Shown here in pieces: positions 1-64,000 of a stretch of DNA of 64,000 nt (positions are counted from its first letter, which is position 1; each line of letters starts with the position of its first letter). The notes beneath the pieces are model-generated. The model saw only the letters and a program-made list of their open reading frames with translations. It was not told the origin of the DNA and searched no databases. A program made the position numbers and the translations under genes. The stretch comes from an uncultured Gemmatimonadaceae bacterium. Its GTDB lineage: Bacteria; Gemmatimonadota; Gemmatimonadetes; Gemmatimonadales; Gemmatimonadaceae. The stretch covers positions 2,496,001 to 2,560,000 of the forward strand of contig OY970320.1 in NCBI GenBank assembly GCA_963716745.1. Reading direction: 5' to 3'.

Positions 1-682
1 CGGCGTCGCCGGCGTGCGCATGGAGCGCACCGCAGCAACCGGCGCCGGGCGCGGGCACCATCGCGTACTCGTTCACCGTGAGTGCGCGCTCCGCCGCCTC
101 GTGCACATGGGCGAACAGACCATCCATGATGCAGCCACGGAGGAGCGCAACTCGACCGCGCGCGCCGGACCCGCTCGCGACGTAGCGCTCGCTTTTCACC
201 GTCGGCGCACTCGCCTCGAGCATCGCCATGGGGAACGAGAATCTCGCGAGCACGCGGGGCACACCGCTCGCGCGCAGAACGCGCGCGAACAACATCACGA
301 CCGCTAGAAGCCAGGGCCTCGCGATCGCCGCGAGCAACAGCCGCTCCATCACTGGCATCCGATGCCCGATGCCCGATGCCCGATGCACCAATGTTTCCCT
401 TGCTGCCTCGAGCGCCGCACCATACGGCACCCCCGACGGGCACGCCGTCTCACACGCGCGACAGCCGAGACAGCGATCGAGGTGCGTGGAGAGCGCCTCG
501 TCGTCGAGCGCGAGCGTCCCGTCGATCGCCGCGCGCATGAGCACGATGCGGCCGCGCGGAGAATCGTTCTCGTCGCCGAGCGCCAGATAGGTGGGACACG
601 CCTGCAGGCAGAAGCCGCAGTGCACGCACTGCATGAGACCCGGCAGCGCACCGGCGAGCGGAGTGCCGGCGACGTTCGTCAT
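1..682 (-). CDS. glcF: Glycolate-oxidase-type Fe-S subunit (GlcF-like), 3' end beyond the window edge
   Basis: Manual translation from ATG at 682: [32 protein letters not shown]...DRCLGCRACETACPSGVPYG...GCCGALH, giving two ferredoxin motifs plus a CCG motif. ATGA overlap with the glcE stop. Confidence 0.85.
   Translation of the reverse strand, partial: MTNVAGTPLAGALPGLMQCVHCGFCLQACPTYLALGDENDSPRGRIVLMRAAIDGTLALDDEALSTHLDRCLGCRACETACPSGVPYGAALEAARETLVHRASGIGHRMPVMERLLLAAIARPWLLAVVMLFARVLRASGVPRVLARFSFPMAMLEASAPTVKSERYVASGSGARGRVALLRGCIMDGLFAHVHEAAERALTVNEYAMVPAPGAGCCGALHAHAGDA
359..386. repeat. Tandem heptamer (CCGATGC)x4 inside glcF
   Basis: Read directly. The glcF frame is preserved (VHRASGIGHRM). 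Confidence 0.85.
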
Positions 683-1809
683 GCGGCGGCGCCGAGGATG
701 CCGGCATTCAGGATCCCCGCCGGGTCGAACGCCTCGCGCGCACGGCGCGAGAGCGGGTCGCTCACCGCGGACGGCACTCCGTTCCACGCCGCCTCGGGGA
801 GCCGCTCCGCGACCACCGTGCATTGCGCGGCGGAGATTCGCTGCAGGAACGCCTGCGCGCGCCGTGCGTCCGCCGCGGGCAGCACAGCGCGCACGATGCC
901 GCGGCCAACGCTGGCGTGCGCGAAAGCGCCGGGCCACTCTGCGGTCGCGTCGCGTGCCGCTCGCCAGAGCGCCCCCACCTGCGACCGCCGCGACGAGAGC
1001 CGCACGACGGCGGCGTCCGCCGGCTCGACGGCGCGCAACGACTCCCACACGCCTGGCGACGGCGAGACGATCGAGCCGATAGCCGCGAGCGCGGCACGCT
1101 GGGCGCGCACGCTCTCGCCGTTGCCGCCCAGGCGCATGAGGAGCGCCGTGTGTGCGGCAGCGCCCAATCGCGCCGCGAGCGCGGGACTCAACAGCTCCAT
1201 GGCCCAGGGCGCGACCGCCGCTGCGCCGATCTTCGCGAGCAGCGTCTCGATCGCCGCCGCACTGTCATCGCGCACCGCGAGCACCACGGTCTCGTCGGCC
1301 TCAGGGATCGCGCGTAGTCGCACGCTCACCTCGGTGATCACGCCGAGCGTTCCCCACGCGCCGGTGAGCAGCCGCGTGAGATCGAAGCCGGCGACGTTCT
1401 TCACCACGCGCCCGCCGGCGCGAATCATCGCGCCATCGCCAGTGACCGCCTCGAGGCCGAGCACCATGTCGCGCGGCGTGCCGAACGCGTGGGCGAGCGG
1501 TCCGGCCGACGCGGTGGCGATCGTCGCGCCAATGGTGCCGTGCGCATCGCCGAACGGGTCGAGCGCGAGGAACTGCCGCTCGGCGCCCGTGACGCGCGCG
1601 ATCTCGGCGAGCGACGTGCCCGCGCGCGCGGTGAGCGTGAGGTCACCGGGCACGTACTCGACGATGCCGGTGAGCGAACCGACGTCGAGCGGCGTCGCGC
1701 CGGACACGGGCCGGCCGGCGCCGATCCACGTTCCAGCGCCGACGATGCGCAGCGGCGAACGGCTCGCATGCGCCGCGCGAACTCGCTCGGCGATCTCAGC
1801 GGTGGTCAC
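679..1809 (-). CDS. glcE: FAD-binding oxidoreductase (GlcE-like)
   Basis: [30 protein letters not shown] and C-terminal [11 protein letters not shown] start overlaps the glcD stop. Confidence 0.85.
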
Positions 1810-3253
1810 GCGCGCGCCGCCGGCGTCGCCGTCCATTCGCGGCACGAATGCACGGGCACGACTTGCCCGGATTCGCGCGCCGCGCGGGATCGAACACATC
1901 GCGCAGCCGGCACTGCGCCTCGAGCGATGCAGGCGAGAAGATGAGCGCCATGTAGTCGAGCTTGTCGAGCCCGACGCCGTGCTCGCCGGTGATCGTGCCG
2001 CCGGCGTTCACGCATGCCTGCATGATCTCGCGCATCGCCGCCTGCACGCGCGCGCTCGTGGCGGGATCGCGGCCGTCGTACGGCACATTCGGGATGCAGG
2101 TTGCCGTCGCCGGCATGGAACACGTTGCACACGGTGATGCCATGTCGGTCCGCGATCGCGCTGATGCGAGCGCAGCACGTCGGGCAAGCGCGTGCGCGGG
2201 ACCACCGCGTCCTGCACCGCGAGTGCGCTCGCGATGCGGCCCATCGCGCCGAACGCCTTCTTCCGGCCCTGCCACAGTCGCGCGCGCTCGGCGTCGTCGC
2301 TCGCGATGCGCACGCCGCGCGCGCGCGACTCTCGGCAGATCTTTTCCACGGCGCGCACGTCGGCGTCGAGCCCCGCTTCGAGTCCGTCGAGCTCGATGAG
2401 CAGCACCGCCGCCGCGTCGGCGGGGTAGCCCGCGGCGTAGATCGATGCCTCCACCGCGCGGATCGTGGGGCCGTCCATCATCTCGAGCGCCGCGGGCACG
2501 ATGCCGCTCGCGATGATCGCGCTCACGGCGCGCGCGCCGTCGTCGATCGACGTGAAGTCGGCGAGCAGGGTGCGCACCGCCGGCGGGTTCGGCGTGAGGC
2601 GCACGGTGACGTCGATCGCGACGCCGAAGCAGCCTTCGCTCCCGACGAAGGCGCCGAGCAGGTCGTAGCCCGTCGCGCTCGCCGTCGGCGCTGCCGAGCG
2701 TCACGATCTCGCCGCTGGGCAGCAGAACGCGCAGCGCGAGGACGTGATTGAGCGTCACGCCGTACTTGAGGCAGTGCGGGCCGCCGGCGTTCTCGGCCAC
2801 GTTGCCGCCGATCGTGCACGCGCTCTGGCTCGAGGGATCGGGCGCGTAGTGCAGGCCGTGCGACGCCGGCAGCGCGCGTGAGTGCGGCGTTCACCACGCC
2901 CGGCTCGACGACCGCGACGCGGTTCTCGACGTCGATCGAGAGGATGCGCGTGAGCTGTTGAGTCCGACGAGCACCGAATCGCCGTCGGCGAGCGCGCCCG
3001 CGGAGAGTCCGGTGCCCGCGCCGCGCGGCACGAGAGTGCGGCCGGCGGCGGCGAGCGCGCGCACGACAGCGACGAGCTCATCGCGCGTGCGCGGGAACAC
3101 GGCCAGCCGCGGGAGACTGCGGTGCGTGGGCAGCGCGTCGGCCGCATACACCTCGAGTTCCGCAGCGCGCGCGATCACCCCGCGCTCGCCAACGATCGCG
3201 GCGAGCGTGGCGGCGAGCGGGGTCTGATCGGTAAGCGGGGCGGCGGCGGTCAC
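1806..3253 (-). CDS. glcD: FAD-linked oxidase (GlcD-like), with several frameshifts that are likely sequencing indels
   Basis: Pieces across frames: [49 protein letters not shown]. Confidence 0.8.
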
Positions 3254-3271
3254 GTGGGCAATCTATGACAA

Positions 3272-3309
3272 AACGGGCGGGAGACCGAGGTGCCGGTCTC
3301 CCGCCCGTT
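3272..3309 (-). terminator. Intrinsic terminator downstream of the sigma factor gene
   Basis: 16-bp perfect stem AACGGGCGGGAGACCG/CGGTCTCCCGCCCGTT with a 6-nt loop and a short U tract on the minus strand. Confidence 0.7.
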
Positions 3310-3330
3310 CGTCTTGCGCCACCGAGACGA

Positions 3331-4239
3331 TTACGCCGCGGTCCAGAATCCCGCGAGCGCCGAACCGTCGGGCGACTCGCGCAGCTTCTCGAACGCCCGC
3401 TCGCGGATCTGGCGGATGCGCTCGCGCGTCACGCCCATGAGCGCGCCGATCTTCTCGAGCGTCATCGCCTCGGAGCCTTCCTCGAGCCCGTAGTAGAGAT
3501 AGAGGATCTTCCGCTCGCGCGGCGTGAGGTAGCGGCGGAACACGCGGTCGATGAACTCGCGCATCAGCTTGAAGTCGGTCACGTCCTCGATCTCGACGCC
3601 GTCCACGCCCGCGAAGCGCTCGCCCAGCGTGCTGGCTTCGCGGTCGGTGCGATCGATCGGCGCATCGAGCGAGACCTCCGTGGCCGACATCTGCTTGGAG
3701 GAGCGGACCTGCTCGGGCGACTCCTCGATGAGCCGGCCGATCTCGCTGTCGGTGGGATCGCGCTTCAGCACCTGCGCCAGGACCGTCTCGGCGCGCGAGC
3801 GAGCTGGATGAGCTGCGAGTTCTGATTGAGCGGGATGCGCACGGAGCGCGTCTGCTCGGCCAGCGCCTTGAGCACCGCCTGGCGCACCCACCACACGGCG
3901 TACGAGATGAACTTCACGCCCTGGTCGGGATCGAACTTCTGGACCGCCTTGAGGAGTCCTTCGTTCCCGATCGCGACGAGCTCGGTCAGATCGAGCCCGT
4001 GCCCCTGGTACTTCTTCACGTAGGAGATGACGAACCGGAGGTTCGCCGTGACCAGCCGCTCGGCGGCTTTCTCATCGCCCTTCTGTGCCTTGCGAGCCAG
4101 CCGGCGCTCCTCGTGCAGGATCGGTGATCAGCGGGAGCTTCTGAATGTCCTGGAGGTACTGATCGAATGCGGTGGAGGGGGAGGAACGGAAGAACCCTTT
4201 GGACCTGCTTTCGGTAGCACGCTCCATAACACGTCCCAT
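3331..4239 (-). CDS. RNA polymerase sigma-70 family factor (RpoD/RpoS-like, no region 1.1), 2 frameshifts
   Basis: FDQYLQDI, LVTANLRFVISYVKKY, GNEGLLKAVQKFDP..KFISYAVWW, region 4 TLEKIGALMGVTRERIRQI. Start at 4239 or 4227. Confidence 0.88.
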
Positions 4240-4301
4240 CCTGTGTGCGAGTGAGAAGCCGCTCCGCGGCTCGTCGCCAGTTTGGAAGGTCGGGGACGCG
4301 C

Positions 4302-4330
4302 AGGATAAGACGGGCTTTCTAATCGGTCAA
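4302..4330 (-). promoter_or_regulatory. Putative sigma70 promoter TTGACC-17-TATCCT for the sigma gene
   Basis: Near-consensus hexamers with 17-bp spacing in an AT-enriched intergenic region. Confidence 0.6.
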
Positions 4331-4464
4331 GAGTCACATTCTTATTTTCGTATCGGTGTGTGTTCGGTATTTTGGGCAGTTCGTTGCCCGATATGGGGTT
4401 GGGTGGTAAGGAATCTTTCATGATGCGCCCGCCGCGTAACGGTGGGGTTACGCGCGAGGGAACT

Positions 4465-5548
4465 TTATCCGTTCGGGAACAACTCGCGAATGGCGTCGTC
4501 GGACACCGGAATGGTCCACTCTTTTCCATGGCGCGCCATCATCCCGATGCGTTTCGGAAGGGCGAATTCCACAGTGCCGGCGCGGGATTTCTTGTCGATG
4601 TGCAGCATCGACATGATGCGCTCGGCGTCCGGCGTGGCGACTCCATCGAAGCCCGCGATATCGATCGCATCCATGAGTTGAGCGGCGGTGCCGGACTCGG
4701 CGACGCCCAGTTGCTCCGCGAGCGTCGCCTCCTGCAGCATCCCGATCGCGACGGCCTCGCCGTGGAGCAATTCGTAATCGGATCCGCGCCTCGATCGCAT
4801 GGCCGAGCGTGTGGCCGAAGTTGAGCGTCTTGCGCAGCCCGTGCTCGCGTTGGATCCGACGACACCACGGCCGCCTTGATGCGGATGCTCCCGTAGATCA
4901 GGCGGTGCATCGCGTCGCCCGCGGGGTCCTTGAACGCCTCAGGGAGATCCCCGACCGTCTTCGCGAAATAGCCCGCATCCGCTATGGCGCCATGCTTGAT
5001 CGCTTCGGCGGATCCGGAGCGAAGTTCGCGCAGCGGGAGCGTCTCGAGCGTTTCGGGATCCGCGATCACCACGCTCGGATCGTGGAACGCGCCGACGAGA
5101 TTCTTGCCGGCGTGCGTGTCCACGCCGGTCTTCCCGCCGATGCTCGCGTCGATCATCGCGAGCAGCGTGGTGGGTACCTGCACGAACGGGACGCCGCGCA
5201 TGTACGTCGCCGCGACGAACCCCGCGAGATCGCCGGTCATCCCGCCGCCGAGCGCGATGATCGCGCGAGTCGCGGCCGAATCCCGCGGCGAGCAGTTCGT
5301 CGGTGAGCCGCGCCCACTGCTCGCGCGTCTTGTTCGCCTCGCCGGCCGGCACAGTGAACAGGTCCACGCGCGCGTCGCCGAACGACGCGACGACGCGCGC
5401 GGCATAGAGCGGCGCGACGTTGGAATCGGCGACGATCGCCCATGCGGTGCGCTCTCACCGCGGCTCGCGCGATCTTGCCCACCTGGTCGATCAGCTTCCG
5501 CCCGACGTGGATCGTATACCCGCCGAGCGTGATGGTCTCGGGCTTCAC
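4465..5548 (-). CDS. aroB: 3-dehydroquinate synthase (frameshifted)
   Basis: [52 protein letters not shown]. Confidence 0.9.
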
Positions 5549-6096
5549 CACGTGACTTCCGCCGCGCCGGCGCGCCGGTTGGCGACGCGGGCGAGCACGA
5601 AGAGCAGGTCCGAGAGCCGGTTGAGGTAGATGATCACGATCGGCGGCACCATGATGTCCGGGTGCTGCGCCAGCGCGATCACGCGGCGCTCGGCGCGGCG
5701 GCACACGGTGCGCGCGACGTGCAGCGCCGCGCTCTTGGGCGTGCCGCCGGGCAGGATGAACGCCTGCAGCGGCTCGAGTTCGGCCTCGCCCTCGTCGATG
5801 GCGCGCTCGAGCTCGGCGATGCGTTTCTCGTCGAGGCGCGCTTTCTCCATCTGCTGCTTCACTTTGTCGGGCTGCGGCGTCGCGAGCAGCGCGCCCAGCG
5901 AGAACAGGTCGCGCTGGATCGGCGCGAGCACTTCGTCGATGCGCGGCATCATCTCGATGGAACGCGCGAGGCCGAGCATGGCGTTGAGTTCGTCCACGTC
6001 GCCATACGCTTCGACGCGCGGATGGTCCTTGGAGACGCGGCCGCCGCCGAAGAGGCCGGTGTCGCCTTTGTCGCCTGTTTTCGTGTAGATCTTCAT
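5545..6096 (-). CDS. ATP:cob(I)alamin adenosyltransferase (PduO type)
   Basis: [42 protein letters not shown]. Confidence 0.93.
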
Positions 6097-7154
6097 CCGA
6101 GCATCCGGCGCCACGTGCGCGAGAACCAGTTCTCGCGTTCGCCGCCGCGCCGCAGGCCGAAGCGGAAATTCGAGAAGCGCGTCTTCTCGTCGTTTGCGAC
6201 CGACGGCGGCGAATAGCTCGCGGGGAAGATCAGCGCGAGATGCTCCTGCAGTTTGTCCGGCGTCGCGACCACCGACTGCGCCGCGCACCAGTCGTCGAGC
6301 GCGCGTCCCATCTTCGCGGCGGTCGGGCGCTTGGCCGGATCCCTCGCGAGCGCCGAGTTCAAGATCGCCTCGATCGCCTGCGGGATGTTGGGGAGCGTCT
6401 CGCGGATGTCGGGCAACGGCCGCCACGTCACCTCGTCGATCAGCAGCTCGGTGGCGTCCTCGTAGAAGAGCGGCTCGAGGGTGAGCAGTTCATACAGCAC
6501 GACGCCCATGGCGAACACATCGCTGCGGCCGTCCACGTCCAGCGCGAGCAGCTGCTCGGGGCTCATGTAGTGCTTCTTGCCCATCATGAGCATCGGCGAA
6601 CTGTCCATTGGGTCGATGGACGTGCGCGCCTTCGCGATACCGAAGTCGGCGAGTTTGATGTGGCCGTCCCACGTCGCCATCACGTTGTTCGGCGACACGT
6701 CGCGGTGCACGATGTCGAGCCGCTCGCCGTCGGTGTTCACGAAATTGTGGGCGAAGTCGAGCGCGCGGCACACACGGCTCGCGATGTACACGGCCTGCAC
6801 TTCGGGGATCGGCGTGCCGAGTTCGCGGTGCCGCTCGATCACCATGCGCAGCGTCGGGCCCTTGATGAACTCCATCGACATGTAGTACTGCCCATCCACT
6901 TCGCCGAGCTGGTAGATCTGCACGATGTTACCGTGCACGAGGTTGGCGGAGAGACGCGCTTCGTCGATGAACAGCTGGAGCCAGGTCTGCTCCTTCGCGT
7001 AATGCGGATGGATCACCTTGAGCGCGATCTTCTTCGCGAAGCCCGCGGGGCCGAGATGCTCGGCTTCGTAGACGGTGGCCATGCCGCCCTGTGCGATCTT
7101 GCGCACGAGGCGGAACGCGCCCGCGTATTCCAAAACGTTGTCGTCTGAGTGCAT
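6093..7154 (-). CDS. Hanks-type Ser/Thr protein kinase, soluble
   Basis: GGMATVY, IALK, HRDVSPNN, DFG, YMSPEQ, SDVFAMG. No TM segment is evident. Confidence 0.92.
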   Translation of the reverse strand: MHSDDNVLEYAGAFRLVRKIAQGGMATVYEAEHLGPAGFAKKIALKVIHPHYAKEQTWLQLFIDEARLSANLVHGNIVQIYQLGEVDGQYYMSMEFIKGPTLRMVIERHRELGTPIPEVQAVYIASRVCRALDFAHNFVNTDGERLDIVHRDVSPNNVMATWDGHIKLADFGIAKARTSIDPMDSSPMLMMGKKHYMSPEQLLALDVDGRSDVFAMGVVLYELLTLEPLFYEDATELLIDEVTWRPLPDIRETLPNIPQAIEAILNSALARDPAKRPTAAKMGRALDDWCAAQSVVATPDKLQEHLALIFPASYSPPSVANDEKTRFSNFRFGLRRGGERENWFSRTWRRMLG

Positions 7155-7213
7155 TATATGGCAGCGATCCTTTGCCCGGTCACGACCGGGCGTCGAATTC
7201 CTCATCCCACAGC

Positions 7214-8230
7214 ATGGCGCACGAACTCAAGGACATCACCATCATCGGTGCCGGTCCCACCGGACTCTTCGGTGCCTTCTATGCCGGCATGCGCGGTGTG
7301 TCCGCGCGGATCGTCGATGCGCTCCCCGAACTCGGCGGGCAGCTCGTGGCGCTCTATCCCGAGAAGTACATCTTCGATGTCGCCGGCTTTCCGAAGATCC
7401 TGGCCAAGGACTTGGTCCGCAACCTCGCGGAACAGGCCGGCCAGTTCCATCCCGACATCCAATTGAACCAGCGCGTGGTCTCTCTGGAAGAGGACGGGGG
7501 GCACTTCACGCTCGTCACGGAAACAGAGCGGCTCCCGACCCGGGCGATCATCATCGCGGCCGGGATCGGCGCCTTCTCGCCGCGCGCACTGCCGGCGCCG
7601 TCGGCCGCCGAGTGGTACGGGCGGGGCATCCACGACCGCGTGACCGATCCGGGGCGCTTCCGCGGCCAGCGGGTGCTGATCGTGGGCGGCGGCGACTCGG
7701 CGTTCGACTGGGCGCATCATCTGCTCGACGTCGCCGACCATGTGACGCTCGTGCATCGCAGCGATCGGTTCCGCGCGCATGACCACACCGTGCAGCAGGT
7801 GCGGAAGGCCGAGGCGATGGGGCGCACGTCGATCCTGACGTTCCATGAGCTGGTGAGCGTGCACGGCGAGAACGGCCGCGTCACGAGCGTGGTGCTCAGA
7901 GACACGAAGTCCAAGGCTGAGCGCTCGCTCGACGTGGATTCGATACTCCCCATGCTCGGCTTCGTGAGCGACCTCGGCGCGATCACCGAGTGGGGGCTGA
8001 ACCTGGTGAAGGATGAGATCGTGGTGGGCCCGACGATGGATACGGGGCGGCCGGGGATCTATGCGGCAGGCGACGTCGTGTCGTATCCCGGCAAGCTCAA
8101 GCTGATCGCGACGGGATTCGGCGAGGCGAGCACCGCGGTGAACCAGGCCGTGCATTGGATCTATCCCGAGAAGAAGATCAATCCGGGACACAGCTCGAAC
8201 ATGGCTCTCTTTGGACAGAAAGATGATTGA
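7214..8230 (+). CDS. Ferredoxin-NADP reductase (TrxB-like/YumC type)
   Basis: IIGAGPTG, GGQLVALYPEKYIFDVAGFP, GGGDSA, YPGKLKLIATGFGEA. No CxxC. Confidence 0.88.
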   Translation: MAHELKDITIIGAGPTGLFGAFYAGMRGVSARIVDALPELGGQLVALYPEKYIFDVAGFPKILAKDLVRNLAEQAGQFHPDIQLNQRVVSLEEDGGHFTLVTETERLPTRAIIIAAGIGAFSPRALPAPSAAEWYGRGIHDRVTDPGRFRGQRVLIVGGGDSAFDWAHHLLDVADHVTLVHRSDRFRAHDHTVQQVRKAEAMGRTSILTFHELVSVHGENGRVTSVVLRDTKSKAERSLDVDSILPMLGFVSDLGAITEWGLNLVKDEIVVGPTMDTGRPGIYAAGDVVSYPGKLKLIATGFGEASTAVNQAVHWIYPEKKINPGHSSNMALFGQKDD

Positions 8231-8237
8231 GCTGAGG

Positions 8238-8297
8238 GTGCATCGGGCATCGTGCGTCGTGCATCGGCCGAGGCACGACGCACGATGCCCGATGCAC
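8238..8297. repeat. 25-bp perfect inverted repeat built of GCATCGG/GCGTCGT-like heptamers
   Basis: GTGCATCGGGCATCGTGCGTCGTGC ... GCACGACGCACGATGCCCGATGCAC. Confidence 0.85.
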
Positions 8298-8305
8298 GCC
8301 CGCAC

Positions 8306-9214
8306 ATGAGTTTCATCCTCTGCGCGAACACCGATGATGGCACGACGAGGATCGTGCGCGATGCGCTCGGCGGCGCGGGGCACGAGACCGTGGCCGTCAC
8401 CGGCGGCACCTTCGCGCTGAGCGCGATCCAGGAGCGCGAGCCGGAATTGCTCGTGATCGGCGATGCCGGCGGCATCGAGCTGTGCCGCGCAGTGAAGCTC
8501 AATCCGTTCACCGCGCGGATCCCGGTGCTCATGCTCACGGGCGAGGGGGACATCGCGCACAAGGAGGCGGCCTTCGAAGCGGGCGCCGACGATTCGATGA
8601 GCGTGCCCTTCGATCCGCGCGAACTCCGCGTGCGCGTGGTGGCGCTGCTTCGTCTCGTGCGCCGCGAGGGCGACCGGAATCCCACGAGCGGGCTCCCCGG
8701 CGGGAAGGCGATCGAGGAGGAGATCTCGCGGCGCGCCGCGCTGCGCATCCCGTTCGCGCTGTGCTACCTCGATCTCGACCACTTCAAGCCGTTCGCCGAC
8801 ACGTTCGGCTTCACGGCCGCCGACGCGGTCATTCGCGAGCTCGGTCTCGCGATCCGTGCCGCGGTGGAGGCATGCGGCGCGCCCGGTGACTTCGTTGGCC
8901 ACATTGGCGGCGACGATTTCCTCGCGGTGACGGGCGACGCGGCGGCGGAGTCCATCGCCAGAGAATGCGCGGCGCGATTCGTCGAGGTGGCGGCGCGCGC
9001 CGTGGGTGAGGATGCGGTGCGCCGCGGACGGTTTGCCGGTCTCGATCGCGATGGCGTGTCGCGGGAATTCCCGATCGCGCGATTGTCGGCGGCGGTGCTG
9101 CGGGTGGACCCCGCGAAGTGGGTCTCCACCGGACACATCGGGACCCTCGCCGCCGAGGTGAAGCGGCTCGCGAAACAGCGGGGGCCCGGCACTATCCTCG
9201 TGCAGGCGGTGTGA
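8306..9214 (+). CDS. Atypical receiver + GGDEF (GGDDF) domain protein
   Basis: IPVLMLT, AGADD, NPTSGLPG, DLDHFK, GHIGGDDF. Confidence 0.85.
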   Translation: MSFILCANTDDGTTRIVRDALGGAGHETVAVTGGTFALSAIQEREPELLVIGDAGGIELCRAVKLNPFTARIPVLMLTGEGDIAHKEAAFEAGADDSMSVPFDPRELRVRVVALLRLVRREGDRNPTSGLPGGKAIEEEISRRAALRIPFALCYLDLDHFKPFADTFGFTAADAVIRELGLAIRAAVEACGAPGDFVGHIGGDDFLAVTGDAAAESIARECAARFVEVAARAVGEDAVRRGRFAGLDRDGVSREFPIARLSAAVLRVDPAKWVSTGHIGTLAAEVKRLAKQRGPGTILVQAV

Positions 9215-9351
9215 CGCTACTTTAGAGGGCCTCCGGGCGGCGGGGGCCCTTCTTCAACCCGGGACCGAATGGTGGACGCGCGAACCACGCGGACGCAGCA
9301 GCGAGTGTGGCACGACGCGCGGAGCGCCCGCGCGGGACGTGCGCGCGCGTG

Positions 9352-11586
9352 ATGCGTCGAACCCTCCTCGCGCTCGCGTTCCTGTCGGTCCCGGCGTTCG
9401 CCGCCGCGCAGAGCATCGAGTGCGACCTCGGCGATCGCGAGGTGCAGCACCTCCAGTGGGTCGGCAACCGGAAGTTCTCGAGTTCGGAGCTCGAGGCCGC
9501 GATCGTTACCGCGCCATCGAGCTGGCTCCGGCGGAGCCTCGGCATCCCGATCGGCGCGAAGCACTGCCTCGACACGCTCGAGGTGCAACGCGATGTGCTC
9601 CGCTTGCAGATCTACTACCGGCTGCGCGGCTACTACAACGCGAAGGTGAACGAGTCGATCACGCCGCTGAGCACCGCGGCCGTGAACGTGCGTTTCACCA
9701 TCACTGAGGGGCCGCCCACGATCGTCGACAGCATCACCGTGCTCGGCGTCGACTCGGTGCCCTTCAAGACGCAGCTGCTCAAACCATTCGAGAAATTCCG
9801 AACGCGGCCGTTCTCGCGCGTACTGCTGCAATCGCTGATCGACACGGCGGTGGTGCAACTCTGGAACAAAGGCTATCCGTACGCCGACCGTCCGCTCACG
9901 AGCTTCTCGGTGGATTCGACCACGCATCGGGCGAGCATCGAACTCACCTTCTTCCAGCGTTTCCTTGGGCAGTCGGAGCCGCTGCCGCACCAGCAGGCGC
10001 GCGTGAAGTCGATCGAGGTCGAGGCGACGCCTGGGCCCGACTCGGGGAAGGTCTCGCCGCAGACGGTGCGGAAGCTCCTGTTCATCCAGCCCGGCAAGAT
10101 CTATTCGCAGGAGGATGTGCTGGCGAGCCAGCGCGAGCTCTATTCGCTGGAGCTCGTGCGCCACGTGGATGTCACGCTGCTCCCCGATTCGGTGGAACCG
10201 AGCGACACGGCGCTCAACATGAAGGTGGTGTACACCGAGGCCGATCAGCACAGCCTCCGCTTCGGCGGCGGCTGGGCGACCTTCGACTGTTTGCGCGCTC
10301 AGATGCGATACTCGGACCGCGACCTGTTCGAGGGCGCGGAGCGATTCGACGTCAATGCGCGCCTCTCGCACATCGCACTCTGCCCGGTGAAGGTGAAGGA
10401 GGATTCTTCGAGCCAGGGGATCAATTACTACGTCTCGGGAACGCTCCGTCTGCCAACGCTGTTCGGGCCGCGCAATCAGCCGTCGGTCACGCTCTTCACG
10501 GAGCGCACGTCGGAGTACAAAGCGTATCTGCGTATCACGCCGATCGGAGGTGTGCTCGCCTTCAACCGCGACCTCGATCCGCGCGGGATCCGTCCCGGGC
10601 TGCCGCTCTCGCTGTCGGCCCGCGTCGAGTATGGCCGAACGAAGGCGCAGGCGGCGGTGTTCTGCCAATTGTTCAACGTGTGTAGTTCAGCGGACATCGC
10701 GCGCCTGCAGCAGAACAGCCTGCTCGTCGTGCTGGGCGCGGGGCTCACGCGCGACAATTCGAATTCGCTGTTGAACGCTTCCGCGGGCAGCATGCAGCGG
10801 CTCGACTTTCGCTGGGGCATGTCGGCGCAGGACACCGGAGCGCCCAGTCGCTGGACGCGGCTCCTCGGCGAGGGCGCGGTGTATCGCAGCATCGGCTCGT
10901 CGGTGCTGGCGGCGCGGCTCCAGATCGCGGGGTTGTTCGTGCCGTGGACCCTGTTCGATCCGGCGACGGAATTCGTGCCGCCGGAAGAGCGGCTGTACGC
11001 GGGCGGGCCGAACTCGGTGCGCGGCTACGGGCAGAACCTGCTCGGTCCGATCGTGTATACCGTGCTTGGCATCGACAGCAGCCAGGTCGTGGGCGGGAAC
11101 CGCGTGTACCAGACGACGACGGGAACGAGCGTGAGTCAGTACTCGGCGGCCGGAGGCAACACCTCGATCGTGGCGACGCTCGAGTGGCGCGTCACGATGC
11201 CGAAGCCATGGAACGTCGTGGAGCTGGCGGCGTTCGTGGACGCGGGATTCGTCTGGAACCGCGGCGCGATCATGGACTCAGCCGGCCACCGGATCGCCGT
11301 GAGGTTCAGCGACATCAAGTACACCCCCGGCATCGGCATCCGCTATCTTTCTCCGATCGGACCGATCCGCGTGGATTTCGCGTACAACAAGTACGGCACC
11401 GGATTCGGCGCCGCGTACTACCAGGAGCCGGTCACTCTCGATCTTCTGTGCGTGAGCCCGGGTAATACGTTCGACCGCGGTGTGGTCACGCCGGGCCAAA
11501 GCTGCCCGCTCACGTACCAGCCGAATCCGAGTCCGGGCTTTTTCCAGCATCTCCAGTTCAACTTCAGCATCGGACAGGCGTTCTAG
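9352..11586 (+). CDS. Omp85 family outer-membrane protein (TamA/BamA-like)
   Basis: Signal peptide, POTRA-like repeats, YAGGPNSVRGY, GIRYLSPIGPIRVDFAY, C-terminal FSIGQAF. Confidence 0.9.
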   Translation: MRRTLLALAFLSVPAFAAAQSIECDLGDREVQHLQWVGNRKFSSSELEAAIVTAPSSWLRRSLGIPIGAKHCLDTLEVQRDVLRLQIYYRLRGYYNAKVNESITPLSTAAVNVRFTITEGPPTIVDSITVLGVDSVPFKTQLLKPFEKFRTRPFSRVLLQSLIDTAVVQLWNKGYPYADRPLTSFSVDSTTHRASIELTFFQRFLGQSEPLPHQQARVKSIEVEATPGPDSGKVSPQTVRKLLFIQPGKIYSQEDVLASQRELYSLELVRHVDVTLLPDSVEPSDTALNMKVVYTEADQHSLRFGGGWATFDCLRAQMRYSDRDLFEGAERFDVNARLSHIALCPVKVKEDSSSQGINYYVSGTLRLPTLFGPRNQPSVTLFTERTSEYKAYLRITPIGGVLAFNRDLDPRGIRPGLPLSLSARVEYGRTKAQAAVFCQLFNVCSSADIARLQQNSLLVVLGAGLTRDNSNSLLNASAGSMQRLDFRWGMSAQDTGAPSRWTRLLGEGAVYRSIGSSVLAARLQIAGLFVPWTLFDPATEFVPPEERLYAGGPNSVRGYGQNLLGPIVYTVLGIDSSQVVGGNRVYQTTTGTSVSQYSAAGGNTSIVATLEWRVTMPKPWNVVELAAFVDAGFVWNRGAIMDSAGHRIAVRFSDIKYTPGIGIRYLSPIGPIRVDFAYNKYGTGFGAAYYQEPVTLDLLCVSPGNTFDRGVVTPGQSCPLTYQPNPSPGFFQHLQFNFSIGQAF

Positions 11587-11589
11587 ACC

Positions 11590-14500
11590 GTGACGCGCCG
11601 CAGCCTTGTCGCCCTCATCAGTGCCAGCGTGCTCCTCGCCATCATCTTGGTGGCGGCGATCGCGGTGTTGATGACGACGCAGACCGACTTCGGCCGCGAG
11701 CGGATCAGGAACCTCGTGCTCGCGCGCGCGTCGCTCGCGATCGGCAAGCGCGGGAAGCTCTTCATTGGAAAGATCTCCGGCTCGCTGTTCACCGAGATCG
11801 TCGTGGACTCGCTCTCGCTGCGCGATGCCGAGGATTCGCTGGTGATCGCGACGGGGCCGCTCCGGCTCACGTTCGATCCACGCGATTTCTTCGACCAGCG
11901 CATCCACCTGCACAAGGTGGACATCGCGCGGCCGACGATCAATCTGCGGCGCCATGCGAACGATGACTGGAACTATCAGACCATCTTCCCGCCGGCGAAG
12001 AAATCCAAGATCCATACGCCGGGATTCGGCGACTACATCGTGGCCGACTCGGTGACGCTGCATGACGGGACGTTCATGCTCACCGAGATGTGGCAGCCGG
12101 ATGATTCACTGAAGGGCGCGCGGCGCGACAGTGCGGTGAAATTCGCGCTCGCGCGCGCGTGGCCCGAAGTGCGCGTCACGAAGGAGGGGCTCAAGCGCAC
12201 GCGGCGCTGGACGCGGCTCAATATCGACGCGCCGCGCGCGCGGATCGCGATGCCCGACAGCGCGGGGCAGCTGATCACCCTCGCATCGCTCTCCACCGTG
12301 GAGAACGATCCGCCCACCGAGGTGCACAACATCCGCGGCACCGTGCGCATCCACGGCGACAGCGTGTGGCTGAATCTCTCGAATGTGGAGCTGCCGCATA
12401 CGCACGCGCGTGACCTTGTGGCGCGCATCTGGTGGGGCGGGAACAAGCCGGTGCAACTCGATCTCCATGCTGTTTCCGACACCCTGACGCTGGCCGACTT
12501 CGCCTGGGTCTATTCGGGATTGCCTCGCACCGGCGGCGGACGCACCGAGATCACCGTGAAGAACGACCCGAAAGACCTGCGGGTGCTCGAGTACGCGCTC
12601 CACGGGATGGACCTGCGCACCATGAACTCGCATCTCCGCGGGGACATGACCGTCGGCGTGGGCGGACCCGTGCTCATCGTGAAGAATGTCGCGGTGCGTC
12701 TCGAGCCCGCCGATTTCGATCTGTTGCGCACGTTCAACGGCGGCACCTTCCCGGTGGATTTCCGGGGCCAGTTCACGGGTGCCATCTGGGCGCCGGGCGG
12801 GCCGATCAACCGCTGGCGCGTGGACAGTGCGTCCCTCACCTACACCGATGCGCATGTGCCAGGCGCGGTGTCGCACCTGGATGCGAGCGGCGAGCTCGAC
12901 CTGCTCGTGCCCTCGCTCACCAAGTTCCGCGGCTTCGACGTGAATCTGAACGCGCTCGACCTGCGCACGGTCACGTACCTGTTCCCGAATTTCCCGCGGC
13001 TCGGCGGCACGATCACCGGCAGCGCGACGCTCGACTCGGTGTGGACCGATGTGCGCTTCAGCGATGCCGACATCGAGCACCACGACGGGCCGGAGGAGCC
13101 GACGCACATGACGGGCAGCGGCCGCGTGACGAGCACCGGTCCTTCGGTGCGTTTCGACGTGGCGCTCCAGGCGTCCCCGATCTCCTTCAGCGAGCTCGCG
13201 CTCTCGTACCCATCGCTGCCGATCCGCGGAACGATGTCGGGGCCGCTGCGCGTGCAGGGCACGACGAACGGCCTCGCACTCACGACGAATCTCACCGGCG
13301 ACGCCGGCACGCTCGTGGTGGATGAGATGATCGACATCGACACCGCCGGCGGCGAGGGGGCGCGCGGCACCGTGCGCGCCGCGGGACTGGATCTGGCGCA
13401 GCTGCTCGACCGCCCGTCGGTGCCCACGACGCAACTGTACGCGCAGGTGACGAACGATCTGCATGGCGATGCGCTCGCCACAATGTTCGGCACGCTCGAT
13501 CTCACGGTGGATACGTCGCGGGTGAAGAGCATCCGGGTGCCGCACGCGACGGCGCGCGCCCACGTCGCGGATGGCCACGTGATCGTGGATTCGCTCACGC
13601 TCACATCCACGGGCGTGCGGGCGCTGGGGTCGGGCATGCTCGGGCTGGCGCCGGGCGCGCATGATACGCTGCGCTTCACCGCCGACATCGATTCGCTCGG
13701 CGGGCTGCGCCCGTTCATCGCGCCGGGCGGCAACGAGGGCGATACCGTGACCATGAGCGCGGGCGAACTGCTTGCGCGCGCGCGGCGCGATTCGCTCGAC
13801 GGCACGTTCAGCGTGGCGGGATTCCTCGCGGGCTCCGCGGCCGACTCGTTCACCGCCAGCGCGACCTTCCTCGGCGAGCACCTCGTGCGCGGCGCCGACA
13901 TGGCGACGCGCCTCGCAGGCGGATTCGACGTCGGCGGACTGCCCAAGTCGCCAACCGGCACGCTGTGGATGCGCCTCGACTCGGCGCGCATCGCCGGCGT
14001 GGGGATCGATACGGTGCACGTGCAACTCGCGATGCGCGGACTCGACAGCGGCGCCGTGACGCTGTCGCTCGCGACCGTGCGGCCGGCGGGCACAATGCAC
14101 GGCGGCGCACGGATCATCTACTCCATCGCGCCGGACACGCTGCGGTTCACGCTCGACACACTGCGGCTCGTGACCGGCGGTGCTGGCGGGCACACGTGGC
14201 GGCTCCTCAGGCCCGCGCATTACGCGCGCTACAAGGACGGCGATTTCCTCGATTCACTCGTCGTGAGCGGCGGCCCCGGTGGACGGCTCGCGATCCACGC
14301 CGATCTCCCCGCAACGGGCGCGATCTCCGCGCTCCTCACCGCCGACAGCGTGAGCCTCGGCGACCTCGGGCAGATGGCGCAAGTGCGAAGCCCGCTCGGC
14401 GGCTACGTCGCCGCGGAAGTTCGAATCTCCGGGACGCGCGACGATCCGGTCATGCATCTCACCTCGCGCTTCCGCGATGCGAAATACGGCACCATCGTGG

Positions 14501-16143
14501 CGCCCTATTTCAGTCTCGATGCCGACTACGCGAGGCGCATGCTCGTGTCGCGCGCCGATTTCTTCGACAAGAGCCAGACCATCGCGACGCTCGCACTCTC
14601 GCTGCCCGCCGATCTCGCATTGCATGCCGTACCCGAGCGTTTCCCGGATGAACCGCTCAGCGGGCGCCTTCGCGCCGACAGCGTGGACATGGCGGTGTTC
14701 GCGTCGATGTCGCCGTACCTCAGCCAGCCCACCGGCATCGCGAACGTGGACCTCACGTTGTCGGGCACGCGCAGCGATCCCCAGTTCACCGGCTTCTTCA
14801 AGCTGCGCAATGCGGCCGTGGGCCTGCCGCGGTTCGGCGTGCGGCTCACGGCGCTGCAGGCGGCCGTGTCGGTGGCGCCTGGCGAGATCAAGATCGATAC
14901 GCTCTCGATGAAGAGCGGCTCGGCGAGCGGGAACTTCATGTCGCTCACCGGCACACTGCGCACGCCCGACCTGCTGGACCTCGTGGACGATCGCAGCGCG
15001 CTCGTGCTCGATCTCCACATGGTGGCGCACAACTTCCAGATCCTCAACAGCCGGAAGATCGCGCGCGTCGAGCTGACGGACAATGTGACGCTCACGGGCA
15101 AGTTCAGCGCTACGACGCTGCGCGGGCACATCGCGGTCGACAACGCCGACTTCTACGTGGCCGATCTCGCGGGAAAGAAGACCGTCGTCGATCTCGACGA
15201 TCCCGAACTGTTCGCCGACCCGGCGGTCGCGGCGACGCGCAATCTGGGCTCGACGCTCCCGCCCGATGTGCGGGACGCGCTCGCGAACCTGCAGGTGGAC
15301 AACCTGGACGTCGTGCTCGGTGACAAGGTGTGGCTCCGGTCGGACGTCGCCGAGATCAAACTCGGCGGCGCGGTGGTGATCACCGGCTCGGGCACGCGCA
15401 GTCTGAACGGGAAGATCTTCGTGCAGCACGGCACCTACCGGCTGGACCTCGGGCTCGTGCAGCGCACCTTCACCGTGGACTCGGGCAGCGTGCGCTTCTA
15501 CGGCGACGTGGAGAAGGGAGGCCTGCTGGATGTGTGGGCCTCGAGCACGGTGCGTCAGGCGAATCGCCAGGGCGAGGACGTGAAGATCCTCGCGCACATC
15601 ACCGGCACCACGAACGATCCGCGTCCGGAGTTCTCGAGCGGCGAGCGGTATGCGCTGTCGGAGCCGGAGATCCTGAGCTATCTGATCTTCGGCCAGCCGT
15701 CGTTCGTTCAGGGGACGAATTCCGCGGGCAGCACCGCCACGTCGGTCTTGCTGCCGAGCGTGGGCACCGCGATCGAGCGCGCTCTCTCGGGCCAACTCCA
15801 CTGGGTGGACCAGATCACGATCCAGTCGGGCGCGACGACGCCGCAGAGCGACCAGTACAGCGCGCTCTTCGGTTCACGGTTCGGCGTGGGCAAGCAGCTG
15901 GGTGACAAGACGTACGTCGCGGCGAATGCCGGCTTGTGCTTCCTGCAGAGCTCCGCGACCAGCGCGACCAGCTTCTCGCAGTCGCTGGGCCTGTCGGTGG
16001 AGCAGCGCCTGGGCGACAAGTACGTGCTGCAGGCGTCGCGCGAGCCCGCGTCGGCGGCGATGCTGTGCAAGCCGGGCACCACGGACATCGGGAGCCGCCC
16101 GGCGCAGTACGGCATCGACCTCTTCCGCGAGTGGACCTTCTAG
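11590..16143 (+). CDS. tamB: Translocation/assembly module TamB-like protein
   Basis: 1517 aa with an N-terminal TM, a beta-rich body and a C-terminal DUF490-like region (ILSYLIFG). Lies directly after the Omp85 gene. Confidence 0.8.
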   Translation: MTRRSLVALISASVLLAIILVAAIAVLMTTQTDFGRERIRNLVLARASLAIGKRGKLFIGKISGSLFTEIVVDSLSLRDAEDSLVIATGPLRLTFDPRDFFDQRIHLHKVDIARPTINLRRHANDDWNYQTIFPPAKKSKIHTPGFGDYIVADSVTLHDGTFMLTEMWQPDDSLKGARRDSAVKFALARAWPEVRVTKEGLKRTRRWTRLNIDAPRARIAMPDSAGQLITLASLSTVENDPPTEVHNIRGTVRIHGDSVWLNLSNVELPHTHARDLVARIWWGGNKPVQLDLHAVSDTLTLADFAWVYSGLPRTGGGRTEITVKNDPKDLRVLEYALHGMDLRTMNSHLRGDMTVGVGGPVLIVKNVAVRLEPADFDLLRTFNGGTFPVDFRGQFTGAIWAPGGPINRWRVDSASLTYTDAHVPGAVSHLDASGELDLLVPSLTKFRGFDVNLNALDLRTVTYLFPNFPRLGGTITGSATLDSVWTDVRFSDADIEHHDGPEEPTHMTGSGRVTSTGPSVRFDVALQASPISFSELALSYPSLPIRGTMSGPLRVQGTTNGLALTTNLTGDAGTLVVDEMIDIDTAGGEGARGTVRAAGLDLAQLLDRPSVPTTQLYAQVTNDLHGDALATMFGTLDLTVDTSRVKSIRVPHATARAHVADGHVIVDSLTLTSTGVRALGSGMLGLAPGAHDTLRFTADIDSLGGLRPFIAPGGNEGDTVTMSAGELLARARRDSLDGTFSVAGFLAGSAADSFTASATFLGEHLVRGADMATRLAGGFDVGGLPKSPTGTLWMRLDSARIAGVGIDTVHVQLAMRGLDSGAVTLSLATVRPAGTMHGGARIIYSIAPDTLRFTLDTLRLVTGGAGGHTWRLLRPAHYARYKDGDFLDSLVVSGGPGGRLAIHADLPATGAISALLTADSVSLGDLGQMAQVRSPLGGYVAAEVRISGTRDDPVMHLTSRFRDAKYGTIVAPYFSLDADYARRMLVSRADFFDKSQTIATLALSLPADLALHAVPERFPDEPLSGRLRADSVDMAVFASMSPYLSQPTGIANVDLTLSGTRSDPQFTGFFKLRNAAVGLPRFGVRLTALQAAVSVAPGEIKIDTLSMKSGSASGNFMSLTGTLRTPDLLDLVDDRSALVLDLHMVAHNFQILNSRKIARVELTDNVTLTGKFSATTLRGHIAVDNADFYVADLAGKKTVVDLDDPELFADPAVAATRNLGSTLPPDVRDALANLQVDNLDVVLGDKVWLRSDVAEIKLGGAVVITGSGTRSLNGKIFVQHGTYRLDLGLVQRTFTVDSGSVRFYGDVEKGGLLDVWASSTVRQANRQGEDVKILAHITGTTNDPRPEFSSGERYALSEPEILSYLIFGQPSFVQGTNSAGSTATSVLLPSVGTAIERALSGQLHWVDQITIQSGATTPQSDQYSALFGSRFGVGKQLGDKTYVAANAGLCFLQSSATSATSFSQSLGLSVEQRLGDKYVLQASREPASAAMLCKPGTTDIGSRPAQYGIDLFREWTF

Positions 16144-18002
16144 TGCCGGAGCGCAATCCGGAGCGGTACCGCGCGATGGTGGAAGCCACGACGCACGCCA
16201 TTTTGCTCACCGATCTCGAGCGCCGCGTGCTGTACGCGAACCCGGCGGCGCACACGCTGTTCGGCGTGGCCGACGGCGGGCTCGCGGGGCGTTCCGCCGA
16301 TGAGCTGCTGCCGCCCGAGTCCCGAGAGGAAGTGGCGCGCCGGCATGCGAAGGCGATGGCGGGCGAGCCGCAGCGCTACGAGACGGTGGTGCTCGCAGGC
16401 GGCGCGACACGGCGCGTCGTGTCGGTGCGCAACGCGCCGCTCCGCGAGAACGGCAAGATCACCGGCAGCATCGCGAGCCTGGTCGACGTGACCGACGAGC
16501 GCCAGGCGCGCGACGCGATGGCGCAATCGGAGCGCCGCTACGAGCGGCTCGTGGACACCGCGGCCGACGCCATCTTCAGTGTGGACCGCGAGGGCCGCTT
16601 CACCTCGGTGAACAAGACGGTGGAGTTCGCGATCGGCAAGCCGAAGGAGGAATTGCTGGGCACGCCGTATCGCGATCATCTCTATCCTGAGACGCTCGTG
16701 GTGGCCGATCTGCTCTTCGCCGACATGGTGGCGGGCAAGCGCGGCCGCGCCGAGCTCGAGTACACGATGCCGGGAGGCGGCGAGCGGCGCACCGGCTCGA
16801 TCACGACGTCGCCGATCATCGAGGATGGCGTGGTGACGGGCGCGGTGGGGATCATGCGCGACATCACCGGCGAGCGCCGCCTGACGGAGCAATTGGTGCA
16901 GCGCGAGAAGCTCGCCGCGATCGGCCAGTTGGTGAGCGGCGTGGCGCACGAATTGAACAATCCGCTGGCCGGCATCATGGCGTTCGCGCAGCTGCTCAGC
17001 GGCGCGTCGCCCATGGAGGACGACCAGCGCGATGCCGTTGAGACGATCAATCGCGAAGCGCGGCGCGCGGCGAAGATCGTCTCGAACCTCCTCTTCTTCG
17101 CGCGCCAGCGCGATCCGGAACGTGGGCGCACGGATCTCAATCAAGTGATGCGCGACACGCTCGAAATGCGGCGCTACGTGCTCCGCACGCAGCAGGTGGA
17201 AGTGATCACCGAGCTCGACGCCGCGCTCCCCGCGACGTGGGCCGACTCGTTCCAGCTGCAGCAGGTGATCCTCAATCTCATCACGAACGCCGAGCACGCG
17301 CTCGTGGGCATGACCGGCCCCAAGCGCATCACGCTCGCCACGCGATTCGCCGAGGGGCGCCTCGAGGCGAGCGTGAGCGACAACGGACCAGGCATCCCGG
17401 CGGAGCAGCTCGACCAGCTGTTCAATCCGTTCTTCACGACGAAGGCGGTGGGCGAAGGCACGGGGCTGGGTCTGTCGATCTCCGACGGCATCGCGCGTCA
17501 GCACGGCGGCGAGATCCGCGTGGAATCGCGCGTGGGCGCGGGCGCGCGGTTCACGCTGTCGCTGCCGCGGGTCGATGCGCCGCGACCGTCGGCCGAGGTG
17601 CGCGCGGTGGAAGCGGCGACAGCACCCGGCGGCGCGCGCACTTTTCTGCTCGTCGATGACGAGCCGGCGATCCGGCAGGCGCTGTCGATGTACCTGCGGC
17701 GCGCCGGTCACGTGGTGGACCTCGCCGAGAGCGGCCAGGAGGCGCTCGCACACCTGGGCCGGCGGCGGTACGACGGTATCTTCCTCGATCTGCGCATGCC
17801 GGATGTGTCGGGCGTCGACCTGTACGGACGGCTCCGTGCATCCGATCCGGCGCAGGCGGATCGCGTGGTGTTCGCGAGCGGCGATGTGGACGCGCACGAT
17901 GCGCGCGAATTCCTGCGCGCCACCGGCCGGCCGTTCCTGGCCAAGCCGTTCGCGCTGAGCGCGGTGTCGGAGATGCTCGAGCAGGTGGCGCGTGATGCGT
18001 GA
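16143..18002 (+). CDS. PAS-PAS hybrid histidine kinase with C-terminal receiver
   Basis: GVAHELNNPL, QVILNLITNA, FFTTKAVGEGTGLGL, LVDDE...FLDLRMP. Confidence 0.92.
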   Translation: MPERNPERYRAMVEATTHAILLTDLERRVLYANPAAHTLFGVADGGLAGRSADELLPPESREEVARRHAKAMAGEPQRYETVVLAGGATRRVVSVRNAPLRENGKITGSIASLVDVTDERQARDAMAQSERRYERLVDTAADAIFSVDREGRFTSVNKTVEFAIGKPKEELLGTPYRDHLYPETLVVADLLFADMVAGKRGRAELEYTMPGGGERRTGSITTSPIIEDGVVTGAVGIMRDITGERRLTEQLVQREKLAAIGQLVSGVAHELNNPLAGIMAFAQLLSGASPMEDDQRDAVETINREARRAAKIVSNLLFFARQRDPERGRTDLNQVMRDTLEMRRYVLRTQQVEVITELDAALPATWADSFQLQQVILNLITNAEHALVGMTGPKRITLATRFAEGRLEASVSDNGPGIPAEQLDQLFNPFFTTKAVGEGTGLGLSISDGIARQHGGEIRVESRVGAGARFTLSLPRVDAPRPSAEVRAVEAATAPGGARTFLLVDDEPAIRQALSMYLRRAGHVVDLAESGQEALAHLGRRRYDGIFLDLRMPDVSGVDLYGRLRASDPAQADRVVFASGDVDAHDAREFLRATGRPFLAKPFALSAVSEMLEQVARDA

Positions 18003-18056
18003 CTGCGTTCGGTCGTCCATTGGCCAGGGCGGGACTTCCAGAGGGAGCGGGCATCC

Positions 18057-18240
18057 ATGACGGAACTCAAGGAGCACGACGGGATGATCTGCCGCGCCTG
18101 CGGCAATGAGGACCGCGCATCCGAGGGCGTATCCCTGCGCGGACTGCGGCACATTCATCTGTCTCATCTGCACAATGCGCGGCGTGACGCTCTGCGCGGC
18201 GTGCCAGGCGAAGCAGAAGGCCGCACCCGCCGCGACGTGA
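18057..18240 (+). CDS. Small 4xCxxC putative zinc-binding protein (~60 aa), with one frameshift near 18128
   Basis: Removing one base gives MTELKEHDGMICRACGNEDRASEGYPCADCGTFICLICTMRGVTLCAACQAKQKAAPAAT*. GGGAG SD-like motif upstream. Confidence 0.7.
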
Positions 18241-19178
18241 GCGCGGACTTCACCGCGCTCGGCCTGCGCGTGGGTCACGCGACCGATGCGGCGGGCGCGA
18301 CCGGGCTCACTGTGTTACGAGGCGACGGCCCGTTCCGTGCCGCGGCGGCGATCCTGGGCCGCGCGACCGGCACGCGTGAGATCGACGCGCTGAACCCCGA
18401 GCATCTCGTGGATCGCATCGACGCCATCGTGCTCACCGGCGGCTCGGCGTACGGCTTGGGCGCCGCCGACGGCGTGATGCGCTGGATGGAAGAGCGCGGC
18501 CGCGGGTTCGATGTGCGCGTGGGAGTGGTGCCGATCGTGCCGAGCGCGGTGATCTTCGATCTCGGACCGTTGGGGAGCGCGAGAGCGCGGCCGACGCCCG
18601 CGATGGCGTACGACGCCTGCGAACGCGCGGCGTTCGCGTTCGAGGAGGGGAGTGTGGGCGCGGGAACCGGCGCGACCGTGGGGAAGGGCGCGGGGATCGA
18701 GCGCGCGATGAAGGGCGGGTTCGGCGCGCACGTCGAGCGGAGCGGCGCGGTGATCGTCGGCGCGATGGCGGTGGTGAACGCGCTCGGCGATGTGCGCGAC
18801 GGTGCGGGGAAGATCATCGCCGGTGCGCGCGCCGATGGCGGCGGATTCGTCGACGTGTCCGCGCTCCTCGCGAGCGGCGTGGGCGGGAATCCGCGGGCCG
18901 GGAATACGACGCTCGCCGTGGTCGCGACCAATGCGCAGCTCTCGCGCATCGAACTCGCGCAGGTCGCGACCGCCGCGACCGCCGCGCTCGCGCGGCGGAT
19001 CACGCCGGTGGGCACCGGCTTCGACGGTGATGTGATATTCGCGGTGGGTCCGATCGAAGGCATTGTTGCGCCCACGATCCAGATCGAGGCACTGGCGGTG
19101 CGCGCGCTGGAAATGGCGATCGAGAGGGCGGTGCGAACGGCGAAAGGGCGCGAAGGGATTCCCGGGCTCGCCGACTAA
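18237..19178 (+). CDS. P1/S58 family peptidase (DmpA-like)
   Basis: VGHATD, GTRE, LTGGSAYGL, EGSVGAGTGA, GNTT, FDGD. GTGA overlap with the upstream gene. Confidence 0.88.
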   Translation: MSADFTALGLRVGHATDAAGATGLTVLRGDGPFRAAAAILGRATGTREIDALNPEHLVDRIDAIVLTGGSAYGLGAADGVMRWMEERGRGFDVRVGVVPIVPSAVIFDLGPLGSARARPTPAMAYDACERAAFAFEEGSVGAGTGATVGKGAGIERAMKGGFGAHVERSGAVIVGAMAVVNALGDVRDGAGKIIAGARADGGGFVDVSALLASGVGGNPRAGNTTLAVVATNAQLSRIELAQVATAATAALARRITPVGTGFDGDVIFAVGPIEGIVAPTIQIEALAVRALEMAIERAVRTAKGREGIPGLAD

Positions 19179-19194
19179 CCCCGAACTGCTGACT

Positions 19195-19311
19195 GCGGGA
19201 CTGGTACCGCGAGCGGCGTGTTAGCGTTGGCGTTGGGGAGCGCTCCAGCGCCGCGGAATGTCGCAGTGCCCAACGCCAACGCTAACGCGCCTTTGGCGGT
19301 ACCAGTCCCGC
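19195..19311. repeat. Long imperfect palindrome with GGTACC arms and GCGTTG hexamers
   Basis: Outer arms GCGGGACTGGTACCGC/GCGGTACCAGTCCCGC are perfect. The inner 23-bp arms have 1 mismatch. Lies between convergent genes. Confidence 0.85.
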
Positions 19312-19325
19312 CGTTTGCGGTTACT

Positions 19326-19745
19326 CTAGCTCAGCATCGCCCCCGGCACGGGAGTCGAAGCATCCCGCACATGCAGCCTCAGCTCCCCTTGCCGCTCCCG
19401 GTCCAGTGTGATCGTCATCGTGTACACCCCCGGTCCGTCCAGGGGGAGATCGATCGGCGCGATGAGTGGCATGTCGATCTCGGTCACCTGCGGCGGCGGC
19501 GCGCCGATGTCCAGCTGGCCGTTCGAATTCCACAGCTCGGCGCCCTGCGGATTCTTCCACGACAGCACCACCTGATGCGCACCGACGTCGGCGCGCGTGC
19601 CCTTCAATCGCACCACCAAGTGTGCGCGCGGATGCACGCTCGGGAACGTCGCGACCTGCATCGCGTCGAACACGCCGAGGATGTTGAGCTTCCCCTCCTG
19701 CGATAGATTGGCGCCGTCGGCGAAGAGCGCGAAGGAGAGGTGCAT
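19326..19745 (-). CDS. Conserved hypothetical beta-sandwich protein (DUF6941-like)
   Basis: FADGAN..EGKLNILGVFD...PGVY pattern. Family assignment is from memory. Confidence 0.65.
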   Translation of the reverse strand: MHLSFALFADGANLSQEGKLNILGVFDAMQVATFPSVHPRAHLVVRLKGTRADVGAHQVVLSWKNPQGAELWNSNGQLDIGAPPPQVTEIDMPLIAPIDLPLDGPGVYTMTITLDRERQGELRLHVRDASTPVPGAMLS

Positions 19746-19795
19746 GACGCAAGTTACCGCTGTCACCGCACGCGCGGAACGTCTAAGTTTCAGCG

Positions 19796-20722
19796 ATGTC
19801 CACGCTCGCCGAAGATGCCCTGGCCGCCGCCCCCGTGCGCGAGCGTGAGATCCCCGGCCCGTCGCTCACCGATCTGCTGCTCGTGACGATGAGCCTCATC
19901 TGGGGGATCAATTACACCGTCGTGAAGTACGGCACCAGCGTCATCGCGCCGCTCGCGTACAACGGCGTGCGCGTCACGATGGCCGCGGTGACGCTGCTCG
20001 CGGTCGTCTGGTGGACGAAACGTCCGCTCCCCTCGCGGCGCGACACGATCACGCTCCTCGCGCTCGGCGTGCTCGGCAACGGCATCTACCAGTTGCTCTT
20101 CATCGAGGGCGTCGCGCGCACGCGCGCCGGCGACGCCGCGCTCGTGCTCGCCGCGTCGCCGGCGTTCATCGCGATCTTCGGGCGCGTGCTCGGCGTGGAA
20201 CGCATCACCGCGCGCGGCGTCGTCGGCATCTTGCTCTCGCTCGCCGGCATGGCGTTCGTCGTGTACGGCCGGCAGATGGAATCCGGCGGCGGCGAAGCGA
20301 CGCTCACCGGCAACGCACTCGTGCTCTGCGGCTCGGTGGCGTGGTCGCTCTACAGCGTGCTGCTCAAGCCGCGCGCCGACCATCTCGACATCCTGTCGAT
20401 CTCGGCGTTCACGATGGCGGGCGGCGCGGTGGTGATGATCCTCGCCGGCATGCCGTCGATCGCGCACACCGACTGGCCCGGCGTCTCGGCCGTGACGTGG
20501 GCCGCGATGGTGTACAGCGGCATCTTCGCGCTCGTGATCGCGTACCTGTTCTGGTATCGCGGCGTGCAGGTGCTCGGCCCCACGCGCACCGCGATGTACT
20601 CGAACCTCCAGCCCGTGATCGCGCTCGGCGCCGCGTGGGCGTGGCTGGGCGAGGTGCCCACGCCGTGGCAGGCGCTCGGCGCCGGCACGATCATCGCCGG
20701 CGTCGTGCTGACGCGCACATGA
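19796..20722 (+). CDS. DMT/EamA family transporter
   Basis: About 10 hydrophobic segments, LIWGINY, NLQPVIA, LGE. Confidence 0.9.
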   Translation: MSTLAEDALAAAPVREREIPGPSLTDLLLVTMSLIWGINYTVVKYGTSVIAPLAYNGVRVTMAAVTLLAVVWWTKRPLPSRRDTITLLALGVLGNGIYQLLFIEGVARTRAGDAALVLAASPAFIAIFGRVLGVERITARGVVGILLSLAGMAFVVYGRQMESGGGEATLTGNALVLCGSVAWSLYSVLLKPRADHLDILSISAFTMAGGAVVMILAGMPSIAHTDWPGVSAVTWAAMVYSGIFALVIAYLFWYRGVQVLGPTRTAMYSNLQPVIALGAAWAWLGEVPTPWQALGAGTIIAGVVLTRT

Positions 20723-21405
20723 GGCTCGTGCTCTTCGACATCGACGGCACGCTGCTCTGGAGCGACGGTGCGGGGCGGCGGTCGATGACCGTCGCGCTCA
20801 CCGAGGCGGCGGGCTCGGCGGGCCCCGCCGGTTATCGCTACGATGGCAAGACCGACGGCCAGATCGTGCGCGATCTGCTCGTGGCGTGCGGCGTGGAGCC
20901 GTCGGAGATCGAAGCGATGATCCCGCGCGTCATCGCGCGGTATCTGGCGTTGCTCGCCGACGATCTGCGCGAGCGCCGGCTGCGCCTCTTCCCCGGCGTG
21001 GCCGATCTGCTCGATGCGGTGGACGCGGACACCGAGCTCACGCTCGGCCTGCTCACCGGCAACGTGCGCACGGGCGCGGAGCTCAAGTTGCGCGCGGCCG
21101 GCCTCGACTTCTCGCGGTTCCGCGTGGGCGCGTTCGGCTCCGATCATCATGACCGGCCCGAGCTGCCGGCGATCGCGCAGCGGCGCTTCGCGGAAACGCA
21201 CGGGCGGCCGGTGGCCGGCGATCGCGTGGTGGTGATCGGCGACACGCCGGCCGACATCGCGTGCGGGCGCGGGATCGGCGCGCGCGCGATCGCCGTGGCG
21301 ACGGGGCATTTCAAGGTGGACGATCTGGCGCAGCACGCCCCGGCGGCGGTGTTCGCGTCGCTCGAGGACACGGCCGCCGTCATGCGCGCGATCCGCGATG
21401 AGTGA
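20719..21405 (+). CDS. HAD-family hydrolase
   Basis: LFDIDGTL, LLTGN, VIGDTPADI. Confidence 0.9.
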   Translation: MRLVLFDIDGTLLWSDGAGRRSMTVALTEAAGSAGPAGYRYDGKTDGQIVRDLLVACGVEPSEIEAMIPRVIARYLALLADDLRERRLRLFPGVADLLDAVDADTELTLGLLTGNVRTGAELKLRAAGLDFSRFRVGAFGSDHHDRPELPAIAQRRFAETHGRPVAGDRVVVIGDTPADIACGRGIGARAIAVATGHFKVDDLAQHAPAAVFASLEDTAAVMRAIRDE

Positions 21406-22181
21406 CCCGGCGCCGCCGATCGCGGTGACGATCAACGGACTGTTGCGCGGCCACGAGCTGCAGGGCGGCGCGACGGTCGCGCTGCGCGGCGACCTGGTGG
21501 AACTCGTGACGCGTGCCGCGCGGCACACGCTGCCCGATCGCATCGCTCGACGGCGCCCGCGTGCACGAGAGCGGCGCGGTGGAGCTGTCGGTCGAGGGCG
21601 GCGACACGGTGATGCTCTTCGCGGGCATCAACGGCGCCGCATCGCTGCGCGCGCTCGCGGACGAGTTGCTGCGGCGCGCCTGCACGCTGCCCGAGTTCAC
21701 GCGCGCGTTGCGCGGGCTCGGCTCGCATCTCACGCGGCCGGGCGCGGACCACGACCGATTCTTCCGGCCGCTGCTCGAGGCGCGCCGCGGCGCCGAGCGG
21801 GCGGGGAATTTCGCAGGCGCGCGCGCGGCGTTCGATGCGGCGTCGCTCCGCGCCGCGTTCTCGCGGCGGCTGCGCGAGATGGCGCACGAGCGGTGGCCCG
21901 ACGAACCGCCGGAGCGGCGCGCGCTCGAGGCGGAGGCGGTGGACACCGCCGCGCCGCTGTTCAACGCGATCGCCGCACTGGAGGAGGAGCAGCGCGCGTT
22001 CGACGCCAGCGCCGATTTCGACCGCTTCGCGCGCTGGCGCGCATGGACCGCGGCGCTGCAGCGCGTGTTCGAGCGCGCCGACGAATCCTGGCTCGAGTTG
22101 CAGCCGGCGTTCGCCGCGGTGCCGGTGAAGCCGCGCGGATGGCGCCGGATCTTCCGGCGGCGGCGCGAGGCCGACGCATGA
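21398..22181 (+). CDS. Hypothetical protein (frameshift near 21540)
   Basis: Two ORF pieces (21398 and 21513 frames) join into one protein coupled to the HAD gene and acpS. Confidence 0.6.
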
Positions 22182-22561
22182 TCGCCGGCGTGGGGCTGGA
22201 TCTCGTGGACATCGCGCGCGTGCAGCGGCTCATCGCGGCGAAGGGCGACCGCGCGCTGCGCCGCCTGTTCACGAAGGGCGAGAGCGATTACGCGGCCACG
22301 CGGCCGCGCCCCTTCCTGCATCTCGCGGCGCGCGTGGCGGCCAAGGAGGCGACGTTCAAGGCGCTGTCGGCCGCCGACGGCGCGCGCGGCATCGGTTGGC
22401 GCGAGATGGAAGTAGTGACCGGCGCCGATGGCCGTCCGGCGCTCGCGCTGCACGGGCGCGCCAAGGCGTGCGCCGCCGCGCTCCACGTGACGCGCCTGCA
22501 TCTCACCCTCTCGCACAGCGAGACCACCGCCGGCGCGGTCGTGATCCTCGAGCGCGAATAG
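22178..22561 (+). CDS. acpS: Holo-ACP synthase
   Basis: MIAGVGLDLVDIAR, AARVAAKEATFKAL, HLTLSHS. Confidence 0.92.
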   Translation: MIAGVGLDLVDIARVQRLIAAKGDRALRRLFTKGESDYAATRPRPFLHLAARVAAKEATFKALSAADGARGIGWREMEVVTGADGRPALALHGRAKACAAALHVTRLHLTLSHSETTAGAVVILERE

Positions 22562-22564
22562 CCA

Positions 22565-23146
22565 ATGGACATGAACGCGCTGTTCGCGCTGCCGTGGGGG
22601 CCGCTGCTCATCTTCGGCCTGCGCATCTGCGACGTGTCGCTCGACACGCTGCGCGTGCTGTTCGCCGTGCGCGGCGCGCGCTGGGTCGCATCGGCACTCG
22701 GCTTCTTCCAGGCGCTCATCTGGATCTTCGCGGTGGGGAACGCGATGAAGCATCTCGACAGCGCGTGGCACATCCTCGGCTACGCGGGCGGATTCGCCGC
22801 GGGCACGCTCGTCGGCGTGATGATCGAGCAGTATCTGGCGTACGGTTTGGCGAGCGTGCACATCGTGTCGCGCCACGGGGGCGTGGAGATCGCGGAGGCA
22901 ATGCGCGAGCGCGGATTCGGCGTGACCGAGGTGCCGGGCTACGGGCGCGACGGCGGCGTGGAGTTCGTGCAGACCGTGGTGCAGCGGCAGTATCTGGATG
23001 ACATCTCGAAGATCGTGGAGCGGTGGGATCCGGATGCGTTCGTGACCGTGGAGGAGCCGCGGATCCTGCGCGGCGGGAGCATCGTGGGCCGCCGGAAGAT
23101 GAACTTCCCATGGCGCCAGGACCGGGGCGGCCGCGAGGGATCGTAG
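22565..23146 (+). CDS. DUF2179/DUF5698 membrane protein
   Basis: RICDVSLDTLR, YAGGFAAGTLVG, RERGFGVT, DPDAF. Confidence 0.8.
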   Translation: MDMNALFALPWGPLLIFGLRICDVSLDTLRVLFAVRGARWVASALGFFQALIWIFAVGNAMKHLDSAWHILGYAGGFAAGTLVGVMIEQYLAYGLASVHIVSRHGGVEIAEAMRERGFGVTEVPGYGRDGGVEFVQTVVQRQYLDDISKIVERWDPDAFVTVEEPRILRGGSIVGRRKMNFPWRQDRGGREGS

Positions 23147-23248
23147 CCGCAACAATCTCTCCCGCTGAAGCGTATCCCGTAGTACTATTCGCGGCGCTCG
23201 CCAATGGTGCGCGCGCCCCACGTGAACCCTGATCTTACGGAGACCCGC

Positions 23249-25540
23249 ATGCATGTTCGATCCGTCCATCTCGTGAGCGCTGCGGCGCTCGCGTTCTTCT
23301 CCCTTGGCGCGGCCCCCCGCGCGGCGCATGCCGCCGCCGTGGGCGACTCGCTGAAGGGCGTCGTGCACGACACCGCCGGCAAGCCGATCGACGCCGCGAC
23401 GGTCACGATCGTTGAGCTCTCGCGCACCGTCGGGAACGGCGCCGATGGCACGTTCGCTTTCCCCGGCATCGCGCCCGGCCGCTATACGCTCAGCGTGCGC
23501 CGCCTCGGCTTCGCGACCACGAGCGCGATCGTGAACGTTCCGATGACCGCACCCGTGGTGATCGAGATGCACGCGTCGGCGCTGCGCCTTGCACCCGTGA
23601 CGGTGACGGCGGCGCGCAAGCCGACCGATCCGATGAATTCTCCGATGCCCGCCGCGGATGTCCCCGCGGATGCGCTGCGTCGCGACGCCTCGGTGTCGCT
23701 CGCGCATGCGCTCGATGGCACCGCGGGCGTGCGCGACATCACGACCGGCCAGCAGGTGGGTACACCGGTCATTCGCGGACTCTCGGGCCCGAGCGTGCTC
23801 GTGCTCGACAACGGGCTGCGCCTCGAGGACTACTCGTGGAGCACCGAGGACGGCCCGTCGGTGGATCCGCGCACCGCGGAGAATGTCGAGGTCATTCGCG
23901 GCCCAGTGAGTCTCATGTACGGCTCGAACGCGCTCGGCGGCGTGATGAACGTGATCAATCCGCCGGTGCCGAACGCGATCGGCATCTCACCGTTCACGCA
24001 CGTGGGCGCGGAGATCTACGGCGCGACGAACAACAATGAGTACGGCGGCATCCTCCATCTCGAAGGCGCCGACGGCGGCTTCGGATGGCTCGCGACCGTG
24101 ATCGGCCGCAAGGCGGGGAATTTCCAGACGCCCGCCGGGAATCCGCAGACCCCCACCGGCGACATCTACGACACCGACTACAACGCGATCAACGGCAACC
24201 TCGCGGTCGGGATCACGAACGAGAAGTCGGCCTACGGCCTGCGCTTCGAGCACTATGGCGGCAACTTCGGATTGCTCGACGGGCCGCCGGTGGAAGAGGA
24301 CAATACGAGCGGCCCGCTCCGCAAGCTGCAGGACAATCGTCTGCAGGCGACGGGCGACTTCATCGCCGGCGATGCGACGCGCATCAATGCCAAGATCCAA
24401 TGGCAGGGTCACTCGCTCATCGAAGTCGTGGGCGACAGCCGCGTGGGCGATGAGCAGCCGCCGCTCGATCTCTACCTCAATACCTTCACGGCGGATGTCG
24501 CGCTGCACCAACAGCAGAGCCCGTTCCTCACGGGCACGATCGGCGTCTCCGGCATGTACCAGACGAACAGCACCAGCGGCACGGATCCGCTCATCCCGGA
24601 CGCGACGACGTACAACGCCGCGCTCTTCGCCTTCGAGAATTTCACGAAGGGGCAGTGGAGCTTCCTTGCCGGCCTCCGCGGCGACCTCGGCCAGGTGCAC
24701 GCGCAGGCGAACGAGGATCTGGCGCTCAATGCGCAGTCGCACCAGCAGAACGCGGTGACCGGCGACGCCGGCATCGTGTACCGGCCGAGGCCGCAGCTGG
24801 CGTTCTCGTTCAATGTCGGGCGCGCGTACCAGGCGCCGACGTATCTCCAGTATTTCGCGAACGGTCCGCTGCCGGCCGAGGGACAGTACCTCATCGGCTT
24901 GCCGACCGCGGTGCCGGAGGTCAGTCTCGATCTCGATGCCGGCGTCCGCTGGGAGAGTCCGAAGTTCAAGGCCGAGCTGTCGGTGTATCGCAATTCGGTG
25001 GATCACTATCTCTATATCCAGGCGACGGGCGACAGCATCGCGGTGCCGAACGACGAGGGCTGCTGCGACACGCTGCCGATCTATCAGACGAAGCAGACCT
25101 CGCACGCGACGCTCACCGGACTGGATCTCAGTGCCGAATGGGCGGCGATGCCGATCCTGACCTTCCGCGGCCGTTTCGATCTCGTGAACGGCACGAATGA
25201 CGCGACCAATTCGCCGCTCCCGCTCATGCCGCCGCAGCGCGGTGATCTCGAAGTGGAGCTGCACACGCCGGACACTCGCATGATGTACGTGTCATTCGGC
25301 ACGCACATCGTGGCCGCGCAAACGCGGCTGGCGGCGTACGATGTGCCCGAACCGGCCTATACGATCTTCGAAGCCGGCGCCGGTATCTCGCGCAAGCTGG
25401 GGAGCCGGTTGTATACGCTTGATATCCGCTGCACGAATCTGACGGATGTGACGTATACGGACTATCTGTCGAGATATAAGACGTTCGCGTATGCGCCGAG
25501 TCGGAATGTTATCTTCCGCCTTTCCATGCCGATCAACTGA
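23249..25540 (+). CDS. TonB-dependent receptor with N-terminal carboxypeptidase-regulatory-like domain
   Basis: Signal peptide, PVIRGL, VEVIRGPVSLMYGSNALGGVMN plug motif, C-terminal NLTD..Y. Confidence 0.9.
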   Translation: MHVRSVHLVSAAALAFFSLGAAPRAAHAAAVGDSLKGVVHDTAGKPIDAATVTIVELSRTVGNGADGTFAFPGIAPGRYTLSVRRLGFATTSAIVNVPMTAPVVIEMHASALRLAPVTVTAARKPTDPMNSPMPAADVPADALRRDASVSLAHALDGTAGVRDITTGQQVGTPVIRGLSGPSVLVLDNGLRLEDYSWSTEDGPSVDPRTAENVEVIRGPVSLMYGSNALGGVMNVINPPVPNAIGISPFTHVGAEIYGATNNNEYGGILHLEGADGGFGWLATVIGRKAGNFQTPAGNPQTPTGDIYDTDYNAINGNLAVGITNEKSAYGLRFEHYGGNFGLLDGPPVEEDNTSGPLRKLQDNRLQATGDFIAGDATRINAKIQWQGHSLIEVVGDSRVGDEQPPLDLYLNTFTADVALHQQQSPFLTGTIGVSGMYQTNSTSGTDPLIPDATTYNAALFAFENFTKGQWSFLAGLRGDLGQVHAQANEDLALNAQSHQQNAVTGDAGIVYRPRPQLAFSFNVGRAYQAPTYLQYFANGPLPAEGQYLIGLPTAVPEVSLDLDAGVRWESPKFKAELSVYRNSVDHYLYIQATGDSIAVPNDEGCCDTLPIYQTKQTSHATLTGLDLSAEWAAMPILTFRGRFDLVNGTNDATNSPLPLMPPQRGDLEVELHTPDTRMMYVSFGTHIVAAQTRLAAYDVPEPAYTIFEAGAGISRKLGSRLYTLDIRCTNLTDVTYTDYLSRYKTFAYAPSRNVIFRLSMPIN

Positions 25541-25574
25541 GTGCGAACGACTGATCATCACATGCGCATTCAAT

Positions 25575-25758
25575 GTTGCAGAAAACAGTAAACAGTCACG
25601 AGTGACTGCCAGTCAACAGCTCACAGTCAACAGGTCACAGAAAACGGATCACGATCGTGCGCGAATCACTGCGCCGAATCGTGATCCGTTTTCTGTGACC
25701 TGTGAGCTGTTGACTGTCGACTGGCGGTCACTCGTGACTGTTTACTGTTGACTGCAAC
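25575..25758. repeat. 81-bp-arm inverted repeat of CAGNNNA heptamers
   Basis: Arms 25575-25655 and 25678-25758 with a 22-nt loop, between convergent genes. Confidence 0.9.
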
Positions 25759-25775
25759 CCTCCCTGTCTGGTAGC

Positions 25776-27053
25776 CTACGCCGTTCGCTTGAGCAGTTTG
25801 TCGAGGAAATGCACATACTCGTCGAACTGCACATACGTAGAATGCCGATCGGTCTTCATATACCTCACCCCGCCCCGTAAATCCGGCGACTCCCCCCGCC
25901 GCATCGCGTCGAGTTTCGCGAACTTCTCTGGCGCCGAGGTCTTGAACGCAAGATATCGCGCGACCAACTCCGCCTGGCGGGAGACCACTGGATATGCTGC
26001 GCCATCCGTCTCGAACAGGCCGATCACGAACAGCCCGTCATAGTTCCTCGCGAACACATTGATCCACAGCCCCGCGGTGCCGCCCAACGTCACGCCGCCG
26101 GCGTCGAGGAACGGCATCGCGCTCGTATAGCCCGTGGCGTAGACGATCATATCGATCGCCTCCTCGCTCCCGTCGGTGAATCGCACGCGCCGGCCCTTTA
26201 ATTCCGCGATATCGGGCTTCACCGTCACATCGCCGTGCTGCAGCGCGTGCACGAGCTGACTGCTCACGATCGGGTGCGTCTCGAGCACCTTGTGATCCGG
26301 CTTCGGGACGCCGAATCGCGTCATGTCGCCCACCAGCATGCGCAGCAGCAGCGTGAGCGCGGGCTGCGCGATGCGCGGCGGGATGTGCGGGCCGCTGCGG
26401 AAGAACGCGTCGGTCGGCTGGCCGAAGATGTGCTTCGGCAGGAAATAATATCCGCGCCGCATTGAAAGGAACGCCGCGCTCCCGCGCGCCGCGGCGTCGC
26501 ACACGATGTCGCAGCCGGAATTCCCCGCGCCGACCACGAGCACGCGCTTGCCCTCGAATTGCGACGCGCGGTGATAGTCCCGCGAATGGATCATCTCGCC
26601 ATCGAAGTGCCCGGCGTACGCGGGCATTACCGGATCCCAATTGTGCCCCGGCGCGGCGATGAGCGCGGCATAGTCGCGGGTCGCGCCGCCGCGCAGCGTC
26701 ACCCGCCATCCGCCGTCCCGCGGCTCCGCGCGCTCCACGACGCTGCCGAACCGAATGTTCCCGCGCAGCGCATGATGCTCCGCGTACGCGCGGATGTACG
26801 CGAGGATCTTCTCACGCAATGGATAGTCCGCATACTCCGCCGGCATTGGGAATCCCTCGAACGCCGATTGCGTGCGCGAACTGATGAAGTGCGCGCTCTC
26901 GTACATCGGCGTGCCGGCGTTCTCCATGTCCCAAATGCCGCCCACGTCCCGATGCCGCTCGAGCACATCGAACGCGATCCCGTGCGCCTTGAGCGCCGCC
27001 GCGGCCGCGAGCCCCGACGGGCCGGCGCCGATCACACCGACGGTCGCGCTCAC
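25776..27053 (-). CDS. Flavin-containing monooxygenase (FMO/class B)
   Basis: VIGAGPSG, DVGGIW, FDGEMIHSRDY, VVGAGNSG, YATGY. Confidence 0.9.
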   Translation of the reverse strand: MSATVGVIGAGPSGLAAAAALKAHGIAFDVLERHRDVGGIWDMENAGTPMYESAHFISSRTQSAFEGFPMPAEYADYPLREKILAYIRAYAEHHALRGNIRFGSVVERAEPRDGGWRVTLRGGATRDYAALIAAPGHNWDPVMPAYAGHFDGEMIHSRDYHRASQFEGKRVLVVGAGNSGCDIVCDAAARGSAAFLSMRRGYYFLPKHIFGQPTDAFFRSGPHIPPRIAQPALTLLLRMLVGDMTRFGVPKPDHKVLETHPIVSSQLVHALQHGDVTVKPDIAELKGRRVRFTDGSEEAIDMIVYATGYTSAMPFLDAGGVTLGGTAGLWINVFARNYDGLFVIGLFETDGAAYPVVSRQAELVARYLAFKTSAPEKFAKLDAMRRGESPDLRGGVRYMKTDRHSTYVQFDEYVHFLDKLLKRTA

Positions 27054-28397
27054 TGCAGGCCGATCGCGATCGCGATGTAGATCGCCACCAGCGCGCCGGC
27101 CGACGAGGATCGCCACCAGCGGCAGCGCGAAGCGCATCCACTTGTCGAACGGCACCCCCGCCGCGGCGATCACCGCCATCAACGCGCCATTCGTGGGCGT
27201 GAGCAGCTCGCACATCCCCGCGCCCGTCTGGTACGCGAGTACGGTCACCTGCCGCGACAGGCCGAGCAGATCCGACAGCGGCACCAGCACCGGCATGGTC
27301 AGCGCCGCCTGTCCGCTCACGCTCGGCACCGCCACGTGGATCAATCCCTGCACGGCCACCATGCCGGTGGCGCTCGCCGCAATGGGGAGATGCGCGAGCG
27401 GCGTGAACAGCCCGTGCACGATCGTGTCCATCACGTGCCCTTGCTCGAGCACGACACTGATGACACGCGCGAAGCCGATCAGCATGCTCGCGTATGCCAT
27501 CGACCGGAATCCTTCCGCGAACCCCTCGGCCGTGCCGCCGGCGCCGAGTCCGCCCACCAAGCCGCCGGCGATGCCGAGCCCGAGGAAGAGCGCGCCCATC
27601 TCCTCGAAGCCCCAATTCCCGAGCGTGACGCCCCAGACGAACACGCCGAGCAGAACGACCGTGAGCACCATCACCGCGCGCGTGCGCGCCGGCGACGTGC
27701 CGGAGGGCGGCGGATCGGCCATTTCCACACGCGCGCCGCGCGTGCGCACCGCGTGCCGCATCGTGGCCGTGATCCAGAGCGCCATCGCGAGGACGAGCAT
27801 CACGAAGCGGAATCCGCTGGCGGAGCCCACCGGCAATCCAGCGAGCTTCTGCGCGATCACCGCCTGAAAGGGATTGATCGGGCTGAAGGCCGAACCCACC
27901 ATCGCGGCGCCGACGCTCATCGCCGCCGCGGTGAGCGCATCGAAGCCCGCGCGCCGCGTCACGAACAGGAGAATGGGAATGAGCGCGATGATCTCCTCCT
28001 GCATGTTCTCCACCGCGCCGAGGAATCCGAACACGACGCAGAACACCGGGATCGCGAGCGTCTCGCGCGGCCCGAGCACGCTCGCGAGTCCGTCCACCGC
28101 GCTGCGCAGCGCGCCGGTGCGGTCGAGCACGAGCAGCGCGCCGCCGGCGAGGAAGACGAAGAAGATCACATCCGCTCCCGCCTCGATCCCTTTGGGCACC
28201 GCCACGAGCGCGCCCAGCGCGCTCACCGGCGCGGCGGCCACCGCGTGATACGTGCCGTTCACGACCACGGTCTTGCCGCTCGCGGGATCGTCGCGCCGTT
28301 CGTACGCGCCGGCCGGAAGGATCCACGTGAGCCCCGCCGCGAGGAAGATGCCGACGGTGAGCAGCACGAGCGGATGGGGCATCGTGAACTTTTTCAT
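27050..28397 (-). CDS. YfcC/DcuC-like membrane transporter (frameshift near 27095)
   Basis: MPHPLVL, PAGAYER, NPFQAVIAQ, PSVSGQAALTMP, LTPTNG. Confidence 0.85.
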
Positions 28398-28430
28398 AGC
28401 GCAGAATGTGCCCGCGGTGCCGCGGTCACG

Positions 28431-29129
28431 CTATCCCCCGGCGCGCCCCATTCCGAACCGTGTGAAGATCCGCTCGGCAGTCAGCGGCCCGCCGTGCCCC
28501 ACGTAGAGCGTGCGCGCGCCCGCCGCGAGCACGGCGCGCAGCGAGCGCTTGGCGTCGACATCGTCGTCCTGGAAATACGCAACGTTCGGCACGCTCCGGC
28601 GCACGAGTCCGCCGAGGAATCCGCCCATGAGCAGATCGCCCACTACCGCCTCGCCGCTCGGCAAGATGAGCGAGATCGAGCCGGCCGTGTGGCCCGGCGT
28701 CTCCATCACGCGCGCATCGAGTCCGAATTCCTGCAGAGAGCGCGGACCGTCGAGGACGAGATCGGGATGCGCGGGCTCGCCACGCGTGGCCTGCACGATG
28801 GGCGCAGCGAGCCGGGCGATGAATCCCGTGGGGCGGAGCGGGGCATTCTGTCCGAGCCGGAGCATCTCCGCGTCCGCCGCGTGGATCGCGATCGGCGCTC
28901 CCGTGCGGCGGCGGATCTCCGCGGCGGCGCCAGTGACGGGCAGGTGGCCGTGCGTGAGCAGGATGAGCGCGAGCGTATGCGGCTCGACCCCTTTGCCGCG
29001 GATCGCCGAGAGGATGCGGTCGGCGTCGCCCTGAGCGCCGGCGTCCACGAGGATCGGCCGCTCGCCCCGAATGAGATACGCGTTCGAGAGAGCGAGCCGG
29101 AGCGTGTGAACGCTGGCGTGGTCGGGCAT
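28431..29129 (-). CDS. MBL-fold metallo-hydrolase
   Basis: LVDAG, LTHGH (the following DH is absent and reads LPV), TPGHT, GD, VGHG. Confidence 0.8.
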   Translation of the reverse strand: MPDHASVHTLRLALSNAYLIRGERPILVDAGAQGDADRILSAIRGKGVEPHTLALILLTHGHLPVTGAAAEIRRRTGAPIAIHAADAEMLRLGQNAPLRPTGFIARLAAPIVQATRGEPAHPDLVLDGPRSLQEFGLDARVMETPGHTAGSISLILPSGEAVVGDLLMGGFLGGLVRRSVPNVAYFQDDDVDAKRSLRAVLAAGARTLYVGHGGPLTAERIFTRFGMGRAGG

Positions 29130-29205
29130 TCTCTGGATACGTTGCCGAACTGCAGACTTAGACGCTAGACTGAGACGTTAGAAGGCAACTGCACAGGAGC
29201 GGCTC

Positions 29206-29592
29206 ATGGCGAACTCCATCAAGCAAAAAGTCATTCTCAAAGCACGGCCGGCGGTGGTGTACCGGATGCTCACGAATGCGCGCGCGCACGCGAAGTTCAC
29301 AGGTGCGCCGGCGAAGATCGAGGCGCGCGCGGGCGGCGCATTCAATGTGTGGGGCGGGTACGTGCTCGGGTTCAACATCGAGCTCGTGAAGAACAAGCGG
29401 ATCGTCCAGGCGTGGCGCGGCTCGGACTGGCCGAAGGGTGTGTGGTCGGTGGTGACGTACGAGCTGCGGCCGAAGGCGGGCGGTAAGACGGAGATCATCT
29501 TCTCGCAGCACGGTGCGCCGGCGTCGCAGGTGCCGCATCTGCGGAAAGGCTGGAAGTCGAGCTACTGGGATCTCATGAAGGCCGCGATCTAG
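29206..29592 (+). CDS. SRPBCC/AHA1-like domain protein
   Basis: GGAFNVWGG, KRIVQAWR, GWKSSYW. Confidence 0.85.
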   Translation: MANSIKQKVILKARPAVVYRMLTNARAHAKFTGAPAKIEARAGGAFNVWGGYVLGFNIELVKNKRIVQAWRGSDWPKGVWSVVTYELRPKAGGKTEIIFSQHGAPASQVPHLRKGWKSSYWDLMKAAI

Positions 29593-30127
29593 CGCGCCAT
29601 TCGTGGGCGGCGATCGCGCGGAGCATGGCCTCTTCTGCGCGATCGCCTTTGGAGACGGTCACGGGCTCGACGTCGCGCATCCCGATCTTCTCGAGCACGC
29701 GACCGGAGGCTGGATTGCGAATGAAATAGCGTGCGGTGAGGCGTTCGAGCGACCACGCATCGCTGAAGGCGTGTGCGACCATGGCCCCCGCCGCTTCCGT
29801 CGCATAGCCACGCCCCCAGTGCGGCACGCCCACCCAATAGCCGAGTTCCCCCTCTCGACCGCCCTCGGCGATCTCAATGCCGATCGCGCCGACGAGCGCG
29901 CCGCTCCGCCGCTCCGTGATCGCGAACACCGTCGCGACGCGTGCGTCGACGAGCGCCAGGTGCATCGCGATCCACGCGCCGCCGCCACCGGCGGGATAGG
30001 GATGCGGGATGCGCAGCGTCGTGTCGGCGACCTCCCACGCGCTGGCCAGCCTCTCGACGTCTGCGGCATCGTTCGGCGCGAATCTGCGAAGCAGGAGCCT
30101 CTCTGTTGTCAGCAGTGTGTCTAGCAT
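29573..30127 (-). CDS. GNAT acetyltransferase (RimJ/RimL family)
   Basis: TERLLLR, ELGYW...WGRGYATEA, NPASGRVLEKIGM. Confidence 0.88.
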   Translation of the reverse strand: MLDTLLTTERLLLRRFAPNDAADVERLASAWEVADTTLRIPHPYPAGGGGAWIAMHLALVDARVATVFAITERRSGALVGAIGIEIAEGGREGELGYWVGVPHWGRGYATEAAGAMVAHAFSDAWSLERLTARYFIRNPASGRVLEKIGMRDVEPVTVSKGDRAEEAMLRAIAAHEWRARSRPS

Positions 30128-30153
30128 GGAACAATGATACGCCGAGGCAGGCA

Positions 30154-30174
30154 ACAGCCGACAGCCGACAGCCC
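30154..30174. repeat. Tandem heptamer (ACAGCCG)x3
   Basis: Read directly, in a divergent intergenic region. Confidence 0.7.
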
Positions 30175-30213
30175 ACCCTTCCGCACTCTTGCCTGCGCCC
30201 CTAGTTCTCCCCG

Positions 30214-31601
30214 ATGCAATCCGACATCGCCGAGGTCCAACAGCATTCCACCGCCCTCCGAAAGGAGGTCGGCCTCTCGGCGCTCGTGCTCACGCAGATC
30301 ATGTACGTCGTGGGCACCGGTTGGGTGGGCACCGCGGCGAAACTCGGCCATGGGCACACGATCTTCTGGCTGCTGGCGATCGCGCTCTTCTTCCTGCCGC
30401 AGGCGGCGGTCGTCATCTGGCTGAACCGGTTGATGCCGCTGGAAGGTGGCCTCTACCAGTGGGCCAAACTCGGCTTCAACGATCTCACCGGATTCCTCAC
30501 GGCGTGGAATCTCTGGGTCTACGCGATTCTCATCCTCTCGGCGTTCGGACTGATCGTCGCGCGCAATCTCGCGCCGTTGCTCGATGCGCCGCCGTTCACC
30601 GACACGCGCGCGTATGCGGCGCTCGTGACCGTCGCGCTGATCGTTGGTGTCGCGGCTCATCACCGTGCTCGGGCCTGCGCGTGGGGAAATGGGTGCAGGG
30701 GATCGGCGGCATTGCGCAGCTCGCGGCGTTCGCGGCGCTGATCGCTGCGCCCGCGATCGCGCTCCACCGCGGCGTCGCGATCGATGCGCACCCGGTGGAA
30801 TTCGTGCTGCCCGCGATGTCGCTGCTCTCGCTGAACATCTTCGGCAAGATGGCGATGGGCGCGTTCAGCGGATTGGAATACGTCGCGCTCATGGCCGGCG
30901 AGACCAAGGATCCCGCGCGCTCCATCGCGCGCTCGGTGATGATCTCGACGCCGATCATCGGCGCGATGTTCATCTTCGGCACCGCGAGCGTGGTCGCGCT
31001 CGTGCCGAAGAGCTCGATCGACCTCATCGCGCCGGTGCCGCAAGCATTGCTGCTCGGCTGGACGAGCACCGGCGCCGGCGGCGTGGTGGTGATGATGGTG
31101 ACCGTGATGCTCGTGATCCGCCTGCTCGCGAATACGAGCTTCGTGTTCGCGGGGAATTCGCGCCTCCCGATGGTGGCGGGGTGGGATGGTCTCCTCCCCG
31201 CGTGGTTCACGCGCTTGCACCCGCGCTGGCGCACGCCGCGCAACGCGATCCTCTTCGTGGCGGGCGTGGTGCTCGTGTTCTCGGGGCTCGGGCTCGTGGA
31301 CGCAGGGCAGCAGGAGGCCTTCCAATTGCTCGACAGCGCGGGCGGCATCCTGTACGCCGTGAGTTATCTCGTGATGTTCGCGCTCCCGCTCATCGCGCCG
31401 GCGCGGCTCGGCGCGCGTCCGCCCATGTGGCTGCGCGCCGCATCGTTGTCGGGATTCGTCGTGACCGCGGTGTACTGCGTGATGAACGTGTTTCCGATCA
31501 TCGACGTGCCGAATCCGTTCGGCTTCACGGTGAAGATCGTATCGGTGATCGTGCTCGCGAACTTGGTGGGAATGGCGCTGTTCTTCAGTTCACGGCGCTA
31601 G
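30214..31601 (+). CDS. APC family amino-acid permease (frameshift near 30655)
   Basis: EGGLYQW, AFSGLEY..LMAGETKDP, LHPRWRTP. Confidence 0.85.
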
Positions 31602-32333
31602 GGATTCGGAATGAACGCCCACTTGGCCTGCACGCTCGCGGAGATGGAGATGTCGCCGGCGACGATCGGGGTCTCGGGCTGCGGGCCGGCGAAGGACGCG
31701 CGCATCATCGGGCGCGGCCCCTGAGCCTCCTCGTTCGTGGCCACGAAGATGAGCGGTCCCAGCGTTCCGCCCATCGCTTTCGCGAGCACCATCGCGTCCG
31801 ACTTGGCCTGCGCCGCCGCATCGGCGAGCGCCGCGCGGCGCGCATCGGCGGTGTTGGAGGCATCGAACGTGAGATCGCTCACGTTCGTCGCGCCCTTCGC
31901 GAGCGCCGCATCGATCACCGCGCCCACGCGGTCGAGCTGCGTGAGCCGCACGGTGATGGCGTTGTTCGCGAGGAATCCGTTCCGCTCCGCGACACCCTTC
32001 GCATTGGTCTCATACGCCTGCTGCACCGTGAAGCCCGCTGTGCCGATCTGACTGGGCGCGATGCCGATCGCGCGCAAGCGTATCGAGCACGGCGCGCTGC
32101 GCGCGCGCGTTCGCCTGCGCCGCGGCGCCGGCCGATGCCGCGCGCGTCTCCACCGCGAGGATCAGCGTCGCGCGGTCGGGGGCCATGCGCACCTCGCGGG
32201 TCGCCGAGGTCTGGATCGTGGCGGTGTCGCCGATCCCGACGGGTTGATGCGGGTACGGCGCCTGCGCGGAAAGGGACAGCGCGCCCGAGATGACCAGGGC
32301 GACGAGAGCGGTGCGTACGCTGCGGGCGGACAT
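31598..32333 (-). CDS. SIMPL (DUF541) domain periplasmic protein (frameshift near 32075)
   Basis: Signal peptide, APDRA, GATNVSDLTF, LAKAMG..LG. Confidence 0.82.
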
Positions 32334-32451
32334 GTGCGAACTCCGTGGCGGGGCGAACGTGATTCTACTGTGCGCCGCCGCGTTTCGCGAGCGCGGCACA
32401 GAGCAGCGGCAGGCTCGCCAGGAGCGCGAGCACAATGATCAAGAGGATCTT

Positions 32452-32589
32452 TCAATGCGTCGGCCAGCTCGCGAAGGCACGGTGGCTGCCGGATGGCGGC
32501 CCCGTGTGCAGCGGTTCCCATGACGGCGGATCGCTCGCGGGGAACGACTCGCGCGAGCTCTCGTCGATCGGATCCGGCGGCTGTGTCAT
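32452..32589 (-). CDS. Small protein with SFPASDPPSW motif (45 aa)
   Basis: MTQPPDPIDESSRESFPASDPPSWEP. GGAGG SD and ATGA overlap with the upstream gene. Confidence 0.7.
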   Translation of the reverse strand: MTQPPDPIDESSRESFPASDPPSWEPLHTGPPSGSHRAFASWPTH

Positions 32590-33080
32590 GCGCCTCCGGG
32601 GAATTCCAATTCGAGCGTGCCGCCCGCCGGCAGCGCACGCCATTTCGCCGCGAGCTCGCCGAGGCGCGAATGGATCGCGACGAGTTGCTCCTCGGTCACG
32701 GTGCGAGGGCGCGCAATGCCCTTCGAATCCGCATACACTTTCGTGCGCTCGTTCAATTCCGCCGCCGTGAGTTCTTCGCGCAAGAGGAACGTGCGCCACA
32801 CTTCGCCGACGATCGACTCCACCTCCAGCGCCTCCCCAGGGATCGGTCCGCGTGGCCATCCGTTGCCGAAATCTTCGAAGCTCCAGCCCTGCGCCACGAG
32901 TCCGAAGAACGCGTTCCCGATGCCGAGCGTGGACTCTACGCTGTAATGCACGAGATCGTGCACCGGGAACGCGACGTGCGAGTGCTGCCACGTGGCGGTG
33001 CCGTCGGCGCGCACGCCCGTGAGCACCGGCGGAGCGTCGGGGGTCTTCTTCAGGCGGATGGTGAGTGGCGGATTCGGCAT
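32586..33080 (-). CDS. Hypothetical protein with HDLVH motif
   Basis: 164 aa with normal composition, containing HDLVHYSVESTLG..FFGLVAQGW. Confidence 0.7.
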   Translation of the reverse strand: MPNPPLTIRLKKTPDAPPVLTGVRADGTATWQHSHVAFPVHDLVHYSVESTLGIGNAFFGLVAQGWSFEDFGNGWPRGPIPGEALEVESIVGEVWRTFLLREELTAAELNERTKVYADSKGIARPRTVTEEQLVAIHSRLGELAAKWRALPAGGTLELEFPGGA

Positions 33081-33127
33081 CGTGACAAAAAAGCTAGCAT
33101 GGGGCGAGGCCTTTGCCAGCGTGTGGA

Positions 33128-34732
33128 TCATCGGGCGCTGTCGGGATCCGGCCGGAGTGAGAAGCGGGTCGCCTCGAGCACGAGATGCGAGATCCTGTTC
33201 GCGAACGCGGCCTGGGGCGCGGGCTGACCGCCGGGATCCGAATACGAGTAGGTGCGGTAGCGATCGCCTTCGCGCAACTCGACCACGAGCGAGACCCCGT
33301 CGGTATGGACAATGCCGCGGTACTGGATGAGCGTGGTATCTGACGGGAGGGACCACACGCCGAGCGAGTCGATCTGGTTCCAAAGCCGCGCCCATTTGGC
33401 GTCGCGCGAAGGCGCCGCGCTGCAGGTGATCCAGTGGGTAAACCCGTCCTCCGTCGTATCGGCGTCTCGCCGTCGGACATCACCGCACTCTTTGATCCGG
33501 TGGGCGAATCGAAATTGGAAATCGTGACCGCCGGGCATGAGCGTGTCGTTTTCGCTCGGGTTCTTGAACCAATAGAGTTGCCGCCCCGTGACCTCGCCGT
33601 TCAGCTGAACGAGCTCGATCATGTCGTCAGGCTCGGTGTTCCCGAAACCGTACCAGAGCCGGATCTGGCGCGTGCCGGCAGGCAACGCAGCGCGCCGCAT
33701 CAGCGGGAGTCCCGCCGTGATCGCCGCGCCATCGATCGTGAGGGTATACTCCGGCATCTGCGCGGCGGTGTCGGAGAAGGCGGTCTTGACCGGAGGCCCC
33801 AAGTGCGGCGTGGGGTCCACCATGTCCGATGCGAGCGTTGGCTTCCAAGGAAATGGTCCGAGCGTAAAATGAATTGAGTCGCGCTGTCCCGCCGACAACC
33901 GCACGATTCGCGCCGCGCCCCACGCGCCGTTCCCGTCGGCGCGAATGAAGTACGTGCCCGGCGCGAGAGTGAGCATGCCGCCGCCCTCAGGCGCATCGTC
34001 ACCGTGCCAGCGCAGAGCACCCGCAGCGGCGCCCGCGGGCCAACCGATCGCGGTGACTTCGACGTTCGTGAGGCGGTAGCCCGCGGTGTCCGTTACGGAG
34101 ATCCGCAGCGCTGCTGGGGGTCCGCTCGGTGCGCTCTCGGTCACGCGCTCGGCGCAATACGTACCGTGCGGGTTCGCGAGCCGGTTGCCGTTCCGATCGA
34201 ATCGGATCATAAGACCGTATTGCCACCACGCTCCCGAAAAGGAGCGCGAGCTGATCCGCCGCACCGAGTAGCCGGTATACCACGCATCGGTGCCCGCCGC
34301 GAAGACCGTGTCGCCGCGGCTGTACGAGGGGAAGGACCCCTCGCGGATGGATCCGCCCCCGTATGTGAGCGCATATCGCCACTCATCGGAGATGAACGGA
34401 TCGAGTCCCCATGGGATGAGCTGCCACGGCGGTCGGGCGGTCAGCCCCCACGCCGCCCTGCCCACGAGCGAGATCGGCGGCGCCGTCTCGTTGCCGAGGC
34501 CACCGACGATGGAGGGTCGCGTCGTCAGCCAGAAGTAGCCGAGCCGCGCGTTTCCTGGAACATCGCCCTCTTCGACCGCCGTGACCTTGAAAACGCCGGT
34601 AAGTGCCGCGGCGCTGTCAGCGCGACTCACCACGGCAGCCGACTCCACGCCACAACCCGGCGACGGACTCGCCACCGTCGCAGCGTGACAGGCGGCCAGG
34701 AAAAGAGCCACTGTAAGCAGCGAGAATCGCAT
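33128..34732 (-). CDS. Hypothetical multidomain lipoprotein
   Basis: MRFSLLTVALFLAAC lipobox and a central beta-sandwich segment (LAPGTY). Confidence 0.65.
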   Translation of the reverse strand: MRFSLLTVALFLAACHAATVASPSPGCGVESAAVVSRADSAAALTGVFKVTAVEEGDVPGNARLGYFWLTTRPSIVGGLGNETAPPISLVGRAAWGLTARPPWQLIPWGLDPFISDEWRYALTYGGGSIREGSFPSYSRGDTVFAAGTDAWYTGYSVRRISSRSFSGAWWQYGLMIRFDRNGNRLANPHGTYCAERVTESAPSGPPAALRISVTDTAGYRLTNVEVTAIGWPAGAAAGALRWHGDDAPEGGGMLTLAPGTYFIRADGNGAWGAARIVRLSAGQRDSIHFTLGPFPWKPTLASDMVDPTPHLGPPVKTAFSDTAAQMPEYTLTIDGAAITAGLPLMRRAALPAGTRQIRLWYGFGNTEPDDMIELVQLNGEVTGRQLYWFKNPSENDTLMPGGHDFQFRFAHRIKECGDVRRRDADTTEDGFTHWITCSAAPSRDAKWARLWNQIDSLGVWSLPSDTTLIQYRGIVHTDGVSLVVELREGDRYRTYSYSDPGGQPAPQAAFANRISHLVLEATRFSLRPDPDSAR

Positions 34733-34772
34733 GACAGAAGACGCCGCGGCGCCGTCCGCTTGCACACGAAGG

Positions 34773-35586
34773 TCAGTGCGCCTGCGCCACCCGCGGATCC
34801 CTCCGCGCCCGCATCCAGATGAATCCGCCCACCACGAACAGCAGCGCGATCACCTGCGCCACGGTGAGCCCCGCGATGAACCGGTCGTCCTTCGCGCGCA
34901 GGAACTCGATCACGAACCGCTCGATCCCCGCCAGCACCATGTACACGCCGAAGAGCCAGCCGTCGGCATGCTTGTGATCGCGCATCCGCCACAGGATCAC
35001 GAACATCACGATGCCGAGTGTCACCTCGTACAACTGCGTTGGATACACGGAGAGCACGGTGTTCGGCAGCACGCCCGCCGGGATCGGCACGCCGAACATC
35101 GCCTGCATGTTCGCCGCCGTGCTCGGCGGCGCGCCCTGCGGGAAACTCACCGCGAGCGCGGATTTCCACGGACGGCCGTAGTCGTCGCCCACCGCCCAGC
35201 ATCCCGTGCGCCCCACGGCGTACGCGGCGGCGATCGCCAGTCCCGCGACGTCGGCGATCTTCCAGAACGGCAAGCGGCGCGCGCGGATCGTGAGCGACAC
35301 CGCGAGGATACCCCCGATCAGTCCGCCCCAGAACACGAATCCGCCGCGACTCAGCAGATTGTGGATGTCCTGCGTGAGGATCACGTAGTAGATCTTCGCG
35401 CCCGAGCAGGCCGCCCACCACCGCGGCGAGCACGAGATCGCCGATGTAGCTCGCGTCATAGCCTTTGCGCTCGAGCCCGCGTTCGCTCACGGTCTGCGCG
35501 ACCATGAATGCCATGAGCACGGCGAGGCCGAAGCCGGTGAAGGTCAGTGGTCCGACGTGGATCTCGAACGGATGCGCTACGGTCAT
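34773..35586 (-). CDS. lgt: Prolipoprotein diacylglyceryl transferase (frameshift near 35410)
   Basis: GGFVFWGGLIGG, GRTGC..GDDYG, YPTQLYE, RFVIEFLR. Confidence 0.9.
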
Positions 35587-36629
35587 GCGGCCACGAGTCC
35601 GGGCAAGGGTAGAGAAGCATACGCATTGAGGTCGAGCGACGCACGTTCGCCGCGCTCGAAGCGGAACAGTCCGGCGCGCGCGATCATCGCCGCGTTGTCG
35701 GTGGCGAGCCGCGGGCTGGGTGCGAACAGCTCCGCTCCGCTCGCGGCCAGCCGCTCGCGCATCGCCTCTTGCAGCGTACGATTGCACGCGACACCGCCGC
35801 CGAGTATCACCCGGCTGCGCCCGAACCGTTCCGCGGCGCGCGCGGTCTTCTCGGCGAGCGTCGCGATCATCGCGTCCTGGAATCCGCGCGCGATGCTCGC
35901 GCGCGAGGCCTCGAGGTCCGTGCTGTTCGCACGCACGACGTTCAACACCGCTGTTTTCAATCCGCTGAAGGACATGTCGTAGTAATCGTCGTCGCCGGGC
36001 TCGGCGCTCGCGCGCACCATGGGGCGCGTGAAACGGAACGCCTTCGGATCGCCGTCGCGCGCGGCGCGCTCGATCTGCGGACCGCCGGGATACGGGAGGC
36101 CGAGCAGTTTCGCCACCTTGTCGAACGCCTCGCCCGCCGCGTCATCGCGCGTCGCGCCGAGCAGGTTGTACGTGCCCCACGCGGGCACGTCGAGCAGCAT
36201 GGTGTGTCCGCCCGAGATGAGCAGGGCGGTGAAGGGCGGCACCGCGCGCTCATGCTCGAGCGATGTCGCGAAGAGATGCCCCTCCATGTGATGCACGCCG
36301 AGCACCGGCAGGCCGTGCGCGAAGGCGAAACTCTTGCCGAAGCTGACGCCCACGAGCAGCGCGCCCACGAGTCCCGGCGCGTGCGTGACCGCCACCGCGT
36401 CGAGCTCGGCCGGCGCGATGTTCGCGTCGGCGAGCGCGCGCTCGACCACCGGCACGATGCTCGTGAGATGCGCGCGCGACGCGATCTCGGGCACCACGCC
36501 GCCGAACACGCGATGCACGTCCTGCGAGAGGATCACGAGCGAGCGGGTCGCGACGACATCGCCCGTACCCTCGACCACGGCGGCCGACGTCTCATCGCAC
36601 GACGTCTCGATGCCGAGGATGCGCGTCAT
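35583..36629 (-). CDS. tsaD: tRNA N6-threonylcarbamoyltransferase
   Basis: LGIETSCDET, GGVVPEIASRAH, HHMEGH, DDAAGEAFDKVA, TDNAAMI. Confidence 0.96.
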   Translation of the reverse strand: MTRILGIETSCDETSAAVVEGTGDVVATRSLVILSQDVHRVFGGVVPEIASRAHLTSIVPVVERALADANIAPAELDAVAVTHAPGLVGALLVGVSFGKSFAFAHGLPVLGVHHMEGHLFATSLEHERAVPPFTALLISGGHTMLLDVPAWGTYNLLGATRDDAAGEAFDKVAKLLGLPYPGGPQIERAARDGDPKAFRFTRPMVRASAEPGDDDYYDMSFSGLKTAVLNVVRANSTDLEASRASIARGFQDAMIATLAEKTARAAERFGRSRVILGGGVACNRTLQEAMRERLAASGAELFAPSPRLATDNAAMIARAGLFRFERGERASLDLNAYASLPLPGLVAA

Positions 36630-37039
36630 GGCGCGGCGCGCAGTTTGAGCCGCACGACGCGCGGCCGGATGTCGCGCACGCGCGCGTCCACGCCCGAGGG
36701 GAATTCGATGTCGTCGGCCGCGAACGCGATCACGGCGACGTTGCCGCCGGCGTCGGCCGCCTGCATGTGCGCCACCGGATGCGCGGTCGTGAGTTCGAGC
36801 AGGTCGCGTCCGCGCGCGGCGACGAGCGCGCGCACGCGCGGCGGCGCGTCGGCGAGCGCGAAACCGGAATCCACCGTGAGATCGAGGCGCACGTCCACCC
36901 ACTGCTCGGCTTGGTCCTGCAGCGTCACCACGAGCCACAGGAGCATCGCGAGCACGAGCGCCGCGATCTTGGCCGGGAGGCGTTCGGTGAACGCCGCGCG
37001 AACGCGCAGCGGGATCGTCCGCACCTTGATGGCGATCAT
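36626..37039 (-). CDS. Short YbbR/CdaR-like membrane protein
   Basis: KIAALVLAMLLWLVV TM segment followed by one beta domain. Confidence 0.55.
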   Translation of the reverse strand: MIAIKVRTIPLRVRAAFTERLPAKIAALVLAMLLWLVVTLQDQAEQWVDVRLDLTVDSGFALADAPPRVRALVAARGRDLLELTTAHPVAHMQAADAGGNVAVIAFAADDIEFPSGVDARVRDIRPRVVRLKLRAAP

Positions 37040-37578
37040 TCCGCGAGCAGCCGCTCGACCATCGCGCGGTTGTCGGGCGTGTCCCACCGTTGCGCGCCGA
37101 TCACCTTCCGGCGGATCATCCCGTCCTTCGCGACCACGAAGGTCGCGGGGATCCCGAACGCATCGAGCTGCTCCTCGATATGGCCGGTGCCCTCCTGCAG
37201 AATGGGGAAGGTGAGTCCGTATTGTTTCACGAACTCGCGGATCTGCGGTTCGAGGCCCGGATTGTCGATCGACACGCCGACCACAACGAGTCCCTTGGGC
37301 CCGAGCGCGCGGCTCAATCGTTCGAGGCTCGGCATCTCCTCCCGGCAGGGAATGCAGTACGTGGCCCAGATGTTCACGAGCACCACGCGTCCGCGATAGT
37401 CGGAGAAGTGTTTCGCGAGCGCCGGCTCGTCCATCGTGTGCGCGGCGAAGTCGGGCATTTGCGCGCCGACCGTGGCCGCGTTCGACCCGCCGCCCAGGCG
37501 CCGCGCCGCGATCAACGCCGTGCCCATGAGTCCCACGACCACTACGCCGGCCACCGCCCACTGCGCGCGGAGCGTCAC
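37036..37578 (-). CDS. TlpA/ResA-like thiol-disulfide oxidoreductase
   Basis: N-terminal TM, NIWATYCIPCREEMP, GIPATF. Confidence 0.9.
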   Translation of the reverse strand: MTLRAQWAVAGVVVVGLMGTALIAARRLGGGSNAATVGAQMPDFAAHTMDEPALAKHFSDYRGRVVLVNIWATYCIPCREEMPSLERLSRALGPKGLVVVGVSIDNPGLEPQIREFVKQYGLTFPILQEGTGHIEEQLDAFGIPATFVVAKDGMIRRKVIGAQRWDTPDNRAMVERLLAE

Positions 37579-38240
37579 GCCTGCTCCATCGCGAGCCGGC
37601 GCAGCGTAGAGATCGCGTCCTTGGGATCGGCTGCGGCGCACACCGCCTGCCCGGCGACGAAGGTGTCGGCACCGGCGCGATGCACGCGCGCGATCGTGTC
37701 GCGGTTGATCCCACCATCCACCTCGAGCGCCGCGCGGCTGTGCGCGCCGTCGAGCAGCGCCCGCGCGCGACGCACCTTGTCCACGCTGGATTCGATGAAC
37801 GTCTGGCCGCCGAATCCCGGGTTCACGCTCATGATGAGCAGCAGGTCCACCATGGAGATCACGTCGGCCACCATGTCGAGCGGCGTACTGGGATTGAGCG
37901 CGACGCCCGCCATGCAACCGAGCTCTCGAATGCGGCCGAGGTGGCGATGCAAATGCGGTGCGACCTCGGCGTGGATCGTGATGTGGTTCGCGCCGGCCGC
38001 GGCGAAGCTGTCGAAGTAACGCTCGGGTTCCACCACCATGAGATGGACATCGAGTGGGAGCTTCGTGAGCCGCCGCAGGGTCTCGATCACTTTCGCGCCG
38101 AAGGTGAGATTCGGCACGAAGCGGCCGTCCATGACATCCACGTGCAGCCAGTCGGCGCCGCCGGCCTCGAGACGCGCCACTTCCCGGTCGAGCTGCGCGA
38201 AGTCCGCGCTCAGCATGGATGGAGCGATGCGTACGGTCAC
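37575..38240 (-). CDS. rpe: Ribulose-phosphate 3-epimerase
   Basis: IAPSMLSADF, HVDVMDGRFVPNLTFG, MSVNPGFGGQ, VDGGI. Confidence 0.96.
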   Translation of the reverse strand: MTVRIAPSMLSADFAQLDREVARLEAGGADWLHVDVMDGRFVPNLTFGAKVIETLRRLTKLPLDVHLMVVEPERYFDSFAAAGANHITIHAEVAPHLHRHLGRIRELGCMAGVALNPSTPLDMVADVISMVDLLLIMSVNPGFGGQTFIESSVDKVRRARALLDGAHSRAALEVDGGINRDTIARVHRAGADTFVAGQAVCAAADPKDAISTLRRLAMEQA

Positions 38241-38969
38241 GGATGATTGGCCACGATGAGGGTGACGGCAGTGCCCGAGTTCACGGCGCGCGTCGGCGCC
38301 GGGTCCTGCCCGATCACGATGCCGTTCGGCGCGTCGGCGAGCGTGTCGTGCGCCGGCGCGACGAGGAAGCCGAGTTGTTCCAGGAGTGCGCGCGCGGCGG
38401 CGTATTGTTGGCCCGTCACATCGGGCACCGTCACGAGCGACGGTCCCGCGCTCACCGTGATCGTGATCGCGCTCGCCGCCGGCACGCGCACGCCCGACGC
38501 GGGATAGACTGCTGAGCACCGTACCGCGCGGCGACGGGCTGTCCATCGCGATCACGTCGCCGATGTCCAGTCCGCTGTTCGTGAGCGTGGCCTCCGCCTG
38601 CTGCTGCGTGAGCCCGGTGATCGGCGGCACTTCCACCGTGCGCTGGCCGCGCGAGAGGTCGAGCACCACGCGCGCGCCGCGCGAGTGCACGCTCTGCGGC
38701 GCGGGCGACTGGCTCAGCACGCTCCCCGCGGGCACCGTGCTCTCATAGCGCTGCTCGCCGCGCTGCGCGACGAAGCCGGAGTCGGTGAGGATCTGTTTCG
38801 CCTGCTCGAACGGCAGGCCGGTGACGTTCGGCACCGCCAGGTCGGTCTTGTTCCCGCTGTTCGGGAAGATGAACAGGCCGACGATGGCGTACGCGAGCAC
38901 GAAGCCGCCGCCGCTCACGGCGAAGTACGGCCAAATGCGGCGCCCGATGGTCCGCAGGTTCTCGTTCAT
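38237..38969 (-). CDS. Membrane-anchored PASTA-repeat protein (about 3 repeats, frameshift near 38505)
   Basis: TM followed by VPNVTG, VPPITG and VPDVTG repeats. No kinase or PBP domain. Confidence 0.85.
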
Positions 38970-40321
38970 GCGGCGCTCCGGCGCAGGCGCGCCGCGAACG
39001 CGCCGTCCACGCCGTGGCGCTGCGGGAGCACGCGCAGGCGGCCGGCGTCGAGCACTTCCGCCGGCACGGCGCCCGCCGGCGGCGGCTCGAGCGTGAACGC
39101 GCCGCGCGCATCGGCGAGGAAGCTCTCGATCTGCGCGTCGTTCTCCTCGGGCTCGATGGAGCAGGTGGAGTACACCAGCAGTCCGCCGGGCCGAACGACG
39201 TTCGCCGCGGCCCGCAGCAGCGCACGCTGCAGCGCGCTCATCACCGCGAGATCGCTCGGCTTGAGGCGCCACCGCGCATCGGGATGCCGGCGGAAGGTGC
39301 CGGTGCCGCTGCACGGCACATCGAGCAGCACCGCGTCCACCTCGGCCACCGCCGGGAAACGCGCGTCGGCCACCACGGGAAACACGTTCTTCGCGCCCAC
39401 GCGCGCGATGTTCTGCGCGAGCCGCGGCGCGCGCGCCGGACTCCGGTCGCACGCGATGACCACGCGCGCCTCGCGCGCGAGCTCGAGCGCCTTGCCCCCG
39501 GGCGCCGCGCACAGGTCGGCCACGCGCGAGCCCGGCGCGATGGCCGCGTACTCGGTCACGAGCGTCGCGCCGGGATCCTGCACGAAGAACTGCCCCTGCG
39601 CGTACGCGCCGAGCCCGGTGAGCGACACGCCGCTCTCGATCTCGAGACTCCCGTGCACGAGCGGAACGTGCCGCGTCGTGACGCTCGCCGCGTCGAGGAT
39701 CGATTCGAGCTGCTCGCGCGCCACGCCGTATGGCCGCAGCACGGTGGGCGGCTCGATGTTGTTCTGCGCCAGCAGCGCCGCGGTGTCGGTCGCGCCCCAG
39801 CGCGCCACCCAGCGCGCCACGAGCCAGCGCGGATGCGAGTGCGCGAGCGCGAGCGCCTCCACCGGATCCGCGGGCGCCGGCAAAGCGAGTTCGCCGCGCT
39901 CGCGATCGATACGGCGCAGCACCGCGTTCGCGAGACGGCTCGCGCCGATGCCGTGCCGCTCCTTCACGAGCTCCACCGTCTGCGCGATCGCCGCGTACGC
40001 CGGCACGGAGCCCATGTGCAGCAGCTGGTCGGCGCCGAGTCGGAGGAGGTCCACCACGTCGGCGTCGAGCCGCCCGAGCCCGCCGGTCACGCGCGGCGCG
40101 ATATGCGCGTCGAGTTCCGCGCGCCGGCGCAGCATGCCGAACACCAACTCCTGCAGCCAGCGGCGGTCGCGCGCGTCGAGCGGCGCGGTTCGCGACTCGA
40201 ACGCCGGGTCCAGCATCTCGCCGCGCCGCATGTCCGCGCACAGTTCCGCCGCCGCGCGCCGCGCGTCGGTGACCTGCGAGAGCGGACGGTCAGCCGGAGC
40301 CGGTGCGGGACGCGTCGTCAT
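38966..40321 (-). CDS. rsmB: 16S rRNA m5C967 methyltransferase
   Basis: NusB-like N-terminus, DLCAAPGGK, DVPCSGTG, YSTCS. Confidence 0.93.
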   Translation of the reverse strand: MTTRPAPAPADRPLSQVTDARRAAAELCADMRRGEMLDPAFESRTAPLDARDRRWLQELVFGMLRRRAELDAHIAPRVTGGLGRLDADVVDLLRLGADQLLHMGSVPAYAAIAQTVELVKERHGIGASRLANAVLRRIDRERGELALPAPADPVEALALAHSHPRWLVARWVARWGATDTAALLAQNNIEPPTVLRPYGVAREQLESILDAASVTTRHVPLVHGSLEIESGVSLTGLGAYAQGQFFVQDPGATLVTEYAAIAPGSRVADLCAAPGGKALELAREARVVIACDRSPARAPRLAQNIARVGAKNVFPVVADARFPAVAEVDAVLLDVPCSGTGTFRRHPDARWRLKPSDLAVMSALQRALLRAAANVVRPGGLLVYSTCSIEPEENDAQIESFLADARGAFTLEPPPAGAVPAEVLDAGRLRVLPQRHGVDGAFAARLRRSAA

Positions 40322-40944
40322 AGGCGGAAAGATAGCGCGCAGCGGCGGCCGCGGCATCGTCCGCGCCCCAGATGCCGCGGATCGCCGCCGTGCCCCACGC
40401 GCCGGCCCGGCGCAGCAGCGGCGCGTGCTCCGGCGTCACGCCGCCGATCGCGATCACGGGCGCCGACGTGCTCGCGATGATCTCGCGAATGAGCCCGATG
40501 CCGCGGCCCGGCGCGCCCGGATGCGACGGCGTCTCGAACACGTGGCCCGCCACGAGCCAGTCGGCACCGTCCTTCGCCGCGAACGCCGCCTGCGGTGGCG
40601 TCGTGCACGCTCGCACCCAGCCGCATCGTGACCGCCGGCGCCAGCGCGCGCGCCTGGCGCACGGTGATGGAGCGCGAGGTCAATTGCGCCGCGCGCGCGC
40701 CGAGCGCGAGCGCGAGGTCCACCCGGTCGTTCACAACCAGCCACGCGCCGCCGCGCGATTGCTCGGCGGCGAGATGAACTCCGAGGTCGAACAGCCGCGC
40801 CGCCGTCGTGTGCGCGCCGCGGAGATGCAGCGCGCCGCGCGGGCCGAGCGCGCGCATCACCGAGCGCATGCGCTCCAAGGCATCGTCGCGCGCCAGCACC
40901 TCGTCGTCGGTGATGGCGTGGATGACCGGGATCTCAGCTGCCAA
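40290..40944 (-). CDS. Thiamine-phosphate synthase/TenI family protein (frameshift near 40600)
   Basis: VVNDRVDLA, GASVH, GHVFETPSH, PVIAIGGV. Confidence 0.8.
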
Positions 40945-41878
40945 ACCGGTCCCCCGCTCTCACGCCACGCCCGCGGAACCATTCGGCGGCCGTGACGCGC
41001 TTGCTGCCGCTGGGCTGCACTTGGTGCACGCGCACGGCGCCGTCGCCGCAGGTGACGAGCATGCCGGCATCGCCCACGGCGAGTACCGTGCCATAGGGCG
41101 CGTCACGGCTGTCGCCGGCCTCGTCGGTCTCCGTCGCGCCGAAGAGTTTCACTTCCGCGTCGCGGAGCACCGTGAAGGCGCCGGGCTTGGGATCATAGGC
41201 GCGGATCGTGCGCGCCACCACGCCGCAGCCCTCCTGCCAATTCACGCGCGCCATCTCGCGCTCGATCTTGGGCGCGTACGTCGCCGCCGCGTCGTCCTGC
41301 GGCCGTTCGGTCGCCTGGCCGACCTGCAGCAGCGTGAGCGACTCGATGAGCGCGAGCGCGCCGAGCTCGGAGAGGCGCAATTCGAGCTCGCCCGCGGTCT
41401 CGTCGCGTTCGACGGGCGTGCGCGCCTGCAGGACGATGGGGCCGGCGTCGAGCGCGAGCACCATGCGCATGATCGTCACGCCGGTCTCGAGCATCCCGTC
41501 GCGGATCGCGGCCTGGATCGGCGCCGCGCCGCGGAATTTCGGCAGGAGCGATGCATGCACGTTGAGCGTGCCGTGGGCGGGGAGATCGATCACGTCCTGC
41601 TTGAGGATGTGCCCGTACGACGCGACGATCGAGACTTCCGGCTCGAGCGCGCGCAGCGCGTTCAGGAAATCGTCGCCGCGCGGCTTCTCGGGCTGGAACA
41701 GCGGCAGCGCCTCTTCGACCGCCACCTCTTTCACCGGCGACGGCACGAGCGTGGAGCGCGAGCGGCCGGCGGCGCGGTCGGGCTGCGTGACGACGCCCAC
41801 CACGTCGAACCCCTCTCCCAGCAGCGCGCGCAGCGACGGCACCGCGAACGCCGACGTGCCCCAGAAGAGGGTGCGCAC
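40934..41878 (-). CDS. fmt: Methionyl-tRNA formyltransferase
   Basis: VVTQPDR, NVHASLLPKFRGAAPIQ, LDAG. Confidence 0.96.
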   Translation of the reverse strand: MRTLFWGTSAFAVPSLRALLGEGFDVVGVVTQPDRAAGRSRSTLVPSPVKEVAVEEALPLFQPEKPRGDDFLNALRALEPEVSIVASYGHILKQDVIDLPAHGTLNVHASLLPKFRGAAPIQAAIRDGMLETGVTIMRMVLALDAGPIVLQARTPVERDETAGELELRLSELGALALIESLTLLQVGQATERPQDDAAATYAPKIEREMARVNWQEGCGVVARTIRAYDPKPGAFTVLRDAEVKLFGATETDEAGDSRDAPYGTVLAVGDAGMLVTCGDGAVRVHQVQPSGSKRVTAAEWFRGRGVRAGDRFGS

Positions 41879-42435
41879 TACAGCTCCTCGTCGCGGTGGT
41901 GATGCTCCGCGGCTTCGCCCGGGATGATCTTGCGCGTGAGCGCGCGATCCTCGCCGTGGCCCTTCCGGTATTTCGAGATCGCGGCGCGCTTCTTGAGGAG
42001 GCTCAGATAGTCGATGAAGAGCTTGCCGTGCAGATGGTCGATCTCGTGCTGCAGGCATCGCGCGAGCAGATCGGTGGCCTCGACCTCCACGGGCGCGCCA
42101 TCGAGCCCCATCGCGCGCACGACGACGCGCGTGGCGCGTTCCACGTCGCCGTACACGTCGGGGATCGACAGGCAGCCCTCTTCGCCCATCTCGGCGCCCT
42201 CGGCCAGGGTGATCTCCGGATTGAAGAGCACGTGCTTCGCGCCATCCACGTCCACCACGCAGAGCCGTTCGCGCCGCCCCACCTGCGGCGCGGCGAGTCC
42301 GATCCCCTTCGCCGCGTACATCGTCTCGAACATGTCCTCCGCGAGGCGGCGCAGTTCGTCGGTGACCGCGGCCACCGGCCGCGTCACCTCGCGAAGGATC
42401 GGCGCGTCGAGCAGGTAGATGTCGAGCAGGCTCAC
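41878..42435 (-). CDS. def: Peptide deformylase
   Basis: GIGLAAPQVG, EGCLS, QHEIDHL. Confidence 0.97.
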   Translation of the reverse strand: MSLLDIYLLDAPILREVTRPVAAVTDELRRLAEDMFETMYAAKGIGLAAPQVGRRERLCVVDVDGAKHVLFNPEITLAEGAEMGEEGCLSIPDVYGDVERATRVVVRAMGLDGAPVEVEATDLLARCLQHEIDHLHGKLFIDYLSLLKKRAAISKYRKGHGEDRALTRKIIPGEAAEHHHRDEEL

Positions 42436-42803
42436 GAGCTCGGCGCGGCCTCGGCGGTCTTGGGCGTGACCTTGGCGATCTTGCCGCGCTCCACCACGAG
42501 CTTCGCTTCGCCCGAGCGGATCGTGATCAGGTCATCGAGCGTCGCGACCGACGTCGCCGTCCGTGACCTTCTGTTGCAGGTGGACGACGTGCGCGACGAT
42601 GCCGCCCGTCGTCACGATCTCATCGCCCTTCTTGAGCGCGAGGAGCATCGCCTCCTGCTGCTTCCGCTGCTTCTGCTGCGGGCGGATGATGATGAAATAG
42701 AAGATGGCGACCATCGCGCCGATCTGGAACACGAAAGGCATGAGGCTCGACGAGCCGCCGGGTGCGTTCTGCATGAGCGCGAGTGCGAAAGAGAGATTCA
42801 TCA

Positions 42804-42804
<1 letters not shown>
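42432..42804 (-). CDS. yajC: Preprotein translocase subunit YajC (frameshift near 42550)
   Basis: FYFIIIRPQQK, LKKGDEIVTTGG. Follows tgt. Confidence 0.9.
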
Positions 42805-43967
<1,163 letters not shown>

Positions 43968-43980
43968 CTACTTGTTACGA

Positions 43981-44137
43981 ACCGCTGCCGGCGGGGGTGG
44001 CACCGCTACGGCGGGCTTGGTACCGCTGAGGGCGGCGTGTGTCGGCGCGATTGGCGTTGGGGCCGCACGCCATGCCATATCAACGCCAACCGCCGTCAGC
44101 GGTGCCAGTACCCGTCTCCGCGGTACCAACGTCGCCG
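43981..44137. repeat. Second copy of the GGTACC/GCGTTG palindromic element
   Basis: Shares GCGGG..TGGTACCGC, TTGGCGTTGGGG, CAACGCCAAC and GCGGTACCA with 19195-19311. Confidence 0.7.
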
Positions 44138-44144
44138 TCATCCG

Positions 44145-45194
44145 TTAGATGATCACCATCGCGTCCCCATACGAGTAGAACCTGTACCCCTCCTCCAGCG
44201 CGACAGCGATACGCCGCATGGTGAGTTCATATCCCGCCATCGCCGCCACCAGCATGAGCAGCGTGGATCGCGGCAGATGGAAATTCGTGAGCAATTTGTC
44301 CACGACCTTGAACTCATACCCCGGCCTGATGAACAGCCGCGTCTCCCCCCGCCCGGCGGTCACGATGCGCCCTTCAGCTGCCGCGCTCTCCAGCACACGC
44401 GCGCTCGTCGTGCCCACCGCCCACACATTCCCGCCCGCCGCGCGCACCTCCGCGATCGTGTGCGCCGCGCTCTCGCTCACCTCATACGGTTCTTCGTGCA
44501 TCACGTGCGCCGCGGGATCCTCCACTTCCACCGGCTTGAACGTGCCCGCGCCCACGTGCAGCAGCACTTCAACGCGACGCACGCCGCGCGCCTCGAGACG
44601 CTCGAGCAGTTCCGGCGTGAAATGCAGTCCCGCCGTGGGCGCCGCCACCGAGCCCAGCTCACGCGAGTACACGGTCTGATACCGCTCCGCATCGGCCGCG
44701 CCGTCGGGCCGCGCGATGTACGGCGGCAGTGGCACGTGTCCATGCCGCTCGATCGCCGCCGTCGCGCCCTCCGCCGCATGCAGCCGCACGACGCGCGTGC
44801 CACGTTCGGTGGTCTCGACGATCTCCACGTCGAACCCCGGTGCGATGTGCAGCACGCGCTCCGGCTTCAGCTTCGCACCGGGATGCACCATCGCCTCCCA
44901 TCGCTCTTCATCGAGCGCGCGCAGCAGCATCACCTCGCCCGGCGCACCGGAGTCGCGCGTGCCCAATAGTCGCGCGCGCATCACGCGCGTGGTGTTCACC
45001 ACCAGCGCATCGCCCGGCGCGATCAGCGATTCGATCTCTCCGAATGCGCGATGCGCGATGGTCCCGTGCTCGCGGTCGAGCACCATGAGGCGGCTCGCGT
45101 CGCGGCGCGCCGCCGGCGACTGGGCGATCCGGCCATCCGGGAGCGTGAACTCATAATCCGCGCTGCGGAGTCCGCGCGCGTCCGGCGCGTTCAC
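44145..45194 (-). CDS. queA: S-adenosylmethionine:tRNA ribosyltransferase-isomerase
   Basis: PLPPYI, YQTVY, GSVAAPTAGLHF, TNFHLP, YRFYSYGDAM. Confidence 0.96.
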   Translation of the reverse strand: MNAPDARGLRSADYEFTLPDGRIAQSPAARRDASRLMVLDREHGTIAHRAFGEIESLIAPGDALVVNTTRVMRARLLGTRDSGAPGEVMLLRALDEERWEAMVHPGAKLKPERVLHIAPGFDVEIVETTERGTRVVRLHAAEGATAAIERHGHVPLPPYIARPDGAADAERYQTVYSRELGSVAAPTAGLHFTPELLERLEARGVRRVEVLLHVGAGTFKPVEVEDPAAHVMHEEPYEVSESAAHTIAEVRAAGGNVWAVGTTSARVLESAAAEGRIVTAGRGETRLFIRPGYEFKVVDKLLTNFHLPRSTLLMLVAAMAGYELTMRRIAVALEEGYRFYSYGDAMVII

Positions 45195-47398
45195 TCGAGA
45201 ACGGTGATCGACGAGGTCTGCCGTGTGGTGGCGTTGGAGACGAGGTCGGTCACGTCCACGGTCACCGTGTAGCGGCCCGCCGGCGCTCCGCCGAGCTCGA
45301 GCGAGACGAAGTCCACGAGCACGTCGCTGGCCGGCGTCTCGCGCGGGAAGGTGAGCGATACTTTGTCCTCGCCACTCGCGGAGAGACCCACCGCGCTCGC
45401 GACCCCGCCCACGATCTTCGCGACGAATCCGCCGAAGCCGCCGGGCCGCACGCGCTGGACGGTCACGGTCACATTGTACCGGTCGTTGCCGCGCTGCGGT
45501 GTGAGGCCGTACGTCTCCCAGAGCAGAGAGAAGGCGTGGCCCTTCTTCACGAAGCCCATGTTCGGCGCGATCAGGAAATCCGACCATCGCTCGGCGCCTA
45601 CCTTGCGCGGCGTGACCTGCTCGGCGACGAGCAGATCGCTGAGGCCGAATCCGGACTCTCCCACCATCTCGATGCGGCTGGCCGCGCGCGCGCCGCGCCG
45701 CGCGTCGGGCTGGAGCGCCTCCACGCGGTACAGGAACGATCCGGCATGCAGCCGCGTGCGCCAGGCGCGCACTTCCACGGGATCGGTGTGGGTGAAGTCG
45801 ATCAATTCATGGATGTGCCGCACGAACACCGGGCGCCCGCGCCAGGTGAATGCGCTGATCGAGATGTCCATCGCGCCGCGCGCGAGGTCCACGTCCTCGA
45901 TCATGCGCGCGATCGGCAGCGCCGCGGCGACGAACACATCGCCCGAATCGCTGCCGGCGCGGAAGCGCACGAGCTGCACCGCGATCGAGTCCACCATGTT
46001 CCGCTCGCCGACGTTCGTGAACACGACCGGGATCGTGTCGCGCAGGCGCTCGAGTTCCTTCTGATCCTCGGGCTCCAGTCGCGCGATCCCGTAGGTGGGC
46101 AGCTGGCGGAACAGGAACGCTTCGTCCTTCGTGTACCACCAGAGCTGGTGCAGTTGCATCTCATTCTGGCGCGTCGGGTCCGGCGGGAACGAGATCACCG
46201 CGGGCGGCGGCCCGTAGCGGACGTACACCTCGCCTTCATCGGTGTCCGCGCCGTGCACGTTGAACTCCTCCACGGAGTATCGGAGTTCCGCGAACACTAC
46301 GCGGCTGAGGAATTCGAGGTGATGCTCGTTGTCCGGCGTCGCCCAGAGCGGATCCACCATCAACCAGTACATCTGCGCGTCGGCCGCCTGGTCCGACGGC
46401 GGGAGCCGCGACTGGATCGCGGAATCGCGCGGCGTGGTGACGCGCGAGATCCGGTCGAACCGCGCATGCATGTCGGGAGTCATGTACTTGAGCGCGGAGT
46501 CGAACGCGGCGGCCGCCGCGGGTGCGTCATGCAGCCGGTGCGCCGACATGCCCGCGGCCATCCAGCCCCATGGGTCCTTCGGATACGAGAGCAGCCGCAG
46601 CCGCGCGTTGTGCTGCGCTTCCATCCACCGCTTCCGGTCCACGAGCAGCATCAGCTCGTGGCGGAACGCCCGCTGGTTCTGCGGATCGTTCGCGAGCGCC
46701 GCGCCGAAGTACTGCGCGGCGGTGAGATACTCGACTTGCCCCGACCAATCCTGCGCCGACGCGCGGATGTCCTCGTTGTCCACGAAGTACGCGATCGAGC
46801 GCGGATCCCTCAGGAAGTTGCGGTCCTTCACGTTCTTGATCACCGCGCTGTAGATCGTGCGGTCCGCCTGGTCCACGTATTTCCGCCACCACACGAGCCC
46901 CATCTCGTCCGACGAATAGGAGATCGCGAGCGAGTCGCCCTTCCGGTTCGCGATCTCGAGCGCGTGCTCGAAGAGTCCGCGCGCGTTGCCGCGCGTGCCC
47001 GCCGAGTTCGACGTGAGGTCGAAGCGTCCCAGGTCCACGAGGTACCGCGGCATGTCGGGCGCCAGCTTCACCGCGCGGCGAAGGGAGCTGTCCGCGGCCA
47101 AGAGCAGGGTGTCGTTCGACACACGTTTCATGTAGCCAATGCGGTCCTCGGCGCGCGACATGTGCCAGGCGAGCACGCCGCGCGCGTTCCACGCCGCGGC
47201 GTCGTCCTTGTGGAGCATCACCGCTTCGTCGAGCGCGCGGCGCGCGGCCATGCTGTCACCCGCGCCGAGCAGCGAATCGGCGAGGATCACCTGGTCCTGT
47301 CCCACCTGCGCCGCGAGGCGCGCGGGCACGGATGAGGCGGACGCGAACATCGCGGCGCCAATGAGGGCCGCCGCGGAGAACGACGACGTTCCACGCAT
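45191..47398 (-). CDS. Exported TPR-like + GWxTD-domain protein
   Basis: Signal peptide, DPLWATPDNE..EFLSRV, GADTDEGEVYVRYGPP. Confidence 0.7.
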   Translation of the reverse strand: MRGTSSFSAAALIGAAMFASASSVPARLAAQVGQDQVILADSLLGAGDSMAARRALDEAVMLHKDDAAAWNARGVLAWHMSRAEDRIGYMKRVSNDTLLLAADSSLRRAVKLAPDMPRYLVDLGRFDLTSNSAGTRGNARGLFEHALEIANRKGDSLAISYSSDEMGLVWWRKYVDQADRTIYSAVIKNVKDRNFLRDPRSIAYFVDNEDIRASAQDWSGQVEYLTAAQYFGAALANDPQNQRAFRHELMLLVDRKRWMEAQHNARLRLLSYPKDPWGWMAAGMSAHRLHDAPAAAAAFDSALKYMTPDMHARFDRISRVTTPRDSAIQSRLPPSDQAADAQMYWLMVDPLWATPDNEHHLEFLSRVVFAELRYSVEEFNVHGADTDEGEVYVRYGPPPAVISFPPDPTRQNEMQLHQLWWYTKDEAFLFRQLPTYGIARLEPEDQKELERLRDTIPVVFTNVGERNMVDSIAVQLVRFRAGSDSGDVFVAAALPIARMIEDVDLARGAMDISISAFTWRGRPVFVRHIHELIDFTHTDPVEVRAWRTRLHAGSFLYRVEALQPDARRGARAASRIEMVGESGFGLSDLLVAEQVTPRKVGAERWSDFLIAPNMGFVKKGHAFSLLWETYGLTPQRGNDRYNVTVTVQRVRPGGFGGFVAKIVGGVASAVGLSASGEDKVSLTFPRETPASDVLVDFVSLELGGAPAGRYTVTVDVTDLVSNATTRQTSSITVLE

Positions 47399-47459
47399 GA
47401 TGAATCAATTGCGGTGCGGGCCGCGCACTGTCAAGCGACGCGCGAGCTGTTACACGCCG

Positions 47460-48491
47460 CTAGAGCAACCGCGTTTGTTCCGGGTCGCCGGGACGTGGAA
47501 CTTCGTACCCGAAGTGGCGGTAAGCCTGGGGCGTCGCCATGCGCCCGCGCGGCGTGCGCTGCAGGAAGCCGTTCTGCACGAGGAAAGGTTCGTACACTTC
47601 CTCGATCGTGTTCGCGTCCTCGCCCACCGCCGCGGCGATCGTGTTGATCCCCACCGGGCCGCCGTCGAACTTCTCGATCAAGAGGCGCAGCACGCGCGCG
47701 TCCATGTCGTCGAGTCCGAATTCATCCACCTCGAGCATCTCGAGCGCCTGCTGCGCGACGGCATGCGTGATGCGGCCATCGGATTTCACCTGCGCGTAGT
47801 CGCGCACGCGGCGCAGCAGCCGGTTGGCGACGCGGGGCGTGCCGCGCGCGCGCCGCGCCAGCTCGAGCGTGCCGCCCTTCTCGACCTCCACGCCCACGAC
47901 GTCGGCGGAGCGCGAGACGATCTGCTCGAGATCCTCCACCGGATAGTAGTTGAGCCGCTGCACGATGCCGAAGCGCGCGCGCATCGGCGGCGTGAGCTGG
48001 CCGAACCGCGTGGTGGCGCCGATGAGCGTGAAGTGCTCGATCGGCATGGTCACGGTCTGCGCCTTCGGTCCGTCGGAGAGGCGGATGTCGATCTTGTAGT
48101 CCTCCATCGCCGGATAGAGGAATTCCTCGATGATCGGCCGCAGGCGATGGATCTCGTCGATGAAGAGGATGTCGCCGGCGCGGAGATTCGTGAGCGTGCT
48201 CACGAGATCGCCCGGCTTCTCGAGCGCCGGCCCCGACGTCGCGCGGATGTTGACGCCCATCTCGCGCGCGATGAGCTCCGCGAGCGTGGTCTTGCCGAGG
48301 CCCGGCGGCCCGTAGAAGAGCACGTGGTCCAGCGGCTCTTTGCGCGCCGTGGCCGCGTCGATGTAGATGCGCAGCGCGTCCTTCACCTTGCCCTGTCCGA
48401 TGAATTCCGCGAGCCGCTGCGGCCGCAGCGACAGCTCGACCACGGTCTCCTCGGGGATCGCTTCGGGCGTCGTGATCTCGGCGCGGGTCAT
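47460..48491 (-). CDS. ruvB: Holliday junction helicase RuvB
   Basis: [30 protein letters not shown]. Confidence 0.97.
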
Positions 48492-48500
48492 GGCTACAGG

Positions 48501-49655
48501 TTAGACGTGCGCTCTGACCTTCGCCAGCCGCTCCGCCGCCTTCTCGAGCGTCGCGAGTTGCTTGCAGAAGGCGAAGCGCACGATGGTCTTCCCGCCATTC
48601 GCGTGATAGAAACTCGACCCCGGCACCGTCGCGACGCCGATCTCTTTGGTCATCCAGTGCGCGAACTTCGTGTCGTCGAGGTCGCTCATCGCCGAGAAAT
48701 CGGCCATGATGTAGTAGGCGCCTTCGGGCACGCTGAACGCGAAGCCCGCCTCCGTGAGCCCCTTCACCATCACGTCGCGGCGCGCGCGGTACTCGAGCCC
48801 CATCTGGTTGTAGTACTCGGCTCCGAACGCCATCCCCACCGCCGCGGCCTGCTGCAGCGGCGCGGGCGCCCCCACCGTGAGGAAATCGTGCACCTTGCGG
48901 ATGGCGACACTCTCGTTGGCCGGCGCGATCGCGTAGCCGAGCCGCCAGCCCGTGCAGGCGAACGTCTTCGAGTGGCCGGAGATCGTCACCGTGCGCTCGG
49001 CCATCCCGGGCCATGTCGCCAACACATGATGGTCGCCCGCGTAACGAATGTGCTCGTAGATCTCGTCGGTGAACGCCCACAGGTCGTGCTCGATGCACAG
49101 CGCCGCGATCGCATCCATCTCGGCGCGCGTGAACACGCGCCCCGTCGGGTTGTGCGGCGTGTTCACGACGATCGCTTTGGTCTTCTTCGTCACCGCCTTG
49201 CGCAGCCGGTCGAGGTCGAGCGTCCAGTTCGGCGGCTCGAGCGGCACGAACACCGGCTTCGCTTCGGCAAGGATCGCGTCGGGGCCGTAGTTCTCGTACC
49301 ACGGCTCGAAGATGATGACCTCGTCGCCGGGGTCGATCATCGCGAGGAACACCGCCGCCATCGCCTCCGTGGCCCCGCACGTCACCGTCACGTGCTTGTC
49401 GGGATCCACCGGCATGTTGTACCAGCGACGGTACTTCTCGGCGATCGCGAGCCGCAGCGGCGCCGCGCCCCACGTCACCGCGTACTGGTTGATGTCGCCG
49501 TGGATCGCCGCGCAGGCCGCGTCCTTCATCGCTTCGGGCATCGGGAAATCGGGAAAGCCCTGCGCGAGATTCAGCGCGCCGTGCTCGGTCGCGACCCGCG
49601 TCATCTCGCGGATCACGCTCTCGGTGAACGTGTGCGTGCGGCGGGCAGTGCTCAC
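48501..49655 (-). CDS. Class I/II PLP aminotransferase
   Basis: NLAQGFPDF, NTPHNPTG, DEIYE, SKTFACTGWRLG. Confidence 0.93.
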   Translation of the reverse strand: MSTARRTHTFTESVIREMTRVATEHGALNLAQGFPDFPMPEAMKDAACAAIHGDINQYAVTWGAAPLRLAIAEKYRRWYNMPVDPDKHVTVTCGATEAMAAVFLAMIDPGDEVIIFEPWYENYGPDAILAEAKPVFVPLEPPNWTLDLDRLRKAVTKKTKAIVVNTPHNPTGRVFTRAEMDAIAALCIEHDLWAFTDEIYEHIRYAGDHHVLATWPGMAERTVTISGHSKTFACTGWRLGYAIAPANESVAIRKVHDFLTVGAPAPLQQAAAVGMAFGAEYYNQMGLEYRARRDVMVKGLTEAGFAFSVPEGAYYIMADFSAMSDLDDTKFAHWMTKEIGVATVPGSSFYHANGGKTIVRFAFCKQLATLEKAAERLAKVRAHV

Positions 49656-50260
49656 TTGCGACCTCCCACTCGAGTGAGTGCGGCGCGGATCAGCTCGGTG
49701 GCCGACGCCGGCCGCCCGTTCGCGTCGAGCGCGGCGCGCACCGCCTTCTCGGCGTCCGCCGCATTGTAACCCAACGACACCAGCGCGCGCACGGCGTCCT
49801 CCGCGTTCGCGCTCTCCGCGCGCGGCGCTCCACCGTCGCGCGCGGCCGGGCTCAGATCATCCAACTTGTCGCCCAGTTCCAGGAAGAGACGCTCGGCCAT
49901 CTTCTGCCCCACGCGCGGCACGCCCTGCAGCGTCGCGCGGTCCTTCTCGCGGATCGCGCGCACGACGCGCTCGGCGCTCAGCGCCGATAGCATGCCGAGC
50001 GCGAGCGCGGGGCCCACGCCGCTCGCGCCGATGAGCTTCTGGAACACGCGCTTCTCGAACGCGCTCGCGAATCCCACGAGGAAGAGCGCGTCATCGCGCA
50101 CCACGAGATGCGTGTGCAGCTGCGCCGGCTCGCCCACCTTGGGCAGCGTCTCGTAGACGCCGAGCGGGATGAGCAATTCGTACGCGACGCCGCCGCTGGT
50201 GAGGATCTCCACGCGGTCGAGCTCTTTCGCGACGAGCGTGCCTTTGAGCTGGGAGATCAT
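49652..50260 (-). CDS. ruvA: Holliday junction DNA-binding protein RuvA
   Basis: MISQLKG, SGVGPALAL, PRVGQKMAERL, ALVSLGY. Confidence 0.95.
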   Translation of the reverse strand: MISQLKGTLVAKELDRVEILTSGGVAYELLIPLGVYETLPKVGEPAQLHTHLVVRDDALFLVGFASAFEKRVFQKLIGASGVGPALALGMLSALSAERVVRAIREKDRATLQGVPRVGQKMAERLFLELGDKLDDLSPAARDGGAPRAESANAEDAVRALVSLGYNAADAEKAVRAALDANGRPASATELIRAALTRVGGRK

Positions 50261-50782
50261 GCGCGGCGCGCGCGCGGTGCGGGTTCGGCGCGCGCGGCGA
50301 TGCGCGCGAGATGCGCGCCCATGAGATGCGCGAGCGCCGCGGCCACGCCGTCGGCCGCGTCGGCCGGCTCCGGCGCGCGCGTGAGACGCAGCAGCTGCGT
50401 CACCATGAATTGCACCTGCACCTTCGTGGCGCCGCCGTTGCCGCACACGGATTTCTTCACCGCCGCGGGTGCGTACTCGTGCACCGGGATCCCGGCCTGC
50501 TCGGCCGCGAGCAGCGCGACGCCGCGCGCGTGCCCGAGCACCACCGTGGTGCGGACGTTCTTCGCGTAGAACACATCCTCGATGGCCAGCGCGTGCGGCT
50601 TGTGCCGCGCGATGAGTTCGGCGATCGCTTCGTGAATGCCGCGCAGGCGGACGGGCAGGGGATCGCGTGCCGGCGTCCGGATCACGCCGCATTCGATGAG
50701 CTTGCGGCGCGCCGTGCGCCTCGCCCGCCACGACGCCGTAGCCGGTGATCGCGGTGCCGGGGTCGATCCCGAGCACGATCAC
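50257..50782 (-). CDS. ruvC: Crossover junction endodeoxyribonuclease RuvC (frameshift near 50705)
   Basis: LGIDPG..ITGYG, AIEDVF, GHARGV, DAADGVA. Confidence 0.93.
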
Positions 50783-50792
50783 GGGTGTCGGC

Positions 50793-51536
50793 TCACGCCT
50801 TGGCCATCTCAGCCAAGTCGATGTCGAAGTTCGATTCCACCTTCTGCACGTCGTCGAGGTCCTCGAGTTCTTCCATTAGCTTGAGCACCGCTTCGGCGTT
50901 CTTCCCCTCGACTTTCACGGAATTCTTGGGGAGCATGGTGATCTCGGCTTCCTGCACCGCGATCTTCTTCGCTTCGAGCGCCGTGCGCACCGCGTGCAGG
51001 TCCGATGGGTCGGTGGTGATCACGAACTGGCCGTCGGCCGTGACGACATCCTCGGCGCCGCCCTCGAGCGCGGCCTCCATCGTCACGTCCTCGGGGAATT
51101 TCGCGGCGTCCACGTAGATCTGCCCCTTCCGGTCGAACATCCACGCCACCGAGTTCGTCGCGCCGAAATTCCCGCCCGCATGCGTGAGCGCGAAGCGCAC
51201 CTCGGCCACCGTGCGAGTGGGATTGTCGGTGAGCGCGTGCACGAGGAGCGCGACGCCGCCAGGACCGTAGCCCTCGTACATCACTTCCACGTAGTCGACG
51301 CCTTCGAGCTCGCCCGTGCCCTTCTTCACCGCGCGCTCGATGTTCTCCTTGGGCATCGACGATGCCCGCGCGGCCTCGATCGCCACGCGCAGGCGCGGGT
51401 TCCCCGTGGGATCACCGCCGCCCGCTTTCGCCGCGACCGTGATCTCGCGGATGAGCTTCGTGAACATGGCGCCACGCTTCTTGTCGGTGGCGGCCTTGTA
51501 GTGCTTGATCTGCTTCCATTTGCTGTGACCAGCCAT
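50793..51536 (-). CDS. yebC: YebC/PmpR family protein
   Basis: MAGHSKW, YEGYGPGG, DDVQKVESN. Confidence 0.96.
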   Translation of the reverse strand: MAGHSKWKQIKHYKAATDKKRGAMFTKLIREITVAAKAGGGDPTGNPRLRVAIEAARASSMPKENIERAVKKGTGELEGVDYVEVMYEGYGPGGVALLVHALTDNPTRTVAEVRFALTHAGGNFGATNSVAWMFDRKGQIYVDAAKFPEDVTMEAALEGGAEDVVTADGQFVITTDPSDLHAVRTALEAKKIAVQEAEITMLPKNSVKVEGKNAEAVLKLMEELEDLDDVQKVESNFDIDLAEMAKA

Positions 51537-51580
51537 GCGACCGCTCCCAAGCGATGCGTGTGACCCGTGATGACGCTACA

Positions 51581-51609
51581 AGGATAAGGCTCGCGGGGCG
51601 CCCTGAGAA
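51581..51609 (-). promoter_or_regulatory. Putative promoter TTCTCA-17-TATCCT for yebC-ruv
   Basis: Same -10 hexamer as the promoter at 4302, with a 17-bp spacer. Confidence 0.4.
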
Positions 51610-51735
51610 GATGAGGCGGGCGCTTCGGAGCGCTTGCACTCGCCCGGACCGCGGGCATATTCTCTCGGCCGCGGTCCACCGACCGCGAGCAGTGCCGGAT
51701 CCTTCGGGAGGTCGCTCGTGCTGAAGTCCCAATCG

Positions 51736-52923
51736 ATGTTCAGATGGAGACCCGCTCATGCCGGCGCCGCGGCGATGCTCGTCGCGGCGCTTGCCGCGTG
51801 CTCGGGCGGCGACCGGCTGCCAGCCGTGCCCGTCGAATTGCAGGATCAGGCCGAGATCCCCGGGATGCCGGGCGTGCGGGCCTCGGGCAGCACCGCAGTG
51901 CTCGAGCAGGATTTCCGCGATGGCATCCAGAAGGAGCGCGATGCGCTCAAGGCGGCCGGCCACACGGGGCCGCTGCCGACCGCGAATTTCCTCGCGTTGT
52001 CGGGCGGCGGCGACAAAGGCGCGTTCGGCGCGGGGATCCTCGTGGGATGGACGAAGCAGGGCACACGTCCGGAGTTCAAGCTGGTCACCGGCGTCAGCAC
52101 CGGCGCGCTCATCGCGCCCTTCGCCTTCCTCGGACCGAAGTACGATTCGGAATTGCAGGCGGTCTACACGAACATCTCGAACAAAGACATCATGACGAAG
52201 CGCCTGCCATTGGCGGCGATCACCGACGATGCGATGGCGGACAACGCGCCACTCTGGGCGCTGATGAGCAAGTACGTGAACGATTCCATGATGCACGACA
52301 TCGCGGCCGCGTACGCGAAGGGCCGCTTCCTGCTGATCGGCACGGCGAATCTCGACAACATGCACCCGACGGTGTGGAACATCGGGAAGATCGCGTCCAG
52401 CGGGAGTCCCAACGCGCTGCACCTGATCCAGAGCATCCTCATCGCGTCGGCGGCGATCCCGGGCGCGTTCCCGCCGGTGCTCATCGAGGTGGAGGCCGGC
52501 GGGAAGAAGTACAGCGAGATGCACGTGGATGGTGGCACGGTGTCGCAGGTGTTCGTCTACCCGATCTCCATTCGCCTGAATGAGGCGGCCGCGAAGGCGG
52601 GCGTCCAGCGCGAGCGCAAGATGTACGTGATCCGCAACGCGCGGCTCGACCCCGATTGGGAGAACGTCGAGCGGAAGGTGTACTCGATCGCGGGCCGCTC
52701 GATCTCGTCGCTCATCCAGACGCAGGGGCGCGGCGATCTCTTCCGAATCCATAGCGCGGCGCTGCGCGATTCCGTGGACTTCAACCTCGCGTTCATCCCC
52801 GCGACCTTCAACGCACCGCACCCGGATGACTTCGACACGGGATTCATGCGCACGTTGTTCAAGTTCGGGTACGATCTCGCGGTGAACGGCTACCCCTGGT
52901 CGAAGGCGCCGCCCGGCTACTGA
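51736..52923 (+). CDS. Patatin-like phospholipase, predicted lipoprotein
   Basis: LAAC lipobox, LSGGGDKG, GVSTG, DGG. Confidence 0.88.
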   Translation: MFRWRPAHAGAAAMLVAALAACSGGDRLPAVPVELQDQAEIPGMPGVRASGSTAVLEQDFRDGIQKERDALKAAGHTGPLPTANFLALSGGGDKGAFGAGILVGWTKQGTRPEFKLVTGVSTGALIAPFAFLGPKYDSELQAVYTNISNKDIMTKRLPLAAITDDAMADNAPLWALMSKYVNDSMMHDIAAAYAKGRFLLIGTANLDNMHPTVWNIGKIASSGSPNALHLIQSILIASAAIPGAFPPVLIEVEAGGKKYSEMHVDGGTVSQVFVYPISIRLNEAAAKAGVQRERKMYVIRNARLDPDWENVERKVYSIAGRSISSLIQTQGRGDLFRIHSAALRDSVDFNLAFIPATFNAPHPDDFDTGFMRTLFKFGYDLAVNGYPWSKAPPGY

Positions 52924-54389
52924 AAGAGGAAGTGGTCCGTCCGCTCGACAACATACGGGAAGAACGGGTTGTATCGCAGGCGTACCAGGGCGCTGGCCGG
53001 CACCGCGAGCACGCCCTTCTCCCCGAACACTTCCGGCCGGCCCAGATAGAGCGGTCCGTGCTTCGATGGCGGCGTCGCTCCGTAGAGCGGATCGTCGGGC
53101 GCGACCGGCAGCGCCGAGTGCGAGAGTGCGAAGATCCCGTTCGGCCACGCGAGACCCGTCGGCTCGCTCCGCACCGTGCTGTCGCCGGCCGCACGCCGCA
53201 ACGCGACGACTTCCCTGCTCAGCGTATCCCGGTTCGTCACGAGCGTGACATCGAATGGCCACGTCGGGGCATGCAACAGCCGCTCGGCGGGGTCGCGACT
53301 GTCGGGGCGCAGCAGCGGGCCGGCGTCGGCGTACCGGTTGATGTCGAACGCCACCACCTCGTGCCCTTCCGGGGCGAGGTGCGACATGAAGATCTCGATG
53401 ATCGCCACCGGCGACACCGTTGCATCGGCCACCGACTGGAAGACGAGCGTGCGCGGGAATCCGTGCACCGGCCCCTTCGCCCGGAGGCGCGCCATCTGCG
53501 CCTCGATCTCCTGCGTGAGTTCGTAGATCTGCTGCCCGGCGTTCACGGGAAAGGAGTTGTACTTGTACGGATCGTACTCGGGGACGACGTCGAGCCACGC
53601 GAGCTTGCCCAGTCCGGGCAGCCGCGAGATCCGCGATTGCCACACCGCGAGGAACGCCATGGGATCGACGCCGATCGCGGGGGAGAAGAGCACCAGCGCA
53701 TCGACGCGCGGCGACTGCTCGCCCTCGAGCCGCGCGAGCGCGTATTGCACCGACAACGCGGAGCCCGTGGAGAAGCCGACGAGATAGACGGGCGCGTCCG
53801 GCCCGACTTTGCCGCGCACGTGCCGCGCCGCCATGCGCACCGCCGCCGCCCAGTCCTGCCAATGCACGGTCTTGAGCGCCGACGGCGCCGTGCCGTGACC
53901 GGGAAGTCGCAGCCCCACGACCCAACAGCCGTGCTCGTGCAGATTCGCGGCGATCGCACGAAGTACGTACGGCGAATCTGTAAGCCCATGGACCATCAGC
54001 GCGCCACACTTCGGCTTGTCGGCCGGCAATTCGTAGGTGCGATTGAGGTTCTCTTTGTACGACGTGGCGTCGGCGAGACTGCCGCGCGAGTAGCGGTTCA
54101 GACGACGGCGATCGGCCTCGGCGGTGCGATCGTAGACGTCGTGCTGCAGCTCGGCGAACAGCCGATCCTCGAGTTTTCGATACGCGTCGATGTCGGGAAC
54201 GCGGGTACTATCGGCGGCGGTGAATTCTTCGCCGAGCTGCGCGGTGTGCCACGGCTTGAGACTTGGGACCCGATGCACGCCGAGGTACAGGATTCCGGCG
54301 AAGAGCATGACGATCGCGCCGATGACGCCATACACGATGAATTTCAACGTGTGCTTCAGGAACGACGCGATCACTCGGACGGGATTCAT
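52917..54389 (-). CDS. Membrane-anchored alpha/beta hydrolase
   Basis: N-terminal TM, HGLTDSP, GFSTG, D and SH catalytic candidates. Confidence 0.85.
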   Translation of the reverse strand: MNPVRVIASFLKHTLKFIVYGVIGAIVMLFAGILYLGVHRVPSLKPWHTAQLGEEFTAADSTRVPDIDAYRKLEDRLFAELQHDVYDRTAEADRRRLNRYSRGSLADATSYKENLNRTYELPADKPKCGALMVHGLTDSPYVLRAIAANLHEHGCWVVGLRLPGHGTAPSALKTVHWQDWAAAVRMAARHVRGKVGPDAPVYLVGFSTGSALSVQYALARLEGEQSPRVDALVLFSPAIGVDPMAFLAVWQSRISRLPGLGKLAWLDVVPEYDPYKYNSFPVNAGQQIYELTQEIEAQMARLRAKGPVHGFPRTLVFQSVADATVSPVAIIEIFMSHLAPEGHEVVAFDINRYADAGPLLRPDSRDPAERLLHAPTWPFDVTLVTNRDTLSREVVALRRAAGDSTVRSEPTGLAWPNGIFALSHSALPVAPDDPLYGATPPSKHGPLYLGRPEVFGEKGVLAVPASALVRLRYNPFFPYVVERTDHFLFQ

Positions 54390-54444
54390 GGGCGGGAATA
54401 TGGGGGCGCCCGCCGCAGCGCGCGATGCGCGCAATGCGACACCA

Positions 54445-54539
54445 CCATCATGTAAATCTTGTTAATCCTGTCAAAAGCTGTTCGGGATCCTGAACTGCAA
54501 AGAACTGCTTGGACAGGATTAACATGATTTACATGATGG
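54445..54539. repeat. AT-rich 28-bp inverted repeat with 9-mer periodicity
   Basis: CCATCATGTAAATCTTGTTAATCCTGTC ... GACAGGATTAACATGATTTACATGATGG (1 mismatch). Confidence 0.88.
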
Positions 54540-54556
54540 GAACTACAACGACGTCG

Positions 54557-55403
54557 CTATCTATCCGGGTCAACCATATCCTCGAAGCGCAGCCACTTCT
54601 TGTAATAGAAGAGGTCGATGTACGTCGTCGCGCCGGTGCGGTTCTTGAGGATCGCCAACTCCGTCGCGCCCTCCTGCCCGAACGCCGGATTATAGAGTTC
54701 GTCGCGATAGAGGCCGAGCACCACATCGGCCAACTGCTTCACCGATCCTAGCGCGCCGAAATCGTCGAGCACCGGGCGCATGTTCTCGCGCACCGCCGGG
54801 CAGGGCGGGCAAGTGCGCGGTCACGATGAGCGCGACGTTCGCGCTCACGGCCGCATCCTTCAGGCGCCGCACGGCGTGCGCCAGTTCCTCGTCCTGCGCC
54901 AGCGCGCCGTGCGGGACGTGCTGCAGCGGGTCGATCACCACCAACTCGGTGCCGGCAGTCTTGCCGATAGCCTTCAGCAACCCGTCCGCGCCGCCGGCCG
55001 GCATGCGCGCCACTTTGGGCAAATGGTCGTGCAGCCGCAGTGTCGCGGCGCCCACATTCGCGCGCGTGATCTCATCCATGATGCCGGTGCGCAATTCGTC
55101 GATGCTCGCGCGCCCCTCGATCGCCAGCGCGCGCTCAAGCACCCGCTCGGCGTCCATCTCGGCCGTGTAGAACTCCACGCCGCGCCCGCTCTCCGCCGCC
55201 CGCAGCGCGAATGCCAGCGCGAGCGCCGATTTCCCCACCCCCACGTCGCCGCCGAGTACCACGAGATCGCCGCGGCGCACGCCGCCGCCCAGGTTCTTGT
55301 CGAGCGTGGGGAAGCCGGTGGGCACCGTGTTCGCCGGCGGCGCGCCGTCGGCGATGGCGTCCACGCGCTTCACGAGTTGGGTGAGCCGCGAGCGTCTGGG
55401 CAT
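54557..55403 (-). CDS. DnaB-like helicase C-terminal (RecA-fold) domain-only protein (frameshift near 54790)
   Basis: TGFPTLD, GDVGVGKS, AEM, VIDPLQ, ADVVLGLYRDELY, KNRTG. Confidence 0.82.
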
Positions 55404-55495
55404 GAGGAACGGAGTATAGAAGTGCGCGAAAAACGGGCAAGCCCGCGCAACACATCGTTGCAGGTGTAAGACGCTCGCGGCTACATTCCGATACG

Positions 55496-57058
55496 ATGGC
55501 CCAACCCCTCAAGTCGGTCCTCTGGGTGGACGACGAGGCCGATCTCCTCGAGTCGCACCGGATCTATCTTCGCGAGAAGGGATTCGAGGTAGATGCCGCC
55601 ACGAACGCCGATGACGCCGTCGAGATGCTTCGGCGGCGCCCCTACGGCATCGTGCTCCTCGACGAGCAGATGCCCGGCAAGCGCGGCCTCGAAGCGTACC
55701 GCGAGATCCGCGAGCTCGATCCGCTCCTGCCCATCGTCATGGTCACGAAGAGCGAGGAGGACGCGGTGCTCCGCGAGGCGATCGGCGTTGACGTGCGCGA
55801 TTACCTCGTGAAACCGATCAATCCGCGCCAGGTGCTCACGGCGATCACGAAGGTGCTCGAGGGCCCGCGCATTCGCGCGCAGGCGCTTTCGCGCGCCTTC
55901 GTCGAGCGGTTCCGCGAGATCGAGCTCGAGCCGAAGCTCACGCTCGATTGGCGCGGCTGGATCTCGCGCTACACGGAGCTCGCCGAGTGGGACATCGCGC
56001 TCGCGGATGCGAAGGAGCAGAGTCTCTACGACTCGCTGCAGGGACTCTATCCCGCGCTCCGAAAGGAATTCGCGAACTGGATGCGCCACGAATACCCGCG
56101 CTGGCTGCGCGAGCTCGAAGGCGACCGGCCGCCGCTCTCGGTGGACGTGGTCTCGGAGTTCCTGCTGCCGATCCTCGAGCGCTCGCGTGCGGCGGTGTTC
56201 ATCGTGGTCGACTGTCTTCGTCTCGACCAGTGGATGACGCTCGCGCCCATCCTCGCGCCCTGGTTCGACGTCGAGACCACGCATCATTTCGCGGTGCTCC
56301 CCACGGCCACGCCGTATTCGCGCAACGCGCTCTTCTCGGGGCTCTTTCCCGGCGAGATCGCCGCGCGTTTCCCCGATTGGTGGGGCGAACGCGAGGATGA
56401 ATCGCTCAACGCGCACGAGAAGCAATTGCTCGAGGCGCATCTCGCCGAGCTCAAGATCGCCGTGCCGGTGCGCTACGATAAGATCTCGAGCGCCAACGAC
56501 ACCGCCGACCTCGAGCGCCGCGTCTCGGGCGCCATCGCGCACGAGGGCGTGAGCGCGTTCGTCTTCAACTTCGTGGATCTGCTCACGCATGGCCGCTCGG
56601 AGTCCGCGATCCTGCAGGAGGTCGCGAAGGACGAGATCGCGCTCCGCGCGCTCACGAAACAATGGTTCGAGCGCTCGGTGCTCTTCGCGCTCCTGAAAGA
56701 GGCCGCGCGCCGCCGCATCCCCGTGCTCATCACCAGCGATCACGGCTCCATCCACTGCCACACGCCCGCGACGGTGTTCGCCAAGCGCGACGCCACCGCG
56801 AACCTCCGCTACAAGTTCGGAGAGGACCTGCGCGCCGAACGCACGGAGCACGCACTGCTCTTCGGGAATTCCGATGACCTGCGCCTTCCGCGGCGTGGAC
56901 TCGGCGACAACACGCTGCTCGCCGTGGGCGACACGTTCTTCGTGTATCCCACCAAGCTGCGCGAGTACCAGTCGCGCTATCGCGGATCGTTCCTGCATGG
57001 CGGCGTGACGCCGGAGGAATGCATCCTGCCGGTCGCCTTGCTCACGCCCAAGAGTTGA
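55496..57058 (+). CDS. PorX-like response regulator (REC + PglZ/alkaline-phosphatase domain)
   Basis: WVDDE, LLDEQMPG, VTKSEE, VDCLRLDQW, LPTATPYSRNALF, SDHG, HGG. Confidence 0.88.
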   Translation: MAQPLKSVLWVDDEADLLESHRIYLREKGFEVDAATNADDAVEMLRRRPYGIVLLDEQMPGKRGLEAYREIRELDPLLPIVMVTKSEEDAVLREAIGVDVRDYLVKPINPRQVLTAITKVLEGPRIRAQALSRAFVERFREIELEPKLTLDWRGWISRYTELAEWDIALADAKEQSLYDSLQGLYPALRKEFANWMRHEYPRWLRELEGDRPPLSVDVVSEFLLPILERSRAAVFIVVDCLRLDQWMTLAPILAPWFDVETTHHFAVLPTATPYSRNALFSGLFPGEIAARFPDWWGEREDESLNAHEKQLLEAHLAELKIAVPVRYDKISSANDTADLERRVSGAIAHEGVSAFVFNFVDLLTHGRSESAILQEVAKDEIALRALTKQWFERSVLFALLKEAARRRIPVLITSDHGSIHCHTPATVFAKRDATANLRYKFGEDLRAERTEHALLFGNSDDLRLPRRGLGDNTLLAVGDTFFVYPTKLREYQSRYRGSFLHGGVTPEECILPVALLTPKS

Positions 57059-58887
57059 TGCGCGCGACGAAGTTCTATCCGCGGTTGATCAAGTTCCTGC
57101 GGCCGCACGGTTGGCGCATGGCGGGCAACATCATCTTCAACTTGATCGGCGCCGCACTCGATGGGTACTCGTTCGCGCTGCTCATCCCGTTCCTGAACGC
57201 GCTGTTCAACCAGCCGCCACTCGTGGTCGGACGCGGCTGGGTGAACAACTTCCTGCAGTTCACGATCGGCGCGCTGCTCGATGCGGCGCATCCTATGACG
57301 TCGCTGCGCAACGTGATCGTGGTCCTGCTCGCCGTCGTGGCGGTCAAGAACATCTTCATCTGGCTCGCCAACGTGCTCGGCGCCGAGCTGCAGGAGTACG
57401 TCACGCGCGACATGCGCGACGCGGTCTACCACCACCTCGTCGCGCTCCCGATCCGCTATTTCACCAGCACCAAGGTCGGTCAGATCCTGTCGCGCGTCCT
57501 CAGCGACACCGAGCAGACCAAGTCGCTCGTCACCGAGGTCGTGACGAGGGCGGTGAACTCGGCCTCGCTCGTCATCGTGTACATCGCGTATCTCCTCGGC
57601 ATCTCGTGGAGACTCACGCTCATCTCGCTCATCATCGCGCCGCTCCTCACGCTCGTGCTGCAGCCGCTGCTCCGCCGGCTGCGCCACGGCTATCGCGTGT
57701 TGCGCAACGATCACGGCGAGATGATGAGCGTGTTGCAGGAGAGCGTCAGCGGCATCCGGCTGGTGAAGTCGTACGGCGCCGAGGAGTACGAAGATGCGCG
57801 CTTCACCGGCGCCAGCTTCAAGTACTCGAGCGGTCTGGTGCGCATGGCGCGCATCGCCAACATCGCGCAGCCGCTCACGGAAGTCCTCGGCATGGTCATC
57901 GTCGCGGTGCTGCTCTGGATCGGCGCGCGGGAAGTGCTCATCGACAATTCGCTCCAGGCGTCGCAGTTCATGGTGTTCATCGCCTTCGTGATGCGCCTGT
58001 TGCAGCCGATGAAACAGCTCTCGCAGATCCCGGCCGTCGCGCAGAATTCCTTCGCGAGCGCCGAGCGCATCTTCCAGGTGCTCGATCATCCCACCGAGCA
58101 GGCGCTCGACAAGGGCACGCGCATGGTGGATGGCTTCCGCCGGTCGATCGTGTTCGACACGGTCTCGTTCGCGTACGACGACGAACCGGTGCTCAGCGAC
58201 ATCCAGTTCGCCGCGAAGAAGGGCGATGTGATCGCCTTGGTGGGCGCGAGTGGGGCGGGGAAGAGCACGCTCGTCGATCTCATCCCGCGGTTCTACGAGC
58301 CGACGAGCGGCCGCATTCTGCTCGATGACGTGGACGTACGCGAGATCGCACTCGCCTCCCTGCGGAATCTCACCGGCATCGTGAGCCAGGAGACCGTGAT
58401 CTTCAACGAGAGCGTGCGCGCGAACATCGCCTACGGCCGGAACGACAAATACAGCGACGCGCAGATCGAAGCGGCGGCGCGCGCGGCGAACGCGCACGCC
58501 TTCATCGCCGAGTTGCCCGCGGGCTACGCGACGGTGCTCGGCGAGCGCGGCGCGCGGCTCTCCGGCGGGCAGCGCCAGCGCATCGCGATCGCGCGCGCGC
58601 TGCTGCTCGATCCGCCCATCCTCATCCTCGATGAGGCCACGAGCGCGCTCGACACCGAGAGCGAGCGCCTCGTCCAGGAAGCGATCGACCGGCTGCTCGA
58701 AGGCCGCACGGTGTTCGTCATCGCGCACCGCCTGTCCACGATCCAGCACGCCACCGAGATCCTCGTGCTCGACCGCGGCCGCGTCGTCGAACGCGGCACG
58801 CACGAGGAGCTGCTCGCGCGACGCGGCGCCTACCACCGGCTGCACGCGATGCAGTTCGGCGACCGGGAGCGGGCCGTCCCTGTCTGA
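57058..58887 (+). CDS. MsbA-like ABC exporter
   Basis: TM domain, [34 protein letters not shown]. Confidence 0.92.
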
Positions 58888-59815
58888 CGAGCGCCGCGCC
58901 ACGGTCGCGCACCGCCTCGAGTACGGCGCCCTGCGCGCGATGCTCGCGGTGTTCGGCGCGTTCCCCTGGCGGGTCTCCACCGCCGCCGCGGGGTTCATCG
59001 GCCGGCTCGGCTATTCGCCCTTCCGCATCCGCCGCCGCGTGGTGGAGCGGCAGATCGCCGCCGCGTTCCCCGGACTCTCCGCCCGCGATGTCTCGGCGAT
59101 CGCGCGCGCCTCGTATGACAACCTCGGCCGCGTCGCCGTCGAGGCGGCGCATCTCTCGCGACTCGGGCCGGAGCAGGTCATCGCGCTCTTCGACGAGATC
59201 CACGGCTGGGACGCGGTAGAGCGCGCCCGCGCGCAGGGCAAAGGCATCGTGTTCCTCACCGGCCACCTCGGCAATTGGGAACTCGCGGGCGCGATCGTCG
59301 CCGCGCGCGGCATCGCCTTCGACGCGATCGCGCGCCGCATGGGGAATCCCGTGTTCGATGCGTATCTCACGCGCACGCGGCTGCGCCTCGGGATGAACAT
59401 CGTCCCGGATTCCGACGCCGTGCGCCGGGTGCCGCGCACGCTGCGCGCCGGCGGCGCCGTCGCGTTCCTCGCCGATCAGTCGGGGCTCAACCTCGCGTCC
59501 ACCTTCGTGCCCTTCTTCGGGCGCCCGGCGAAAACGCCGCGCGGCCCCGCCGTATTCGCGATCCGGTTCGAGGCTCCCGTGATCTTCGGTGTCGCGACGC
59601 ATCTTCCCGGCGGCAAGTTCCGCATGATGTTCGAGGAGGTCCCCGTAACGCGCACCGGCGACCTCGACCGCGACACCGACGCGCTGCTCACGCGTTACTC
59701 CGAGGCGCTCGAACGCCAAGTGCGCCTCGCACCCGGGCAGTATTTCTGGCAGCACAAGCGGTGGAAGCGCCAGCCCGACACCACGCCGCCGGAGCTGCTC
59801 GACCCCACGCTGTGA
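58880..59815 (+). CDS. Lipid A late acyltransferase (LpxL/HtrB family), start uncertain
   Basis: [27 protein letters not shown]. Confidence 0.88.
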
Positions 59816-60075
59816 CCGAGCCGCGCGCGCCGCGATCGCAGCATCGCGAGCGGTTCGTCTCTGCGTCCGAGCTCGGCGAGTACGCCTACTGTCGCCGCGC
59901 GTGGTGGCTGCGTGCCGTGCGCGGCGCGCACTCGGACCTGCAAGGCACTCGCTTCGATGAAGGCCGTGCGGCGCATGAGCGGCACGCGTACGGGATCCTC
60001 GCCGCGCGCGCGCTCGCTGTCGTCGCGGCACTGCTCGTGGCGGCGGCCGCGTGCTGGATCTGGCTCGCGCGATGA
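59812..60075 (+). CDS. Cas4-like nuclease N-terminal half with C-terminal TM helix (87 aa)
   Basis: [25 protein letters not shown], then hydrophobic [23 protein letters not shown] overlap with lpxL. Confidence 0.75.
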
Positions 60076-60578
60076 TCGTCGCTGCGATCGTTCTCGCCGC
60101 CGCCATCATCCTGGCGATCGCGAGCTTCGCGCTCTACCGCCGCGCCGGGATCAGCGGTCGCATCGTCGCGAGCGATGGCCCCGTTTCGCGCCCATCGCGG
60201 GTGCTGCGCTCCGCGCGCCACGGGATCTCTGGCAAGCCCGACTACCTCGTGGTCGAGCACGGCCGCATCGCACCCGTGGAGGTGAAGCCCACGCGCGCGA
60301 GCGACCGGCCCTGGCTGCGCGACGTCGTGCAGCTTGCCGCGTATTGTCTGCTCGTCGAGGAGACGCACGAGCGCTTCGCCGGCTATGGCTATCTCCGCTA
60401 CGCCAATCGTACCTTTCGCATCGACTTCACCGACTCCATGAGGGACGAAGTGCTCAGCACCGCGAATGCTCTGCGCGATGACCTCGCCGCCACCGATGTC
60501 GATGCCAACCACGACGATCCACGCCGCTGCGCACGCTGTGCGTTGCGCACTCCCTGCGGCCGCCCGGTGAGCGCATGA
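60072..60578 (+). CDS. Cas4-like PD-(D/E)xK nuclease C-terminal half with N-terminal TM helix (168 aa)
   Basis: [45 protein letters not shown]. Confidence 0.85.
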   Translation: MIVAAIVLAAAIILAIASFALYRRAGISGRIVASDGPVSRPSRVLRSARHGISGKPDYLVVEHGRIAPVEVKPTRASDRPWLRDVVQLAAYCLLVEETHERFAGYGYLRYANRTFRIDFTDSMRDEVLSTANALRDDLAATDVDANHDDPRRCARCALRTPCGRPVSA

Positions 60579-61723
60579 CCTACGACGTGACCGCGCTCCG
60601 CGCGCGCGAATATCCGTGGGCCGAGCGCGGCGACGCCGTCTACCTGAACAACGCCTCCACCGGCGCGCTCCCGGCGCGCACGGTGCGCGCGACCGCCGAT
60701 TTCCATGCGCTGCGCGCCGAGCCGTGGCGTCTCACCGATGACGCGCAGTTCGCCATCCTGCGCCGCACCCGCGAGCTCTGCGCCACGCTGATCGGCGCCG
60801 GCGCCGATGAGATCGCGTGCATGGCGAATACGACGTACGGCGTGAACGTCGCCGCGCGGTGTCTGCCGCTCAAGTCCGGCGACGTGGTGCTCACCTTCGA
60901 TCGCGAGTTCCCCGCGAACATCTATCCGTGGATGGCGCTCGCGAAGCGCGGCGTCACCCTCGAGCGCATCCCCACGCGCGACAAGCTCCCCGACGAGGAC
61001 GCGCTCATCGCCGCGCTCGATGGGAAGAACGTGAGAGCGGTCGCGATCGGTTGGGTGAACTTCGCCACGGGATACAAGGCCGATCTCGCGCGCATCGGCC
61101 GCGCCTGCCGCGAGCGCGGGATCTACTTCGTCGTGGACGCGATGCAGGGACTCGGCGCCGCCACGCTCGACGCGCGCGCATGCCAGATCGACATCCTCGC
61201 GTGCGGCGGACAGAAATGGCTGCTCTCGCCGTGGGGCTCGGGCTTCGTCTATGTGCGACGGGAACTCGTCCAGCAGCTTGAGCCCGAGGCCGTCGGCTGG
61301 ATGGCGATGCGCGCGTCCGAAGATTTCACGCGGCTCGTGGACTATGAATTCGCCTACCACGACGACGCGCGCCGCTTCGAGGTGATCACCGTGCCGTTCC
61401 AGGATTTCGCCGGATTCAATGCGAGTCTCGGGATGATGGTCGAGCTCGGTCTCAAGAACATCGAGGCGCACGACGCGGCGCTCGTCGGCCAGGCGGTGGA
61501 ATGGGCGCAGTCGCGGAGGGATATGAAGCTCGTGACGCCGGTGGATCCCGCACGCCGCGCCGGGATCGTCTCGATCGCGCCGCCTGACCCCGCGGCCACC
61601 TCGGAGCGCCTCAAGCAGGCGAAGATCATCCACAGCCTGCGCGAAGGCGCGATACGCCTGTCGCCGCATTGCTACAATACTGCGTCCGAGATTGCGCGAG
61701 CCCTCGAAGTTCTCGGCGGGTAA
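60575..61723 (+). CDS. Class V PLP enzyme (cysteine desulfurase/cystine lyase-like)
   Basis: YLNNAST, NTT, EFPAN, VDAMQG, GGQKWLLSPWGSG, IRLSPHCYN. Confidence 0.88.
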   Translation: MTYDVTALRAREYPWAERGDAVYLNNASTGALPARTVRATADFHALRAEPWRLTDDAQFAILRRTRELCATLIGAGADEIACMANTTYGVNVAARCLPLKSGDVVLTFDREFPANIYPWMALAKRGVTLERIPTRDKLPDEDALIAALDGKNVRAVAIGWVNFATGYKADLARIGRACRERGIYFVVDAMQGLGAATLDARACQIDILACGGQKWLLSPWGSGFVYVRRELVQQLEPEAVGWMAMRASEDFTRLVDYEFAYHDDARRFEVITVPFQDFAGFNASLGMMVELGLKNIEAHDAALVGQAVEWAQSRRDMKLVTPVDPARRAGIVSIAPPDPAATSERLKQAKIIHSLREGAIRLSPHCYNTASEIARALEVLGG

Positions 61724-61804
61724 TAACAGCGCGTCTGGTCGTTGACGTGTAGCAACTGCGAACAGCGGCCGTTGCCACACGTCAACGACCAGACGCGCCG
61801 TTAT
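61723..61804. terminator. 34-bp inverted repeat between convergent genes (probable bidirectional terminator)
   Basis: ATAACAGCGCGTCTGGTCGTTGACGTGTAGCAAC / GTTGCCACACGTCAACGACCAGACGCGCCGTTAT, 2 mismatches. Confidence 0.7.
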
Positions 61805-62061
61805 AGCTTCATCCTCAACCACCGCCGCCCGACGTACACTCCCGCGCCAAGCAACGCCGCCTGTCCGAAGAATTGCACCAACCCGAACGGCGTCGGCCCG
61901 TACGGCCCGCCGCCCCTCTCCTCGATCGCACGCTCGCGCGACGGCCAGCCCGCGATCTTGATCGTGACGAGCCACACGAGCGCGCATGCCGCGATGATCA
62001 TCGCGCTGCGTGCCAACCCCTCGGGCCACGACGGCGCGAGCCTCACCCCGCCCTTACTCAT
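61801..62061 (-). CDS. Small two-TM hypothetical protein
   Basis: 86 aa with two hydrophobic segments, GGAGG SD, overlapping the upstream gene. Confidence 0.6.
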   Translation of the reverse strand: MSKGGVRLAPSWPEGLARSAMIIAACALVWLVTIKIAGWPSRERAIEERGGGPYGPTPFGLVQFFGQAALLGAGVYVGRRWLRMKL

Positions 62062-62535
62062 CGCTCGCCTCCATCTCCTCCGCGGTGAACGCGCGACGCC
62101 GGAGCGCCGCGAGCACCCACCCCCAGTTCATCGCGAATGCAGCCCGACCGCCACGAATAGCACGTTCGACGTCGAGTCATGCAGCTCGAACCAGTCCCCG
62201 TCATAGATCGTGGGCATGCCCGCCCATGGAAGCACGACGCGCGACACCATGATCCCCGAGACGATCACCAGCACCATCGCGAGGAAGAGTCCGACATTGA
62301 TCGCGTAGTTGATGCGCGTGCGCAGGCTGCCGTTCGCGAACAGGCGCTTCGCCTTCGAGATGATCCAGTGCCACGAGAGCAGCATGTGCAGCAACAGCGG
62401 CACGGCGATCGCGATGCCGATGATCTCGTGTGCCGCGACGCCCGTGATCCGCGGCGACTGGATGAGCAGGAAGAGCAGCAGGAGCAGGACGTCGAGCCAG
62501 AGCGCGAAGGCGGTACGGGACATGGGCATCGTCAC
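62054..62535 (-). CDS. DUF4405/cytochrome b-like membrane protein (frameshifted 3' end)
   Basis: HEIIG, HMLLSWHWI, SGI, LHD, GLH, with His residues in TM helices. Confidence 0.7.
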
Positions 62536-62575
62536 TATGTACGCACCACAGCGGCGCCGTGATGCAACGGCTCGC

Positions 62576-63853
62576 TCAGCCTTTCACCCGCACCAGCGCA
62601 TAGTCGCGCGCGCCCTTCTTGAGCAACAGGTGCCGGCCCGCGAGCATCGCGCTCGTCGCGATCGCCTTGTCCTCCGCCGCCAGGCGCTTGCCATTCACCG
62701 AGAGCCCGCCCTGCTCGAGCAACCGCTTCGCCGCGCCCTTGCTCGCCGCGAGCTTCGCTGTCACGAACAGCTCCGACGTCTCGAGCGAGCCGTCGGCCGG
62801 CGCGCCGATCTCCACGAACGGCACTTCCTCCGCGAGCGCCGCGAGCGCCGCGGCGGACAACGACCCCGCGTCACCCTTCCCGAACAGCAGCGTCGAGACT
62901 TCCACCGCCGCACGCGCCGCGTCGGCGCCATGCACGCGCGCCGTCACCTCGAGCGCGAGCGCCTGCTGCGCCTCGCGCTTCTCGGGCCGCGCGGCGATCG
63001 CGCCCTCGAGCGACTCGATCTCCGCGCGCGGCAAGAGCGTGAAGAACCGCAGGAACCGCCCCGCATCACGGTCGTCCGCGTTCACCCAGTATTGGTAGAA
63101 GCGGTACGGGCTCGTTTCCCTGGCATCCAGGAATACCGCGCCCGATTCGGTCTTACCGAATTTCGTGCCCGTCGCCGTGGTCACCAGCGGCATCGTGAGC
63201 GCATGCGCTTCATGTCCATCCACGCGCCGGATCAGTTCGATCCCCGCCGTGATGTTCCCCCACTGATCGCTCCCGCCGATCTGCAGCGTGCATCCTTCGC
63301 GCCGGTGCAGCTGCAGATAGTCATACGCCTGCAGCAGCATGTAGCTGAACTCGGTGTACGAGATGCCGCCCTCGAGACGCGACTTCACTGAGTCTTTCGC
63401 CATCATGTAGTTGATCGTGAAGTGCTTCCCCACGTCGCGCATGAACTCCACGGCCTTGAGCGGCAGCAGCCATTCCGCGTTGTCGCGCATGAGCGCGCCG
63501 CTCTTCCCCGGCGAGAAATCCAGGAATCGCGCGAGCTGACCCCGGATCGCGTCGGAGTTCGCTCTCACCACCTCGGGCGTATTCAACTGCCGCTCGGCCG
63601 TCTTGCCGCTCGGGTCGCCGATCATCCCCGTTCCTCCGCCGACCAGCGCGATCGGCCGGTGCCCGCTGCGCTGCAAGTGCGCCAGCACCATCACCGGCAC
63701 CAGATTCCCCACGTGCAAGCTCGGCGCGCTCGGATCGAATCCGCAGTACGCCGTCACGGTGCCCGCCTGCAGCGCCGCGCCGAGCGTCTCCGTATTCTGG
63801 TACAGCAGCCCGCGCCACGTGAGCTCGTCGAGTAGCGAATCCTTGGCCGTCAT
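62576..63853 (-). CDS. tyrS: Tyrosine--tRNA ligase
   Basis: YCGFDPSAPSLHVGN, QIGGSDQWGNI, KFGKT, C-terminal S4 domain. Confidence 0.97.
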   Translation of the reverse strand: MTAKDSLLDELTWRGLLYQNTETLGAALQAGTVTAYCGFDPSAPSLHVGNLVPVMVLAHLQRSGHRPIALVGGGTGMIGDPSGKTAERQLNTPEVVRANSDAIRGQLARFLDFSPGKSGALMRDNAEWLLPLKAVEFMRDVGKHFTINYMMAKDSVKSRLEGGISYTEFSYMLLQAYDYLQLHRREGCTLQIGGSDQWGNITAGIELIRRVDGHEAHALTMPLVTTATGTKFGKTESGAVFLDARETSPYRFYQYWVNADDRDAGRFLRFFTLLPRAEIESLEGAIAARPEKREAQQALALEVTARVHGADAARAAVEVSTLLFGKGDAGSLSAAALAALAEEVPFVEIGAPADGSLETSELFVTAKLAASKGAAKRLLEQGGLSVNGKRLAAEDKAIATSAMLAGRHLLLKKGARDYALVRVKG

Positions 63854-63930
63854 GCGACAAACATAGAGCGCCGCTGGCGTGCTGTCATCTCGCGCGCCTC
63901 GCGGCCCGTGGATAGTTTCCGTTGCAGTCG

Positions 63931-63951
63931 CGCTTCCCGCTTCCCGCTTCC
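63931..63951. repeat. Tandem heptamer (CGCTTCC)x3
   Basis: Read directly. Confidence 0.75.
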
Positions 63952-63965
63952 CTCGTGCCGTCGCA

Positions 63966-63993
63966 TTGACCCGTAATCCGCTCCGTTTATCCT
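63966..63993 (+). promoter_or_regulatory. Putative promoter TTGACC-16-TATCCT for a gene beyond the window
   Basis: Same hexamers as the promoter at 4302-4330. Confidence 0.5.
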
Positions 63994-64000
63994 TCTGGCG

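Follow-up and report, generated by a model that had tools for sequence, protein, structure and literature searches.

The locus lies in a window of 64,000 nucleotides from an uncultured Gemmatimonadaceae bacterium, and all coordinates given below are positions in this window. The genome consists of a single contig of 3.29 Mb, with a completeness of 89.8%, and contains only one Cas4-type locus. There, two short overlapping open reading frames, named here ORF A and ORF B, lie between a lipid A acyltransferase-like gene and an aminotransferase-like gene. The genes and features are the following.

58925..59815, + strand: upstream gene, LpxL-like lipid A acyltransferase (PF03279, E 1.7e-44)
59812..60075, + strand: ORF A, 87 aa, GTG start, TGA stop; N-terminal Cas4 piece followed by a predicted C-terminal membrane helix
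59860..59910, + strand: 17-residue Cas4 N-terminal motif of A, residues 17-33, with Cys27 (codon 59890-59892), the presumed first Fe-S ligand
59962..59985, + strand: G51-x3-H55-x2-H58 of A, presumed metal-binding His helix, conserved across A sequences
60010..60069, + strand: C-terminal hydrophobic helix of A, residues ~67-86, then one Arg (hydropathy peak 2.49)
60072..60075, + strand: ATGA stop/start overlap of A and B (ATG 60072-60074, TGA 60073-60075)
60072..60578, + strand: ORF B, 168 aa, ATG start; predicted N-terminal membrane helix, Cas4 nuclease core and three C-terminal Cys
60072..60134, + strand: N-terminal hydrophobic helix of B, residues 1-21, then YRRAG (hydropathy peak 2.89)
60174..60176, + strand: Asp35 of B, in a juxtamembrane motif of consensus GLPxGxxxYxD (D35 invariant and G29 in at least 90% of 40 sequences)
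60231..60242, + strand: GKPD of B, residues 54-57 (G54, P56 and D57 invariant in 40 B sequences)
60279..60287, + strand: EVK of B, residues 70-72 (E70 and K72 invariant in 40 B sequences)
60330..60344, + strand: QLAAY of B, the QhxxY motif, residues 87-91 (Q87 invariant and Y91 in at least 90% of 40 B sequences)
60528..60557, + strand: C153-x2-C156-x5-C162 of B, the presumed three further Fe-S ligands (all invariant in 40 B sequences)
60575..61723, + strand: downstream gene, class-V aminotransferase fold, SufS/CsdA-like (PF00266, E 1.1e-46)

The coordinates of both ORFs, their motifs, their hydrophobic ends and the ATGA overlap were all found as given in a preliminary description of this DNA. 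The reading frame of B is -1 relative to that of A. At the outer borders of the pair, the stop codon of the acyltransferase shares bases with the GTG of ORF A (GTGA at 59812-59815), and the stop codon of B overlaps the ATG of the downstream gene (ATGA at 60575-60578). The start of the acyltransferase gene is uncertain, its open frame extending back to 58631, and its product matches the NCBIfam LpxL/lysophospholipid acyltransferase models under their cut-offs. For the aminotransferase, the top NCBIfam model is that of the SufS family, with 113.8 bits and thus below the cut-off of 475; a downstream neighbour of this type was found again in 13 Gemmatimonadota loci. A scan of the + strand of region 55000-62600, limited to sigma-70-type and intrinsic-terminator patterns, revealed no promoter or terminator site, which is compatible with a single transcription unit. 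The base composition of the locus is unremarkable, with a GC content of 0.68-0.73 against 0.63-0.74 nearby. Among the sequencing runs listed as containing the locus, none is an RNA run.

Profile searches assigned the two proteins to complementary parts of the Cas4 family, in agreement with the preliminary description. Positions 3-45 of the model TIGR00372 (cas4) match A (E 2.8e-4, 20.8 bits) and positions 60-178 match B (E 8.7e-15, 55 bits), both scores lying below the equivalog cut-off of 65. With PF01930, B scored 29.5 bits, above the cut-off of 22.7, and A 13.5 bits, under it; A alone reached no curated profile cut-off. B is also matched by PF12705 (E 4.9e-7). Against the PDB, the B profile retrieved the Cas4 structures 8D3L (1.5e-11), 7MI4 (2.1e-10), 4IC1 (1e-6) and 4R5Q (1.5e-6), and the A profile aligned weakly (E 0.2) with the N-terminal His region of 8D3L, residues 4-48. 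Public records list A as an 87-aa gene of its own, labelled either 'hypothetical protein' or Cas4, and name B 'Cas4'.

The residues of both proteins are strongly conserved. In 36 A sequences, A18, S19, E20, C27 and W31 as well as G51, H55 and H58 are invariant, and the patterns aromatic-x-aromatic-Cys and G-x3-H-x2-H were found in all 69 A homologues. GKPD and EVK (60231..60287) are the PD-(D/E)xK catalytic motifs of B, and Asp35 possibly corresponds to nuclease motif I. All the residues that characterize the Cas4 family, namely PD-(D/E)xK, QhxxY and the 1+3 Cys, are present, though spread over two chains.

The hydrophobic stretches are also conserved, as anticipated in the preliminary description: the C-terminal segment occurs in 69/69 A homologues, where it is followed by a median tail of only 2 residues, and the N-terminal segment in 112 of 113 split-type B proteins. 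In these 113 B and 69 A proteins the helices lie between the Cys/His helices and the core, as in a membrane-embedded family. Basic residues are distributed asymmetrically around them. The A helix of the 69 homologues has on average 2.43 K/R in the 12 residues ahead and 0.58 behind, and the B helix of the 113 split-type proteins 0.17 ahead and 3.09 in the 12 residues behind. According to the positive-inside rule, this bias predicts that both soluble parts face the cytoplasm, the orientation proposed earlier, and A has the predicted layout of a tail-anchored subunit. A cleaved signal peptide on B was considered and ruled out, as B has neither a positive n-region nor a twin-arginine motif and its charges lie behind the helix.

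The preliminary description had noted neither a CRISPR array nor another cas gene in the window, and this holds for the genome. No array-like tandem repeat was found in the window and no CRISPR-like array in a simple genome-wide scan; no Cas1 or Cas2 match was obtained in the genome, 89.8% complete, using PF01867 and PF09827. The locus is thus CRISPR-independent and lies outside CRISPR adaptation. Searches with the PADLOC library yielded similarities to Cas4 and DruK-type nucleases only, with no defence-system assignment.

The division into two genes is real and not an assembly error. Contigs from other sequencing runs cover the junction at 60072: one from X1 (59990-60271) shows a single substitution and one from X2 (59992-60102) shows 10, neither having any gap. 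X1 possibly comes from the sample from which the genome was assembled, and X2 comes from a different study. The indel table was empty across all 4 sequencing runs. Relatives at 69-93% identity share a junction like that of A and B, and among homologous loci A was located within 2.5 kb upstream of B in 72 of 85. As a fallback, the preliminary description had allowed for an indel; the gap-free contigs and the conservation of the split lead us to reject it. In one close relative (L036, 84% identity), frameshifts delete the helix of A and the Cys triad of B.

The arrangement of the two genes varies considerably. The 51 resolved A/B junctions comprise 4-nt overlaps (25), 1-nt overlaps (10), 10-nt overlaps (3) and gaps of 1-43 nt (13). 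In locus L005, A and B are in one frame with a stop between them, and in 7 loci of the Anaerolineae type an unrelated gene with an SHGCIR motif lies between A and B; in L106, the single locus tested, Pfam identifies it as a YkuD L,D-transpeptidase. An adjacent A is lacking in 10 of the 82 loci having upstream sequence (approximately 12%). In all five tested genomes without an adjacent copy, A sits elsewhere (E 8e-21 to 8e-27), and in some genomes it lies up to ~395 kb from B or on another contig. RefSeq plasmids of cultured bacteria also annotate A as a separate gene.

Searches for relatives indicated a broad distribution. At 50% identity, 1043 representatives match B with E <= 0.001, ordinary Cas4 being included in this count; the best 120 of 442 B homologues span 166-200 aa. 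A-type small proteins form at least 4151 clusters, and one peptide pattern found 577 relatives in species-representative genomes. The window protein and the best 150 representatives were classified. After removal of 18 sequences with a missing motif or truncation, 133 were kept, comprising 112 split-type, 15 fused and 6 other proteins. The split form is conserved in at least four phyla, and the family inhabits abundant soil and aquatic phyla. A tree by phylum showed two Gemmatimonadota groups and does not decide on transfer from Chloroflexota. No tblastn match was obtained in a phage collection of 50,697 records.

A and B co-occur even when they are unlinked, as expected from the preliminary description. 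Among 301 Gemmatimonadota genomes, A is present in exactly the 5 that have a TM-type B. Among 251 Chloroflexota genomes, 55 contain a full-length A and all 55 of these also contain a TM-type B. Conversely, A was found in 50 of the 51 Chloroflexota genomes with the strongest B, the exception being G307, in which the contig ends 244 nt upstream of B. For eight Chloroflexota genomes with a TM-type B, no A match was obtained at E <= 0.001 (G307, G443, G546, G335, G538, G310, G323 and G506). Inspection covered five genomes, namely G307, G443, G335, G310 and G380: G443 carries a divergent A missed by the A profile, and the protein of G335 is fused and lacks the catalytic Asp. In G506 the B match begins only at profile position 23. 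A divergent subgroup exists within the Chloroflexota, of which G380 is an example.

There are also unsplit membrane-embedded relatives, in which a single chain carries 2 to 8 helices. The A profile corresponds to columns 3-75 (E 4.5e-21) and the B profile to columns 105-276 (E 4.1e-63) of the 282-column profile of the fused 2-TM family, so that A and B tile the fused profile and only the inter-helix loop is left uncovered. In 8 fused forms the same residue set as in A and B is invariant, including all four Cys and D134, the counterpart of D35. In a tree of the core, split and unsplit forms constitute one group against 6 canonical Cas4 sequences (SH-aLRT 95). Fused and split forms are interspersed within it, with at least 9 changes, of which only 2-3 are forced by well-supported branches. 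The preliminary description considered a TM hairpin inserted in Cas4 to be unusual. The predicted hairpin stands and its uniqueness does not, since the hairpin is the hallmark of a large family, unsplit forms included, that extends beyond the genome of the window.

We propose that A and B together make up one membrane-anchored PD-(D/E)xK Fe-S nuclease of the Cas4 family, each contributing one subunit, a reading that we regard as probable. The ancestral protein would have been unsplit, an inserted transmembrane hairpin separating its N-terminal Cys/His helices from the catalytic core, and the gene would have been divided within the short outer loop of this hairpin. A would consist of a cytoplasmic part with Cys27 and His55/His58, followed by one helix running from inside to outside. 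B, whose translation would be coupled to that of A via the ATGA overlap, would start with one helix running from outside to inside, followed by the cytoplasmic core with Asp35, Asp57, Glu70, Lys72, Gln87, Tyr91 and Cys153/156/162. The two helices would re-form the hairpin within the membrane, the 1+3 Cys would bind a single Fe-S cluster spanning both chains, and a His from A would complete the metal site of B. Because cluster and metal site would be shared, neither subunit should be active alone, and because the linkers are short, the enzyme should lie close against the inner side of the cytoplasmic membrane, where, if it works like Cas4, it would cut or trim DNA ends. Subunit assembly, Fe-S bridging, nuclease activity and biological role are all inferred from sequence.

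Alternatively, B might be a self-sufficient membrane-anchored nuclease, with A as an accessory protein (a regulator or an inhibitor) or a functionally unrelated one that does not complete the active site. B passes the Pfam Cas4 cut-off alone and has all PD-(D/E)xK residues, and about 12% of the loci (10/82) have no adjacent A. Moreover, according to the available part of PMC13621843, which cites Rentz 2025, a mutant of the Methanosarcina mazei solo-Cas4 without Fe-S cluster is still active. However, A corresponds exactly to the first 75 columns of the unsplit relatives, its Cys and both its His are invariant, it was located elsewhere in 5/5 tested genomes without an adjacent copy, and in both phylum samples it occurs together with TM-type B (5/5 Gemmatimonadota and 55/55 Chloroflexota genomes). 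In solved Cas4 enzymes, the N-terminal part supplies a His as metal ligand, as described in the available parts of PMC13621843 and PMC12501428. We therefore consider a self-sufficient B unlikely.

It appears similarly improbable that the assembled protein is not a DNA degrader in vivo and serves instead in redox or iron sensing, RNA processing or envelope biogenesis. Such a function would fit the envelope-related neighbours in three lineages (LpxL/MsbA; CdsA/RseP; YkuD between A and B), the SufS-like gene coupled to B in the window and the loss of the catalytic Asp in the fused relative G335. Yet none of the catalytic residues varies among 40 split and 8 fused sequences, which argues for retained phosphodiesterase chemistry, and DNA enzymes accompany the plasmid copies. 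The envelope neighbours may merely reflect co-expression of membrane proteins, or chance.

Synthesis of a single fused product, by programmed -1 ribosomal frameshifting or by read-through of the stop codon at the overlap, is very unlikely. A -1 slip on the final sense codon of A would fuse this protein precisely to Met1 of B, and single-chain homologues are known. Inspection of CTCGCGCGATGA revealed no slippery heptamer, however, and a recoding signal does not fit the variety of the junctions (4-, 1- and 10-nt overlaps and gaps of up to 43 nt, in both relative frames), the entire gene between A and B in 8 loci, or an A located ~395 kb away or on a different contig. Finally, an artefact or a recent pseudogene, in which a sequencing or assembly indel, or a new frameshift, disrupted a gene for a single chain, can be dismissed with near certainty: the -1 frame of B is what the loss of one base would give and L036 (84% identity) has frameshifts in its own pair, but contigs from two studies are gap-free across the junction, relatives at 69-93% identity keep it, in other lineages the register varies, stops lie in frame, genes intervene or A is unlinked, and A is a distinct annotated gene on RefSeq plasmids of cultured bacteria.

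In some lineages, the genomic neighbourhoods point to a link of the pair with DNA traffic. The chromosomal neighbours are housekeeping genes that vary by lineage: LpxL, MsbA and aminotransferase genes in Gemmatimonadota, CdsA and RseP genes in Chloroflexaceae and, in another neighbourhood, a Translin-like gene with SSB. With such neighbours, a role in defence or DNA uptake is unsupported in this organism. Restriction-modification enzymes or a helicase adjoin the plasmid copies only. In the three verified plasmid contexts, split pairs of Planctomycetota plasmids adjoin MmeI-like or Eco57I-like restriction-modification enzymes, and on a 64-kb Bacillus subtilis plasmid (NZ_OX419581.1) the pair follows a DinG-like helicase in a series of genes on the same strand. 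As to the substrate, our guess would be DNA in contact with the membrane or passing through it, be it conjugative, transforming or from a phage, rather than DNA in general repair. We further offer, as a speculation that may well prove wrong, that the membrane Cas4 proteins, split and unsplit, constitute a class of nucleases, widespread and so far undescribed, that lie on the inner side of the cytoplasmic membrane and trim or destroy the ends of incoming DNA at its entry point. In the two-gene form, A would supply one Fe-S ligand and the metal-binding His, and the meeting of the A and B helices would switch the enzyme on. If so, they would provide a spatially gated, CRISPR-independent surveillance of DNA or a processing of DNA during uptake, acting on conjugative T-strands, transforming DNA or injected phage genomes, and would add a new factor to horizontal gene transfer or defence.

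To our knowledge, Cas4 and its relatives AddB, RecB, Dna2 and EXO5 are soluble enzymes, and a Cas4 domain built into the membrane is seemingly undescribed, as far as our literature search went. This search found no paper on a split membrane-anchored Cas4 architecture and no biochemical data for members of the family. More unusual still would be the rebuilding of the domain from two separately encoded, membrane-inserted subunits sharing an Fe-S cluster and a metal site. The family may offer a natural split Fe-S enzyme and, in bacteria, a tail-anchored protein whose partner is evident, and the copies on plasmids of Bacillus subtilis and cultured Planctomycetota make the question approachable by experiment. 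On the practical side, the naming of A and B as 'Cas4' in public records can inflate counts of CRISPR components.

Canonical Cas4 is a single soluble chain that acts with Cas1-Cas2 in spacer acquisition. The 'iron-staple' nuclease domains of the AddB/RecB family combine PD-(D/E)xK with one N-terminal and three C-terminal Cys that bind an Fe-S cluster holding the domain together, and are parts of large soluble helicase-nuclease machines. With the Cas4 enzymes of known structure (8D3L of type I-C, the Cas4-Cas1 fusion 7MI4, SSO0001 in 4IC1, and 4R5Q), the domain described here shares the PD-(D/E)xK core and the 1+3 Cys. It differs from canonical Cas4 in being encoded by two genes, with a predicted membrane helix on each product, instead of as one soluble polypeptide, and in that neither cas1/cas2 nor an array is encoded with the pair. 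From AddB and RecB, which are helicase-linked, the pair of the window differs in having no adjacent helicase; a genome-wide search with PF12705 gave no match at E <= 0.001. Having a domain of the Cas4 family and no cas genes in its vicinity, the pair falls within the definition of solo-Cas4 (Hudaiberdiev et al. 2017, PMC5704561), and resembles in this respect both the solo-Cas4 genes of that study and that of Methanosarcina mazei (Rentz et al. 2025, PMC12501428); the available parts of these two papers contain no mention that we found of membrane helices or of a division into two genes. Closest to A and B are the unsplit homologues, such as the 266-aa protein of Methermicoccus shengliensis (WP_052353351.1), annotated as 'CRISPR-associated protein Cas4', and the forms of 320-560 aa with 4 to 8 helices. 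They share with A and B the N-terminal Cys/His motifs, the residues of the core and the site of the insertion, and they differ in being one polypeptide, whereas in the window the division falls within the loop joining helices 1 and 2.

ORF A, an N-terminal Cas4 piece with a C-terminal membrane helix, and ORF B, an N-terminal helix with a nuclease core, are probably the two subunits of one membrane-anchored Cas4-like nuclease. The observations behind this reading are the presence of two genes, their conservation and co-occurrence, the way they tile unsplit relatives, the invariant catalytic and cysteine residues and a charge bias around the helices. The pair lies in the following surroundings, in which the neighbours were identified by Pfam.

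55496-57055, + strand, response regulator with PglZ domain
57019-58884, + strand, MsbA-like ABC transporter
58925-59815, + strand, LpxL-like acyltransferase
59812-60578, + strand, A and B together
59812-60075, + strand, ORF A, GTG start, 87 aa
60072-60075, + strand, ATGA overlap of A and B
60072-60578, + strand, ORF B, ATG start, 168 aa
60575-61723, + strand, class-V aminotransferase
62128-62532, - strand, DUF4405 protein
62576-63850, - strand, tyrosyl-tRNA synthetase

Translation of the window recovered all features of both ORFs named in the preliminary description, each at its claimed position. In A, [17 protein letters not shown] with Cys27 is followed by G51-x3-H55-x2-H58, a terminal hydrophobic stretch and one Arg; B has a hydrophobic stretch followed by YRRAG, GKPD, EVK, QLAAY and C153-x2-C156-x5-C162. 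The distance between H-x2-H and the A helix is about 11 residues, and that between the B helix and Asp35 in the window protein about 12. The stop of the upstream gene overlaps the A start codon (GTGA, 59812-59815) and the downstream ATG overlaps the B stop (ATGA, 60575-60578), so that the pair belongs to a tightly packed + strand gene run, within which a simple scan covering few promoter types found no promoter-like or terminator-like sites. This run is headed by a receiver domain fused to an alkaline-phosphatase-like PglZ domain (55496-57055), a protein resembling PorX-type regulators.

The profile searches proposed earlier placed A and B on complementary parts of the Cas4 domain. On the NCBIfam cas4 model (180 positions) A covers 3-45 (E 2.8e-4) and B 60-178 (E 8.7e-15), the B score of 55 bits being below the equivalog cut-off of 65; with Pfam PF01930, B scored 29.5 bits (cut-off 22.7) and A 13.5 bits. 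A profile of 40 B sequences matched the solved Cas4 structures 8D3L (1.5e-11), 7MI4 (2.1e-10), 4IC1 (1e-6) and 4R5Q (1.5e-6), and a profile of 36 A sequences aligned weakly to residues 4-48 of 8D3L (E 0.2). The firmest link of A to the Cas4 domain is provided by natural single-chain relatives, which carry 2 to 8 membrane helices inside this domain. In a profile of eight such fused proteins with 2 helices (282 columns), columns 3-75 align with the A profile (E 4.5e-21) and columns 105-276 with the B profile (E 4.1e-63), leaving the inter-helix loop as the sole uncovered part.

A18, S19, E20, C27, W31, G51, H55 and H58 are invariant in the 36 A sequences, as are D35, G54, P56, D57, E70, K72, Q87, C153, C156 and C162 in the 40 B sequences, and the eight fused forms retain the same set, all four cysteines included. 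According to PMC13621843 and PMC12501428, solved Cas4 enzymes bind the catalytic metal through the Asp and Glu of the core and a His from the N-terminal part. On this basis, B by itself would be short of that His and of one Fe-S ligand, and A would provide both.

A sequencing or assembly error at the junction was ruled out, since contigs of other runs have no inserted or missing base and relatives of 69-93% identity share the overlap. Position 60072, at which the preliminary description called for a check of the reads, is crossed by a contig of a public run possibly from the source sample (59990-60271, 1 substitution, no indel) and by one from another study (59992-60102, 10 substitutions, no indel); none of the contigs of all four public runs compared showed a junction indel. 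One relative of 84% identity (L036:2180-3010) has frameshifts that delete the A membrane helix, join A to B and wreck the B Cys triad; the copy may be decaying, or the frameshifts may be indel errors of long-read sequencing.

The separation of the two genes is widespread. Searching with B returned 442 homologues, of which the top 120 all measure 166-200 aa. Against a library of 50%-identity representatives, 1043 matches were obtained (E <= 0.001); the window protein and the best 150 of these, less 18 with a missing motif or truncation, left 133 proteins, comprising 112 split-type (helix then core, without the N-terminal Cys motif), 15 fused and 6 other forms. Using one peptide pattern, at least 577 relatives were confirmed in species-representative genomes, and by record title the best 80 of these loci belong to Chloroflexota (68), Gemmatimonadota (10) and bacteria without a phylum in the title (2). 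These 80, the window locus and 4 loci from a phylum scan were searched with an HMM of A sequences. In 72 of the 85 loci A was found at most 2.5 kb upstream of B, which bears out the adjacency of split homologues proposed as a check; of the other 13, 3 end at a contig edge and 10 have unrelated upstream genes. The 51 junctions resolved by script consist of overlaps of 4 nt (25), 1 nt (10) and 10 nt (3) and gaps of 1-43 nt (13). The other 21 include same-frame pairs parted by stop codons (e.g. L005) and pairs with an intervening gene, which at seven Chloroflexota loci (L047, L055, L082, L088, L097, L106, L108) encodes a secreted protein with the L,D-transpeptidase motif SHGCIR (YkuD by Pfam at L106, the one locus tested, E 6.7e-12) and at L100 is a different 212-aa gene. 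Junctions this diverse exclude a recoding signal and show that A and B are two independent cistrons. Judged from these comparisons, selection maintains the split, which is conserved.

Whole-genome searches for 5 of the 10 loci with unrelated upstream genes found exactly one A homologue elsewhere in each genome (E 7.7e-21 to 7.9e-27); one of the genomes is a complete chromosome, where A and B are approximately 395 kb apart. Among 301 Gemmatimonadota genomes, 25 match B, and only 5 of the matches, in the window's genome, G271, G171, G278 and G084, extend into the N-terminal helix, the remainder being ordinary Cas4 or Cas4-Cas1 fusions. A occurs in exactly the same 5 genomes, and the gene is rare in this sample (3 of 128 genera). 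Full-length A was found in 55 of 251 Chloroflexota genomes (E <= 2.1e-12), all 55 with a helix-including B match. In these two sets (5/5 and 55/55 genomes) no such A lacked a helix-bearing B in its genome, a situation that would have spoken against the proposed pairing. Starting from the strongest Chloroflexota B matches (E <= 3.3e-50), A is present in 50 of 51 genomes; in the sole exception, G307, the contig stops just 244 nt upstream of B. A divergent subgroup of 14 further Chloroflexota genomes has weaker A matches immediately upstream of B. In the example examined (L125, G380:C2:675300-677400), A is about 130-158 aa long and has an additional insert, acidic or helical, that separates its membrane helix from the His motif. 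Eight Chloroflexota genomes have a helix-bearing B and no A match (G307, G443, G546, G335, G538, G310, G323, G506). Inspection of the G443 locus revealed a divergent A missed by the profile, and the G506 B match begins only at profile position 23. G335 encodes a fused 353-aa frame (L126, G335:C135:6600-8600, frame +2, 753-1811), with ARPA in place of GxPD and DIK in place of ExK; it has lost the catalytic Asp, has kept the four Cys and may be an inactive derivative. Two Chloroflexota genomes flagged as unpublished (G343, G532) enter tallies only.

A hydrophobic 19-mer is present at the N terminus of 112 of 113 split-type B proteins (median 3 residues ahead) and at the C terminus of 69 of 69 A proteins (median 2 residues beyond), a conservation on which the preliminary description depended. 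The mean number of Lys+Arg rises across the B helix from 0.17 to 3.09 (12 residues following), and falls across the A helix from 2.43 to 0.58. The orientation of membrane helices can be read from such a bias by the positive-inside rule, according to which A (69 sequences) would run from in to out and B (113 sequences) from out to in, with both soluble parts cytoplasmic, as anticipated, and the cut falling where a former hairpin made its outer turn. With its C-terminal helix so oriented, A would thus be tail-anchored. A signal peptide in B was rejected, as there is neither a charged n-region nor a twin-arginine motif.

The source genome (single contig, 3.29 Mb, marker completeness 89.8%) contains one Cas4-type locus. 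At this completeness it gave no match to Cas1 or Cas2 in searches whose controls were positive, and no CRISPR-like array turned up when it was scanned for repeats at regular spacing, in agreement with the suggested CRISPR independence. PF12705, the AddB/RecB-type nuclease domain, likewise had no match at E <= 0.001 across this 89.8% complete genome, and AddAB/RecBCD may be absent from the organism. A ComEC-like competence channel gene lies at C1:89130-89696.

Neighbour clustering of the 85 loci showed lineage-specific, housekeeping contexts: an upstream LpxL-like gene and a downstream aminotransferase in Gemmatimonadota (12-13 loci); upstream CdsA and an RseP-like M50 protease in the Chloroflexaceae type (16-23 loci); and an upstream Translin-like protein, SSB, DUF3467 and a downstream DHH-CBS-poly(A) polymerase gene in the Anaerolineae type (10-29 loci). 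No defence islands were found among these chromosomal contexts, which favour a gene that is stable and vertically kept over a mobile defence module; PADLOC gave nuclease-level similarity only. The aminotransferase, joined to B by the ATGA overlap in the window and recurring downstream of B at 13 Gemmatimonadota loci, is nearest to SufS/CsdA models (113.8 bits, cut-off 475); it is conceivable that it serves as a dedicated sulfur donor for the putative Fe-S nuclease.

No match was found in 50,697 phage records. Of 72,556 plasmid records 18 matched, mostly with ordinary Cas4, and three split pairs were confirmed by translation. On plasmid PALBO2 of Paludisphaera borealis, the genes for A (91 aa) and B (169 aa) overlap by 4 nt, and a 959-aa MmeI-like restriction-modification enzyme is encoded directly downstream of the pair. 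In Singulisphaera acidiphila, the conjugative plasmid pSINAC03 encodes an A of 88 aa and a B of 169 aa, again overlapping by 4 nt, with a divergent Eco57I-type N6 methylase upstream and a MobF relaxase nearby. On the 64-kb Bacillus subtilis plasmid NRS6116_2 (L132, record 11957-15278; A 81 aa, B 162 aa) a same-strand run comprises a DinG-like helicase (Helicase_C_2, DEAD_2), two small unknown ORFs, A, B and hfq, followed by thermonuclease, toprim protein and A24 prepilin-peptidase genes. Two further B. subtilis plasmids gave matches of the same kind. B. subtilis carrying NRS6116_2 offers a tractable host for study of the pair.

In the two-subunit architecture, translation of B would be coupled to that of A, the two helices would form a pair within the membrane, one cluster would be held across both chains by the 1+3 cysteines and the His of A would complete the metal site, resulting in a metal-dependent DNA nuclease held tight to the inner membrane face. 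So tight a tether argues for a substrate coming to the membrane, and the plasmid contexts hint at a role in DNA traffic or discrimination. A role on membrane-crossing DNA, taken within this architecture, is possible and on balance doubtful.

A quick maximum-likelihood tree was built from 139 rows and 142 columns of the core. It sets the helix-bearing family apart from the six canonical Cas4 sequences of Gemmatimonadota that it includes (SH-aLRT 95). The fused forms with 4 to 8 helices constitute one clade (support 98), and those with 2 helices are dispersed among split forms. This tree calls for no fewer than 9 switches between the split and fused states, of which well-supported branches require only 2-3. 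The Gemmatimonadota sequences form a clade of 12 (support 100) and a separate long-branched pair.

In public records B is named 'Cas4', 'Dna2/Cas4 domain-containing' or 'PD-(D/E)XK nuclease family protein', and A 'hypothetical protein' or 'Cas4'. Full-text literature searches, which cover papers outside subscription, found no report of a two-piece or helix-bearing Cas4, and the terms searched in PMC5704561, on Cas4 phylogenomics, and in PMC12501428, on the solo-Cas4 of M. mazei, gave nothing relevant to a membrane-helix or two-gene form. The JCVI-syn3.0 paper (PMC13621843) deals with a different lineage of Cas4-like proteins, in which the fusion partner is a DEDD nuclease.
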